A stretch of 64,000 bases of DNA from an uncultured Phycisphaerales bacterium. Lineage in GTDB: Bacteria; Planctomycetota; Phycisphaerae; Tepidisphaerales; Tepidisphaeraceae. Below, one piece after another: positions 1 to 64,000 of the stretch (position 1 is its first letter; each line of letters begins with the position of its first letter). The position numbers and the translations under genes were made by a program. The notes under the pieces are model-generated. The model did not search any database and was not told the origin of the DNA. It saw nothing but the letters and a program-made list of their open reading frames with translations. Location of the stretch: the NCBI GenBank assembly GCA_963755915.1, contig CAVWLP010000002.1, forward strand, positions 4,832,001 to 4,896,000, written 5' to 3'.

Positions 1-145
1 CGTCGACATACCAAAGCAGCGCCGGATCTTCGTTCTTCAAATCTCCCGTCTCGAAGCTGGACAATACAGTATTGTCGTTGACCTCAACGCCCGTTCGAAC
101 GCCTCCGTCAACCCGTTTCTGACGATAAAAACTAATCTTTGGCAT
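1..145 (-). CDS. hypothetical protein, N-terminal part (runs off window)
   Basis: Hand translation from ATG at 145: MPKISFYRQKRVDGGVRTGVEVNDNTVLSSFETGDLKNEDPALLWYVD, open to the window edge. Same strand as the aroF and GNAT genes. Confidence 0.6.
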   Translation of the reverse strand, partial: MPKISFYRQKRVDGGVRTGVEVNDNTVLSSFETGDLKNEDPALLWYVD

Positions 146-198
146 GACAATATTACCGACTTCATTATAAGGCGCAATCTGGCCACCACCAAGAGGAT

Positions 199-784
199 TT
201 ACAAATGGTCGTCGCCAATCCATGCGTAAACGCACGTGTTCCTCGGCTTCCCACCCACGGTCATGCTGTCGCACCTCATAATTCCCTCCAATTGAAAGCC
301 GGCTAATTCTGCGACGCGGCGGCTGCGCGCGTTCAGTTCGTCCACGCGAATCTGAATTCGCTTGAACTTAACCCGGTCGCGAAGCATCTGGACGAGCGCG
401 CCGACAGCCTCGGTCACAAATCCCTGCCCGGTTTTGTCGCTGCGGAGCCAATAGCCGATTTCGCAGCTGGGAATTTCCCAATCATGTGGATGTGCCCCGA
501 TCGTGCCGAGATGGTCGGGCGAGTCTTTAGCAAAGATCAGGTATGGAAGTTGTTTTCGCGTGAGAAATTCGGAAGCGGCGCGACGGCACCATTCTTCGCC
601 GGATTGCTCGTTGTATTCGTCAGTCGCCCACGGCATCCAGCGCTTGAGCTCGGGAAGTGAGTGCTGAACGGAGGGCCAGACGATCGCACCATCGCCTGCG
701 CGGCGTGCGCATTGTTAAGCGCGCACTCGAGACCTCGCTCGGAATATCCAACAAAATCGGATTGATTTTCTCGTTTCCCATCAT
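199..784 (-). CDS. GNAT family N-acetyltransferase (RimJ/RimL-like), one frameshift
   Basis: [29 protein letters not shown] motifs. The N-terminus ([20 protein letters not shown]) lies in another frame upstream of 636 and overlaps the aroF stop. Confidence 0.85.
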
Positions 785-1802
785 GCCGTCCGATCGACGG
801 CCGTCGCGATCCTTCGGATCGCCGCCATCATTTCAGTGAATTGCTTGGGCGTGATCGACTGCGCCCCATCCGTCAGCGCATGCTCCGGATCATTGTGAAC
901 CTCCACGATCAATCCATCCGCCCCGGCCGCGATCGCCGCCCGGCACATCGAATCCACCAGGTAACTCTTCCCCGTCCCCTGGCTCGGATCGATAATCACC
1001 GGCAAATGGCTCACGCGATGCAATTCCGGAACCGCCGCCAGCGCCAGCGTATTTCGCACATAATCCTCATACGTCCGAATCCCGCGCTCGCACAGCATTA
1101 CCCGTGAATTCCCCCGCGACATGATGTATTCCGCCGCGAGCAAAAATTCCTCCAGCGTCGCGCTCATCCCGCGCTTCAGCAACACCGGCTTACTCTGTTC
1201 CCCCACCGCGTTCAGCAGATTGAAATTCTGCATATTCCTCGCCCCCACTTGAAGCACGTCTGCGTACTGGCCGACCAGCCCAACCTGGTCGATCGACATC
1301 ACCTCCGTCACCACCGCCAGCCCCGTCTCCTCGCGCGCAGCGCCAGAAGCTCCAATCCCTTTTCCCCCATCCCCTGAAAGGAATACGGATTCGTCCGCGG
1401 CTTAAACGCCCCGCCCCGCAGCCCCACCGCCCCCGCTTCCTTCACCGCATGCGCAATCTCCAGCACCTGCGACTTACTCTCCACGCTGCACGGCCCCGCA
1501 ATCACCCCGACCGCAGGTCCGCCAATCTTTGCATCGATCTGTCCACCCAGGGGAACGACGGTTCGCTCCTTCTTCACCTCCCTGGAAGCCATCTTGTACG
1601 GCGCCAATATCGGCACCACCCGGTCCACTCCGGGCGCCGATTCCAGCACCGACCGATCCTTGAACCGGTCGTCCCCGATCACCGCGACAACCGTTCGTTC
1701 CTCTCCGACGATGACGTGATCTTTGAGTCCCATTTCGCGCACCAGTTGAATGACATGCTCGACCTGCTTCTGAGCCGAGCCCGGTTTCATCACCACGATC
1801 AT
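781..1802 (-). CDS. aroF: 3-deoxy-7-phosphoheptulonate (DAHP) synthase, class I-beta with N-terminal regulatory domain; frameshift near 1320
   Basis: MIVVMKPG start, [67 protein letters not shown], across ORFs 1308..1841 and 781..1314. Confidence 0.95.
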
Positions 1803-1852
1803 GCGACCTCCGCGAAAAAAGTCCCGAAAAGTTCTGGCCAAAAAAGCCCAAC

Positions 1853-1881
1853 AAAAAAACCTCAGGACTTTTGTCCTGAGG
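1853..1881 (-). terminator. attenuator terminator upstream of aroF
   Basis: On the minus strand: perfect 9-bp stem CCTCAGGAC-AAAA-GTCCTGAGG followed by T7. Confidence 0.9.
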
Positions 1882-1914
1882 CCGCCGATTTCAAACCAAT
1901 TTTATCGATGAAGC

Positions 1915-1989
1915 TCAGGACGCAATATGGGTGCGGGGATAAAAATATCCGCCAAACCAACCCCAATATCGCAGGTCCGAAGACTTCAT
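1915..1989 (-). CDS. aromatic-rich leader peptide of aroF (MKSSDLRYWGWFGGYFYPRTHIAS)
   Basis: 24-aa ORF with 7 aromatic codons in a 10-codon run. Its stop overlaps GTCCTGAG, which is complementary to the terminator 5' arm. Confidence 0.85.
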   Translation of the reverse strand: MKSSDLRYWGWFGGYFYPRTHIAS

Positions 1990-2000
1990 ACTCTTGCCCC

Positions 2001-2030
2001 AATATAGCATTTAATTAGCTCAAATGTCAA
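2001..2030 (-). promoter_or_regulatory. sigma70-type promoter for leader-aroF
   Basis: TTGACA (2030-2025), 18-bp spacer ending in TGC, then TATATT (2006-2001). Confidence 0.7.
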
Positions 2031-2108
2031 TTTTTCCCCGCGAATATCGCGGCAAGGCAGGGCCTTAGTGTACAGCCAATTGCCGGCGTGGTAATAATGA
2101 TACAGTTC

Positions 2109-2182
2109 CGGGGCGTAGCTCAGCTTGGCAGAGCGTCTGGTTTGGGACCAGAAGGCCGTAGGTTCAAATCCTATCGCCCCGA
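2109..2182 (+). tRNA. tRNA-Pro(TGG)
   Basis: Acceptor stem CGGGGCG/CGCCCCG, anticodon arm TCTGG-TTTGGGA-CCAGA, T-loop GGTTCAAATCC. CCA is not encoded. Confidence 0.97.
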
Positions 2183-2285
2183 CTTGACGAGAGGAATATC
2201 GTCCGCCGGCTTGCGTATTCGCCTCATTGCGCCATTGAGTCTTATGCAAACTTTCACGGTTCGAAGAACATCGGGAGCAGGCGTT

Positions 2286-2729
2286 ATGAAACCGAAACAG
2301 AGCCAACTGCCGACCGAAGAAGATTTCCTCGATCCCAGGTCACAGGACTTGGACGAACGGCACTCCATCACGATGTTTCTTGGGAAGACGCAAGAAGAGG
2401 CGGAGACTATGTTTCGTCAAAACTTCCTCTTCTACCAAGAAGACTTAACGTGCATGCGGGCTCCCGCATTTCGTTTCTATGTTATCCCAGCGATTAAATA
2501 CCTCCTGAGCAAAGAGGCAAACGGGGACTCGGACGCGGCAAGTACCTTCTGCTATGTGCTTGAGTCGCGGCTGGAGCGCGATGTTGACGCTCTTGTTCCC
2601 ATCGCTTCAATTGTAGTTGACGCCATCCGGCAGATCCTTGCTGATTTTGATCGTTTCGAGTGTTCTCCCGAGATATACGGTGACGTTCCCGCCCGTTATC
2701 GGGCTGTAGCCGTTCGGCTGACGGCATAA
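2286..2729 (+). CDS. hypothetical protein
   Basis: 147-aa ORF (MKPKQSQLPTEEDF...) preceded by GGGAG/AGG, with globular composition. No family recognised. Confidence 0.65.
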   Translation: MKPKQSQLPTEEDFLDPRSQDLDERHSITMFLGKTQEEAETMFRQNFLFYQEDLTCMRAPAFRFYVIPAIKYLLSKEANGDSDAASTFCYVLESRLERDVDALVPIASIVVDAIRQILADFDRFECSPEIYGDVPARYRAVAVRLTA

Positions 2730-2900
2730 ACGCACAAAAAGTTCAACCGGTGTCTTGTCACTCCGACGCACTGCTGCGAATAGAGCAGTGGAGAAATAGA
2801 ACAGGAGACCAGTAGACAAGAAAACCTCCAGAATTGAGTTGTCCCACCGCGGCCGTCACCCCTTTCTCTTCCATCGGTTAGTTCACAAACTGAGGCCCCA

Positions 2901-4611
2901 GTGAAAGACGGCACAACCGATCTCACCGCCCAGCCCAACCTCGATGTCTCATCCGGGCAAACCACCTGGCCCCTCCGCTTTTGGCTGATCACCGCACTCA
3001 CCGGCGTCTTCGCCGGCCTTATCGGCGGCGCCCTCATGAAGTTGCTTGCCGCCCTCGAGCATCTCGCCTGGACCTACGACTCCGGAACATATCTCGAAGC
3101 GGTCACCCGTGCCTCCCCCTCCCGGCACATCCTCATGCTTCTCACCGCCGGTCTCCTCGTCGGCGTCGGCGGCGCCATCATCTCCAAAACTTTCGGCCCC
3201 GCCGGCGATGCCGAAGCCGCCGTCTGGTTTCGCTCCGGTTATCTCCCCCTGCTGTCCACCCTCGTCAAATCCGTCAATTCCATCGCCACCGTCGCCCTCG
3301 GCAGTTCCCTCGGACGAGAATCCCCCATCAAGCAGGCCGGCGGTGCCGTCGCCAGTTGGATGGCCCAGCACACCCACCTCTCCCGATCCGAGCACCGCGT
3401 TCTCGTCGCCTGCGGCATCGGCGCCGGCATGGCCGCCGCCTACAACGTCCCCGTCGGTGCCGCACTCTTCACCGTCGAAGTCCTCCTCGGAAGCATCACC
3501 CTTCGCCTCGCCCTTCCCGACTTGCTCTGCTCCGGCGTCGCCACCGCCGCTTCCTGGCTCTTCCTGCCCACCGGCCCAATCTACCGCGTCCCCGAATATC
3601 CCCTCTCCGTTCAACTCACCCTCTGGTCCCTCCTTGCCGGCCCCCTGCTCGGCCTCGCCACCATCCCCCTGGTCCGTCTCATCGGCTGGGCCGACGCCCA
3701 AAAACCGCGCCGGCGCCGCCATCTATATCGCCCCCGTCCTCCTCCTCACCCTCCTCGGCGCTCTCTCCATCGTCTATCCCCAATTACTCGGCAACGGCAA
3801 AGACGACGTCCAGCTCGCCTTCGAAGACAAGTTCGCAATCGATCTCCTCCTAATCCTCCCCGCGTTGAAACTCCTCGCAACCGCCGGCTGTCTCAGCGCC
3901 GGCGCCTCCGGCGGACTCTTCACCCCCACCATGACCATCGGTGCTCTCCTCGGCGGCCTTCTTGGCCACGCCTGGAACTCCGTCTGCCCCGGCGCATCCA
4001 TGGGCAGTTGCTCCGTGATCGGCTCCTGCGCCTTCCTTGCCGCCTCCAGTCAAGGCCCCATTTCCGCGCTCGTTCTGGTCTTGGAATTAACCCGCCACGT
4101 CGATGGAACGATGGTCCCCATGCTCATCGCCGTAGCCGGCGCAATGCTCGTAGCCCGCCGAATCGAAGCCCGGTCCATTTACTCCATCCGCTTGCATCTA
4201 CGAAAGCCAAAACCAACCTTACCCACCTCCGCACAACTCCCCGCCTTCGCCGGCACGATTTCCCCCGATTTCGCCACGATATCCTCCGCCGAGGCCTACG
4301 CGACGGTCGTTCAGCATCTCTGGCTCCGCCGCCTCAATCCCCCCGTCTACGTCTTAGACGACCACGGAAAGCTGCTCGGAAAGATCGCCCTGGAATCCCT
4401 CGACATCGGCTCCCTCGGCGCCATCCCCATCGAAGCCGCCAAAGCCGCCGACCTCGTCATCCCCGTCTCCACGCTCTCCTCCCAAATGAGCGAGACGGAA
4501 ATCGCCCACCGCCTCGCCACCGCCGCCGAGCCCGAGCTGCCCGTGGTCGATTCCGAAACGGGCCGAATGATCGGCGTCGTGCCAAACAAAAGCCCCGTCA
4601 ACGAACCGTAG
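2901..4611 (+). CDS. ClC-family chloride channel/transporter with C-terminal CBS-like region; frameshift near 3710
   Basis: LGSSLGRESP, GMAAAYNVP.GAALF..E and GASGGLFTP motifs, many TM helices, C-terminal VYVLDDHGKLLG and LPVVDSETGRMIG CBS-like motifs. Confidence 0.88.
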
Positions 4612-4619
4612 TGCCCCAG

Positions 4620-7600
4620 TCAATCCGCTGAACTAGGCCGCGTTGTTTTTTCTTCCTCACCCCGCTTCAAAATCTGCTCCCTGCATTGTTGCAGCACATC
4701 CACATACTGCTGCCGCCATGGATCGCCCGGCGGAAGAACCTCCAGGCAGTGCTGCAGGGCCTCACTCGCTTCCGTCAAACGCGTTTCACCCATCAGCGAT
4801 TCGCCCAGCCCTCCATACGCATACCCAAACGACGGATTCAGCGCAATCGCCTGCCGGAAATGATCGGTGGCGTTGTACAGCCGGCCCATTGTCATCAGGC
4901 CAAGCGCCAAGTTGTAATGTACGTCCGGCTGGTTCGGATTGATCTTCAGCGACGCTCGAAATTCTTCCACCGCCTCCTCGTTTTGCTTGGCCGCCAGAAG
5001 CCCAAGGCCCAGATTATAATGCGCATACGGATCGGCTGGATTCAGCTCGGTTGCCCTTTGCAGGTGGTCAATCGCTTCGCCTAAAGCCCCGCTCCCTTTT
5101 AGAAGCAGGCCCAGGTTATATTGCGCAGAGAAATTGTTCGGATCCAGTCGAACCGCTTCCTCAAGCTGCCCAATAGCCAAATCGCTCTTCCCCTGCTTCA
5201 TCAGCACAAGAGCCAGGTTGTAGTGTGCATCCGGCTGGTTCGGATTGATTTTCAGCGATGATTCAAATTCGGAAACGGCCTGCGGCGCTTTCCCAATGGC
5301 AACAAAAGCGAGCCCCAGGTTGTAACGGACATACGGATCGCCCGGCTCCAGCTCGCTCGCCTTTTGCAGGTGCTGAATGGCCAATTCAAATCTTCCCTCC
5401 CCTTTGAGCAGCAAACCAATGAGATAATGAGCCTGCGCCTTCTCGGGCGAAAGCTTCAGGGTCTCCTGGAACTGTTCCAGCGCCGCATCATTCTTCCCCT
5501 GGTTCATCAGCGCGACGCCGAGAATATAGTGGTCATCCGCCTCGTTCGGGTCGATCTTCAGAGCTTCCTGGAACGCAGCGACCGCCGGATCCATCTTGCC
5601 GGCCTGCATGAACGCCAGGCCGAGGTTGTAAAAGGCAGCCGCATTGGATGGATCGAGTTTCCTCGCGCGCTCCAGTTGCTCGATCGACTCGTTCAGGTTC
5701 CCCGTGCTTTTCAGCGCCAGGCCCAGGCAGTAATGCGCCTGCGAGTTGTCCGGATCGACCTTCAGCACATCCCGGAACTGCTCGATCGCCTTCTCGTTTT
5801 TCCCCTGCGTCATCAGCACCAGGCCAAGGTTGTATCGCGAATCCGAATAATTCGGATCAATCGTGAGCGCCGATTCGAAATGTTCGATCGCCCCGTCCAA
5901 CTCCCCTTTGTCCACCAGCGCCAGCGCCAGGTTGTAATTGATGGTTCGCATCGTCCGGCTCCAGGCGGGTCGACTCGGCGAGCTGCCCCACCGCCTCATC
6001 CACTCGTCCCATTTTCCGCAGCACCAGCCCGAGGCAGTAGTGGGCGTGACCCGAATCCGGATCAAGTGCGATTTCCTGCCGAAACTGCCGCTCCGCTTCG
6101 GTGAGTTGATTGTCCGCCGCCAGGGCCATTCCCAGGTTACCGATCGCAACCGTCGATCGCGGCCGAAGGGCGATCGCCGCCTGGTAGTACCGCACCGATT
6201 CCGCGCAATTGCCGCTCTTCCGCAGCGCATCCGCAAGCATGAAGTTTGCCCAGAAATCCCCGGGATAGGTCCATTGCACCCGGCGCAGAAATGCCATCGC
6301 CTCGCCGCTTGCGCCGGTGTCCTCGAGACGCTCCCCCAGGGCGGCAAGTAAGCGAACCGGCTCATGGATTGCCGTGTCGGTCTCCGCCAACTCAACCAGC
6401 TCCCCCCGGCTCACCGACGGATTCCGCACGCGATTTCGCCAGCCCGTCGGATCCGGGTCGGCCATGGATGCCACCTCGAAAATCCACTGCCGCCGATCCC
6501 CCTCCGTCGCGCAAAGCGCCCAATCGTCCAGCGCCGCGATCAGCGACGACCGATCGTTCGACGTCAGGATTCGCCCCGCGACCACCGCCGGGTCATCCCC
6601 GGCGCTGCCGATTCCGTGTTGCTGAAATGCCGCCAGATACGCCGCGTCCGCGTGCGCGTTGTCGAACAGCCGCGCAAACTGGCTCTCAACCCAGGCCGTT
6701 CGATTCAGCCCGATTGACTCCAGAAGTTGTCCGAATCTCAGGTCTCGTTCATCCCCATCCAACCGCTCATCCAGGGAGGCAACGGCATGGTTCTGCATCC
6801 GCGCATGAGCTCGATCCAATGCCGACGCCGCCAAAATCCAGTCCGATTCAGACTCCGAATCCTCCGCTTCCTGCAAATCTTCCGACACCGCTCGAACCGT
6901 TCCAGCCCGATCCGCCGCAAGCCGCAGCCCAATCCCAATCCCCGCGGCGCTCATCAGGATTGTTGCCGCAACCATCGCCGCCAGCGCCGGCCGACGCCGC
7001 GCCCACTTTCCGGCTCGCTCCACAATTCCCGCCCGTCGGGCGCTGATCGGTTCCGAACGCTCAAACCGCCCGATATCCTCCGCCATCGCCGCCGCCGAGC
7101 CGTATCGACGCTTCGGATCCTTTCTCAGGCACTGCACGCAAATCGTCTCCAGATCGCGCGGCACCCGCGCGTTCAGCCGCGACGGGCCCACCGGTTCCTC
7201 GTTCAGCAGTTGCCGAATCGTTTCCGTCGGCGATTCTCCTCGGAACGGCGGCCGTCCCGTCAGCATTTCGTAAAGGATCGCCCCCAACGCGTAAATGTCC
7301 GCCTCCGGTCCGATGTCGCTCGCCTTGCCCACCGCCTGCTCCGGCGCCATATAACTTGGCGTCCCAATGTGAACCTCGCTGTTCGACATGGTCCCCTCCC
7401 CGCCGAAACATCGCGCAAGCCCGAAATCGCTGATCTTCGGGATCCCCTCTGCCGTCAGTAGAATATTGCTCGGCTTCAGATCGCGATGCACGATCCCCGC
7501 CTCGTGTGCCGCCTGCATCGCTTCCGCCAATGTGCCGATCATCGCCGCGGCCTTCGCCGCTGGCACGGGCGCGCCGTCCAGCTTGTGCGCCAGCGTGCCT

Positions 7601-8088
7601 CCCTCCACAAACTCCATTGTGAAATAAGGCCGTCCCTCCCATTCACCCAGGTCGTGGATCTGCACGACATGAGGATGGCTCAGCCGCGCCACCGCCAGCG
7701 CTTCCCGCTGAAATCGTTTCCGTTCCGCCGCCCCCGCGAATTCGCCGGACAAGAGCATTTTTATCGCCACTGTCCGATCCAGCAGCAGATGTCGCGCCCG
7801 GTAAACCACCCCCACTCCCCCGCGCCCTTCAATCGACTTCACCTCATACCCCGGAATCTGCGGCAATCGCCTCACCTCACTCTCGACGCTCATCCTCTGA
7901 ACCTCGCTCAGTCCAAGAGCCGTCGATGGAAACAGGTCATCCAGTTGCGCCGAAATCATCCGGATTCGCCCCAAACGCAACCGAACTTCCTCAAGTTTCT
8001 CCGGGCATCCGGCGCAGACTTCTTCCGGCGCTCGTCCCGAGATCAGAATCTCCTCGACCAGTTGCGTGATCGCCGACTCGTCTTCCAT
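4620..8088 (-). CDS. Ser/Thr protein kinase with TM segment and long TPR array; frameshift near 5940
   Basis: GRGGVGVVY, VAIK, HRDLKPSN, DFG, GTPSYMAPE motifs, then a hydrophobic helix, then many 34-aa TPRs (YNLGL.L...G....A). Confidence 0.92.
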
Positions 8089-8149
8089 CGATTTGATCCC
8101 TCCCGCGCCCAGGCATAATCGATCCCGTCGCTCCCCAGCGCAGGAGCGA

Positions 8150-8791
8150 TCACATCGGCGCGGGCGGCATATTCCGCGGGGTGGGTACTATGTCCATGCC
8201 CGTCAGTTTCTCCGACAGCCGCATCACCGCCCGCGTCACCCGCCGATGCACCGTTTTTACCGACACATCCAGCAATTTCGCCGCCTCCGGCTGCGACAGC
8301 CCCTGGATCCGTACCAAGTCGAACACTTCCCGCTCTTCCTGCGGAAGCCGCTCGATCTCTTCCAGAATTCGCATCGCTTTCGGGCTCAACTGCGATGACG
8401 AACCATCCGAAGGCGCTTCCACCATCGATTCGTGATCGAGTTGCGCGCTAACTTGCTTATCTAAGCGTCGGGCAAGGTCATTCAATTCCCAACGCATATG
8501 TTGGTTCGCCAGCGCAAAGAACTCCCGCACCGTCCTCGGCTGCACTGACCTCAGCGCCTTGATCATTCGCTCCACCACCGCCCCCAGCAGTTCGTCAGGC
8601 TCAAGATTCACCGGGGGATGCAGAAGGCGGGGATACCTCCGAAAAAGCAGCGACGAGCTCAATACGTGCAGCCGGCCCACTGCCTCCGTCAACAACTGCC
8701 GAACAATCGGCTCCGCCGGAGCGTCGCCTGATGCCACGGCCAATTGATTCAGATACCTCTGCACTACGACCGTGGTGCCATCGTCCGGCAT
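8150..8791 (-). CDS. ECF-type RNA polymerase sigma factor (kinase-associated)
   Basis: Region-4 pattern LPQEEREVFDL..IQGLSQPEAAKLLDVSVKTVHRR and region-2 FFALANQHMRWELNDLAR. Lies directly upstream of the kinase. Confidence 0.88.
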   Translation of the reverse strand: MPDDGTTVVVQRYLNQLAVASGDAPAEPIVRQLLTEAVGRLHVLSSSLLFRRYPRLLHPPVNLEPDELLGAVVERMIKALRSVQPRTVREFFALANQHMRWELNDLARRLDKQVSAQLDHESMVEAPSDGSSSQLSPKAMRILEEIERLPQEEREVFDLVRIQGLSQPEAAKLLDVSVKTVHRRVTRAVMRLSEKLTGMDIVPTPRNMPPAPM

Positions 8792-9506
8792 GAGATTTGC
8801 ATAATACTGCCGCCCCCAGAGCAATGCCAACCTGACGAAAATCCCTCCATAATTCCAGCTTATCCTGAAGTGAATGCGTGCCTCGACCTCTCCTCACCGT
8901 GCTCGCACCCGCTGAATAACTCCCTCACCCCTTCAAAATCCCCTCCTCAATACCCCTCCGCGGCGCGTTGGCGACGAACTGAACCAACGGAGACCAGGTT
9001 ACCACGTTCGACCGCTGAGGGTCTTCTTTCCGCGATTCGGGATTTTTTCCAGCGAAATCCACGCTGGGAATGACCCCCTGTCCTTTAGATTTTGCCTATC
9101 CCCACAGGTATCCCCGCTTGGGGATACCCCCTGTTTTCATTTGAGCCTTGCGCTACAAAGGTTTCCGGCTGATTTATTGTCTCTCGCACCCCCCGACAGC
9201 CGTCCTTTTTCTCTGTCGGAACCGCCTCACTCACGTTCATCGGTTCCTCTCGCTCACGCTCGGAGAAAAAGTCCGGCTCCTCGTCCCCCTCACGGGGGAC
9301 TCGGTTGGTGCTTCACAGCACCGCAACGGGTTTCTCGACACGATCTCTGGGAGGGGAGAGGAACCAACCGACAGAGGGCTTCGCCCTCACCGAACGGGTT
9401 AAGGAGGACGAGGGGGACACCAAATAGGGGATGCTCGTCCATGGGCATCTCTGGCGCAGGACTCGCAACTGCCGTATCATGACCGCAGACTCATCGAAAG
9501 GAACAC

Positions 9507-9746
9507 ATGCCGAAACCTTTACGTATCGAAGGCGCCAGGGACGGGGTGGGGATCGAATTACCGAACGATCTCGATGCGATCGACATCGTGACGGAATTAG
9601 GCCGCATTCATATCGATCTGGGCCACCAAGTCCCGAACATGGTTCTCGTCAGATCCTCGTCTCACGAAGGTGGCCCAGGGAACACCCGCCTCATTCTTTC
9701 GCCGGTGGACGGGGGCCGAATCGCCATCGGCGTCATCAAGGCCTAA
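9507..9746 (+). CDS. small hypothetical protein
   Basis: 79-aa ORF with AAGGA RBS and a terminator immediately downstream. Confidence 0.6.
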   Translation: MPKPLRIEGARDGVGIELPNDLDAIDIVTELGRIHIDLGHQVPNMVLVRSSSHEGGPGNTRLILSPVDGGRIAIGVIKA

Positions 9747-9751
9747 TTCTC

Positions 9752-9784
9752 GCCCGCCAAGCTCGCATCTCGGCGGGCTTTTTT
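9752..9784 (+). terminator. intrinsic terminator
   Basis: GCCCGCC...GGCGGGC stem followed by T6. Confidence 0.7.
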
Positions 9785-10427
9785 AATTCTCAACCGTCCA
9801 CAGCCAAAACGAAACCAGACCCCGAACAGCTTAATTAAGGGGTCTGGCCTCACCTATAGCTTGCCACGGTAGCCGTGGCGGCGCAATCCCTTCAATCCAA
9901 TCCTTTGGTGCCGGCTCCGCCGGCTCTTTCTCTTTGCCCCCACGCCCCAGCAGCCAGGGGAAGGACGCTTTCGCTGCCGCACACTCCGCAGCCTACCGGC
10001 TCCCTCCCTCCGTCAAGCCGCAAGGGCTTGACCTCGGTAGGGAAAGCGACCTAAGTAAGACACAAACCGCTGTCCGCCGTCTTTTGCTCTCGGACACTAT
10101 GGGCGGATATAGAAGAACGACAGCTTCTCAAGGAGCAACTGACCCAAGCCGAACAAAACCGAGGAAACTGGTTCGAACCGGCCATTCGGTTCGTAAAAGC
10201 CGCAAAACAAGCCGTTTTTCTGACATATAACGGCACTGAGGAACAGAAAAGGGATTTTCTGAAAAAAGTCGGTTCGAACCTGACTATTTCGAATCGTCAC
10301 CTCTCCGTCGAGCCACGGAAACCGTGGCAACTTGTTGTAGATCAAGGTCCTTTTGCCCAACACAACGCCGCGCCCGCCATCGCGAGCGCGGCGTTGTTTG
10401 TGGAAAAATCCCTTCATCTCAACTCAG

Positions 10428-10518
10428 CGGAGAGGCCGGGATTCGAACCCGGGATACGAGTTTGACCCCGTATAACGGTTTAGCAAACCGTCGCCTTCAG
10501 CCACTCGGCCACCTCTCC
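10428..10518 (-). tRNA. tRNA-Ser(GCT)
   Basis: Acceptor stem GGAGAGG/CCTCTCC, anticodon arm ACGGT-TTGCTAA-ACCGT, long variable arm, GGTTCGAATCC. Confidence 0.97.
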
Positions 10519-10610
10519 GGATTATCTACGCGGATTATCGCCGAATTTCCCTCCGGATTGCAACCCGCGGCCTCCCATTGCCGATAAAATAGATTGGGAG
10601 CGCATGCAGG

Positions 10611-12456
10611 ATGACGACCGAATTAAAGCCCCATATTAGCCCCGGCGATTTGCTGCGCCGTCCGCTCCTCAAAATCCCCGAAGCGTTTCTGCCCAAATCC
10701 ATCGTCTGCTTTCGCGAAGGGTACGGCCGCGCGTTTTTCTTCAATGACATCGCCGCCGGGATTACCGTCGCGATCGTGGCTCTGCCGCTTTCGCTGGCGC
10801 TGGCCATCGGAAGCGGGGTTCGGCCGGAACAGGGACTTTTCACCGCGATTATCGCCGGGTTCCTCATTTCGCTGCTTGGCGGAAGCCGGGTTCAGATCGG
10901 CGGGCCGGCCGGCGCCTTCATGGCCATCGTGGCCGCGATCGTCGCCCGCGACGGCTATGAAGGACTCTGCATCGCCACGCTCATGGCCGGGGTCATTCTG
11001 ATCCTCATGGGACTTGCCAAGCTCGGCACACTGGTCAAATTCATCCCCTATCCCGTCACCACGGGCTTCACCACCGGAATCGCGGTCATCATCTTCACCT
11101 CCCAAGTTCGCGACCTCTCGGCCTGACCATCAACTATATCAATGCCAAAGGCGTTCTCGTCCACAATCCCCCATCAGCTTTCCTCTCCGGCTGGCAGGTG
11201 CTGCTGCAATCGATGCATACGATCAACATGGCTTGCCACGGCCATTGGCATCGGATCGCTTGTGGTGCTCGCCGGCTTGCGCCGATTCGTCCCGCGCATT
11301 CCTGGCGCCATTGTCGTTGTCGTTCTTGTCGCGGCAACGCTGGCAGCGTCACTGCATCTCGACGTCGACCCATCGCCCCACGGCGGCATCGAAACTCTCG
11401 GCACGCGCTTTGGCGGAATCCCCAGCATGCTTTCCCCGGCCTCATCTGCCCATCAAAATCTCAAGCTGGAATGACGTCCCGCGCGTCTGGAACACGATGG
11501 TTGAGCTGATTCCTGAAGCAACGACCCTGGCGGTTCTGTGCGCGGTTGAATCGCTGCTGTGCGCAGTGGTGGCCGATGGAATGATTGGCGGCCGTCATAA
11601 AAGCAACTGCGAACTGGTCGCCCAGGGAATCGCCAACATCGGCTCGATCATCTTCGGCGGCATCCCCGCAACCGGCGTGATCGCACGCACAGCCGCCAAC
11701 GTCAAAAGCGGCGGCCGCACGCCTCTCGCCGGGATGGTACATTCCGCCACCCTGCTGGTTCTCATGCTTCTGCTCGCGCCCGTACGCCAGCCAGATTCCT
11801 CTCGCCGCTCTGGCGGCGATTCTGATGATGGTCGCCTGGAACATGGCGGAATTCGGCCACTTCCGATCCATCTTCCGAGCCCCCGCGCCGATATGCTGGT
11901 GCTGCTGACAACCTTCGGCCTCACCGTGCTGACCGATCTCACCAAAGGAGTAGGCATCGGGAATGATTCTTCGCCTCCATGCTGTTCATGAAGCGGATGA
12001 GCGGAGGTCTCCAACGTCGGCGTCAGTCCGCGATGAGCTCGACGAGACCGGACTCCGGCTTCCCGGAACTGAAAGACCCCAACGCCATCGTTCTTCGCGA
12101 TGTGCCGCCCGGCGTGGAAGTTTACGAGATCAACGGCCCATTCTTTTTCGGCGTCGCCGATCGGCTCAAGGACACGCTTCGCGGCCTTGAGCGCCCGCCC
12201 AGGATTTTCATCCTGCGAATGCGGCACGTTCCCGCCATCGACGCCACCGGAATGCACGCGCTGGATGAATTCCATGATAAATGCCGCCGAAGGGGCAACG
12301 CGTCTTCTGCTTTCCGGCGTACACGCGCAGCCGATGTTTGCCATGACGCAGTACGGCCTGGTCGACCGCATCGGCGAGGAAAATATGTTCGGTAATATCG
12401 ACGAGGCCCTGGAAGGCGCCCGACGGATCGTTTCCGGCCCCCAAGCGCACAAATAG
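10611..12456 (+). CDS. SulP/SLC26 family anion or dicarboxylate transporter with STAS domain; several frameshifts
   Basis: [62 protein letters not shown], and STAS motif [15 protein letters not shown]. Confidence 0.93.
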
Positions 12457-12812
12457 CAAACAACTTCTTCCCCGCGCTCCCGGATCCTTTGTCGAATCTA
12501 TCCCCCCTGTCAGATTCTTTGCTTTCTCATCAATCGACAAAAAAAAATCCGCGATTTTCAAAAACAGGTACAAAACGTACACCCTTTGGACCTGTATATA
12601 GAGGCGTGATGTTTCCCCACACGAACGGTTCTTATGACGCAACCGTCTTCCATGTTCCCGGCCGACCAAATCCGCCGTGACCACCCGCGCCCCCCAGGAA
12701 AAATCCGTGGATTCGGGGCAAACGAGACATTCCGGGACATCGGGCTCATTCACGACCCTCCACCCAAAAAAAGCCCCCAAAAATTGGGGAAATTTGGGGA
12801 ATCCAATTCTCC

Positions 12813-12866
12813 CGTGTAGCCCGCGAGCTTGCTCGCCGTGAGCACCTCGAATGGCCCGCCGAGTCC
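12813..12866 (+). repeat. GTAG-type REP, copy 1
   Basis: CGTGTAGCCCGCGAGCTTGCTCGCCGTGAGC (31 bp) is identical to 25207-25237. Confidence 0.8.
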
Positions 12867-12978
12867 AAATTTGGGGAAAAATGGGGAATCACCCCTCCCG
12901 GACCTTTTCCACCCTTATCCCCATCGCCATTCCGTGTCCCGTTTGACCCCTCCATCACCCTTTCTTACCATCTCCCCC

Positions 12979-14230
12979 ATGCCCCCAAGACGTAAAACCC
13001 GCAAAGTTGTTATTGGTGACGAAGCCCACGGTTTCGTAGGCATCGGCGGCGACGCCCCCGTTGCCGTCCAAACCATGACCTCCGGCTACACTTGGGACAT
13101 CGACAAATGCGTCGCCGAGATCCACAAGCTCTCCGCCGGCGGCGCGGATATCGTCCGCGTCGCCGTCCCCGAGAAAAAGGACACCGCTGCGCTTAAGGAA
13201 ATCCTGCCACGCGTGGATGTCCCCATCGTCGCTGACGTCCACTTCCATTTTCAGCGCGCCCTGGAAGCCGTCGAAGCCGGCGTCCATAAGATCCGCCTCA
13301 ACCCCGGCAACATCAGCGACCGCAGCCAGGTCAAAGACGTCATCCAGGCCTGCAAGGCCCGCAAAATCCCCATCCGCGTCGGCGTCAACGAAGGCTCCAT
13401 CGTCGAGCGAAGAGACAAGCAAAAACGCATGAAGGAACTGGGCGGCGTCTTCTCCAACAACAAGAACGGCCACCTGCTCGCCATCATGATCGCCAAGCTC
13501 GAGGAATATCTGGAAATCTTCCAGGAAGAGGATTTCCACGACATCGTCATCAGCGCCAAAAGCATCGACCCCGAACTGGTCATCGATGCCTACAAAGAAA
13601 TCAGCCAGCGATTCGATTACCCCCTCCATCTTGGCGTCACCCACGCCGGGCCGAAGGAAACCGGCACAATCCGCTCCGTCGTTCCGCTCGGCCATCTCCT
13701 CTGCAGCGGCATCGGCGACACCATCCGCATCAGCTACGCCAACGACCCCATCTACGAAGTCGAAGACGGCCTCGAACTTCTCTACGTCCTTGGCCTGCGC
13801 ACTGCGCATCGGCGCCGAGCTCATCGCCTGCCCCACCTGCGGCCGAATCCAGGTCGATCTCTTCAAGCTCGTCCAGGACGTCCGCAAACAACTGGCCAAG
13901 GAAATCATCGCTGCCCATCAAGGTCGCAGTGATGGGCTGCGTCGTCAACGGCCCCGGCGAATGCGAAGGGGCGGACATCGCCATCTTCGCCGGCGACCGC
14001 AAGGGCATCATCTACGTGCAGGGCGAACGCGTCGCCAACGTCCCGGAAGATCAGATCCTCGAGCGGCTTGCTCATCGAATGCCGAAAATTCGAGGAAAAA
14101 GTAAAGCGCGGCGAAGACCAAGCTCGGCGAAAAGAAAGTCGACATTCTTCCGCCCGATCCGATCGGCGAATTGGGTAGCGGATGGGAAAAGGTGGAGAAG
14201 GACCGCCATGCGCTGCCGGTGGTGAAGTAA
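12979..14230 (+). CDS. ispG: (E)-4-hydroxy-3-methylbut-2-enyl-diphosphate synthase; frameshifts in 3' part
   Basis: IGGDAPVAVQTMT, GADIVRVAVP, PIVADVHF, KIRLNPGNI, YPLHLGVT, GIGDTIRIS, CPTCGR, MGCVVNGPGE. Confidence 0.95.
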
Positions 14231-14263
14231 GCCGGCCAGCGGCAACTAAAAGCGAGGACCGCC

Positions 14264-14536
14264 ATGAAGCTTCTGTCTCATCTCCTCATCCTGGCAGTAG
14301 GCGTCGGCCTGGGCATCTGGATCGGAGTGAGATTCCCCGCACAAAGCCAGCCGATCGCGAACTCCGAAGAGCAGCAGGCGGCCAAAATCCAGCAGGCCGT
14401 GGCGCAGGAAAAAATCGCCCTCCTGCAGAAATTCCTGGGCAACAGCAATTCCAATCAGGACACGACCGAATACAAGCAAATGCTGAGCGCCGAGCAGCAG
14501 AAGCTTCAGGCGGCACAGGCGAAGCTGGGACAGTAA
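14264..14536 (+). CDS. small hypothetical protein with N-terminal TM/signal and helical tail
   Basis: GAGGA RBS, hydrophobic N-terminus, Gln-rich helical C-terminus. Confidence 0.7.
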   Translation: MKLLSHLLILAVGVGLGIWIGVRFPAQSQPIANSEEQQAAKIQQAVAQEKIALLQKFLGNSNSNQDTTEYKQMLSAEQQKLQAAQAKLGQ

Positions 14537-14599
14537 CGGCTCGCGAACAGCGGCTTCTTCCAAGTCATGTTTAACGCTAGAATGGACGAGGATCGAAAT

Positions 14600-14824
14600 A
14601 TGAAAACTCGTCAACGGGCGAAAAAATCGAAATTGACAAAGAGGCCCCTCGGTACTCGATCGAAATCAAAGCGCCCACATTCCCGAAACGGCGAGCGCGA
14701 TCATACCAACGATGGAAGCACCCTGGGGCAGCGCCTCATGAAATTCGCCGGCGCCCTCAAGGGTTTGCCGTCCGATTTAGCCAGGAATCACGATCACTAT
14801 CTCTACGGAACGCCTCGTAAATGA
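14600..14824 (+). CDS. putative antitoxin
   Basis: Ends GLPSDLARNHDHYLYGTPRK, a tail typical of antitoxins upstream of PIN toxins. Its stop overlaps the toxin start. Confidence 0.75.
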   Translation: MKTRQRAKKSKLTKRPLGTRSKSKRPHSRNGERDHTNDGSTLGQRLMKFAGALKGLPSDLARNHDHYLYGTPRK

Positions 14825-15222
14825 GACGCGCTTTCGCCGACACGTCCTACTATCTGTCGCTGCTTAATTCATCTGATGATTCGCACCGGCAGGCAGTCGC
14901 GTTTACGGAATCATTCACGGGCCGAATCATCACAACGGATTGGATAATAATTGAATTGGCCAATACGTTATCTGGTCTTTCAAACCGCAAGACCCTAATC
15001 CAATTCGTAAACAAAATGCGTGCCGATCCCGGAATCAGAATCGTACCAGCAAGCATTCCGTTGTTTGAAAGGGGCTGGAGCCTGTATTAGCGACGCGCGG
15101 ACAAAGCCTGGTCACTCACGGATTGCATATCTTTCATCGTCATGCAAGAGGAAAAGCTTGCCGACGCTTTAACTCGGGACCACCATTTCGAGCAAGCTGG
15201 ATTCCGAATCCTCTTCAAATGA
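14821..15222 (+). pseudogene. vapC: PIN-domain VapC-like toxin interrupted by in-frame TAG at 15088-15090
   Basis: FADTSY and TTDWIIIE before the TAG. The same frame continues RRADKAWSLTDCISFIVMQ..ALTRDHHFEQAGF to TGA at 15222. Confidence 0.85.
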
Positions 15223-15238
15223 CCCGCGAGTTGTCTCG

Positions 15239-16036
15239 CTACCCCACCACGCTCTGCATCTGCCGGGTCTCCGCATTTCGCGAATCGATCCGCGATGCAG
15301 GATCGTTCACGAAAATCTTCGGCCTTCCAATCCCCCACTTCCATAGCCGATACTGCAAGCTTGTTTGCAAAACGCCAAACCCATACGTCACCGATCTGCG
15401 GAAATTGATCGAGCTCGCATCTTTGAAATATTTCGTGGGGCAGGAAATCTCGCCGATGCGGAAATTGAAGGCCACGAGCTGGGCAATCATCTGATTGTCG
15501 AAAACGAAATCATCCGAATTGGACAGCAGCGGCAGCTCATACAATACCCGCCGGGAGAACGCCCGATATCCGGTGTGGAACTCCGTTAATTTTGTCCCCA
15601 GGAACAAATTCTCGATGGCGCTCAGCGACCGGTTCGCCACATATTTCCATAGCGGCATCCCCCCTCTTCGCGCCGTCCCGATCCGCGAACCGAGGACGGC
15701 GTCGTAGATTCCCGATGCAACCATCGCTGCCATTGCCGTCACCAGGCGCGGGTCATACTGGTAATCCGGATGCACCATCACCACGATATCCGCGCCGGCG
15801 TGGAGGGCTTCGTGATAGCACGTTTTCTGATTGCCCCCATAGCCCAGGTTTTTGCGGTGCATAACCGTCTTGATGCCCAGGCCCCTGCCGATTTCAACCG
15901 TTTCATCCCCTCCGGCGTCATCGACTAGCAAAACGTCATCGACAACGTCCATCGGCAAGTCTTTGTAGGTCATCTCGAGCGTCTTGGCGGCTCGGTACGC
16001 GGGCAATACGACGATTACCTTTTTATTGTGCAGCAA
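15239..16036 (-). CDS. glycosyltransferase family 2
   Basis: [48 protein letters not shown] start inferred. Confidence 0.9.
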
Positions 16037-16202
16037 TGGAAAATCCCGGCGGCGATTAGTCCAACAATTGTATTTCGAGCCCATGGTCACATGCAATGTC
16101 CGGAATTCAATAATCTTTGAACAAATCCTCATATTTTCCGCACGACGACGCCGGGTACGGGTGCTACCATTCCCCCACACTCAACCCAAAAAGGAGACTC
16201 GC

Positions 16203-16583
16203 ATGAGCAGCACGATGGAAGTCGCAAAAACGCTTGTCGAACATTGCAAGAAGGGCAAATTCATGGATGCGATCAACGCTACCTACAGCCCCAAGATCGT
16301 CAGCGTTGAACCCATGGCCGGCCCCGATATGCCCGCGAAGATGGAAGGCATTGCCGCCATCAAGGGCAAAACCGAATGGTGGGAAAAGAATCACGAAGTT
16401 CACAGCGCCAAAGTGGAAGGCCCCTGGCCCCACGGCGACCGCTTCATCGTCCGCTTCATCCTCGACGTCACGCCCAAAGCGGGTCCCATGGCGGGCAAGC
16501 GAATGACCCTCGACGAGACCGGCTTATATACGGTCAAGGACGGGAAGATCGTCCACGAGGAATTCTTCTATCACATGGGGTGA
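16203..16583 (+). CDS. SnoaL-like / NTF2-family protein
   Basis: AGGAG RBS, YSPKIVSVE, C-terminal LYTVKDGKIVHEEFFY. Confidence 0.85.
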   Translation: MSSTMEVAKTLVEHCKKGKFMDAINATYSPKIVSVEPMAGPDMPAKMEGIAAIKGKTEWWEKNHEVHSAKVEGPWPHGDRFIVRFILDVTPKAGPMAGKRMTLDETGLYTVKDGKIVHEEFFYHMG

Positions 16584-16596
16584 GCCGCGCCGCTGC

Positions 16597-16655
16597 GCGG
16601 AAATTCGAAACCCGAAATTCGAAATTCGAATCAAATTCGAAATTCGAATTTCCGC
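16597..16655. repeat. GAAATTC heptamer tandem array with inverted ends
   Basis: gaaattc gaaaccc gaaattc gaaattc gaatc aaattc gaaattc gaatttc. The ends GCGGAAATTCGAA and TTCGAATTTCCGC are reverse complements. Confidence 0.85.
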
Positions 16656-16704
16656 CCAGGCGCTCCATTCGCCAGAACGCAAAAATTCCACTATCCTTAC
16701 GGCC

Positions 16705-17676
16705 GTGCCCATTCGAATTGGAATCACCGGCGTGAGCGGCTACGGTGGCGGGGAAGTACTCCGCCTCTGCGCTGCCCATCCCGCGTTCGAGGTCGCTTAC
16801 GTGGCCGGCGAAACGTCCGCGGGCCAGAAGCTCGTCGAGCGTTTCCCCGGAATCTCGCCAAAGCTCGCCGACCTTGTCATCCAAAAGTGGGATCCGGCAA
16901 CACTGCCCAATCTCGATCTGCTCATCGCCTCCCTCCCCAGCGGCCAATCCAAGGCGGCCCTCGCGGCGGTTCCGCGTGAGGTGAAGATCGTCGATATCGG
17001 CGGTGACCATCGCTATGCCGCCGGCTGGGTCTACGGCCTCGCCGACGTTTGGCCGGAGAAAAGCCGCTCTGCCACGCGCGTCGCCAACCCCGGCTGCTAT
17101 CCCTCTGCGGCGCTGCTGGCCATCGCGCCGATCGTCGCCGCGGGTCTCGGTGCCGTCGAATCCATCGTGATCGACGCCAAGAGCGGCGTCAGCGGCGCCG
17201 GCCGCGGCGGCAGCGATGCAAAATTCTCCTTCGCCGAACTGAATGAAGACGTCTGCGCCTACGGCCTGCTCAAGCACCCGCACCTGGCCGAGATGACCGC
17301 GACAATCAATCAGCTCAGCGGCAAGACCAGTGCAAAAATCGTCTTCACGCCCCACCTGATCCCCATGACACGCGGCATCCTCGCCACCTGTTATCTCACG
17401 GGCAACGCGACGACGGCCCAATGCCTGGAAGCCGCCCGAAAATTCTATGCGGGACGTCCGTTCATTCGTGTCGTCGATCAGCCGCCGCACACGAAGTGGG
17501 CGACGGGATCCAATCTCGCCCTGATTTCGTACGCCGCCGATGCGGGCACGATCATCGCCATGGGCGCGATCGACAACCTGGGCAAGGGCGCTGCCGGCCA
17601 GGCCATTCAAAACGCAAATCTCATGTGTGGACTCACCGAATCCGCAGGCCTCGAGGGTTCGCCCCTCTGGCCGTGA
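16705..17676 (+). CDS. argC: N-acetyl-gamma-glutamyl-phosphate reductase
   Basis: GVSGYGGGE, VANPGCY, DAKSGVSGAGR, FTPHLIPMTRGIL, IDNLGKGAAGQAIQNAN. Confidence 0.96.
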   Translation: MPIRIGITGVSGYGGGEVLRLCAAHPAFEVAYVAGETSAGQKLVERFPGISPKLADLVIQKWDPATLPNLDLLIASLPSGQSKAALAAVPREVKIVDIGGDHRYAAGWVYGLADVWPEKSRSATRVANPGCYPSAALLAIAPIVAAGLGAVESIVIDAKSGVSGAGRGGSDAKFSFAELNEDVCAYGLLKHPHLAEMTATINQLSGKTSAKIVFTPHLIPMTRGILATCYLTGNATTAQCLEAARKFYAGRPFIRVVDQPPHTKWATGSNLALISYAADAGTIIAMGAIDNLGKGAAGQAIQNANLMCGLTESAGLEGSPLWP

Positions 17677-17963
17677 ATTTCCGTGCCGGAAGGCATCAAA
17701 TACAAAAGGTTACAGCCCGCAACAAGCTGGGCGTACTGGGGAGGTGGGGAGGGCGGTTTTTGTAATATCGATGATATCATTGATATCAGTTAAGGTTTCG
17801 AGGATCCGGGAGCGGAAACGAGCGATGCGCCTACTTCGCTTGCGTGGCTTTCCGGGCTTGTTGCCACCAAACACTTGCAGGACTTATCGGACAACAATCA
17901 TAATCGCTCTAACCCGGGATCAAGCCAATTGTTTCATTGGTGGATGAATCGTTCGGCAGAACT

Positions 17964-19262
17964 ATGTCTTTGTTCTCTACAATATTTCGACGCCTCGTCG
18001 ATGATCCAAGTGTTCGCAGAATCGACTCGTACCTGCTTCACGAGGAAATAAAGCTTCCGGCTCCGCTCACCACGTCGTTGGGCGGCCGCGTTCGATGTGT
18101 CTATTGTGTTGTAGATATCGGTTACAAGATCGTAGACGCGCAGATTCGTGTGCACAGCATTAACTTATCCAAACAGGGTGCCGAGCTTGGGCATCTTTCG
18201 GTTAATTTGAGCGCGAGCCGAACAGGATTCGCGTGGTGCGCCGATGGCGCCGAGCGCAAATATCTCAACCACATTCTGCCGCGCATTGCTGGGGAAATAA
18301 TTTCGAGGGAGGAGCATTTGCGGCGCGTTATGTTCGCGAAAGCGGGGCATTTCACGCCAGCAACCGAAAAACAGAAAGCGTTTGCAACGAAATTGGGCGT
18401 ACAGTTTTACGATGACATAAGCAAGCGTCGATTGGGAGAAAAGATCGAAGCCTACCTTGAATGGAAGAAATCTTTTCGCTCATCCCCCCGGAGTCACATT
18501 TCGCAAGGTCGCGACGAATTTGGCCCGCCGAGTGATGGTTGTTATCCTACGGATGTGGGCGAACGGGTGGAAATTCCTTATGCCTCGCTTCCGTCGGGGG
18601 AGCCGCGTCCGAAAGCCAGCGGGCTAGGCACCGCCTCGCTCATACTGGGACTGATTTCGATGCTCGGGGCTTGGGTTCCGTGCTGCGGGGTCGGCGCTTG
18701 GCCCGTTGCTATCGTTGGCCTAATCCTCGGTTTCGTAGGACTGCTCGTCGTCATTTCTAACCATAGCTCAAGAGCACCGGTCGGGTTCCCAATTGCCGGA
18801 ATCATCGTATGTCTGATTTCGATTTGTCTGCCGTTCGTCCTTCCGCTGCTGATTGTCGGCACCGGGTCGTTGCTCGGGCCACACACGGCGGTGAGTCAAC
18901 CGGCCACCGTCGTAACCCCGGCGATTCAGCCATTCGCCGCACCGCTAATGCAATCCACTCCGCCGTCACTCCCCGCATCTGCTGCTGTCGCGGACGCGAA
19001 AACACGGCTTGAGACAGCAAAAGAAGCCTGCATAATGAAGCTGAAGAGAACAGACGCCTACATCGCGGCGGCCGCTGATGCACTGGTGAAACAAGATCGC
19101 CTGAAGATCGCGAAACAGCTAGGCGACTCGGAGGATATTGCCGAGTCCAGTCTGGCATTCATCAAGGCGAAGGAACTTGTGCAAAAAATGGAGGCGGACG
19201 CGTGTTCGCACGATCCTCAAGTCATCGCAGCACAAAAAGAGCTGGATAGTTTGAGTCGCTGA
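17964..19262 (+). CDS. multi-domain hypothetical membrane protein (PATEKQ motif, DUF4190-like TM hairpin, helical C-terminus)
   Basis: Long intact ORF. ASGLGTASLILGLIS..GLILGFVGL..PIAGII TM pattern, C-terminal coiled-coil-like region. Confidence 0.7.
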   Translation: MSLFSTIFRRLVDDPSVRRIDSYLLHEEIKLPAPLTTSLGGRVRCVYCVVDIGYKIVDAQIRVHSINLSKQGAELGHLSVNLSASRTGFAWCADGAERKYLNHILPRIAGEIISREEHLRRVMFAKAGHFTPATEKQKAFATKLGVQFYDDISKRRLGEKIEAYLEWKKSFRSSPRSHISQGRDEFGPPSDGCYPTDVGERVEIPYASLPSGEPRPKASGLGTASLILGLISMLGAWVPCCGVGAWPVAIVGLILGFVGLLVVISNHSSRAPVGFPIAGIIVCLISICLPFVLPLLIVGTGSLLGPHTAVSQPATVVTPAIQPFAAPLMQSTPPSLPASAAVADAKTRLETAKEACIMKLKRTDAYIAAAADALVKQDRLKIAKQLGDSEDIAESSLAFIKAKELVQKMEADACSHDPQVIAAQKELDSLSR

Positions 19263-19307
19263 TAGGACAAGTTTGGTAACGCATACTCATCCGAGCGGAG
19301 CAAACCC

Positions 19308-20120
19308 ATGCCGGAACCCAAATGGTTTTACGGTCGCGGTGGACAACAAACCGGCCCCTTGTCCGTCGCTGAAATGCGCGAGCTCGTCACTTGCGGCCAG
19401 ATCAGCGCCACCGACATGGTCTGGCGCGAAGGCATGCCGACGTGGATCCCGGCGAACCAGGCCGCCGACCTCATGCCGCAATCCGCCAGCGCGGCCCCCG
19501 CAACGGTGGGCTACTACACCTCCAGCCTGGGAATGCCGCGGTGCGCCGTCGAAAACCTTAAAGGCCACGCCCAGCCCGTCGGCGACACTTCCGACTGGCC
19601 CCTCGACGAACCGCACATGCAGCAGTTCGAGCAGGCAGTGAAGCTCCGCAAAAAAATCTCCGCTGCCGCCGGGCTCTATCGGGCACTTCTTCTCCTCAGC
19701 GGAATATCCCTCGGTATCTTCATTCCCCTGATGATTTTCAGCGTCGGGGTGTCGCACGGACCGCAATCGATGGCGACGGTCCCCCTGGCCATCTTCAGCG
19801 CGGCCATCGGTGGATTCACCGTCCTCTACTATTTCGCCAATCGCGCCACCCGCCGCTCCCAAGCCTGGGCGCCGCTCACCATGTTCATCATTTACGTGCT
19901 TACGATCTTAGTTCAAATACTGGGCGCCGTTGCGACGGCGTCCAAAGCCGGCGCACCCGGCAGCCCCTCGGACGCCGCGCCTCAACTCGTCGGCGGTGTG
20001 GTCGGCATCGCCTTCGAAATCGCCTTCGCGGTCGTCTCCTGGCGCGCCTTCACCGCCATCCGGCAATACCTCACTCAACCGGCGTGGTGCCAGGAGTTGA
20101 TCGTAAAGGCGGGACTTTGA
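19308..20120 (+). CDS. GYF_2 (DUF4339) domain membrane protein
   Basis: WFYGRGGQQTGPLS..G.I...DMVWREGM..W signature followed by about four TM helices. Confidence 0.85.
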   Translation: MPEPKWFYGRGGQQTGPLSVAEMRELVTCGQISATDMVWREGMPTWIPANQAADLMPQSASAAPATVGYYTSSLGMPRCAVENLKGHAQPVGDTSDWPLDEPHMQQFEQAVKLRKKISAAAGLYRALLLLSGISLGIFIPLMIFSVGVSHGPQSMATVPLAIFSAAIGGFTVLYYFANRATRRSQAWAPLTMFIIYVLTILVQILGAVATASKAGAPGSPSDAAPQLVGGVVGIAFEIAFAVVSWRAFTAIRQYLTQPAWCQELIVKAGL

Positions 20121-20180
20121 TTTTCGCTCTTTGAGATCCCCATCGCACTTACTGCTCTACAGATCTACTATTCCACTGAT

Positions 20181-21140
20181 CTAATTTCCCCCGCGCGGAA
20201 ACACCCGCCACCGATCCGGCGGCCAGATGATCGCCACGATCCTCCCGCACAACTGATCCCTCGGCGTAGCCCCCGCCTGATGATCCGGAAACGCGGGCCA
20301 GAAGCGCGCATCATCCGAAACCGAACTATTGTCCCCCAGCAGAAAATACTCATCCGGCCCCAGGGTGATCGGTTTGCCCCAGCACCCATTCGCAGCCGCG
20401 AGCGGCTCCGCGTCGATCATCGGCGTGTTCCACGTGTCGACCGGAACATAGGGCCCCACTTCCGCCGGCAATGTCGCCGACTTCCCGTTGATGAGCAACG
20501 CCGGCCCGGTGATCTCTATCGTATCTCCCGGCAGGCCCACAATCCGCTTGCACAAATTCGGATACTTCGCCGCAAGGTCCGGCGGTGGATTCGCGCCAAC
20601 AATGTCCCACCGCCCGTATGGCTCCTGCTTGAAATTCAAAAAGAAATCCCCCGGCGAAATATTCGGCCCCATGCTGTCCGTCGGGCTAAAGCAGATCTCG
20701 ATGAAGTTGTTCTGCAGGTAGGTAACGGTCGCGTAACATTCCCCCAGCCCCATCACTGCCAGAACCGTGCCGACGAGAAACCGGTTGGAAACATCCCCCA
20801 GCATCTCGGCGCTGGAGCGCTCTGCGCACCTTCCCGCGTGGGCCAACTGGCAAAACTGCACCAGCACCCCCAGCGGCAGCGCTACCACGAGCGTGGGAAG
20901 CAGTTGTGGGTCAAAAAGGGTTGCTGCAACAATCCCGGCCAGAATCGTCCAGGTGATAAACCAGAAAAGTCCCCACCGCGGCCTCCCTGCCAGGAGATGC
21001 CCCAACCCCGGCCAAACCATCGCCCCGCTGACCGCCAGAAACGCGCGGCCGCGGCTCTGGCCATCGTCGACAGCGCGCTGGCTGTCGCCATTGAGAATCC
21101 GAAGCTCTTCCAGGGTGTAATTCGCGGTCGATTCGGGCAT
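20181..21140 (-). CDS. lepB: signal peptidase I with N-terminal TM region
   Basis: Catalytic Ser in DSMGPNI, catalytic Lys in CKRIVGLPGD, and YFLLGDNS.VSDDARFW. Confidence 0.85.
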   Translation of the reverse strand: MPESTANYTLEELRILNGDSQRAVDDGQSRGRAFLAVSGAMVWPGLGHLLAGRPRWGLFWFITWTILAGIVAATLFDPQLLPTLVVALPLGVLVQFCQLAHAGRCAERSSAEMLGDVSNRFLVGTVLAVMGLGECYATVTYLQNNFIEICFSPTDSMGPNISPGDFFLNFKQEPYGRWDIVGANPPPDLAAKYPNLCKRIVGLPGDTIEITGPALLINGKSATLPAEVGPYVPVDTWNTPMIDAEPLAAANGCWGKPITLGPDEYFLLGDNSSVSDDARFWPAFPDHQAGATPRDQLCGRIVAIIWPPDRWRVFPRGGN

Positions 21141-21176
21141 GCGCGGTTATCGGCAACGGAGCTGCCGCCGATAGCG

Positions 21177-21872
21177 CTATCGACCGCCCATCACATCGAC
21201 TGAAGTTGCTGCTTCGGCTCCCCTGCCTCTCGCCCCTTTGCCTCTCGCCTGGAGGGCATGCAGCACCGCAGGAATCAGCGATATGAAGACGATCGCCAGA
21301 ACGACAAGCTGGAAATGCGTCCGGACGAATTCGATCTGGTTGAAGTAGTACCCCGCGACCGTCACGCTCACCACCCAAAAAATCCCCCCACTGACGCTGA
21401 AGCCGATAAACCGCGCAAACGGCATCTGCCCGATCCCGGCCACAAACGGTGCAAACGTGCGGATGATGGGCACAAACCGCGCCAGGATGATCGTCTTGCG
21501 TCCATGCTTCTCATAAAACCGGTGTGCTTCCTCCAGATGGCGTTTGTTCAGCAGCCAGGACGACTCGGTACTGAAAACCTCGGCCCGATATCCCGCCCAA
21601 TTGTATAGTTGAGAACATCCCCGCAGTTCGCCGCCAGGCAGAGCAGCACAATAATCAGCGGCAGACTGATCGGAGACCCGCGGCGGCCGCCAGCGCCCCC
21701 ACCGCGAACAGCAGCGAATCCCCCGGCAAAAATGGCCAGACCACCAGCCCGTCTCACAGAACACAATCACGACGAGCAAAACATACACCCCGACCTGGTG
21801 CGCGGTGGCAAACGAGTTCAGGTGCTTGTCGAGATGCAGAAATAGATCGATGGCTTGATGGATAAGTGACAT
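21177..21872 (-). CDS. dedA: DedA/VTT family membrane protein; frameshifts
   Basis: IVFCETG, FYEKHGRKTIILARFVPIIRTFAPFVAG. Confidence 0.9.
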   Translation of the reverse strand: MSLIHQAIDLFLHLDKHLNSFATAHQVGVYVLLVVIVFCETGWWSGHFCRGIRCCSRWGRWRPPRVSDQSAADYCAALPGGELRGCSQLYNWAGYRAEVFSTESSWLLNKRHLEEAHRFYEKHGRKTIILARFVPIIRTFAPFVAGIGQMPFARFIGFSVSGGIFWVVSVTVAGYYFNQIEFVRTHFQLVVLAIVFISLIPAVLHALQARGKGARGRGAEAATSVDVMGGR

Positions 21873-21905
21873 TCATACCCTTGCGGAAAACTCTCTGGCA
21901 ATTTT

Positions 21906-21946
21906 TCCCTCCCCCGGTTTCACGGGGGGAGGTTTGGGGTGGGGCC
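21906..21946 (+). repeat. CCCTCCCCCG...CGGGGGAGG REP family, copy 1
   Basis: Hairpin plus G-rich tail, similar to the copies at 26639, 43166 and 51971. Confidence 0.75.
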
Positions 21947-22325
21947 GTGTACGAACAACCTTCGAAGAACACCAATCCCAGCGACTTGTTTATCGGCGAA
22001 TTGCAGATTTCCCGCAAGATTTGCGTCAAAATTACCCTCGACGATTCGATCGGAGGTGAATCACCAATGAGCTTATCCCCAAACCGCAAAGCCACCGCAT
22101 GGCCATCCGGTGGGTTCATCCGACCCTTCCTCTTCATCGAACGTATAACTTAAGCCGATATACCGGCAACTGGCCACCCCAACGCCTTTCACCAGGCGGG
22201 CCTGCGTTGATATGGGTTCGGCTTGATTATAGGGACTACCCCGCGCTGCTTTTTAATCGCTGCGTCTCGCGGCGATTACGGTGAGGGGTCGGCACTCAAC
22301 CCTGCCGGCCATCTAGGAGATGGAC

Positions 22326-24851
22326 ATGTTTGAACGTTTCACGGATCGGGCCCGCAAGGTCATGGCGCTGGCCAATCAGGAGGCCCAGCGCTTCAACCAC
22401 GAATACATCGGCACCGAGCACATCCTGCTCGGTCTCGTCAAAGAAGGCAGCGGCGTCGGCGCGAACGTCCTTAAGAATCTCGACGTCGACCTCCGCAAGG
22501 TTCGCCTCGAAGTCGAAAAGCTCGTCAAGAGCGGCCCGGACATGGTCACCATGGGCAAATTGCCCCAGACCCCCAGGGCCAAAAAGGTTATCGAATATGC
22601 CATCGAAGAAGCCAGGAACCTGAATCATAATTACGTAGGCACGGAACATCTGTTGCTCGGCCTGCTTCGTGAGCACGACGGCGTAGCGGCCCAGGTCTTA
22701 ATGAATCTGGGTCTGAAGTTGGAAGAAGTTCGGGAAGAGGTTCTCAATCTTTTGGGAGCTGGTGTGGAAAGCGAAGAACCCCAAGCACAGGAAAAACAAG
22801 GACAGAACCGCAAGAGCAAAACTCCGGCGCTGGACAGCTTCGGCCGCGATCTGACCGAACTTGCCCGCGAAGGGCAGCTCGACCCGGTCATCGGCCGAAG
22901 AAAGAAATCGAACGGGTCATCCAGATTCTCTGCCGCCGGCAGAAGAACAACCCCGTTCTGCTCGGCGAAGCGGGCGTCGGCAAGACCGCCATCGTCGAAG
23001 GCCTCGCCCAGATGGTCATCTCCAGCGCCGTCCCCGAACTGCTGCACGACCGCCGGATCGTCGTGCTCGATCTGGCCATGATGGTCGCCGGCACGAAATA
23101 CCGCGGGCAGTTCGAAGAGCGCATCAAGGCGGTCATGAACGAAGTCCGCCGGGCCAAGAACGTCATCCTCTTCATCGACGAGATTGCACACGCTCGTCGG
23201 TGCCGGCGGCGCTGAAGGCGCCATCGACGCCAGCAACGTGCTCAAGCCCGCACTTTCCCGCGGCGAGATTCAGTGCATCGGCGCAACCACCTTCGATGAA
23301 TACCGCAAATACATCGAAAAAGACGCCGCCCTGGCCCGGCGATTCCAGCCGATCACGGTCGATCCGCCCAGCACCGACCGACACCGTCGAAATTCTCAAG
23401 GGCCTGCGCGACCGTTACGAAGCCCACCACCGCGTCCAGATTCTCGATTCGGCCCTGGCGGCCGCCGTCGAGCTTTCCGACCGTTACATCACCGGCCGCT
23501 GCCTGCCCGACAAGGCCATCGACGTCCTCGACGAAGCCGGCGCTCGCATTCGTCTGCGCAGCATGACCAAGCCGCCGAATCTCGCCGAGATCGAAGAGCA
23601 GATCGAGCGGCTGAGCATTCAGAAGGACGAAGCCGTCCGCAACGCGGAATACGAAGAAGCCGCCAAGCTTCGCGACACCGCCGAAGGCCTCCGCGCCAAG
23701 AAAGAAGAAATGCAGCGGCAGTGGCGCGAAGCGCCAAGGAAGTGGACGGCGTCGTCGATGAAGAAGTCATCGCCGAGGTCGTCAGCAAGATGACCGGCGT
23801 TCCGCTCACCCGCCTGGAAAAAGAAGAAGCCCAGCGGCTGCTCGAGCTGGAAAACGAACTCCACAAGCGCGTGGTCTCCCAGGACGAAGCGATCAAGGCG
23901 ATCAGCAAAACGATTCGCCGCGCCCGCTCCGGCCTGAAAGACCCGCATCGCCCCATGGGCTCGTTCCTGTTCCTCGGCCCCTCCGGCGTCGGCAAGACGC
24001 TGCTCTCCAAGGCCCTCGCCGAATTCATGTTCGGCGACGAAGATGCGCTCGTGCAGATCGACATGAGCGAGTACATGGAGAAGCACAACGTCAGCCGACT
24101 CATCGGCGCGCCTCCGGGCTACGTCGGCTACGAAGAAGGCGGCCAGCTCACCGAGCGAATCCGCCGCCGGCCTTACAGCGTCGTCCTCCTCGACGAAGTC
24201 GAAAAGGCCCACCCCGACGTGTTCAACATGCTCCTGCAGATCATGGAAGAAGGCCGGCTCACCGACAGCTTTGGCCGGCACGTCGATTTCCGCAACGTGG
24301 TCCTGATCATGACCAGCAACATCGGCGCGGAACTGATCAAAGACGGCGGCCCGCAGTTCGGCCTCCAGCCCAGCCGCAAGGGCGAAAAGGAAGAGCGCAC
24401 GTATCAGACGATCAAGACGACCTTGACCAAGGAAATCGAGCGCTACTTCCGCCCCGAATTCATCGGCCGCCTCGACGATGTCATCGTCTTCCGCCCGCTG
24501 AGCCGGGTCAATCTGGAAACCATCGTGGAGTTCGAGCTGAACAAGGTTACCAAGCGCCTCACCGAGCACGGCGTTAAGATCGAGATGACGCACGAAGCGA
24601 AGGATTTCCTGATCGACAAGGGAACCAGCAGCGACTTCGGCGCTCGACCCCTCCGCCGTGCGATCGAGCAGCACGTGGAAGACCCCCTCAGCGAGGAGAT
24701 CCTCCGCGGCAGCTTTAAAGGCAAGGACCTGGTTCGCATCAGCGTCAAGGCCGAAGAAGTCGGCGAGAAGCACCTCTACTTCGAGGCGTTCAACACGAAC
24801 GAGGAAAAAGGCGAGAAGCCCCTGGCCGAAGCCTCTTCCGATGCGACTTGA
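22326..24851 (+). CDS. clpC: ATP-dependent Clp protease ATP-binding subunit ClpC; frameshifts
   Basis: [16 protein letters not shown], two Clp-N repeats, GEAGVGKT and GPSGVGKT Walker A motifs, UVR-like coil, [24 protein letters not shown]. Confidence 0.96.
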
Positions 24852-24915
24852 CCTCCGTCAAAGTTGCGCGGTCTAACCGGCCGTGCGGTGTCAGGAAATC
24901 TCAGAAACCCCAGCC

Positions 24916-24954
24916 AAACCGGCGGGCCGAGCTTCGGCCCGCCGTTTGCATTTT
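24916..24954 (+). terminator. intrinsic terminator after clpC
   Basis: CGGCGGGCCGA-GCT-TCGGCCCGCCG stem followed by TTTGCATTTT. Confidence 0.75.
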
Positions 24955-25037
24955 GCATCTCCGTATAAAGTCAGTCGTGCATCCAGGACGCTGCTGTAGC
25001 GCCTCACCGCTGACCCCGCTGTTTTCGAGGTGCAATC

Positions 25038-25202
25038 ATGGGATTAGTACTCTTAATTATCGTTCTGGTCCTCCTCCTCGGCGCGGTCCCGGCGTGGCCC
25101 TACAGCCGCGAGTGGGGTTACGGCCCCTCCGGTGGTATCAGTGCCCTTCTCCTGGTCCTCGTCATCCTCATGCTCTTCCACGTAGTCAACTGGGGATGGT
25201 AA
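25038..25202 (+). CDS. DUF3309 family small membrane protein (54 aa, below ORF-track cutoff)
   Basis: Hand translation MGLVLLIIVLVLLLGAVPAWPYSREWGYGPSGGISALLLVLVILMLFHVVNWGW, with GAGGT RBS. Confidence 0.88.
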   Translation: MGLVLLIIVLVLLLGAVPAWPYSREWGYGPSGGISALLLVLVILMLFHVVNWGW

Positions 25203-25206
25203 TGCG

Positions 25207-25282
25207 CGTGTAGCCCGCGAGCTTGCTCGCCGTGAGCCTATGAACGGCTCGCCGTGAGCCCGTCGAACGGCCCGCCAAGTCC
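25207..25282 (+). repeat. GTAG-type REP, copy 2, with internal duplication
   Basis: 31-bp identity with 12813-12843. The GCCGTGAGCC..GAACGGC unit is present twice. Confidence 0.8.
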
Positions 25283-25335
25283 CGCCGCCGCAAGGCGGCT
25301 TTTTTCTGCGCCGATGCTAAACTGCCCCCGCAGAA

Positions 25336-26757
25336 ATGACCCACCCCCTCGGCGAACTCAAGCACGACGCCCCCGTCGCCCCCCCAGCATCGCGCCAACC
25401 CCTCCTCACCCCCGCGCGCGTTTTCCTCATCTTGGCCTGGATCTTCGGCTCCCTCTTCGCCATCGTCACACCCCCCTTCCAGGTCCCTGATGAATTCCAG
25501 CAGTTCTACCGCGCCTACCAGGTCTCGCAGGGCCGCCTGACGGCCTTCCGTCACGGAAATGAAATCGGCGGCTTCCTTCCCACAAGCCTCAAACTCTTCT
25601 CCGACAAAGTCTGGGGCCCAGACAAATTCTCCCCCGACGCCAAGGCCGACCCTCACCGCATTTGGTCCACCCGAACCATCCCTCTGAATCCCGGCGACAC
25701 CCGCTTCTACTCCTTCGGCAATGTCTCCTGGCACTCTCCCATGAACTATTTCGCTCAGGGCGCCGCCATCGCACTCGCTCGCCATTTAGGTCTCGGCGCG
25801 ATGGCAATCTTCTACGCCGGCCGCTTGGGAAATCTCTTCGTCTGGAGCTTGCTGGTCTACGCCGCCATTCGCTTGATCCCGATCTTGAATTGGACGGCAG
25901 TCCTGCTCGCCCTGACCCCGATGTCACTCGCACAGGCTGCATCGCTTTCCGCCGATGCCACCGTGAACGGCGTTTGCTTTCTCTTCGCCGCCGCCGTCAT
26001 GCGCCTGGCGTCAACCGACTCCCGGATCACTCCTTTCCCGCTCATCTCCCTCATCCTCCTCGGCGCCGCGGTCTCCCTCGCCAAAACCGCCTATCTCCCC
26101 CTGACGATTTTGTTCCTCCTGATCCCGCCTCAGCGCTTTTCGAGCAAGCCCCGATACTGGGCAACTTTTGCCATCTTCCTCCTCATCTGCCTGGGCGCGA
26201 CGATCACCTGGTCCCTCTGCACGTTCGGCGCAAACACCTACAGCATGCCCGGCGTCAATCCCCACGACCAGGCCCTCTTTATGCTTCATCACCCTCTCCA
26301 GATGGCCCACATGGAAATCGGCATGCTTGTGGCCGTCCCCTTCATCGCCTCCATCATCGGCCAGCTCGGCTGGCACGCCATCCGCCTTTGGCTCCCATGC
26401 GCCATCGCCTACTGGGCTGTTCTCTTCTGGTCCACGCGCCTCCCTCCGCGCGACTTCCGCATGAAAGCCCGGCAGCGAACGGTTCTCGCACTGGCCGTCG
26501 TCGGCTGCTGGATCGCCGTCTTTTCCCTCATCTATCTCACGTTTACAGCCGTGGGCGGCATGAGCATCAACGGCCTGCAGGGCCGGTACATGATCCCCGT
26601 CACACTCCCTTTCCTGCTCCTCTTTTATCCTGGTTTTTCCCCCGCCCCCGGTACTCCGGGGGAGGCCAGGGGAGGGGGCCGAATTGTAATACCCATCTTT
26701 ATTGCCGCATTCTCCCTCTACACCCTCGCGGTGCTTGTACACGCTTTCTACATCTGA
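25336..26757 (+). CDS. DUF2142-like polytopic membrane protein (putative GT-C glycosyltransferase)
   Basis: TPPFQVPDE..QFYRAY, TPMSL.QAASLSAD, K.AYLP and GLQGRY.IP motifs, many TM helices. Confidence 0.8.
   Translation: MTHPLGELKHDAPVAPPASRQPLLTPARVFLILAWIFGSLFAIVTPPFQVPDEFQQFYRAYQVSQGRLTAFRHGNEIGGFLPTSLKLFSDKVWGPDKFSPDAKADPHRIWSTRTIPLNPGDTRFYSFGNVSWHSPMNYFAQGAAIALARHLGLGAMAIFYAGRLGNLFVWSLLVYAAIRLIPILNWTAVLLALTPMSLAQAASLSADATVNGVCFLFAAAVMRLASTDSRITPFPLISLILLGAAVSLAKTAYLPLTILFLLIPPQRFSSKPRYWATFAIFLLICLGATITWSLCTFGANTYSMPGVNPHDQALFMLHHPLQMAHMEIGMLVAVPFIASIIGQLGWHAIRLWLPCAIAYWAVLFWSTRLPPRDFRMKARQRTVLALAVVGCWIAVFSLIYLTFTAVGGMSINGLQGRYMIPVTLPFLLLFYPGFSPAPGTPGEARGGGRIVIPIFIAAFSLYTLAVLVHAFYI
26639..26680 (+). 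repeat. REP copy 2, in frame inside CDS
   Basis: CCCGCCCCCGGTACTCCGGGGGAGGCCAGGGGAGGGGG encodes PAPGTPGEARGG. Confidence 0.8.
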
Positions 26758-26773
26758 TATTTCAGCATAAAAG

Positions 26774-28228
26774 ATGCACGACACCCTCGCATCCGTCGCC
26801 GATCCCGCCGCGCTTCACCACCGCCAAAGCCGGATCGACCATTGGGATGCGCTCGCGAAATCCTGCGATCCCCGCAAGGGCCTAGGCGGCTGCTACCGCC
26901 GCCGGCTCACCCAGGTCTATAGCTACCTTGTCGCCCCGGGGCTGAAGATCGCCGAGCTTGGCTGCTCTCAGGGCGATCTTCTCGCCGCCCTGAAACCGTC
27001 GGTTGGCTGCGGCGTGGATTTCTCTCCGGAAATGCTCTCCCGCGCCCGCTCGCGCTATCCCGATCTTCACTTCATCCAGGCGGACGTTCACGACTGCGTC
27101 CTCGACCAGTCTTTCGACGTCATCATCCTCTCCGATCTCATCAACGATCTCTGGAACGTCCAGACCGCCTTGCAGCAGGTTCGCCGGATGTGCCACCCGC
27201 GCACGCGCGTCATCCTTAATTTCTACAGCCGGCTGTGGGAACTGCCGCTCAGCGTCGCTCAGAAAATGCGGCTGGCTAATCCGACGCTTCAGCAGAATTG
27301 GCTCGACGTGCGCGACGTAAACAATCTGCTCTATCTTGCCGGCTTTGAGATGATGCGCTCGTGGAACGAAGTTCTCTGGCCGGTGCCTACGCCGCTGGTT
27401 GAGCCGCTGCTCAATCGATACGTTGTGAAACTACCGCTGCTGCATCAGCTTGGGCTGACGAATTTTGCGGTGGCGCGACCGCTGCCGGAAGAGCGGGAGC
27501 GATCCGCTGCGCCGCGGATTTCTGTTATCGTGCCGGCGCGCAACGAAGCGGGGAACATGGAGCAGATGATCGAGCGAATTCCGGAAATGGGGGGCGGGAC
27601 GGAAATTATTTTCGTCGAGGGGCACTCGACCGATAACACCTGGTCGGCGATCGAACAGGCGATCGCGCGGCATCCGGATCGGCCTTGCAAGCTGCTGAAG
27701 CAAACCGGCAAGGGAAAAGGGGACGCCGTGCGGTGCGGGTTTGCGGCTGCTACGGGAGATATTCTTACGATTCTGGATGCGGACCTTACCGTGCCTCCGG
27801 AGGATCTGCCGGCGTTTTTTGATGTGCTTTCCACGGGCAAGGCCGATTTCGCCAATGGCGTGCGGCTGGTTTATCCGCTGGAGGAAAAGGCCATGCGAAT
27901 GGCCAACCTGATCGGCAACAAATTTTTCGGGCGGGCATTCTCCTGGCTGATTGGACAGCGGGTGAAGGACACGCTGTGCGGCACCAAGACACTTTGGAAA
28001 AAGGATTACGAACTGATCGCCGCGAACCGGGCATATTTCGGGGATTTTGATCCGTTTGGCGACTTTGATCTGCTTTTCGGGGCGGCGCAAATGAGCCTTA
28101 AGATCGTCGATGTCCCGGTGCGATACCGGCAACGAACGTATGGCACCACCAACATTCAGCGGTGGAAACACGGGCTGCTGCTGCTGCGCATGGTGATGTT
28201 TGCGGCCAGACGAATGAAGTTTATTTGA
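26774..28228 (+). CDS. class I SAM-methyltransferase / GT2 glycosyltransferase fusion
   Basis: N-terminal ELGCSQGDLL..GVDFS. C-terminal ISVIVPARNE, ILDADLTVPPEDL, DTLCGTK, DFDPFGDFDLLFGA. Confidence 0.9.
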   Translation: MHDTLASVADPAALHHRQSRIDHWDALAKSCDPRKGLGGCYRRRLTQVYSYLVAPGLKIAELGCSQGDLLAALKPSVGCGVDFSPEMLSRARSRYPDLHFIQADVHDCVLDQSFDVIILSDLINDLWNVQTALQQVRRMCHPRTRVILNFYSRLWELPLSVAQKMRLANPTLQQNWLDVRDVNNLLYLAGFEMMRSWNEVLWPVPTPLVEPLLNRYVVKLPLLHQLGLTNFAVARPLPEERERSAAPRISVIVPARNEAGNMEQMIERIPEMGGGTEIIFVEGHSTDNTWSAIEQAIARHPDRPCKLLKQTGKGKGDAVRCGFAAATGDILTILDADLTVPPEDLPAFFDVLSTGKADFANGVRLVYPLEEKAMRMANLIGNKFFGRAFSWLIGQRVKDTLCGTKTLWKKDYELIAANRAYFGDFDPFGDFDLLFGAAQMSLKIVDVPVRYRQRTYGTTNIQRWKHGLLLLRMVMFAARRMKFI

Positions 28229-28235
28229 GATTACG

Positions 28236-28904
28236 ATGACCACTCAAACTCAATCCGCAAAGCCGAAACTGAAGCTGCTCCGCCGGGACGAATATGTCGG
28301 CGTGAACGAACTGGATCCGATCCGGTTTTATCACTGGCCGATCTTCGGGGCGATGTATCGCAAGCGGGTGGAGCTGTGCCTCGGCGAATGCCGGGGCGGG
28401 GAGCGGATTTTGGAGATTGGGTTTGGGACGGGGCTGACGTTCATGAACCTGCACGAGATGTACAAGGAGATTCACGGGCTGGACCTGACGGCCGACACCA
28501 AAGCGGTGCATGACGCGTTCGCCGCGCGGGGGGTGGAAACGGATCTTCGAAAAGGGAACGTGCTGGAGATGCCGTACGAAGATGGCTATTTCGACACGGT
28601 GCTGCTGATCAGCATTCTCGAGCACCTCAAGCCCGAGGAGCAGCCGAAAGCGTTCGCCGAAATCTCCCGGGTGCTGAAACCGGGCGGGCAAGTGGTCTAC
28701 GGCGTGCCGATTGAACGGCCGCTGATGGTGTTCATGTTCAAAATGCTTGGGTGCGATATCCGCAAGGAGCATTTCTCAACGGAAATCGACGTCGCCGGCG
28801 CGGCGGAGAAGATTCTGCATAAAGAAAAGATCCAGCAAATGCACAGCCGGCCGGGGGTGTTTGGGCCGGTGTATGAGGTGGGGCATTTTTCGAAGAGCGG
28901 GTAA
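28236..28904 (+). CDS. class I SAM-dependent methyltransferase
   Basis: ILEIGFGTG, FDTV..ISILEHL, RVLKPGG. Confidence 0.9.
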   Translation: MTTQTQSAKPKLKLLRRDEYVGVNELDPIRFYHWPIFGAMYRKRVELCLGECRGGERILEIGFGTGLTFMNLHEMYKEIHGLDLTADTKAVHDAFAARGVETDLRKGNVLEMPYEDGYFDTVLLISILEHLKPEEQPKAFAEISRVLKPGGQVVYGVPIERPLMVFMFKMLGCDIRKEHFSTEIDVAGAAEKILHKEKIQQMHSRPGVFGPVYEVGHFSKSG

Positions 28905-28996
28905 AGGTTTTTCCCGGGCGCGAAGATTTCTGCTTCTTGCCACTGCATTACAAAACTTTACAGTCCGCAACAAGCTGGGCAATTTGGGCAAGATCG

Positions 28997-29695
28997 CTAA
29001 TCCATTCCGACTTTCCCCGGCGACCAGTAGGGCCTGATTTTTAAGCGGGATGGGTCGATCCCAATATTGCGCGCGGATGTTCGCAGCCGCCGAATCGATT
29101 GCGCCTTTCCCGTAAGAATTAAATCAATTGGAGTTATTCGCTCGACGGCTTGGCTCAGTGCGGCTTCGCATTTTGGGAAGTGTGCGTCGTCCGCCTCTCG
29201 CTGGATGGTGATCGCGTCGTTGATGTGCAGGGCGTCGAGGACCTGACGGCTTTCGGAGACGGAAGAAAACTCGAAGAGGAAGCGAATGCTCGCCGCGGAC
29301 TTTGGCACTGCGTGCAGGGCGGCGAGGGCGATGGATGTTTCATCGCCGAAGAATATCGCGGGGAGGCGAAGATGGGCGAGGTCCAGGGACTGCTTTGGGC
29401 CGATGAACTGGCAGCGATCGCCGGGATTGATGGAGCGGGCCCAGTTGGTGCCGGGGGCGGTGCGGTGGAGATAGACGAGGATTGATACGGCGCCTTTTGC
29501 GTTGTCCCACGCGAAGGGTGTGTAGGTTCGGGCGGAGAATCGATCGACCCGGATCATGATTTTTTGGCCCGGGGCGAATTGGGCTGATCGCAGGGATTCG
29601 GCTTCCAGTTCGATGAGGCGGAAATTTGGGGTGATCTCGGTGAGGCCACGAATGCGGCCTGCATTTCCGATGATATTGAAGAATAGGCCTTTCAA
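28997..29695 (-). CDS. siderophore-interacting protein-like FAD-binding oxidoreductase
   Basis: PGQK, RTYTP, PGTNWA..GD, FGDETS, C-terminal YWSPGKVGMD. Confidence 0.82.
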   Translation of the reverse strand: MKGLFFNIIGNAGRIRGLTEITPNFRLIELEAESLRSAQFAPGQKIMIRVDRFSARTYTPFAWDNAKGAVSILVYLHRTAPGTNWARSINPGDRCQFIGPKQSLDLAHLRLPAIFFGDETSIALAALHAVPKSAASIRFLFEFSSVSESRQVLDALHINDAITIQREADDAHFPKCEAALSQAVERITPIDLILTGKAQSIRRLRTSARNIGIDPSRLKIRPYWSPGKVGMD

Positions 29696-29707
29696 CCGAC
29701 AATGCCT

Positions 29708-30034
29708 TTACGTCTCATTCTGGTATGCCTGAAGGATGGCCGTGATCATCGGGCCGAAGCGCTTCTGAAGTTCGGGGCAGCGGGAATGGTTTTGCAGTTC
29801 CACGCCCTTGCGCTCGCTGCGGATCAGGCCGGCTTCGCGGAGAATCTTGAAGTGCTGGGAAAGCGTCGACTTGGGGACGGGTGTTTTGTTGATGTTCAGG
29901 AATGTTGAGCAATTCTTTGCGCAATCGGCTTTCAGCAGTTGGGCGAAAATGCGCACGCGCACCGGGTCGGACAGGGCGTAGAGGATCCCCTGGACGGTAA
30001 TTTCCTTCAAAGGCGGGTGATAGAGCGGCCGCAT
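29708..30034 (-). CDS. ArsR/SmtB family transcriptional regulator
   Basis: LYALSDPVRVRI, PKSTLSQHFKILREAGLI. Confidence 0.9.
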   Translation of the reverse strand: MRPLYHPPLKEITVQGILYALSDPVRVRIFAQLLKADCAKNCSTFLNINKTPVPKSTLSQHFKILREAGLIRSERKGVELQNHSRCPELQKRFGPMITAILQAYQNET

Positions 30035-30053
30035 AAAAAAATTGTAGCATCGC

Positions 30054-30097
30054 TTGACCCCTACAGTCCATTAGTTCTAGAGTACGGAACCATTGGA
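30054..30097 (+). promoter_or_regulatory. putative promoter with overlapping imperfect palindrome (candidate ArsR operator)
   Basis: TTGACC-18-TAGAGT overlapped by TCCATTAGTTC..GAACCATTGGA in the divergent intergenic region. Confidence 0.5.
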
Positions 30098-30117
30098 TTA
30101 TAGAAAGGAGCCACAAC

Positions 30118-30852
30118 ATGGCGAAGCTAAACGGCAAAGTCGCGGTAATTACGGGGGCAACCTCGGGGATGGCGCTGGCCACGGCAAAACTGTTCGTGCA
30201 GGAGGGGGCGTATGTGTTTATCACCGGCCGGCGGCCGGAGCAGCTTGACGCGGCGGTGAAGGAGATTGGGAGAAACGTAACTGGAATCCAGGGAGATGCG
30301 GGGAAACTGGCGGACCTGGATCGCCTGTTCGCGGCGGTGAAGGAGAAAAAGGGGCAGATCGACGTGCTTTTCGCCAGTGCGGGGATTGGGGATCTGAACA
30401 GCCCGCTCGGCACGGTTACCGAAAAGGGTTTTGATGATGTGTTCGGCGTGAACGTGCGGGGGACTCTGTTCACGGTGCAGAAGGCGCTGCCGCTTTTACG
30501 GGACGGAGGTTCGATTATTTTGAACGGGTCCATCGCCGGGGTGAAGGGGTTCCCGAATATGAGCGTTTACAACGCCAGCAAAGCCGCGGTGCGATCGTTT
30601 GCGCGAACGTGGGCTGCGGAACTGGCGGGGAGGCAAATTCGCGTGAATGTCATCAGCCCTGGGCCGATTGATACCGCCATATTCGTTGGGAAACCTGCGG
30701 AGGTGAAGGAGCAGTTCAAGTCGTTTGTTCCGCTGGGGCGGCTGGGCAAGTCGGAGGAGATCGCGACTGTGGCGCTGTTCCTGGCGTCGGATGATTCCAG
30801 TTTCATTACCGGGATTGATTTATCGGTTGATGGAGGAGCAACGCAGGTCTGA
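30118..30852 (+). CDS. SDR family oxidoreductase
   Basis: TGATSGMA, catalytic YNASK, IRVNVISPGPIDT, VDGG. AAGGAG RBS. Confidence 0.93.
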   Translation: MAKLNGKVAVITGATSGMALATAKLFVQEGAYVFITGRRPEQLDAAVKEIGRNVTGIQGDAGKLADLDRLFAAVKEKKGQIDVLFASAGIGDLNSPLGTVTEKGFDDVFGVNVRGTLFTVQKALPLLRDGGSIILNGSIAGVKGFPNMSVYNASKAAVRSFARTWAAELAGRQIRVNVISPGPIDTAIFVGKPAEVKEQFKSFVPLGRLGKSEEIATVALFLASDDSSFITGIDLSVDGGATQV

Positions 30853-30910
30853 GTAGGGGACCACGATTCCGGGGCGGCGCAAAAGCGCACCCCTGCGGGG
30901 TTGCGGCTAA

Positions 30911-31072
30911 GAAGCTGTTTCATAACCTCGCGCGGCCGCTGCTTGCGTCTGGCGAAGGCTGGCGGCGTTGCTCCTCCTCCCCATATTTCCGGTCAATATT
31001 GTTCGTCGTCGCGCCTTGCCAGCATTCGCCAGCCGCGGCGCATCGGCTCGCGGGAGGTTATGAAACAGCTTC
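30911..31072. mobile_element. MITE (162 bp), 19-bp perfect TIRs, TAA target duplication
   Basis: GAAGCTGTTTCATAACCTC (30911-30929) and GAGGTTATGAAACAGCTTC (31054-31072), with TAA on both sides. No transposase. Confidence 0.85.
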
Positions 31073-31128
31073 TAAACGGGAGGAGGGGTGTCTGGTGTTA
31101 CCTTCGGCCATGAACATCCATTATCGAT

Positions 31129-32763
31129 ATGGAAACCATGGCGGAGGAACTCATGCGCAGACGGGCAATGTGGGTCATCGGGCTGGTGATTGCAATCGTC
31201 GCGACAGCGGCGAGCGGCGAAGAGGCGAACCTCGTAAAAAATCCGGACTTTAAAGTCCGCTCGGCCGACGGAATCGCGCCGGCGGATTATGTACTCAGCG
31301 GCGACGTGGAATATCGCTACCTCGGGGACCCGCGTCGCGACTCCGCGCCGTGGGGGGTGGCGCTAAAATCGGGCGGGAGCGCCGGATCGGTTTCGCAGAC
31401 GGTTTTGGGGATCGACGCCAGCGCGGGGCGGTGGTATCGGTTCACGTTCCGGGGGTTGCCGCAGGACAATTTTGCGGTGGGCGATAACGATTTTTCGATG
31501 CGGGTGGAATTTTTTGGGGATTGGGGGAAGACGGCCATGGACGGGAAGAGCCGGGAGATCTACAGCGTTGTGGAGGAGGCGCGGCGGGATTTGAATGTGA
31601 ATGGGGACAATCACCGCAGCGGAGCGGCGGTGTGGCGGACGTATCAGCTCGACTTCTGGCTGCCGTTCGTGCAGGTGGATACCTTGCGGCTGAGCGTGGT
31701 TTTCGGGCACGGCGCGGGCCGGCGGGCGATTGTTTCGGATTTCTATGTGACGGATTTCAGCCTGACGCGATTGGCGGATGCGCCGCCGGGCGAGGCGAAA
31801 GCGACCGGGAATTCGCAGACGCTGACGCAGATATATCCGAAGGGGACGCTGCTGCCGCTGGGCGGAAGGTGGTATTACGAGGCCAAGAGCGGGGAGACGC
31901 AGGCGCCGGCGGTTTTTGATCACAGCAACGCCGATCGATTGCTGTATCACGATGCGAAATGGCAGGCGCCGTTTGACGGAAATATGACTTCGTGGCTGCG
32001 GGCGGGCAATAAGGACCGCCAGGGAATCATCGCGGCGGTAGATCAGTTTGTGCCGGACAACGTGACCGTGGAATTCGATGGGGACGCGATGATCGTTCAC
32101 ACCAAGGGGTTGCCGAACCATCCGACGGGAAAATTTCCGCAGGAGGGATTCGGTCCGCAGAGCAATCCGAATTTTATCCAGGAGCACGACCGGACGTATT
32201 ACATTCCGCTAAACCCGAAGGTAAACCCGCGGCACATTTTCACGACGATCGACAATTCGAATCATGCGCTGCCGATGGGGCCGATTGGGATCGCGGTGAA
32301 TGGCGTGGTGTTTTTTAATCCGTTCAACGCGCAGAGCCTGGACGCGACCAACATGATGGACCGGTGCTGCGGGCATCCGGCGCCGGATGGGACGTATCAC
32401 TATCACAAGTATCCGGTATGCGTGAATTCGCCGTGGTCGGATGAGGGGAAGGAGCATTCGCCGCTGATCGGGTGGGCGTTTGATGGGTTTCCGATTTATG
32501 GGCCGTTTGAGAGCGCGGGGGTGATGGCGAAGGATTTGACGGGGTCTAATGCGCTGAATGATTTCAATCTGCACTGGGATAAAGACCGCGGGTGGCATTA
32601 TCACGTGACGCCGGGGAAGTTTCCTTACATCATCGGCGGTTATTGGGGGACGGAAGACAGTCGCGATCGACAGGCGGGGAGACCTGGCCGGGGAATGGGG
32701 GGCGGGTTTGGACCGCCGCCTGGTGAAGGGATGCCGGGATTTGGGCCACCGCCTGGATTTTAA
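31129..32763 (+). CDS. secreted YHYH-domain protein
   Basis: Signal-like N-terminus, GLPNHPTG.FP, GPIGIAVNGV, CCGHP...YHYH, HSPLIGWAFDGFPIYGP, WHYH. Start may be 31153. Confidence 0.88.
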   Translation: METMAEELMRRRAMWVIGLVIAIVATAASGEEANLVKNPDFKVRSADGIAPADYVLSGDVEYRYLGDPRRDSAPWGVALKSGGSAGSVSQTVLGIDASAGRWYRFTFRGLPQDNFAVGDNDFSMRVEFFGDWGKTAMDGKSREIYSVVEEARRDLNVNGDNHRSGAAVWRTYQLDFWLPFVQVDTLRLSVVFGHGAGRRAIVSDFYVTDFSLTRLADAPPGEAKATGNSQTLTQIYPKGTLLPLGGRWYYEAKSGETQAPAVFDHSNADRLLYHDAKWQAPFDGNMTSWLRAGNKDRQGIIAAVDQFVPDNVTVEFDGDAMIVHTKGLPNHPTGKFPQEGFGPQSNPNFIQEHDRTYYIPLNPKVNPRHIFTTIDNSNHALPMGPIGIAVNGVVFFNPFNAQSLDATNMMDRCCGHPAPDGTYHYHKYPVCVNSPWSDEGKEHSPLIGWAFDGFPIYGPFESAGVMAKDLTGSNALNDFNLHWDKDRGWHYHVTPGKFPYIIGGYWGTEDSRDRQAGRPGRGMGGGFGPPPGEGMPGFGPPPGF

Positions 32764-32775
32764 CTAAATTCGAGA

Positions 32776-32803
32776 AGCGCTCCCCTTCGGGTCGCGGCTA
32801 AAC
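32776..32803 (+). repeat. CGCGGCTAAAC-type REP (intact copy of the MITE target)
   Basis: AGCGCTCCCCTTCGGGTCGCGGCTAAAC matches the reconstructed AGCGCACCCCTGCGGGGTTGCGGCTAAAC at 30884/31073. Confidence 0.7.
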
Positions 32804-32820
32804 AAGAGGGTCGTCATTAG

Positions 32821-33573
32821 TTACTGGAGTTTTGCCTTTGCTTCGGCGGGGATGTCGATGGTGGTGGAGCCGACGTTGCTGATGTCGGTTGTGGTGGTGC
32901 GATCGATATCGCGGTCGTTGCCGTTGAAGCTGATGGTGCCGGTGGTGTGGAGCTGGATTTGGCTAACGCTTCCGTCGGCGATCTTGAGGCCCATCGTGGC
33001 TTTGGCGTCGCTGACGTCGATTTGCGGGGCGGCGTTGTTGTCGTCGGGATTGGTCGTGGCCGCGGCTTGGCGGCGGGGGCGGAACATGAGGAGCTTTTTG
33101 GCGGCGTCGTCGGAGAGATCGGCGCTGAAGCCGTCGTCGGTCTTCTGGATGTTCTGGAGGCTGGCGACGTTTTCCATCGCCTGGGCGACGGGGGCTTTAA
33201 AATTTTGCGCAATCATGGCGGCAAAGCGTTCGGGGGGCGGTGGGCCGCCGGCATCGTCGCCAGCGGCTTCCATCAGCTCGGCCGAGGACTTCCAGCCGTC
33301 GTCGGTTTTCACGGCGATTTTGTCGCCCTTGATGATGATGTCGAAGGTGTTGTCGCGGAACTGCATGGAGAGCCAGATGGTGCCGTCTTTGTCCTGCTTG
33401 CCCTGTGTGGTTCCGCGCATCATTCCGCCCTGAACATTGGTGGTCCAGCTATAACTGGAACCGTCGGTGACTTTCTGGAGAGCGGCCTTGATGTCGTCCT
33501 TGCTGTCGGCAAGCGCCACGACAGCGGAGATCGCGAGAACGGAAACGAAAGCAAAAATGGAACGCTTAAGCAT
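32821..33573 (-). CDS. secreted hypothetical protein
   Basis: Signal peptide (MLKRSIFAFVSVLAISAVVALA), GGAGG RBS, C-terminal IDIPAEAKAKL. Confidence 0.8.
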   Translation of the reverse strand: MLKRSIFAFVSVLAISAVVALADSKDDIKAALQKVTDGSSYSWTTNVQGGMMRGTTQGKQDKDGTIWLSMQFRDNTFDIIIKGDKIAVKTDDGWKSSAELMEAAGDDAGGPPPPERFAAMIAQNFKAPVAQAMENVASLQNIQKTDDGFSADLSDDAAKKLLMFRPRRQAAATTNPDDNNAAPQIDVSDAKATMGLKIADGSVSQIQLHTTGTISFNGNDRDIDRTTTTDISNVGSTTIDIPAEAKAKLQ

Positions 33574-33636
33574 GTTGAATTCCTCCGCGCAAAGGGGTGA
33601 GACAGGAAACCTCTGAGGGAAGAATATAGACTGGGC

Positions 33637-34419
33637 TCAGGAATTCAGCAAATTCAGGAGGGTTTTCGCGTCCTGGCGGAACTGCTCGGGATTGTCGGCG
33701 CGGACGAATTCGAGGGAGGCGTGGCGGGGTTTGTCTGGGCTGGACGCCAAGTGGAGGTACTGGCGCCAGGCGTCGGCGCCGTCGGCGAGGGGAAGGCGGT
33801 AGTGCTGATCGGGCCACCAATGAAAGACATGCAGGTTCTGGAGATGGGGGAGGACCATCCGTAGACCATCGAGGCACTCCTCGGTCGGCAACCCTACCGG
33901 AGGCTGCCAATAGCTGGTGAGATTTGGGGCGGCAACAGCGTCGATGAGGGCGGTGGCGGCGGGCGCGGTGTCGGTGAGGGTGCCGCCATGAAACTCCAAT
34001 GAAATTGAGCAATTGCGCTCGGCGGCAAGCTGGCAGATTCGCTTGAGATCGTTGGCGACGGCGTATTTGAGGTTGGAGGGGGCGGCTTCTGAGCCGAGAT
34101 TGCCGGCCCAGACGCGGATGGAGTTGGTTCCAAGGGCCTCGGCGGTGTCGAGGATGGCGGAGAAGCTGACGCCGTTGGTTTCGCTGGCCCAGGCGCGGTA
34201 ATAGGAGCCGTAGGCGCTGATGGTAAGTCCGGCATCCTCGCAGAGCTTTCGGGCGTAGGCGGCTTTGGCTAAATCGCCGTGAGGAACGTGGATATCACCC
34301 CCCCACTCGATGCTTTTCAGGCCCGCCTCAGCGGCAAGCTGGACGACCTGGTCGGGGGAGAGTTTTCGAAAGGTTACCGAGACCAATCCGGGGATGAAGG
34401 TCTTGGCCAGGCAGTTCAT
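33637..34419 (-). CDS. sugar phosphate isomerase/epimerase (xylose isomerase-like TIM barrel)
   Basis: GLVSVTFR, IEWGGDIHVPHG, SAYGSYY, IRVWAG, LEFHGGTLTD, YWQP, LHVF. Confidence 0.85.
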   Translation of the reverse strand: MNCLAKTFIPGLVSVTFRKLSPDQVVQLAAEAGLKSIEWGGDIHVPHGDLAKAAYARKLCEDAGLTISAYGSYYRAWASETNGVSFSAILDTAEALGTNSIRVWAGNLGSEAAPSNLKYAVANDLKRICQLAAERNCSISLEFHGGTLTDTAPAATALIDAVAAPNLTSYWQPPVGLPTEECLDGLRMVLPHLQNLHVFHWWPDQHYRLPLADGADAWRQYLHLASSPDKPRHASLEFVRADNPEQFRQDAKTLLNLLNS

Positions 34420-34482
34420 GCCTGAACTATACCCGCAGAAGGCGGAGGCGAGGTTGCGGCAATACTGGGGGCTCGTTTTTTA

Positions 34483-34511
34483 TTGACACTGGTGCGGCGG
34501 GTGACTATAAG
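34483..34511 (+). promoter_or_regulatory. sigma70-type promoter of rpoBC
   Basis: TTGACA-17 bp-TATAAG, with T-rich upstream sequence, about 280 nt before the rpoB start. Confidence 0.7.
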
Positions 34512-34791
34512 TATTGTGTCGCTTTTGGAGCTAGGGACATAAAAATCTCGGTGCATGTGACCACGAATCTTCCGTTTCGGACGAGACGGACGTGCCGTGG
34601 GTACTTTTATTGCGCTCGACTGCTAAGTTGTTTTGTCCCTTATATTTAGTGTAAGTACGCGGCACAAAAGGAGATATTGCTGCCGCTGACAAGCCGCTTA
34701 ACTTTACGTAAGGCGGCTAATTTTGTCGGTGTAACGAAACTAACACCTGCCGGGAAATGGTGATAACCACCATAGGCAAAAGGAAAAACTG

Positions 34792-38578
<3,787 letters not shown>

Positions 38579-38680
38579 ATGCCTGGACAGGATCTAGTCG
38601 TGACCGTGTGATTATTTGTAAAACGATGCAGAATCGCGGACGGCAAGATGTCCGTGGCTTATTGAAAGAAAGAAGATACC

Positions 38681-43121
<4,441 letters not shown>

Positions 43122-43165
43122 GCCTCTCAGGCGAGGCCGGATTTTGTGGCAGCACCACGCCTTTG

Positions 43166-43205
43166 CCCCGCCCCCGGTAATCCGGGGGAGGGTTGGGGAG
43201 GGGGT
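43166..43205 (+). repeat. REP copy 3, downstream of rpoC
   Basis: CCCCGCCCCCGGTAATCCGGGGGAGGGTTGGGGAGGGGG. Confidence 0.8.
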
Positions 43206-43234
43206 TTGGCCGCAAGCGCCAGGGATATCACGCG

Positions 43235-43818
43235 GTGATTGAGACGCCACCCACTTGTCGTGCATTTCTCACCGTCGTTTCCGGACGCCCCGGTTCCGGC
43301 AAAACCACACTTGCCCGCGCGTTGGCCCAGGCAATCCGCTGCCCCCTCATCTCCCGGGACGAGGTCAAGGAAGGCCTGGTTAACTCCGGCCTCGCCCATG
43401 CCGACGCCACGCAGCGTCTCGCGAATGAAATCTTTTCGACACTATCGAACAATTGGTGCGGCGCGGCGTCACCCTCATCGCTGAGGCTGCATTCCAGCAC
43501 AAGCTCTGGGCAAAGCCGCTGGAACCTCTCCTCGCCGTCGCAAGAACGCAAATTATTTTATGCGTGGCAGACCCGGAGCTCGCCCGTTCGCGGCACATTC
43601 AACGCGGATTGAATGATCCGCAGCGAGAACGATTTCACGGAGATTATGAGGTGCGGGCCGCGCGCGACGGCCACGTGATGCCAATCGACGATTACGATCC
43701 GCCTAAATTCGAAGTTCCCGCGCTCGAAGTGGATACGACCGATGGCTACAGGCCGCAGTTCGAACAAATCCTCGACTTCATCCGCGGCACATCTGAGCCC
43801 GATCGCGCCCGAGGATAA
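43235..43818 (+). CDS. P-loop kinase-like ATPase (AAA_33 type); frameshift near 43435
   Basis: VSGRPGSGKTTLA, ISRDEVKE, LIAEAAF, LEVDTTDGY.P. Confidence 0.8.
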
Positions 43819-43832
43819 GCAGCGCCCTCAAA

Positions 43833-44897
43833 TCACCCCCCCGCTTGCGTAGTCGCCCCGCCTCCCTGAGCCCGCGTCAGTTCCGCCTTATACTCATCCC
43901 CATATTTCCTCATGATCGCAATATTCTCCGCCGGCACATTCCCGGTAACCTTCGCCGCCGTTTGCTTCAACTGCCCCTGTGACTTGGCCAGCTCCGCCTT
44001 CTCGGCCTGCAATCTCTGAATATCCGAGGCTGCCGCCGCGACCCCCGCATCGTCATCCCCCTTCGCCTGGGCCTTTTCATCCACGGTCACCGGGATCTCC
44101 GGGTGCGTCGCCCGATGCGCTGCCGCATCAACCTGAGCCTGTACGTCTGCCAGCTCTTTTTTCTCGTCCGCCTCTTCGTTCCGCGCTTCGCCGGCCGCCT
44201 CGCGCGCGGCGTGGGCTTCATTCTTCTTGTTCTGCACGTACTCAGTGCGATCGTCCGGGGAAACATCCGCGGGCGGATTGGCCGCCTCTTCCTCCGCGGT
44301 TTTGGCATCAGCGAGGTCGTTCACTGCCTCGCTCTCGCGGGCCGCAACCTCATCGGCCCGCTGGCTCGCCTCATCCGCCGCCGCCTGCTGGTCCGACTGG
44401 GCCAGCTTTACAATCGCATCCCGGTCACTGTCGCCCAGGACGCGCCAGCCGTTGGCTTGCGCTTCTTTGTATGTCTCAAGGCGCTTTTGCGCATCGGCAA
44501 TCTGGGCATCCAGTTCCTTTTCCTGCTCGTCAAACTGGTCCTGCTGCGTTTTGTGGGAGCCGTCCAGATAAGCAACAGCCCCCCAGGCGTCACCCGCGGC
44601 CTTCCCCAGCCATTCAAACTCCGCCTTGCTGATGTGGTGGCGATCCAGGCAAGCCTGGTAAAGCTTCCCCACGTCCGCCACTGCCGGCGCCTTTGCATCG
44701 CCCGATTTTCCGCCCCCCGCCAGGTGCACCACGCTCGCAAGCTCCCCAAGCCAGTCGTTTTGCGTATCCAGGAAAACCTTAAGCCGGCCTTCGGTAATTA
44801 TACCGTCCGCAGGCGGTTTCCAATCCGCCAGAACCGGTGTGGCAAACAGCAAAATGGATAGGACGCACTGCGCGGTCGAGCGTGGGAGCATATCCAA
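43833..44897 (-). CDS. secreted coiled-coil hypothetical protein
   Basis: Signal-like N-terminus, Ala/Glu-rich helical body, ATTQ tail. Confidence 0.75.
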   Translation of the reverse strand: MDMLPRSTAQCVLSILLFATPVLADWKPPADGIITEGRLKVFLDTQNDWLGELASVVHLAGGGKSGDAKAPAVADVGKLYQACLDRHHISKAEFEWLGKAAGDAWGAVAYLDGSHKTQQDQFDEQEKELDAQIADAQKRLETYKEAQANGWRVLGDSDRDAIVKLAQSDQQAAADEASQRADEVAARESEAVNDLADAKTAEEEAANPPADVSPDDRTEYVQNKKNEAHAAREAAGEARNEEADEKKELADVQAQVDAAAHRATHPEIPVTVDEKAQAKGDDDAGVAAAASDIQRLQAEKAELAKSQGQLKQTAAKVTGNVPAENIAIMRKYGDEYKAELTRAQGGGATTQAGG

Positions 44898-44982
44898 TCA
44901 GGAAAGCCCAAATGGCCTCCGCCGTCAAGTGTTGCCCGCGCAGTTGCCAGCGCCGCCCATTTCCGATATTCGTAGCGGGTGC

Positions 44983-46413
44983 TTGAAGAAGTTATTGGAC
45001 ATCGCCGCTGTCCGCCGCAAGCTTAAGGAGGTCGGGCAATCTCATGTTCTGGCGTTTTACGAAACGCAGGATCCCGCCGCGCGGCAGAATCTGCTCAAGC
45101 AGCTTCAGTCGCTCGATTTCAATTCCCTTGGCGAGCTGATCGAGCAATACGTCAAAAGTAAGCCGACGCTCGCTCTTCCCACGAACATCGAACCGGTCCC
45201 CGTCTATCCGCGCTTCGCCGACCCCTCCCGCAAGGCGATGTACGACGAAGCGCAGCGCCGCGGACACGAACTTCTCGCCGCTGGAAAAGTCGGCGCCTTC
45301 CTCGTTGCCGGCGGCCAGGGCACGCGCCTCGGTTACGACGGCCCCAAGGGGGAATACCCCATCACGCCCGTCAAAAACAAACCCCTCTTCCAGGTTTTCG
45401 CCGAACAGCTTCTGGCTCACGGCCGCCATTCCGGAAAAACGATTCCCTGGTACATCATGACCAGCGAGAACAATGACGTGCAGACGCGCGCGTTTTTCCA
45501 CAAGCATCACTTCTTCGGCTACGCCGAGGACGCCGTCTGCTTTTTCCAGCAGGGAATGATGCCCGCCTTCGCGATGGACGGGAGACTGCTGCTTGCCGAG
45601 AAAGATTCCCTCGCCCTCTCCCCCGACGGCCACGGCGGCAGCCTCCGGGCCATGGACAAGAGCGGCGCCCTCAAGGACATGCGCAACCGCGGCGTCGAGC
45701 ACCTCTCCTATTTCCAGGTCGACAACCCGCTCGTCTACTGCATCGACCCCCTCTTCCTCGGCCTGCACGAAATCACCGGCAGCGAAATGTCCAGCAAGAC
45801 CGTCCCCAAGGCACATGCCATGGAACGGGTCGGCAATTTCGTCGTCGGCGACGGTGTTCTTCAGGTCATCGAATACAGCGATCTGCCGGAATCACTGGCC
45901 CAGCAAACCAACCCCGGCGGCGCGCTGAGATTCAACGCCGGCTCGATTGCCATTCACGCCCTGCGCGTGAGCTTCATCGAGCGCCTCAATGAAGGCGGCC
46001 GCCTCCGGCTCCCCTGGCACCGCGCGGAAAAGAAGGTTCCCTGCGTCAACGATAACGGCCAGCTCGTGAAGCCGGACCGTCCCAATGCCGTCAAGCTTGA
46101 GCAATTCGTATTTGATGCGATCCCGCTCGCGCAAAACGCGATGGTCTATGCCACGGATCGGGCTGAAGAATTCTCTCCGGTGAAGAATGCCGAGGGCGCC
46201 GACTCGCCGGAAACCTGCCGCCGAGACCAGATCCGCCGCCACGCACGCTGGCTACGCGACGCCGGCGCGGAAGTCCCCTACCGCGGAACCGAACCGGACG
46301 CGAAGATCGAGATTTCGCCGCTGAAAGCCGTCAGTCCCGACGATTTGAAGGGCAAACCGCTGCCAATAAAGCAGATCAAACCGGGGTCCGTGGTTTATCT
46401 CGGAACCGACTGA
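44983..46413 (+). CDS. UDPGP-family (eukaryote-type) UDP-N-acetylglucosamine pyrophosphorylase
   Basis: LVAGGQGTRLGYDGPKG, WYIMTS, FQQG.MP, SPDGHGG, QVDNPL, VIEYSD, KLEQFVFD, EEFSPVKN. TTG start inferred. Confidence 0.88.
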   Translation: MKKLLDIAAVRRKLKEVGQSHVLAFYETQDPAARQNLLKQLQSLDFNSLGELIEQYVKSKPTLALPTNIEPVPVYPRFADPSRKAMYDEAQRRGHELLAAGKVGAFLVAGGQGTRLGYDGPKGEYPITPVKNKPLFQVFAEQLLAHGRHSGKTIPWYIMTSENNDVQTRAFFHKHHFFGYAEDAVCFFQQGMMPAFAMDGRLLLAEKDSLALSPDGHGGSLRAMDKSGALKDMRNRGVEHLSYFQVDNPLVYCIDPLFLGLHEITGSEMSSKTVPKAHAMERVGNFVVGDGVLQVIEYSDLPESLAQQTNPGGALRFNAGSIAIHALRVSFIERLNEGGRLRLPWHRAEKKVPCVNDNGQLVKPDRPNAVKLEQFVFDAIPLAQNAMVYATDRAEEFSPVKNAEGADSPETCRRDQIRRHARWLRDAGAEVPYRGTEPDAKIEISPLKAVSPDDLKGKPLPIKQIKPGSVVYLGTD

Positions 46414-46539
46414 TCGCATCGAAGCCACCGGTACCTGCACTCACGTAACCCCCCCCGTCCCGTTGCTTTTTGCCCCCCCACTGTTAAATTATCCCGCAGC
46501 GGCAAGGTTGCCAATTTTCGTTGGGAAAAGGATGTCCCG

Positions 46540-48015
46540 ATGCTTCTCCGCAGGCTCATTTCCGAACTCAATCCCGCAATAGACGCATCCGCCCTTCCCG
46601 ATTTGGAAATCCGCGGCATCTGCGAAGATTCCCGCACTGCTGAGCCCGGCGACCTCTTCGTTGCCCGCTCCGGAACCAAAACCGATGGCGCCAGCTTCAT
46701 CGGCGACGCCGCGGCGCGGCGCGGTCGCCGTCCTCTGTGGCGGAAAAATCGAATCCTGCCCCCTCCCGCAGATTGTGGTCCCCAACCCCGCCGCCGTCGC
46801 CGGCCCCCTGGCCCACATCTTCTACGGTCATCCCTCGCGACAGGTGAAATCCATCGGCGTCACCGGCACGAACGGAAAAACCACCACCACGTTTATCTTG
46901 CGCCATCTCCTGCAAAAATTCGCCATACCCTGCGGACTCATCGGCACAGTCGAAACCGACGACGGCAAAACCCGCAGCGAAGCCAACATGACCACGCCGG
47001 GCACCGTCGATCTCGTAAAGCTCCTGGCCAAAATGCGCGACAACGGCTGCCGCGCCTGCGCCATGGAGGTTTCGAGCCACGCCTTGCACCAGGGACGCGT
47101 CCTCGGTTTCGATTTCTGCCGGCGCGGCGTTCACAAACCTCACCCGCGATCATCTCGACTACCACGGCACGATGGAAAAATACGCCGCCGCCAAGGCCAT
47201 TCTTTTCCACATGCTGGGCCCCGACGCCGTCGCCGTGGTCAATGCCGACGACTCATACGCCGAGCGAATGCTCGCCGGCTGCGAAGCAAGAGCCACCCGT
47301 TTCGGCTTCGGTTCCTCCGCCGATTACTGCGCAAAAGATATCAGGATGACAAGCCGCGGCTCGAATTTCATTCTTCATACCCCCGACGGCAGCGCGGAAG
47401 TTTCGCTGGCAATGATCGGCCGCCACAACATCGCCAACGCCCTCACCGCTGTCACCATCGCCGGGGAAGTTTTCCTGCTCAGCGTTCATCAGATCGCCGC
47501 GGGCCTCAAAGATGCGCCAGGCGCCCCCGGCCGATTGCAGCCCGTTGATCGCAATCAGGCATTTGCCGTCCTCGTCGACTACGCCCACACCGACGACGCA
47601 CTGACGAAAGTACTCACCGCCCTTCGCCCCCTCACGAAAGGAAAGCTACGCGTCCTCTTCGGCTGCGGCGGCGATCGCGACCGCACTAAGCGCCCCCTCA
47701 TGGCCCACGCCGCCGAGCGCAATCGCCGACGCCGTCTACGTCACCAGCGACAATCCGCGCACCGAAGATCCTCGCGGCATCATCGAAGAGATCATCGCCG
47801 GTTTTCGAAACCTGCGCGAGAAGCCGATCTTCGTGGAAGCCGACCGCCGGACGGCCATCGCCAAAATCCTGCACGACGCCCAGCCCGGCGACGTAGTGCT
47901 CCTCGCCGGCAAGGGGCACGAGAATTATCAGATCATCGGAGCGACCAAATACCATTTTGATGACGTGGAGGAAGCCGCCGCCGTTTTGGAGCAGCTACCC
48001 CTCTCCCATTTTTGA
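46540..48015 (+). CDS. murE: UDP-MurNAc-tripeptide synthetase (meso-DAP type); frameshifts
   Basis: GVTGTNGKTTT, MEVSSH, DHLDYH, VDYAHT, FGCGGDRD..KRP.M, TSDNPR, AGKGHE.YQ. Confidence 0.94.
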
Positions 48016-48037
48016 CTCATATTCCGATAGCAATCGC

Positions 48038-49469
48038 ATGAACCCACTTTGGCTTTCGGAAATCCGGCGCAACACCGACAGCGAATTATCGGCCCCTGGC
48101 CCCGACGTCCAGGTCGCCGCCGTCTGCATCGACACCCGCCAGATGTGCCCGCAGTCCCTTTATATCGCCATCCGCGGCGAAAATTTCGACGGCCATCAGT
48201 TCCTCGAGCAAGCCCAGAGCGGTGGTGCTGTCGCCGCGCTCGTCCAGCATATACCGCTAAACGTCCCCCCCGGCCTGCCCCTCCTCCGCGTCCCCGACAC
48301 GCGCAAGGCGATGGGTTTGCTCGCCCGCATCACGTACGCCGCTCGTTTGCCGGAAAAGTCATCGCCATCGCCGGCAGCAACGGCAAAACCGGCACCAAGC
48401 ATCTCGTCGATTCCGTCCTCCGCCAGGGTCGCCGCGGCTCGATCTCCCCCAAAAGCTTCAACAACGACATCGGCGTCCCCCTGGCGATTTTCCCCGCCGA
48501 TCCCAACGCACGATTATCTCGTCCTCGAACTGGGCACCAATCATCCCGGCGAAATCCGCAACGCTCACCCACATCGCCTTGCCGGACATCGCCATCATCA
48601 CCAATTGCTCGGCCGAGCACCTCGAAGGCCTCGGCGATCTCGCCGGTGTTCGCCGCGAAAACGCCAGCATCATCGAAGGGCTCAAACCCCAACGGCACGC
48701 TGATCGTCAACGGCGACGATCCGGCCTCGTGCAAGTCCATCGGCCAATTCCGCGGCGATTGCTCACCTTCGGCTTTCCGCAAGACCAACGAAATCTGTGG
48801 CGTCTCGAATGCCCACACTGCGACTGGGACGGCGTCCATTTCACGATCCAGCCCGCCGGCGTCGAAGCGTTCGTTCCCGCTTCTGGGATTGCACACCGCC
48901 GCCAACGCCCTGGCCGCCGTCGCGGTCGGCCGCGTGATGGGCCTGACCGATGCCCAGATCGTCACGCAGCCTCGCCGCCGCCGACGCGCCCCGAAATGCG
49001 CCTGCAGCGGATGGAAGCCGGCGGCGTGCGAATCCTCAACGACGCCTACAACGCCAACCCCGCCTCGATGAAAGCCGCCATCGAAACGTCTTGCGACTTC
49101 CTCCGCGGCAAGAGGCCGGCGAATCGCCTTCCTCGGCGAAATGCGCGAGATTGGTTCCGCCTCGGCGCAGCTGCCACCGCGAAATCGGCCGATTCGTCGC
49201 GGAAAAATGTCGCCCCGACGTGCATGATATGCGTCGGCCCGAAGCAATCGTGCCATCGCCTCCGAGGCGGTGCAAATTCGGAATGCCCGCCAATCGCGTC
49301 GACCAGTTCCCCGATGCCGCCGCCGCCCAGGCATGTCACCTCGAACCTCGATCCGGGCGACTGGTTTTCTGAAGGCATCCCGCGCCATCGGCCTGGAAGA
49401 AATCTGCCGCGCGATCGTCGCCTGCCGCCGAAACAACACACCGGCCGGAGACCGTCGTGCAACACATGA
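48038..49469 (+). CDS. murF: UDP-MurNAc-pentapeptide synthetase; heavily frameshifted
   Basis: IDTR, GENFDGH, IAGSNGKT.TK, SFNNDIGVP, ELGTNHPGEI, NDAYNANP.SM, KASR. Confidence 0.9.
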
Positions 49470-50645
49470 TCTATCTCCTGATCAAATACGCACTACGCCT
49501 GGCTCGAAGCACACCGCCTTGGTTTCCTGCGGGTATTTAACGACGTCACCTTCCAATCCACCGCCGCCGTGATCCTCAGCTTCGCCCTGGTGATGCTACT
49601 GGGCCCGGGGTCATCCAATGGCTTCGCCGCCAGAAAATCGGCGACGAGCCGGCTTTCGATCAGGCCCAGATGGACGAGATGATGCAGCGGAAAAAGAGGC
49701 ACGCCGACGATGGGCGGCATCCTCATCATCTTCGCCATCGCCATCACCGTCCTGCTCATGGCCGACCTCGAAATTTTTACGTCGCGATGGCCCTCATCTG
49801 CCTGATCTGGCTCGGCGCCGTCGGGGCGGTCGACGACTGGCTGAAGCTGACCACCCATCGCCGCGCCAGCTTCTGCTCCCCGCCGGCCAGCAGGTCAGCC
49901 GTCAGGGCCTCACCTCCCTGGAGAAAATCCTCTTCCAGATCGGCCTGGGGATTCTGCTCTCCTATTTCACCTACTATTACAGCCAGGATCCGCAACAGCC
50001 ACACCCTCTATTTCCCCTTCTTCAAAAATCTCAAGCGAAGTCCCTCATCGCCGCCGATTTCATCATCCTCGGAACGCTCGTCCTCACCGGAACCAGCAAC
50101 GCCGTGAATCTTACGGATGGCCTCGACGGCCTCGCAGCCGGCTGCGCCGGCATCGTCAGCTTCACCTTCCTCATCCTCGCCCTCCTGCAGGGCTACCGCG
50201 TCGGCGGCGGATATCTCGTGGACGTCCTCTTCCTCCCCAGAATCCCCGGCAGCGCGAGATGGCCATCATCGCCGGCGCAATGGTCGGCGCCTGCCTCGGA
50301 TTCCTCTGGTTCAACTGCTCCCCCGCCTCCGTCTTCATGGGCGACACCGGCTCCCTCGCCCTCGGCGGCCTGCTCGGCTACATCGCCGTCGTCATTCGCC
50401 AGGAACTGCTTCTCGTCCTCTGCGGCGGAATCTTCGTCGCCGAAGCCGCTCAGCGTCATCATGCAGGTCGGCTGGTTCAAATACACCAAACGCGATTCGG
50501 CGAAGGCCGCCGGATCTTCCTCATGGCCCCGATCCACCACCATTTCCAACGCAAAGGCTGGGCGGAAACACAGGTGGTGGTCCGCTTCTGGCTCATCGGC
50601 GCGATGCTGGCCATGCTGGCACTGGCGACAATCAAACTCCGCTGA
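49466..50645 (+). CDS. mraY: phospho-N-acetylmuramoyl-pentapeptide transferase; heavily frameshifted
   Basis: TPTMGG, DDWLK, SNAVNLTDGLDGLA, FMGDTGSLALGG, MAPIHHHF, VVVRFW. Confidence 0.93.
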
Positions 50646-50750
50646 GCCGCGACCAAATCACAAATATTTTTTCCCCTATCGCTGGAATGTTTGTAATATG
50701 CCTCCCGGCGGGGTAGATTTTGGGACATCGGTGTTCAGACGGGCCCACCC

Positions 50751-51110
50751 ATGCCGCAGCGCGAACCAGTAAAATTGGCTTTCTCTTTCGAGCAGCGCCC
50801 CACTGGCCTGCTCGTCTCGATGTCCGGCGAGCTTGGCATGCCGCCCAACACTGAAACCCTCCGTTCCGAACTAACCCGCATCACCGAAGCCCATCCGCGC
50901 GTGGTGGTGATCGATCTGTCCGGGCTGACCTTCATGTCCAGCCTCGGCATCGGCCTTCTCGCCGAAGCCCATCGCGGCCTGCGACAGCACGACGGGCGCA
51001 TTCGGCTCTGCGCCCTTCAGCCGCGCGTCATGGAGGTCCTGCAACGCTGCCGCATGACCAAGGTCTTCGAAATATTCGACAATACCGAAGCCGCCTTCGC
51101 CGCAAGCTGA
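50751..51110 (+). CDS. STAS-domain anti-sigma factor antagonist
   Basis: VVIDLSGLTFMSSLGIG..L, RLC.LQPRV.EVL, FEIFD. Confidence 0.88.
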   Translation: MPQREPVKLAFSFEQRPTGLLVSMSGELGMPPNTETLRSELTRITEAHPRVVVIDLSGLTFMSSLGIGLLAEAHRGLRQHDGRIRLCALQPRVMEVLQRCRMTKVFEIFDNTEAAFAAS

Positions 51111-51184
51111 CGAATCGCTTTCACGTTCGACTCATGTTCGTCATGCCTTGCAATTCAGCGCCCTGCGCAGACAACATGCTCTAG

Positions 51185-52003
51185 ATGCCGGATGATTCCA
51201 CGCCCGTCGCCCCCGAGCCGCGCAGCGATTTTGAATGCTGCCTCGTGCTGCCGACCTACAAAGCCGCTAGCTTCATCGAATCGACCGCTCATCGCTTGCG
51301 GGAGTTTCTAAAAGCTCATTCCACATGGTCCGTGCTTTTCGTCTGCGACGGCCAGGTCGATGACACGCAAACGATCCTCGCCCGCCTCATGTCAGACCTC
51401 GCCCACCAGGTCCGCATCGACAGCTACGAAACCAATCGCGGCAAAGGCTACGCACTGCGACGCGGTTTAAGCATGGCCGGCACCCCCTACCGAATTTTCA
51501 CCGATGTCGATCTCGCCTATGACCCTGACGAAGCGATCAAAATCCTGAGCCTTCTCCAAAACGGCGCCGATCTGGCCGTCGCCAACCGCGCCAGCCCCGA
51601 CTCGCTTTTCTGGATGAGCCCCCGCGATTTCCCAACCATTTACCGCCGCCACCTCATGAGCCGCGCCTTCAACTGGTGGCTCCGCCGGATGCTCCCCATA
51701 AAAATCCTCGACACCCAGGCGGGCCTTAAAGGCATCTCCGCGCAAGCCTGGGAAACCATCGCCCCCAAGATCGCCACCGACGGCTTCTTCTTCGACGTCG
51801 AACTGCTCGCCTGGGCCGGCGCGGCGAAAATGCGCATCGACGAAACCCCCATTAAGGTGAAATATATCGACCCCACCACCGTCCGCATGATCAGCCACGG
51901 CTGGAGCATGTTCCGCGACACCCTGAAGCTCAAGCGCCGAATGCGATCCCCTGACGCAAGAGCTGCGTTACTCCCCTCCCCTGGTACTCCGGGGGAGGGA
52001 TAG
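51185..52003 (+). CDS. glycosyltransferase family 2 (polyprenol-phosphate sugar synthase-like)
   Basis: LVLPTY, NRGKGYALR.G, FTDVDLAY, DTQAGLK, FFFDVELL. Confidence 0.88.
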   Translation: MPDDSTPVAPEPRSDFECCLVLPTYKAASFIESTAHRLREFLKAHSTWSVLFVCDGQVDDTQTILARLMSDLAHQVRIDSYETNRGKGYALRRGLSMAGTPYRIFTDVDLAYDPDEAIKILSLLQNGADLAVANRASPDSLFWMSPRDFPTIYRRHLMSRAFNWWLRRMLPIKILDTQAGLKGISAQAWETIAPKIATDGFFFDVELLAWAGAAKMRIDETPIKVKYIDPTTVRMISHGWSMFRDTLKLKRRMRSPDARAALLPSPGTPGEG

Positions 52004-52012
52004 GGTGGGGGT
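51971..52012 (+). repeat. REP copy 4, supplies last codons and stop of the GT2 gene
   Basis: CCCTCCCCTGGTACTCCGGGGGAGGGATAGGGTGGGGG encodes PSPGTPGEG*. Confidence 0.8.
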
Positions 52013-52014
52013 TC

Positions 52015-52872
52015 TTATCTCCCCACCACTCCCGTCGACTCCCGCCCAATCAAATTCACCAGCCGCTTCTCCAGCGGCGGATGGCTCTGAAACAGCTCCG
52101 CGATCGTCCCCATCGAATTCTTCGGCTCCGCGATATACATGCTGTTAAACACCGGGTTCACGTTCATCGGAATCCGCTGATTGGCAAAATGGATTTTCTC
52201 GAGCGCCGTCGCCAGATACCTGGGGTCCCCGGAAATCCGCGCGCCCTCCGAGTCAGCGTTATATTCCCTTGACCGGCTGATGGCGAGTTGCGTGAGCATC
52301 GCCGCGAACGGCGCCAGGACCAAATACAGGAATGCCATACCCCCATCACGCCGGTCCGACCTGCCTCCCATTCCGCCCCACCAGAACATCCACCCAAAGG
52401 CGCTGATCGCCCCGGCAATCGTCGCCGCGACGGAGGTAATCAGAATATCCCGGTGCAGCACATGCGCCAGCTCGTGCGACATCACCCCCGCGATCTCATT
52501 CTCATTCAGCATGTCCAGCAACCCCTGCGTCGCGCAAACCGCGGCATGCTGCGGATTCCGTCCCGTCGCAAACGCATTGGGCGCCTGCTGCGGCGAAACA
52601 TATACCCGCGGCATCGGCAGCCCCGCGCGCGACGCCAGCCGCTGAACGATCTGAAAAAGCGGATGGTCCGGCCCGACTTCTTGCGCTCCCGCGGACGCCA
52701 GCGCAATCTGATCGCTATAAAAATAGCTGGCAAAGTTGGTCGCCGCGGCAATTACCAGCGCGATCACCAGCCCCCGCTCCCCGGCGATCAATTCTCCGCC
52801 GGCCAGGATGATCCCAGTAAGAATCGCTAAAAACAGGCCCGTTTTGATATTGTTATAAAACTGACTCGACAT
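52015..52872 (-). CDS. htpX: HtpX-like M48 zinc metalloprotease
   Basis: PNAFATGRNP, HELAH, ISRSREY.AD, HPP.EKR. Confidence 0.93.
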   Translation of the reverse strand: MSSQFYNNIKTGLFLAILTGIILAGGELIAGERGLVIALVIAAATNFASYFYSDQIALASAGAQEVGPDHPLFQIVQRLASRAGLPMPRVYVSPQQAPNAFATGRNPQHAAVCATQGLLDMLNENEIAGVMSHELAHVLHRDILITSVAATIAGAISAFGWMFWWGGMGGRSDRRDGGMAFLYLVLAPFAAMLTQLAISRSREYNADSEGARISGDPRYLATALEKIHFANQRIPMNVNPVFNSMYIAEPKNSMGTIAELFQSHPPLEKRLVNLIGRESTGVVGR

Positions 52873-53073
52873 ATTTTTGTCCTTCTGACACGATGATAGT
52901 ACGCGCCAAGGGCCAATTTCTGCCCTACAAACCGGCCTCTTGTTTGTAATCCGACAATCGCGCCATCGACATTGATCTCCGCAAAAAATCAGGCGATAAT
53001 CGCTGACGTTGCGGATTTCCGCCCCAATTGACGCGTATACTGTTTACCCGGTGCCATCTCAAAAGGTGAGGCC

Positions 53074-53856
53074 ATGAACCTATCGAAAAAACTCGGCTTG
53101 ATCGCATGCAGTTTCGTTATCACGGGCGGCGTGCGCGGCGCCTTTGGCCAGGCGCAGCCCGCCCAGAACTCCAATGGCAACTCCGGCAACAATCAGTCCA
53201 ACCAGCAGCCCGCGCAGCAGGCTCCGCCGCCGACGCAGTATGACGTCGAGCAGGAACTGAAAACCCTCATGGCCGACCTGGACTATTCGTCTTTTGACGA
53301 GGCCCGGCTGCCCAAGCTCATCCAAAAGGCGTTTACCGATTTCCGCACCGTCAGCCAGGCGATGGACCCCGACCAGGCGCAGCAGTGGCGCCGTGGCGTG
53401 ATGGAGCAATACATCCCCGTCATGCAGCGAAACCAGGCCAAGATTCAAAAGGCGATGCAAACCGCCTTTTTGCTCGACCTGCAGGAGCCGCTAGCTGCAT
53501 CGGACGACGAATTCAACGCCATCCTTCCCGCGCTGGAAAAAGTCGCTGATGCCCAGCGCGAATCGCAAGGCGGCTTCGCCCGATTCCGCCGGCAGTTCGG
53601 CGGCCCCCCCGGCGGGCAGGGCAACACCCAGCAGCCCGGCCAACAGGTTTCGCCTGTCGATCAGGCATCGGAAGACCTGCAGACCGCCCTCGACGACACC
53701 AACAGCAGCGACGACCTGATCAAAAACAAGCTCCAGATTCTCCGCGACGCGAAGGCCAAGGCCACCCAGGACCTTACCATCGCTCGAGATAATCTCCGAT
53801 CGCTCCTGACCATCCGGCAGGAAGCCGTGCTGGTCGAGCGCGGGATGCTGGACTGA
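53074..53856 (+). CDS. secreted hypothetical protein
   Basis: Signal peptide and C-terminal LRSLLTIRQEAVLV..GMLD helical pattern. Confidence 0.78.
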   Translation: MNLSKKLGLIACSFVITGGVRGAFGQAQPAQNSNGNSGNNQSNQQPAQQAPPPTQYDVEQELKTLMADLDYSSFDEARLPKLIQKAFTDFRTVSQAMDPDQAQQWRRGVMEQYIPVMQRNQAKIQKAMQTAFLLDLQEPLAASDDEFNAILPALEKVADAQRESQGGFARFRRQFGGPPGGQGNTQQPGQQVSPVDQASEDLQTALDDTNSSDDLIKNKLQILRDAKAKATQDLTIARDNLRSLLTIRQEAVLVERGMLD

Positions 53857-53857
53857 A

Positions 53858-54165
53858 TTATTTCCTGAGTTTCCGGCCGAGCTTTTTCTCCACCGAGTCC
53901 ACCTTGCTCTCCAGCGCCCCTTGCGCCCTTTCCGCCAATCCATCTTGAGCGTGCAGGAAATCCGATTGCAATCGTCGGCCAGGGCTTCATAACACCTCTG
54001 CACCACAGCCATCACTTCGGGCCACTCGCCCTCGATGCAAGTGCCCAGGGGGCCAAGTTTGTAAGGCAAGCCGCTGCAGTCGACGATGTCGAGGCAGCGT
54101 GCGACGTAGGCGCCCACGCTTTCGCCTTTGTCCATGGGCCAAATGCTGAATTCGGCTAAAAGCAT
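53858..54165 (-). CDS. MTH1187/YkoF-family thiamine-binding protein; frameshift near 3' end
   Basis: MLLAEFSIWPMDKGESVGAYVA..SGLPYKLGPLGTCIEGEW. The shifted frame ends VDSVEKKLGRKLRK*. Confidence 0.85.
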
Positions 54166-54255
54166 TTAGATTCCTCGCTTTCGGTGTTTGGGTTTTACCC
54201 CTTCAATACAAAACTTTACAGTCGGCAGCAGAATGGACAGGATGGGGAGCTGACG

Positions 54256-54993
54256 GTGACCGACCTCTCCTACGAGCCGAAGCCCCCCGCCCTACGCCGC
54301 CGGCGCGTTCAATACCTGGCGGTGTCGCTCGCCATTCTGGCGGCAATTCCGCTTCTCGTTTGGCAAGCGCCACCACTCTTACGCTCCATCGTCTGGCGTT
54401 ACTATTACCACGAAGCGATGAGCCTCTCCGCCCCCGCCTCGCGTGTCGTTTATGATGAAGACCCAGCGAATCAACAAGCACTGCTCACCTCTTCTCCCGA
54501 TTATCGCTTCCTAAACTTCGCCACCAACGGCTGGCTCCCGTTTGTCGCTTGGAACGAGCCGGTCTTACAAAAGATCGAGGATGCCGATGCGAATAAACGT
54601 GTTCCCCCCTTCTGCCTGTTCGCGGGTTGGCGTCAGGCCACGGGCCAGAAGCACTGCCTCCTTCTGGTCTATCCCGCCGGCAATGGCATGCGCTGCGGCC
54701 CCGTCGGTGCTTCAGGCGATATGCAAGTCAAAATCAGCCCCTGGGCTGAAACTATCTCGCCCAACACCAGTATCGACTGCACGATCGGCCTCGTCCCCCT
54801 TGCCGACCGCTCCCTCGCCGACAACGCCAAAACTCCGCTTTACCTGCGCTGCTACGCCGGGCAGAGCGATCCGAACGATTCGTCGCATTTCACGATCGGC
54901 TACACCTTAGGCCCCCAAAGTGGCATCATCGACGGCTACCTCCACGCCGACAATTCCCTCACCCTTCAGGCCCGAGGCGTGCCAAGCCAATGA
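54256..54993 (+). CDS. hypothetical protein with single N-terminal TM
   Basis: LSYEP..RRRR then a hydrophobic helix. C-terminal YAGQSDPNDSSHFTIGY...GIIDGYL. Confidence 0.7.
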   Translation: MTDLSYEPKPPALRRRRVQYLAVSLAILAAIPLLVWQAPPLLRSIVWRYYYHEAMSLSAPASRVVYDEDPANQQALLTSSPDYRFLNFATNGWLPFVAWNEPVLQKIEDADANKRVPPFCLFAGWRQATGQKHCLLLVYPAGNGMRCGPVGASGDMQVKISPWAETISPNTSIDCTIGLVPLADRSLADNAKTPLYLRCYAGQSDPNDSSHFTIGYTLGPQSGIIDGYLHADNSLTLQARGVPSQ

Positions 54994-55159
54994 GCTTGGG
55001 CACACCGGGAAATAATGGGGGGCACTTCCTCAAGTGAGCCCCTTTGTGATCCCCGTCCCACTGGGAAAGGCTGCCGATCTGTGTAGACGCGAATTATCTT
55101 TGCCGCGACGGCAAGCCCAGATACGATCTTCTACGATCGATTCAAAGGGCCAAGCAACC

Positions 55160-57946
55160 ATGCAGTCAGCCAAACCCACGACTGTTTTCCTTAGCGCCGC
55201 CAGCGCCGATCTTGAGGTTTGGCGCGACCATATTCATCAGGCGCTCCAGCAGGCCGGGTGCCGAGTGCTGACGCAGAAGCAGAGCTTTAGCGCCGCGACA
55301 GCGACGGTCCTTGAACTGCTTCGCGACCACATAGATCAGAGCGATTTTGTGATTCACCTTGCCGGGATTTATTACGGGTAGGAGCCTGAGGAGCCCCCTT
55401 TTCCCAGCGAACCTCACTTCAAATGCTCCTTTACACAGTTCGAGTATTACTATGGCTGCCTGCAGAATAAAAAGGTAATCGCCTTCGTCTGCGACGAGCG
55501 ATTTCCCTTTAAGCCCTACACGGAGGTTGGAGAAGGCCCCGATCCCGCCGCCGACCGCGAGCGCCGCCGACTGCTGCAGGCCGCCCACCGTGAACGCCTA
55601 ACGCACGGGCGTACGGCCGGCACGCCCCTGGCGCATCAACCACGCCGAGCGTCTCACGCGGCGATTGCTGACACCGCCGATCTGCTCAAAAGCATTTGCG
55701 CCGCACTCGGAACGATCTACGCGCACCACGCCCAAATACCCGCCGATCTCGCCGCCGCACAAGCCAACCTGACCGCCCGGGCCAGCCTCCACCAGCTCCC
55801 CGCCCGCCCCGAGGATTTCGTCGGCCGCACCGCCGATCTCGAGAAACTCCGCGCCGCTCGAAAATTCGCCGCCGCTTCGATCAGCGGCATCAAGGGAATG
55901 GGCGGCATCGGCAAAACCGCCCTCGCCCTCGTCCTCGCCCACGAATGGCTCCCCGATTTCCCCGACGCCCAAATCATGCTGAATGGCCAGGGCATCAGCG
56001 TCAATCCCCCTTCCGCCGCCGACCTCCTCGCCCAGATCCTCCACGCCTTCCACCCCGCCGCCAAACTCCCAGAAGCGGCGGAAGAATTGCAAAGGCTCTA
56101 TCAGCAAACGCACACCGGCAAGCGCACCCTGATCCTCGTAGACAACGCCAAGGACGCCGGTCAGGCCCGCCCGCTCATCCCGCCCCCGGGCTCCGCGCTG
56201 ATCGTCACCTCGCGGCAGAGCTTCCCAATCGGCACAGTCTCGGCAATCCGTCTCGGCGAGTTGCCCCTCGATGAAGCGGTCGCCATGCTCCGCGCCTTCT
56301 ATCCGAAACTGGCTGACGGCGATGCTGCCGCGCTCGCCGAATTCTGCGCAAACCTTCCCCTTGCCCTTAAACTGACTGGCACTCAGCTAATGCTTGACGC
56401 CTCCGACCGCGGCACTGCCGACGTCACTGGGTACCTCAACCGCCTCAGCACCGGCCGCCTAGCAACCCTCGATGCCGGCGCCGCCGACGCCGGCGAGATC
56501 GCCATCTCCGAAACCCTCCGCCTCAGTGAAGACGCCCTCATCCCGCACCTTCGCCAGACTTGGCGAAAGCTGGGTGTTTTCCCCGCCCCCTTCGATGCCC
56601 CCGCCGCCCTAGCCATCGCAGGCGCGGATGACGCCGCTCTTCAAACCCTGCTGCGCCGCGGCCTCATCGAAGCCTACGGTCCGCGATACCGCGTTCACGA
56701 TCTGGCTGCCGAATATGCACGCGAAAAACTCAGCCCAGACGTTCTCACGCGCATTCGGCTGGCCCACGCCAACCATTACTGCGCGGTGCTCGAAAAATGC
56801 GATGAACTCTATTTGTCGGGCGCTGCTAGCGTCAACGCAGGCATGGCGCTATTCGATACCGAGCGGGTCCAAATTCAGGCCGCCCACGCCTGGCTTCTAA
56901 CCGTCACAGAATCTGAAGCGCCGAGTCGCGAGCGCGATGAACTCCTGATCGAATACACTAACGCCGGGGTTTATGTTCTCGATCTCCGCCAGCATCCGCG
57001 CGAACGACTTGCCTGGCTAGAAGCCGCCCTCGTCGCTGCCCGGCGATTAAAGCAGCGCGCGGCCGAGGCTGTCTTCCTAGGCAACCTCGGCAACGCTTGG
57101 TGCGCAGCTCGGCGAATCGCGGAAGGGGATTGGAATTCTGGAGCAAGCGTTGGCGATCGAACACGAGCTCGGAAACCGGCGCTGGGAGGGCGACCTCCTA
57201 TGTGGCATCGGCATCGCCTGGTACCTTCTAGGCGATGCGCGGAAAGCCGCGGAGTTTCACGAGCGCGCGTTAGTAATCGCCCGCGAGATTGGCGACCAAC
57301 GAGGCGAGGCGAACGCCTTGGGCAACCTCGGCAACGCTCGCTATGCCCTCGGCGATGCGCAAAAGGCCAGTAGGCTCTTCGAGGAGCAACTGATCATTGC
57401 CCGCAAGATCGGCGACCGGCGCCGCGAGGGGAGCGCCTAGGCAGCCTCGGCATGGCTTGGAACGCCCTCGGCGAAACGCGGAAGGCCATCGGGTTTCACG
57501 AGCAGCGAATGGAAATCGCCCGCGAGATCGGTGACCGAGCTGGCGAGGCGAACGCGCTGGGCAGCCTCGGTAATGCATGGCACGCCTTAGGCGATACGCG
57601 GAAGGCGATCGACTTTTATGAACAGGCGTTGGCAATCGCCCGCGCGATCGGCGACCGACGCGGGGAGGGCAACTCCCTGGGCAACCTCGGCGCCGCCTGG
57701 TCCAATCTAGGCGAAGCGCGCAAGGCCATCGATTTTTTCGACGAGGCGTTGGCGATCGCTCGCGAGATCGGCAACCGGCAGGGGGAAGGGACCGCATTGT
57801 TCAACTCTGCATCCCAACACGAATCGCTCGGCGAAATTGCCGCGGCCCTTTCCCGTGCGGAACAGGCTTTTGCGGTCTTTACCGCCATCGAATCACCCAA
57901 TGCCGAAGCGGCCCGCCAACTGATCGCCCGCCTCCGATCCCCATAA
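55160..57946 (+). CDS. NLR-like protein: DUF4062-like effector + NB-ARC/STAND ATPase + TPR; in-frame TAG at 55379 and two indels
   Basis: VFLSAASADL...SDFVIHLAG.YYG and SFTQFEY. STAND motifs FVGR, GMGGIGKT, LILVDNA, LIVTSR, LPLAL, VHDL. About 40-aa TPRs (REIGDRRGE.NALGNLG). Confidence 0.85.
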
Positions 57947-58109
57947 GCCGAACCCCGCGAATTAATCGGGCGAATGAACCGGGGCGGCGAATGAAGCGGA
58001 ACGGAAGCGGTTCTCCCGCACCGAGAATCCTTGACGGATATCTCAGGGCCCGATGGTAGCCCCATAAGAATTCCTTGACTTCACGCTGTCCGGTTATAAT
58101 TCGCCCACC

Positions 58110-58601
58110 GTGTCCCGCCACATCACCATCAACGGCCACACTTACGCCAGCGTGAATGAAATGCCCCCCGACGTTCGCCGGCAGTACGAATCGGCGCTGC
58201 AGACGCTGCTCAAAACCGGCGGCGATATCGCTCGCGATGCGGCAAGCTCGGACGTCAACATCTCCACGCAAAACGCCGATCCTCTACATCTCACATCTCA
58301 AACCGTCACGCAAATGGCGGCCAGCCGGATCGTCGTAAACGGCAGAGAGTATTCCCGCTGGGAAGACGTCCCCCCCGCCGCCCGCGCGGCTTTCCAACGC
58401 GCCGGGATGGACGCAAGCCTCCAGAACATTGCCAACCAGGAATCGCTGCCGGCACAAACCAGTTATCAGGCGAATGTCGGCAACACGAGCGTATCCTTCA
58501 ATTCCTCCGGGAACGTCACCATGGGGTTGGGGATGTTTATCGTTCTGCTGCTGCTTGCGGTCGTGGGGGGTTTGCTCATCGGGTGGAAATTCCTGCACTG
58601 A
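58110..58601 (+). CDS. hypothetical protein with two internal repeats and C-terminal TM
   Basis: ITINGHTYASVNEMPPDVR and IVVNGREYSRWEDVPPAAR, hydrophobic C-terminus. Confidence 0.75.
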   Translation: MSRHITINGHTYASVNEMPPDVRRQYESALQTLLKTGGDIARDAASSDVNISTQNADPLHLTSQTVTQMAASRIVVNGREYSRWEDVPPAARAAFQRAGMDASLQNIANQESLPAQTSYQANVGNTSVSFNSSGNVTMGLGMFIVLLLLAVVGGLLIGWKFLH

Positions 58602-58726
58602 TCTCGGCGAGAGCGACCTTAAAGGCGGTATAAATCCCCCGGAAGGATCGCCAAATTGGCGGCCCCGCAAATCCCAGCCGCCGCAGCGGCCGAATTGCGA
58701 TGGATTCACGGTATGATAGGTAAACC

Positions 58727-59491
58727 ATGAAGTGGATAGTGATTGCAGCCTGCATGATCGGCTTCGGATTTGCCGCTGGCACCCGGGCGGATGCGACAAG
58801 CGGTGGGCGTTCGGTGTCGGTTGCGGTGACCCCCTTCCATGTGCTTGCCGCCGCGGATAGTCAGTGGCTCGGGCAGGCACTTCAGGAGGGGATTGCGACG
58901 GGGATTCAGAAGACTTCGGGAATAACCGGGATCATCGTGCCGGGGCTTGCCCCTGCGGATACCCTCAGTGCCATCGCCATGGCGAAGCCGGCCGCCGCGG
59001 ATGTGGCGGTCTTTGGGTCGGTTCAGGTCGTCGATAATCAGATCCGGGTGTTGGGACAAGTCATCTCAGTCAGCAGCGGGAAGTCGCTCGGAACTTTGCG
59101 GTGCGATGCTCCGGAGACCGGGCTGTTTGATGCCGAGGACCAGCTTGCCGCCGAGGCGCAGCGGATTTTGACGGCGGCTGTGCCGGCCGCTCATAAGCCG
59201 TCTGCCGCGCCGGCGCCGACGATTCAGTTGGTGGGGCCGACCGTCGCGACCGGGGGCGGCCTGCGGTACGGAAGCGGGGACGTAATGAGTGCGATTACCC
59301 CCCCACCGGGGCACCAGGATGATTACGACCGGTATTACTACTATTCCGCCGACACGGCTGCTGCCGGCTCGTGCTACGGCGCGCCGTTCCCCTTCTATGG
59401 CGGCTTCTGCGGCGGCGGTTTTGGTTTCGGCGGTGGCTGCTTTGGGGGGGCTTCGGTGCTGCCGGTTGTCACTCCCGTTCACGGGTGGTGA
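58727..59491 (+). CDS. secreted hypothetical protein with TolB-N/FlgO-like alpha/beta domain
   Basis: Signal peptide, VAVTPF....DSQWLGQALQE, FGSVQVV..QIRV, Gly/Tyr/Cys-rich tail. Confidence 0.65.
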   Translation: MKWIVIAACMIGFGFAAGTRADATSGGRSVSVAVTPFHVLAAADSQWLGQALQEGIATGIQKTSGITGIIVPGLAPADTLSAIAMAKPAAADVAVFGSVQVVDNQIRVLGQVISVSSGKSLGTLRCDAPETGLFDAEDQLAAEAQRILTAAVPAAHKPSAAPAPTIQLVGPTVATGGGLRYGSGDVMSAITPPPGHQDDYDRYYYYSADTAAAGSCYGAPFPFYGGFCGGGFGFGGGCFGGASVLPVVTPVHGW

Positions 59492-59533
59492 GATTGATTT
59501 TGGGCTGGGCTGCGCAGATGATCCGCAGTCAAG

Positions 59534-60058
59534 ATGACACGAGAACAACTTGCCAAGCGGATTGCGGAGGTTTCGCTTCTTCGCGGGGAATTTATTCTGC
59601 GCAGCGGGCGAAAGAGCAATTACTATCTGGACAAATATCGGTTTGAAACGCAGCCGGACGTGCTGCTGGAATTGGGGAAAATGTTTGCCGAGCGCGTGAC
59701 CGACAAGGTGAATCGGATCGCGGGGGCGGAGCTCGGTGCGGTGCCGCTGGCGGCGGCGGCGGCGATGGCGTGCGGAAAGCCATTTGTCATCGTGCGGAAT
59801 CAGAAGAAGGATTATGGCACGAGCAAATTGGTCGAGGGGGTTTTGAATGCGGGGGATACTGTGCTGATTGTTGAGGACGTACTCACGACTGGCGGGCAGG
59901 TTCTGGAGGCGGCCAAGAGCCTGAAGGATGCGGGGGCGAAGATCGACAGGATTGTCGCCGTCATCGATCGGCAGGAGGGTGCCCGGCAGAATATCGAATC
60001 GGCGGGGTATATCTTCGAGGCCCTGTTCACGACCGACGACCTGGGAATCAGCAAATAA
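59534..60058 (+). CDS. pyrE: orotate phosphoribosyltransferase
   Basis: GEFILRSGRKSNYYLDK, VRNQKKDYGT, PRPP motif IVEDVLTTGG, VIDRQEG. Confidence 0.93.
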   Translation: MTREQLAKRIAEVSLLRGEFILRSGRKSNYYLDKYRFETQPDVLLELGKMFAERVTDKVNRIAGAELGAVPLAAAAAMACGKPFVIVRNQKKDYGTSKLVEGVLNAGDTVLIVEDVLTTGGQVLEAAKSLKDAGAKIDRIVAVIDRQEGARQNIESAGYIFEALFTTDDLGISK

Positions 60059-60060
60059 TC

Positions 60061-60896
60061 ATGAACCGTCTGGCGATTCTGCTGATGATCTGCCTGATGG
60101 CGGCGCGCGGGCGCGCGGCGATGTCAAAACCGATGTCGAGTATGCCAAGGGGGATGATTACAGTGTCAAGCTTGATGCGGGGGTTCCGGATGGGGATGGG
60201 CCGTTTCCGGTGGCGATCCTCGTTCATGGCGGCGGGTGGGCCATTGGGGACAAGGCGGGGCTCTACAGCATTCCGACGGCAGCGCTGACCAAGGCGAAAT
60301 TTACCTGGTTCAGCATCAACTATCGGATGGCGCCGAAATATCTGTGGCCGGATTGCTTTGAGGATATGCAGGCGGCAATTCGGTGGGTGAAGGCGCATGC
60401 GTCGGAATACAAGGGGGATCCGACGCGGATTGCGCTGGTGGGATATTCGGCGGGCGGGCAGCTTGTGTGCCTGGCGGCGACGACCGCGGGGAATGATACG
60501 CGGGTGCAGGCGGTGGTGGGCCTTTCGCCGCCGACGGATCTGGAGCTCGATCTCCCGCAGCGCGGGGGGCTGAGCACGTCGCTTCAACATTTGCTAAATC
60601 GGCCGAAGGAGGTCACGGACGACGCGCGGAAAATTTTGCGGGAGATGTCGGCGATCAATTATGTGAAGCCGGGGCTGCCGCCATTTCTTTTGATGCAGGG
60701 GGATGCGGACAGGAGCGTGCCGTATCAGGGGTCGTTGAATTTTCAGGCAAAGTTGAAGGCCAATGGAGTGCCGTGCGATTTGATCACGCTGAAGGGGTGC
60801 CCGCACGATATTCGGAAGTGGACGCAGTTTGATGCGGATTTTGAGCAGAAGATGGTGGATTGGCTGGTGAAGACGATGGGAAAGCCGAAGAGCTAA
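60061..60896 (+). CDS. secreted alpha/beta hydrolase (esterase); frameshift near 60115
   Basis: HGGGW, nucleophile elbow GYSAGG, QGDAD..VP, catalytic His. Signal peptide is in another frame from 60061. Confidence 0.88.
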
Positions 60897-61660
60897 ACCT
60901 GTGGCGCCGAGCGGTCTTCGGGGGTTTGCTGGGGTTCGTGGGAAATTTCATCAATGGCCTGATCGACCTCGCTGGCGTCGTAGACGCCCAGTTCTTCGAG
61001 GGCGAGGAGGGCGGCTTTCTGTTCGGCCATTTTCTTGTTGGGGCCCCAGGCACTGGGGAAGCGGCGGCCGTCGATGACGACGCAGACCTCGAAGCATTTG
61101 CTGTGGTCGGGACCTTTTTCGTCGAGCAATTCGTAGCCGGGCGTGGCGCTGAGGATTTTTTGGGAGTGCTGCTGCAAGACGGCTTTGAAGTTCTGCTGGT
61201 GGGTGTTGGAAGCGATGGAGTCGATCTTTCCGGTCATCGTGCGCAGGACGTATTGCTTGACGACGTCGAATCCTCCGTCGAGATAAATCGCGGCAACGAT
61301 GGATTCATAGACGGCTGCCGCCAGCGAGCTGGGCATTGCCTCGCGGCTGCTGATGCCCTTGCCGATGATCAGGAGGTCGATCAGTCCGGTTTCGTTTGAA
61401 ACTTCGGCACAGGTTCGCCGTGAAACGACGGCGGATTTGATTTTGGTCAGGTCGCCTTCGAGATATTCGGGGAAACGCTTGTAAAGTGCTTCACAAATGA
61501 TCAGGTCGAGAACGGCATCGCCCAGAAACTCCATGCGCTCATTGCTTTGCAATCGGCTGTCGGCAATCGAGGCGTGGGTGAGAGCTTCCTTAAGAAGGTT
61601 AGGATTGGTGAAGGTATACTGAATTATCTTCTCGGCGCGCTCGCGGGCTTCGGTATTCAC
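60893..61660 (-). CDS. rnc: ribonuclease III
   Basis: ALTHAS, NERMEFLGDAVL, EGDLT, YESIVAAIYLDGG, dsRBD GPDH.K.F...KK.AEQ.AA. Confidence 0.96.
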   Translation of the reverse strand: MNTEARERAEKIIQYTFTNPNLLKEALTHASIADSRLQSNERMEFLGDAVLDLIICEALYKRFPEYLEGDLTKIKSAVVSRRTCAEVSNETGLIDLLIIGKGISSREAMPSSLAAAVYESIVAAIYLDGGFDVVKQYVLRTMTGKIDSIASNTHQQNFKAVLQQHSQKILSATPGYELLDEKGPDHSKCFEVCVVIDGRRFPSAWGPNKKMAEQKAALLALEELGVYDASEVDQAIDEISHEPQQTPEDRSAPQV

Positions 61661-61854
61661 GCAGATGGGGACGATAAGTCATGGACAGTCAGATTTCAAT
61701 CCCAAAGATGAACGCGCAGGCCTGAAAGACGTATGAAATGCTTAACTGGTTTTCGATTCGATACTTGGCTCGGGGGAAAGGGCGTTGGCTTGCGATGGGA
61801 GGGCTGGAAACCTACGATCTGAGGGTGCGGCAAGATGTAAAGATAGGCGCTAAT

Positions 61855-63747
61855 ATGGGCAAATTCGTGGCATTCGCATGGACGGCGCTGGCGGTGGTCC
61901 TCGTGGGATCGGCGGCGGCGCAGACGCAGCCGCAGTCGCTTTTCGACCCCTCCCGCGACTTGCGGATCGCGGAAATTCATCCGGGGATGAAGGGGTATGG
62001 ACTTTCGGTTTTCCGGGGGACCAAGATCGAGAAGTTTGATGTCGACGTGGTGGATGTGATCAAGGATTTCAATCCGAAGTACGATGCGATCCTGATCCGC
62101 TGCCCGCAGGATTTTTTGAAGAATACGGGGCCGATCGAGGGGATGAGCGGGTCGCCGATTTATCTTTTCGACGATTCGGGAAAACCGCGGCTGGCGGGGG
62201 CGTTTGCGTATGGATGGCCGTTTGCCAAGGACTGTTTGGCGGGGGTGCAGCCGATTGAATATATGCTGGAGTTGCCGACCAGCTTCAGCCCCAATGCGAT
62301 GCCCGCGAATCCACCGATGACGGTTGGGGCAAGCGGGCATTTGATCGCGCGGCGGTGGTCGCTGGGGCAGGTTCCGGTGCGGCCGTGGGGACATCCGCGA
62401 CGGGTTAGCGCGATGGCGGGTGGGTCGGATTCACCGATGCGGATGCGGGCTCTGGCAACGCCGCTCATGGTGGGCGGCGTGAATTCGCTGACGCTGGCGC
62501 GGATCTCACCGCTGTTTGAGGGGTCGGGATTGGTGCCGATGCAGGTGGGGAGTGGGACGGGGTCTTTGTCGGGGGATCAGGATCCGCCTCATTTGGAGCC
62601 GGGGTCGGTTTTGGCGGTTCCGCTTCTGACGGGGGATATGGAGCTTACCGCGGTGGGCACTTGCACGGAGATCGTGGGCGATCGCATTTTCGGGTTTGGA
62701 CATTCCTTCAACAACGAGGGGCCGATCGATCTTCCGATCGGGGCCGGGTCGATCGCCGCGGTGGTGGCGAACGTGGAGACGAGCTTCAAGCTGGGGTTCA
62801 TTTCGAAAACCAGCGGGGCGCTGTTTACGGATGAGACGGTGGGCGTGGCGGGACGGGTTGGATCGACGGCGCCGATGGCGCCGCTGCAATTCCGGATCGT
62901 TTACGATGATGGGTCGCTGGATGAGACGTATCACTTTTCCGCGGCGCTGCATCCGAAGCTGACGCCGCTGATCGCGGCGACGGCAGTGCAGATGGTGCTG
63001 AGCGGGGAGAAGAATCTGCCGGAATATCACACGGTGGATTATGACATGAGCGCGGAGTTTGCCGACGGGCACAAGATCCGGGTGAACAATTGCAGCGTGA
63101 ATGGGGACGGGAGCGAAATAGTGGCCGACCTGGCGCTGCCGCTGATTGCCGCGGCGGACAATCCGTTCGCGTATGTGCCGATCACGCAACTGACGGGTAC
63201 GTTTCACGTGAGCGGGGACGCGCGGGCGGCGGATATTCTTTCGGTAACGATTCCCCGCACGAAGTATGAACCTGGGGAGACGATCAAGGGTTTCGTTTCG
63301 TATCTGCCGTTCCACGCGGATGAGGCCAATTTGCCAATCACGTTCGAGCTTCCGCACGATCTGGTAGATGGGCAATACCAACTTGTCGTGTCAGACTGGA
63401 CGCGATACCTGGACGACGAGCGGACGGCCAATCCATACAAATTCAACGCGGAGAACGTGGGGGAGATGTTTTCGGTGATCCGCGACGTGGAAGAGATCCG
63501 GCACGATGCGATCTTCATCCGGCTGGTTCGCCAGGCGGACGGTGTTGCCGTGGGGCATACGGAACTTCGGCGTTTGCCGCCCAGTCAGCGGGAGGTGCTG
63601 CTGGATTCGGGGCGGAGCGACATCACGCCGCTGATTGATTCGACGGTAAAGATCGTGCCGACCGGGCTGGTAATGAACGGGTCGGCGGAGTTCACGATAA
63701 CCATCGAGCGCAAAGGGAAAGTGGAAACCCCCACGTCGGCAAAATGA
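61855..63747 (+). CDS. secreted SpoIVB peptidase S55-like protein
   Basis: Signal peptide, PGMKGYGLSVF.G, catalytic Ser motif GMSGSP, GTCT...FGFGH.F. Confidence 0.85.
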   Translation: MGKFVAFAWTALAVVLVGSAAAQTQPQSLFDPSRDLRIAEIHPGMKGYGLSVFRGTKIEKFDVDVVDVIKDFNPKYDAILIRCPQDFLKNTGPIEGMSGSPIYLFDDSGKPRLAGAFAYGWPFAKDCLAGVQPIEYMLELPTSFSPNAMPANPPMTVGASGHLIARRWSLGQVPVRPWGHPRRVSAMAGGSDSPMRMRALATPLMVGGVNSLTLARISPLFEGSGLVPMQVGSGTGSLSGDQDPPHLEPGSVLAVPLLTGDMELTAVGTCTEIVGDRIFGFGHSFNNEGPIDLPIGAGSIAAVVANVETSFKLGFISKTSGALFTDETVGVAGRVGSTAPMAPLQFRIVYDDGSLDETYHFSAALHPKLTPLIAATAVQMVLSGEKNLPEYHTVDYDMSAEFADGHKIRVNNCSVNGDGSEIVADLALPLIAAADNPFAYVPITQLTGTFHVSGDARAADILSVTIPRTKYEPGETIKGFVSYLPFHADEANLPITFELPHDLVDGQYQLVVSDWTRYLDDERTANPYKFNAENVGEMFSVIRDVEEIRHDAIFIRLVRQADGVAVGHTELRRLPPSQREVLLDSGRSDITPLIDSTVKIVPTGLVMNGSAEFTITIERKGKVETPTSAK

Positions 63748-63770
63748 ATAAACACTGGGTGGAACAGCAA

Positions 63771-64000
63771 ATGAAGATGATTTCACGTACAGGCCTCTCG
63801 GTATTGCTGGCCGCGCTATTTCTAGTTGCGCCGTCGGTTCGCGCGGTGACAACGTCGCACTGGTCGCAGGATAATCAGACGGATTTCAAAGCGGGGACAT
63901 CGCACGACGTGGTGGTCACCAACCAGGGGGAAGTGAAGCTTTCCCGGGCCGTGAAAGTAATCAAGGAGCAGGACGCGAACATTACCTCTGTCAATGCGCT
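63771..64000 (+). CDS. secreted hypothetical protein, 5' partial; probably co-transcribed with the S55 peptidase
   Basis: MKMISRTGLSVLLAALFLVAPSVRAVTTSHWSQDNQTDFKAGTSHDVVVTNQGEVKLSR, open to the window end. Confidence 0.75.
   Translation, partial: MKMISRTGLSVLLAALFLVAPSVRAVTTSHWSQDNQTDFKAGTSHDVVVTNQGEVKLSRAVKVIKEQDANITSVNA

Follow-up and report, generated by a model that had tools for sequence, protein, structure and literature searches.

In the 64,000-nt stretch of DNA analysed here (64 kb; the window), the minus-strand gene aroF, which encodes a DAHP synthase, is preceded by a short ORF rich in aromatic codons and by an intrinsic terminator. The element is probably an attenuator through which a ribosome translating the leader peptide controls transcription of the DAHP synthase gene, a reading to which we give a probability of about 0.8 on the basis of folding models and comparison with related loci. 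An attenuator had been put forward in a first-pass annotation of this DNA, and it is now supported by the recurrence of the element in relatives, by covariation in the terminator, by weaker covariation in the antiterminator and by the geometry of the predicted folds. The coordinates of the individual features are listed in Table 1.

Table 1. Features of the putative aroF attenuator and the gene that follows it (window coordinates).
Feature	Position	Strand	Basis
-35 hexamer of the leader promoter, TTGACA	2025..2030	minus	consensus promoter scan
-10 hexamer of the leader promoter, TATATT, with TG just 5'	2001..2006	minus	consensus promoter scan
Leader ORF MKSSDLRYWGWFGGYFYPRTHIAS, 24 codons and TGA	1915..1989	minus	ORF list; conserved in L001
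Region 1, 5' end of the leader ORF, predicted partner of 1908-1924	1970..1989	minus	MFE folds
Putative regulatory codons 8-17	1939..1968	minus	codon list
Region 2, core GTCCTGAG at 1914-1921 over the stop codon	1908..1924	minus	folding, pairing tests, word count
Region 3, terminator 5' arm GGCCTCAGGAC	1873..1883	minus	hairpin scan, folding, covariation
Region 4, terminator 3' arm GTCCTGAGGTT; loop AAAA at 1869-1872	1858..1868	minus	hairpin scan
T7 run of the intrinsic terminator	1853..1859	minus	sequence
Ribosome-binding site GGAGG of aroF; 4 nt separate it from the start codon at 1802	1807..1811	minus	sequence
aroF (type I-beta DAHP synthase; regulatory ferredoxin-like domain at the N terminus)	781..1802	minus	Pfam and homologue alignment

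The leader ORF starts with an ATG at 1989-1987 and ends with a TGA at 1917-1915. Its codons 8-17 are TAT TGG GGT TGG TTT GGC GGA TAT TTT TAT (Y W G W F G G Y F Y), i.e. seven of these ten residues are aromatic, namely 3 Tyr, 2 Trp and 2 Phe. The 24-aa ORF of the first-pass annotation is thus found where it had been placed and with the composition given for it. The aromatic codons had been described as lying 15 nt or more upstream of the stop; according to the codon list, every one of them is at least 24 nt 5' of it (24-51 nt for codons 8-17). All five Tyr and Phe codons of the window leader are the T-ending minor ones, the genes of the window using TAC 73 times vs. 48 for TAT, and TTC 117 times vs. 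54 for TTT. In L001, the closest relative, the leader ORF is the same except for one substitution. A 31-aa in-frame ORF starting at an ATG at 2010 was ruled out, as this ATG lies within the -10 region and is missing in L001.

The sigma70 promoter reported earlier on the minus strand 5' of the leader was recovered at 2030..2001, where 11 of 12 consensus positions are matched with a spacer of 18 nt; it is one of only two promoter-like sites detected within 1500-2500 by the sigma-70-type scan. All six relatives in the clade alignment described below (A2) have a TTGAC-type -35 hexamer, its columns being shifted in several rows. The distance from the -10 hexamer to the leader ATG at 1989 is 11 nt, and the predicted 5' UTR of the leader is perhaps only about 4-5 nt long, which leaves no room for a Shine-Dalgarno sequence. 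In the leaders of the window and its relatives (42 in total; see below), a NANNNT hexamer ends exactly 7 nt 5' of an in-frame start in 13 of 42 cases vs. about 3-4 at other distances, and in 10 of the 42 loci a -35-like hexamer is additionally found 16-19 nt upstream. This peak in start-codon distance points to truly leaderless leader ORFs in many of the relatives, and the earlier description of the window leader as nearly leaderless is plausible. Attenuators with leaderless leader ORFs have been reported in Actinobacteria (S. lividans, in excerpts of PMC8079986).

Downstream of the leader ORF is a hairpin whose 9-bp core pairs CCTCAGGAC (1881-1873) with GTCCTGAGG (1868-1860) across an AAAA loop, and whose stem reaches 11 pairs (1883-1858) when two G-U pairs are counted. 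It is the most stable among only 9 terminator-like hairpins of the 64-kb window. The order given in the first-pass annotation, a 9-bp hairpin and seven T residues followed by aroF, is confirmed, all of it on the minus strand. Likewise, the segment over the leader stop was correctly said to equal the terminator 3' arm: GTCCTGAG (1921-1914) extends across the TGA and repeats 8 nt of that arm exactly, and the word has three occurrences on the two strands of the 64-kb window, all inside the leader element. The putative antiterminator consists of 8 Watson-Crick pairs between 1921-1914 and 1880-1873, and in the window shuffled versions of the stop region pair as well with the terminator 5' arm only at p = 0.017. 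On folding, the terminator alone reaches -18.9 kcal/mol, and the 8-bp antiterminator -11.0 kcal/mol. The MFE fold of the full leader (z = -3.75 vs. shuffles) contains the terminator together with a long hairpin in which the first 20 nt of the ORF are paired with the stop region at 1924-1908; the fold of 1884-1989, which holds this pairing of regions 1 and 2 (helix 1:2), has a z-score of -2.08.

The aroF gene itself is split by one missing G near 1337/1338, as judged from the homologue alignment, into ORFs 1308-1841 and 781-1314. The N-terminal ORF (1308-1802) contains PF18152 and the start of PF00793, and ORF 781-1314 contains the remainder of PF00793. The homologues, many of which are labelled Tepidisphaeraceae (Planctomycetota, Phycisphaerae), are single proteins of 340 aa with 77-93% identity to the N-terminal half of aroF; the top homologue, 93% identical (94% by BLASTP), is intact at 340 aa. 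In the same window, rpoB and rpoC are both broken up, each into four or more ORFs, and clpB, the SulP permease gene and the neighbouring ClC channel gene are also split. Because these genes are broken as well, the break in aroF is most likely an assembly error, i.e. an indel, and the reading of aroF as a pseudogene was rejected as first choice for the same reason and in view of the intact close homologue. With so many indel breaks in the assembly, homopolymer lengths such as that of the T7 run are only approximate. The GNAT gene downstream of aroF is probably split too, according to frames read by eye, its N-terminal piece having no Pfam match.

In full-length RNA at equilibrium, the terminator forms with a probability of 0.91-0.96 whatever the position of the ribosome. 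An equilibrium fold of the whole leader, repeated with the ribosome footprint placed on every codon in turn, was set aside, as the terminator always forms and the calculation does not discriminate. Since the terminator is favoured at equilibrium, the switch must be kinetic, as in known attenuators. In order to represent co-transcriptional folding, we used an RNA ending at the terminator 5' arm and blocked the nucleotides from -15 to +13 around the A-site codon. The antiterminator then has a probability of 0.91-0.96 with the A site on any of codons 1-19, which include all seven aromatic codons, of 0.40 on codon 20, and of 0.00 from codon 21 to the stop. The geometry suggested earlier, in which a ribosome at the stop hides the antiterminator and a stalled one frees it, is reproduced by these values. 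The folding check proposed with it, i.e. folding with blocked regions, discriminates on the RNA ending at the 5' arm and does not do so at equilibrium. It should be noted that untranslated RNA ending at the 5' arm also prefers the antiterminator (probability 0.94), so that the region 1:2 helix would need kinetic trapping for termination to be the default. A crude measure of arm sequestration, which also counts weak pairings with the 5' end, gives 0.87 for a stalled ribosome vs. 0.74 for a ribosome at the stop of the window leader.

The model that fits these folds is as follows. Transcription would start a few nucleotides before the leader ATG, and the ribosome would load on a very short or absent 5' UTR. 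When charged tRNA-Trp, tRNA-Tyr and tRNA-Phe are plentiful, the ribosome would run to the TGA and cover GTCCTGAG, leaving the 5' arm free to pair with the 3' arm; the terminator would then form and RNA polymerase would stop at the T7 run, at about 1853. A ribosome stalled on codons 8-17 would instead melt the helix that joins the ORF start to the stop region and expose GTCCTGAG, which could pair with the newly made 5' arm (1880-1873) before the 3' arm is made. The antiterminator would thereby block the terminator, and the polymerase would read into aroF. If the leader is not translated, region 1 would hold region 2 and the terminator would form. We infer the translation of the ORF, termination at the T run, the kinetic order in which the structures would form, and the identity of the regulating amino acids. 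The two-structure model of the first-pass annotation stands as far as the terminator and antiterminator are concerned, and it misses the predicted helix between the first 20 nt of the ORF and the stop region. With this helix, the design would come closer to the classical three-hairpin arrangement than was first proposed.

A profile scan of species-representative genomes, based on an alignment of close homologues, returned at least 80 DAHP synthase loci, about eight of them from Phycisphaerae, so that the order to which the window belongs is thinly represented. The 300 nt 5' of the DAHP synthase start were searched for ORFs of 10-50 codons with at least 5 W/Y/F per 12 residues in 77 of the loci listed, three more having too little upstream sequence. 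Among the matches listed, 39 of the 77 upstream regions contain such an aromatic ORF. In the controls the rate was 1-3%, the ORF turning up in 1 of 77 regions read as reverse complements, in 13 of 385 dinucleotide-shuffled sequences and in 14 of 717 windows drawn at random from these loci. The conserved aromatic short ORF that the first-pass annotation had suggested looking for upstream of aroF in relatives is therefore present. For the terminator test, a looser cut-off of at least 4 W/Y/F of 12 residues was applied, together with a terminator of -14 kcal/mol or below and a T run. By these measures 48 of the 80 loci listed have an aromatic ORF, which is followed by a strong terminator in 41 of the 48; a strong terminator is seen in 3 of the 32 loci without an aromatic ORF, one of the three having an incomplete upstream region. 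The complete element, consisting of ORF, terminator and DAHP synthase gene, is thus present in 41 of the 80 related loci listed and absent in full form from 39. The terminator lies 14-76 nt past the ORF stop, the distance being 18-42 nt except in two loci, and usually 24-157 nt separate it from the gene. Among the matches listed, 26 of the 40 loci labelled Planctomycetota carry the complete element, and the other labels among the 41 are Acidobacteriota (9), Gemmatimonadales (1), Anaerolineales (1), Candidatus Aquilonibacter of the Vulcanimicrobiota (1) and unclassified (3).

The 41 loci with the complete element and the window together provide 42 leaders. Between clades, the leader peptides can be aligned only in the aromatic cluster. 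The leaders favour the minor T-ending codons, with TTT at 75% and TAT at 49%; in the neighbouring DAHP synthase genes, of which the first 150 codons were counted, the values are 23% and 19%, respectively.

Conservation of the two structures was analysed in A2, an alignment of seven sequences from the window's clade. For the terminator, 97.4% of 77 cells are paired, 6 pairs have changed on both sides, and none of 500 shuffles scores as high. For the antiterminator, whose structure was derived from one of the seven rows and is therefore favoured, 87.5% of 56 cells are paired vs. 25-46% when the partner is slid; there are 2 compensatory pairs, and the paired fraction is matched by 6 of 500 shuffles. 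The antiterminator mismatches, among 8 pairs, are two in L004 and one in L007. Long-range pairing resembling helix 1:2, with differing sequences, is found in five of the seven clade members, being absent from L003 and shifted in L004; the z-scores for the seven are -2.08, -1.24, -0.70, +0.49, -1.92, -2.38 and -0.83. A role of this predicted helix as an anti-antiterminator, and possibly as a pause hairpin, is suggested with moderate support.

Pairing was also examined independently of any alignment. The stretch after the aromatic cluster can pair with the terminator 5' arm of its own locus at -10 kcal/mol or below in 40 of the 42 leaders. This pairing is stronger than that of 300 shuffles at p ≤ 0.05 in 21 of the 42, and at the stricter level of p ≤ 0.01 in 9 of the 42. 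In the window, L001, L002 and L007, the strand that pairs best lies across the stop codon. In L003 and L004, the clade alignment contains the same conserved block and the free search picked another site. In many Planctomycetia the pairing strand is located 13-27 nt before the stop, within a conserved ...PGRGAGGG tail, and in Acidobacteriota 25-50 nt before it; in 28 of the 42 leaders it is at least partly within -15 to +13 of the stop. By the crude measure mentioned above, 28 of the 42 leaders show more sequestration of the arm when the ribosome is stalled than when it has reached the stop (Wilcoxon p = 0.0006). A fixed region of 50 nt upstream shows only a small excess of pairing over 24 ordinary terminators (median z -0.89 vs. 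0.06, p = 0.035), partly because many of the antiterminator strands sit further upstream.

The aromatic content of the leaders bears on which amino acids would set the switch. F occurs in all 42 leaders, Y in 40 and W in 38, and all three are present in 36. That a codon as rare as that for Trp is near-universal argues that the Trp codons count in regulation here. Moreover, the TGG TTT pair and the T preceding it are among the few invariant leader-ORF columns of A2, and the window leader carries codons for all three residues at a distance from the stop. These points weigh against an attenuator in which only one or two of the aromatics, for example Phe, are limiting in vivo, and in which the other aromatic codons serve RNA structure or persist by descent. 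We nevertheless regard such a narrower specificity as a real possibility, if the lesser one: Phe dominates the aromatic clusters (F 140, Y 74 and W 50 in the 42 leaders), six of the 42 leaders have no W or no Y, and in the sole precedent that has been studied, C. glutamicum aroR, read-through goes up under Phe limitation, with no effect of Tyr availability, according to excerpts of PMC11802643. The sensing of three amino acids in the manner of an OR gate, as first proposed for the window, may be a property of the attenuator.

The leader could also be read as a stand-alone small gene or sRNA with its own terminator, aroF being transcribed from a promoter that the consensus scan missed. Small hydrophobic peptides with many aromatic residues are known that function in membranes, and promoters of Planctomycetota are poorly characterised, the scan being limited to sigma-70-type sites. 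However, the ORF and terminator keep their place 5' of the DAHP synthase gene across several labelled phyla, the peptide is conserved only in its aromatic cluster, and there is complementarity between the stop region and the terminator arm. In addition, the sigma-70-type scan found no promoter-like site from the leader promoter to aroF, including 1853-1802. We thus consider an independent gene or sRNA quite improbable.

TRAP and T-boxes control aromatic pathway genes in Firmicutes. Switches from T-box to leader-peptide control are mentioned in PMC2965389. Control of aroF by an RNA-binding protein, a T-box, a riboswitch or an arrest peptide responding to a free amino acid, with codon content secondary, is nonetheless very improbable, since no Rfam 15 family, T-box included, matches 1500-2500 even at E ≤ 10, the leader peptides are too variable in sequence for specific arrest, and no repeated protein-binding triplets are seen by eye in the sequence. 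At gathering scores, Rfam returned only tRNA matches in 15 related loci. The leader families concerned, which we take to be those named Trp_leader, Phe_leader and T-box in Rfam, are among those with no match in that interval at that threshold.

As a kind, an aromatic-codon attenuator before a DAHP synthase gene is not new, being preceded by aroR. Known leader-peptide attenuators further include trpL, pheL and the mixed-codon ilv leaders, with aroR-aroF the closest to the element described here. The aroR-aroF attenuator of Corynebacterium glutamicum was reportedly described by Neshat et al. in 2014 (J Biotechnol 190:55). Its leader has the motif F-Y-F, as given in excerpts of PMC11802643 and PMC4046766. 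Like the present element, it places a short ORF containing aromatic codons in the leader of a DAHP synthase gene, and ribosome stalling raises read-through in it, as far as the excerpts go, as it would in our model. It differs in coming from an actinobacterium and in having no Trp in its motif, compared with 2 Trp, 3 Tyr and 2 Phe codons here, aroR being compared by its description in those excerpts. The relatives of the present element carry Planctomycetota, Acidobacteriota, Gemmatimonadales, Anaerolineales and Vulcanimicrobiota labels, unlike the actinobacterial aroR.

With E. coli trpL and pheL, as portrayed in the excerpts of PMC11802643, the element shares codons for the pathway product, mutually exclusive antiterminator and terminator, and possibly a 1:2 helix; the terminator is again more stable than the antiterminator, and the choice between them kinetic. 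However, trpL and pheL each respond to one amino acid and control a terminal branch, whereas the element here precedes the common first step, and their leaders have a normal Shine-Dalgarno sequence, unlike the window leader. Multivalent leaders of the ilv type mix Ile, Leu and Val codons. They resemble the present element in placing the codons of several end products of a shared pathway in one leader, and differ in belonging to another pathway and in having unrelated sequences; the ilvBNC leader is mentioned in the excerpts of PMC4046766 and PMC8079986. Finally, the putative attenuators listed in 2005 from the Merino database in front of aromatic operons include aroAI-beta > tyrA of Thermus thermophilus (Table 7 of PMC1173090, in the text compared). 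Such cases are similar in having a predicted terminator and antiterminator before type I-beta DAHP synthase genes; for them, the text compared describes no leader peptide and names no Planctomycetota or Acidobacteriota.

Within the full-text library searched, no description of the element was found for Planctomycetes or Acidobacteria. Judging from the related loci, it appears to represent an undescribed family with members in Planctomycetota, Acidobacteriota and other groups. A wider claim can be made tentatively, at slightly less than even odds: that there is a large undescribed family of leaders mixing Trp, Tyr and Phe codons, often leaderless, which guards type I-beta DAHP synthases with a ferredoxin-like domain across Planctomycetota, Acidobacteriota, Gemmatimonadota and their neighbours.

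The attenuation mechanism as such is textbook, and its understanding is unchanged by these results. To our knowledge, gene regulation is almost uncharted in Planctomycetota and Acidobacteriota. The recurrent aromatic leader would provide a ready-made regulatory RNA family for annotation in those phyla; for engineering, it would be a compact natural sensor of how well the cell is supplied with aromatic amino acids. If the large-family reading is true, no leader-peptide attenuator would have been documented in the phyla of that family before, and the shikimate pathway would be controlled at its entry by one RNA switch that integrates the supply of three amino acids. The leader also suggests that transcription and translation are coupled in those phyla, and that leaderless translation is put to regulatory use in those groups.

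Scanning of the whole window on both strands yielded only 9 terminator-like hairpins with a T run of at least 5, and classical intrinsic terminators thus seem to be rare in this genome. The terminator of the aroF leader is the most stable of the 9, at -17.8 kcal/mol.

Among the matches listed from species-representative genomes, the related DAHP synthase loci (L-numbered) include distinct leader types. The Planctomycetia-type leaders of L012, L017, L019, L020, L021, L023 and L024 share a conserved C-terminal tail, e.g. ...SPPGRGAGGG. The conserved stretch coincides with the RNA strand predicted to pair with the terminator 5′ arm (GCCCCGAGA...), and the tail is therefore probably selected at the RNA level rather than as a peptide. 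Common to the Acidobacteriota-type leaders (L040, L042, L045, L047, L049, L051, L055, L057, L058, L071, L072 and L080) is an MTRF(T/S) N-terminus with a second aromatic cluster after it. L058 carries this leader type but bears the label Candidatus Aquilonibacter (Vulcanimicrobiota), suggesting either a wrong label on the bin or a transfer.

In the window, a tRNA-Pro(TGG) gene, preceded by a promoter-like site, lies about 80 nt from the leader promoter and diverges from it. A tRNA gene occupies the same divergent position upstream of the leaders of L001 and L002.

Reading of ORFs together with Pfam matches showed that many genes in the window appear as adjacent or overlapping ORF pieces. rpoB and rpoC are each in at least 4 pieces, and clpB, a SulP permease gene, a ClC channel gene and aroF are likewise split. 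Judging from the reading frames, a GNAT acetyltransferase gene is probably split as well; no Pfam family matches its N-terminal piece (620-784). As it cannot be that every one of the essential genes is a pseudogene, single-base indels are probably frequent in the assembly. Elsewhere, a gene for an ECF-type sigma factor neighbours the ORF of a Ser/Thr protein kinase, which carries TPR repeats at its C-terminus and overlaps a TPR-rich ORF; these two overlapping ORFs may be a single gene broken by another indel.

Positions of features in the window and of leader tails at related loci
Feature	Position	Strand
Leader ORF	1915-1989	-
tRNA-Pro(TGG) gene	2109-2183	+
Promoter-like site of tRNA gene	2069-2098	+
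Split-gene region	34932-42990	+
Split-gene region	22320-24851	
Split-gene region	10611-11991	
Split-gene region	2901-4631	
Split-gene region	199-784	
Split-gene region (aroF)	781-1802	-
Ser/Thr protein kinase, TPR repeats at C-terminus	5857-8088	-
TPR-rich ORF	4620-6395	-
ECF-type sigma factor	8150-8830	-
Planctomycetia-type leader tails	~130-220 nt upstream of DAHP synthase start	

Codon choice was compared using the leader ORF of the window and those of the 41 related loci that have both an aromatic-rich short ORF and a strong terminator after it. The minor T-ending codons for Phe and Tyr are far commoner in the predicted leader ORFs than in the adjacent DAHP synthase genes: TTT accounts for 75% of Phe codons vs. 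23%, and TAT for 49% of Tyr codons vs. 19%. Rare Phe and Tyr codons would make ribosome stalling on the leader sharper, but an AT-rich non-coding composition could also contribute to this excess.
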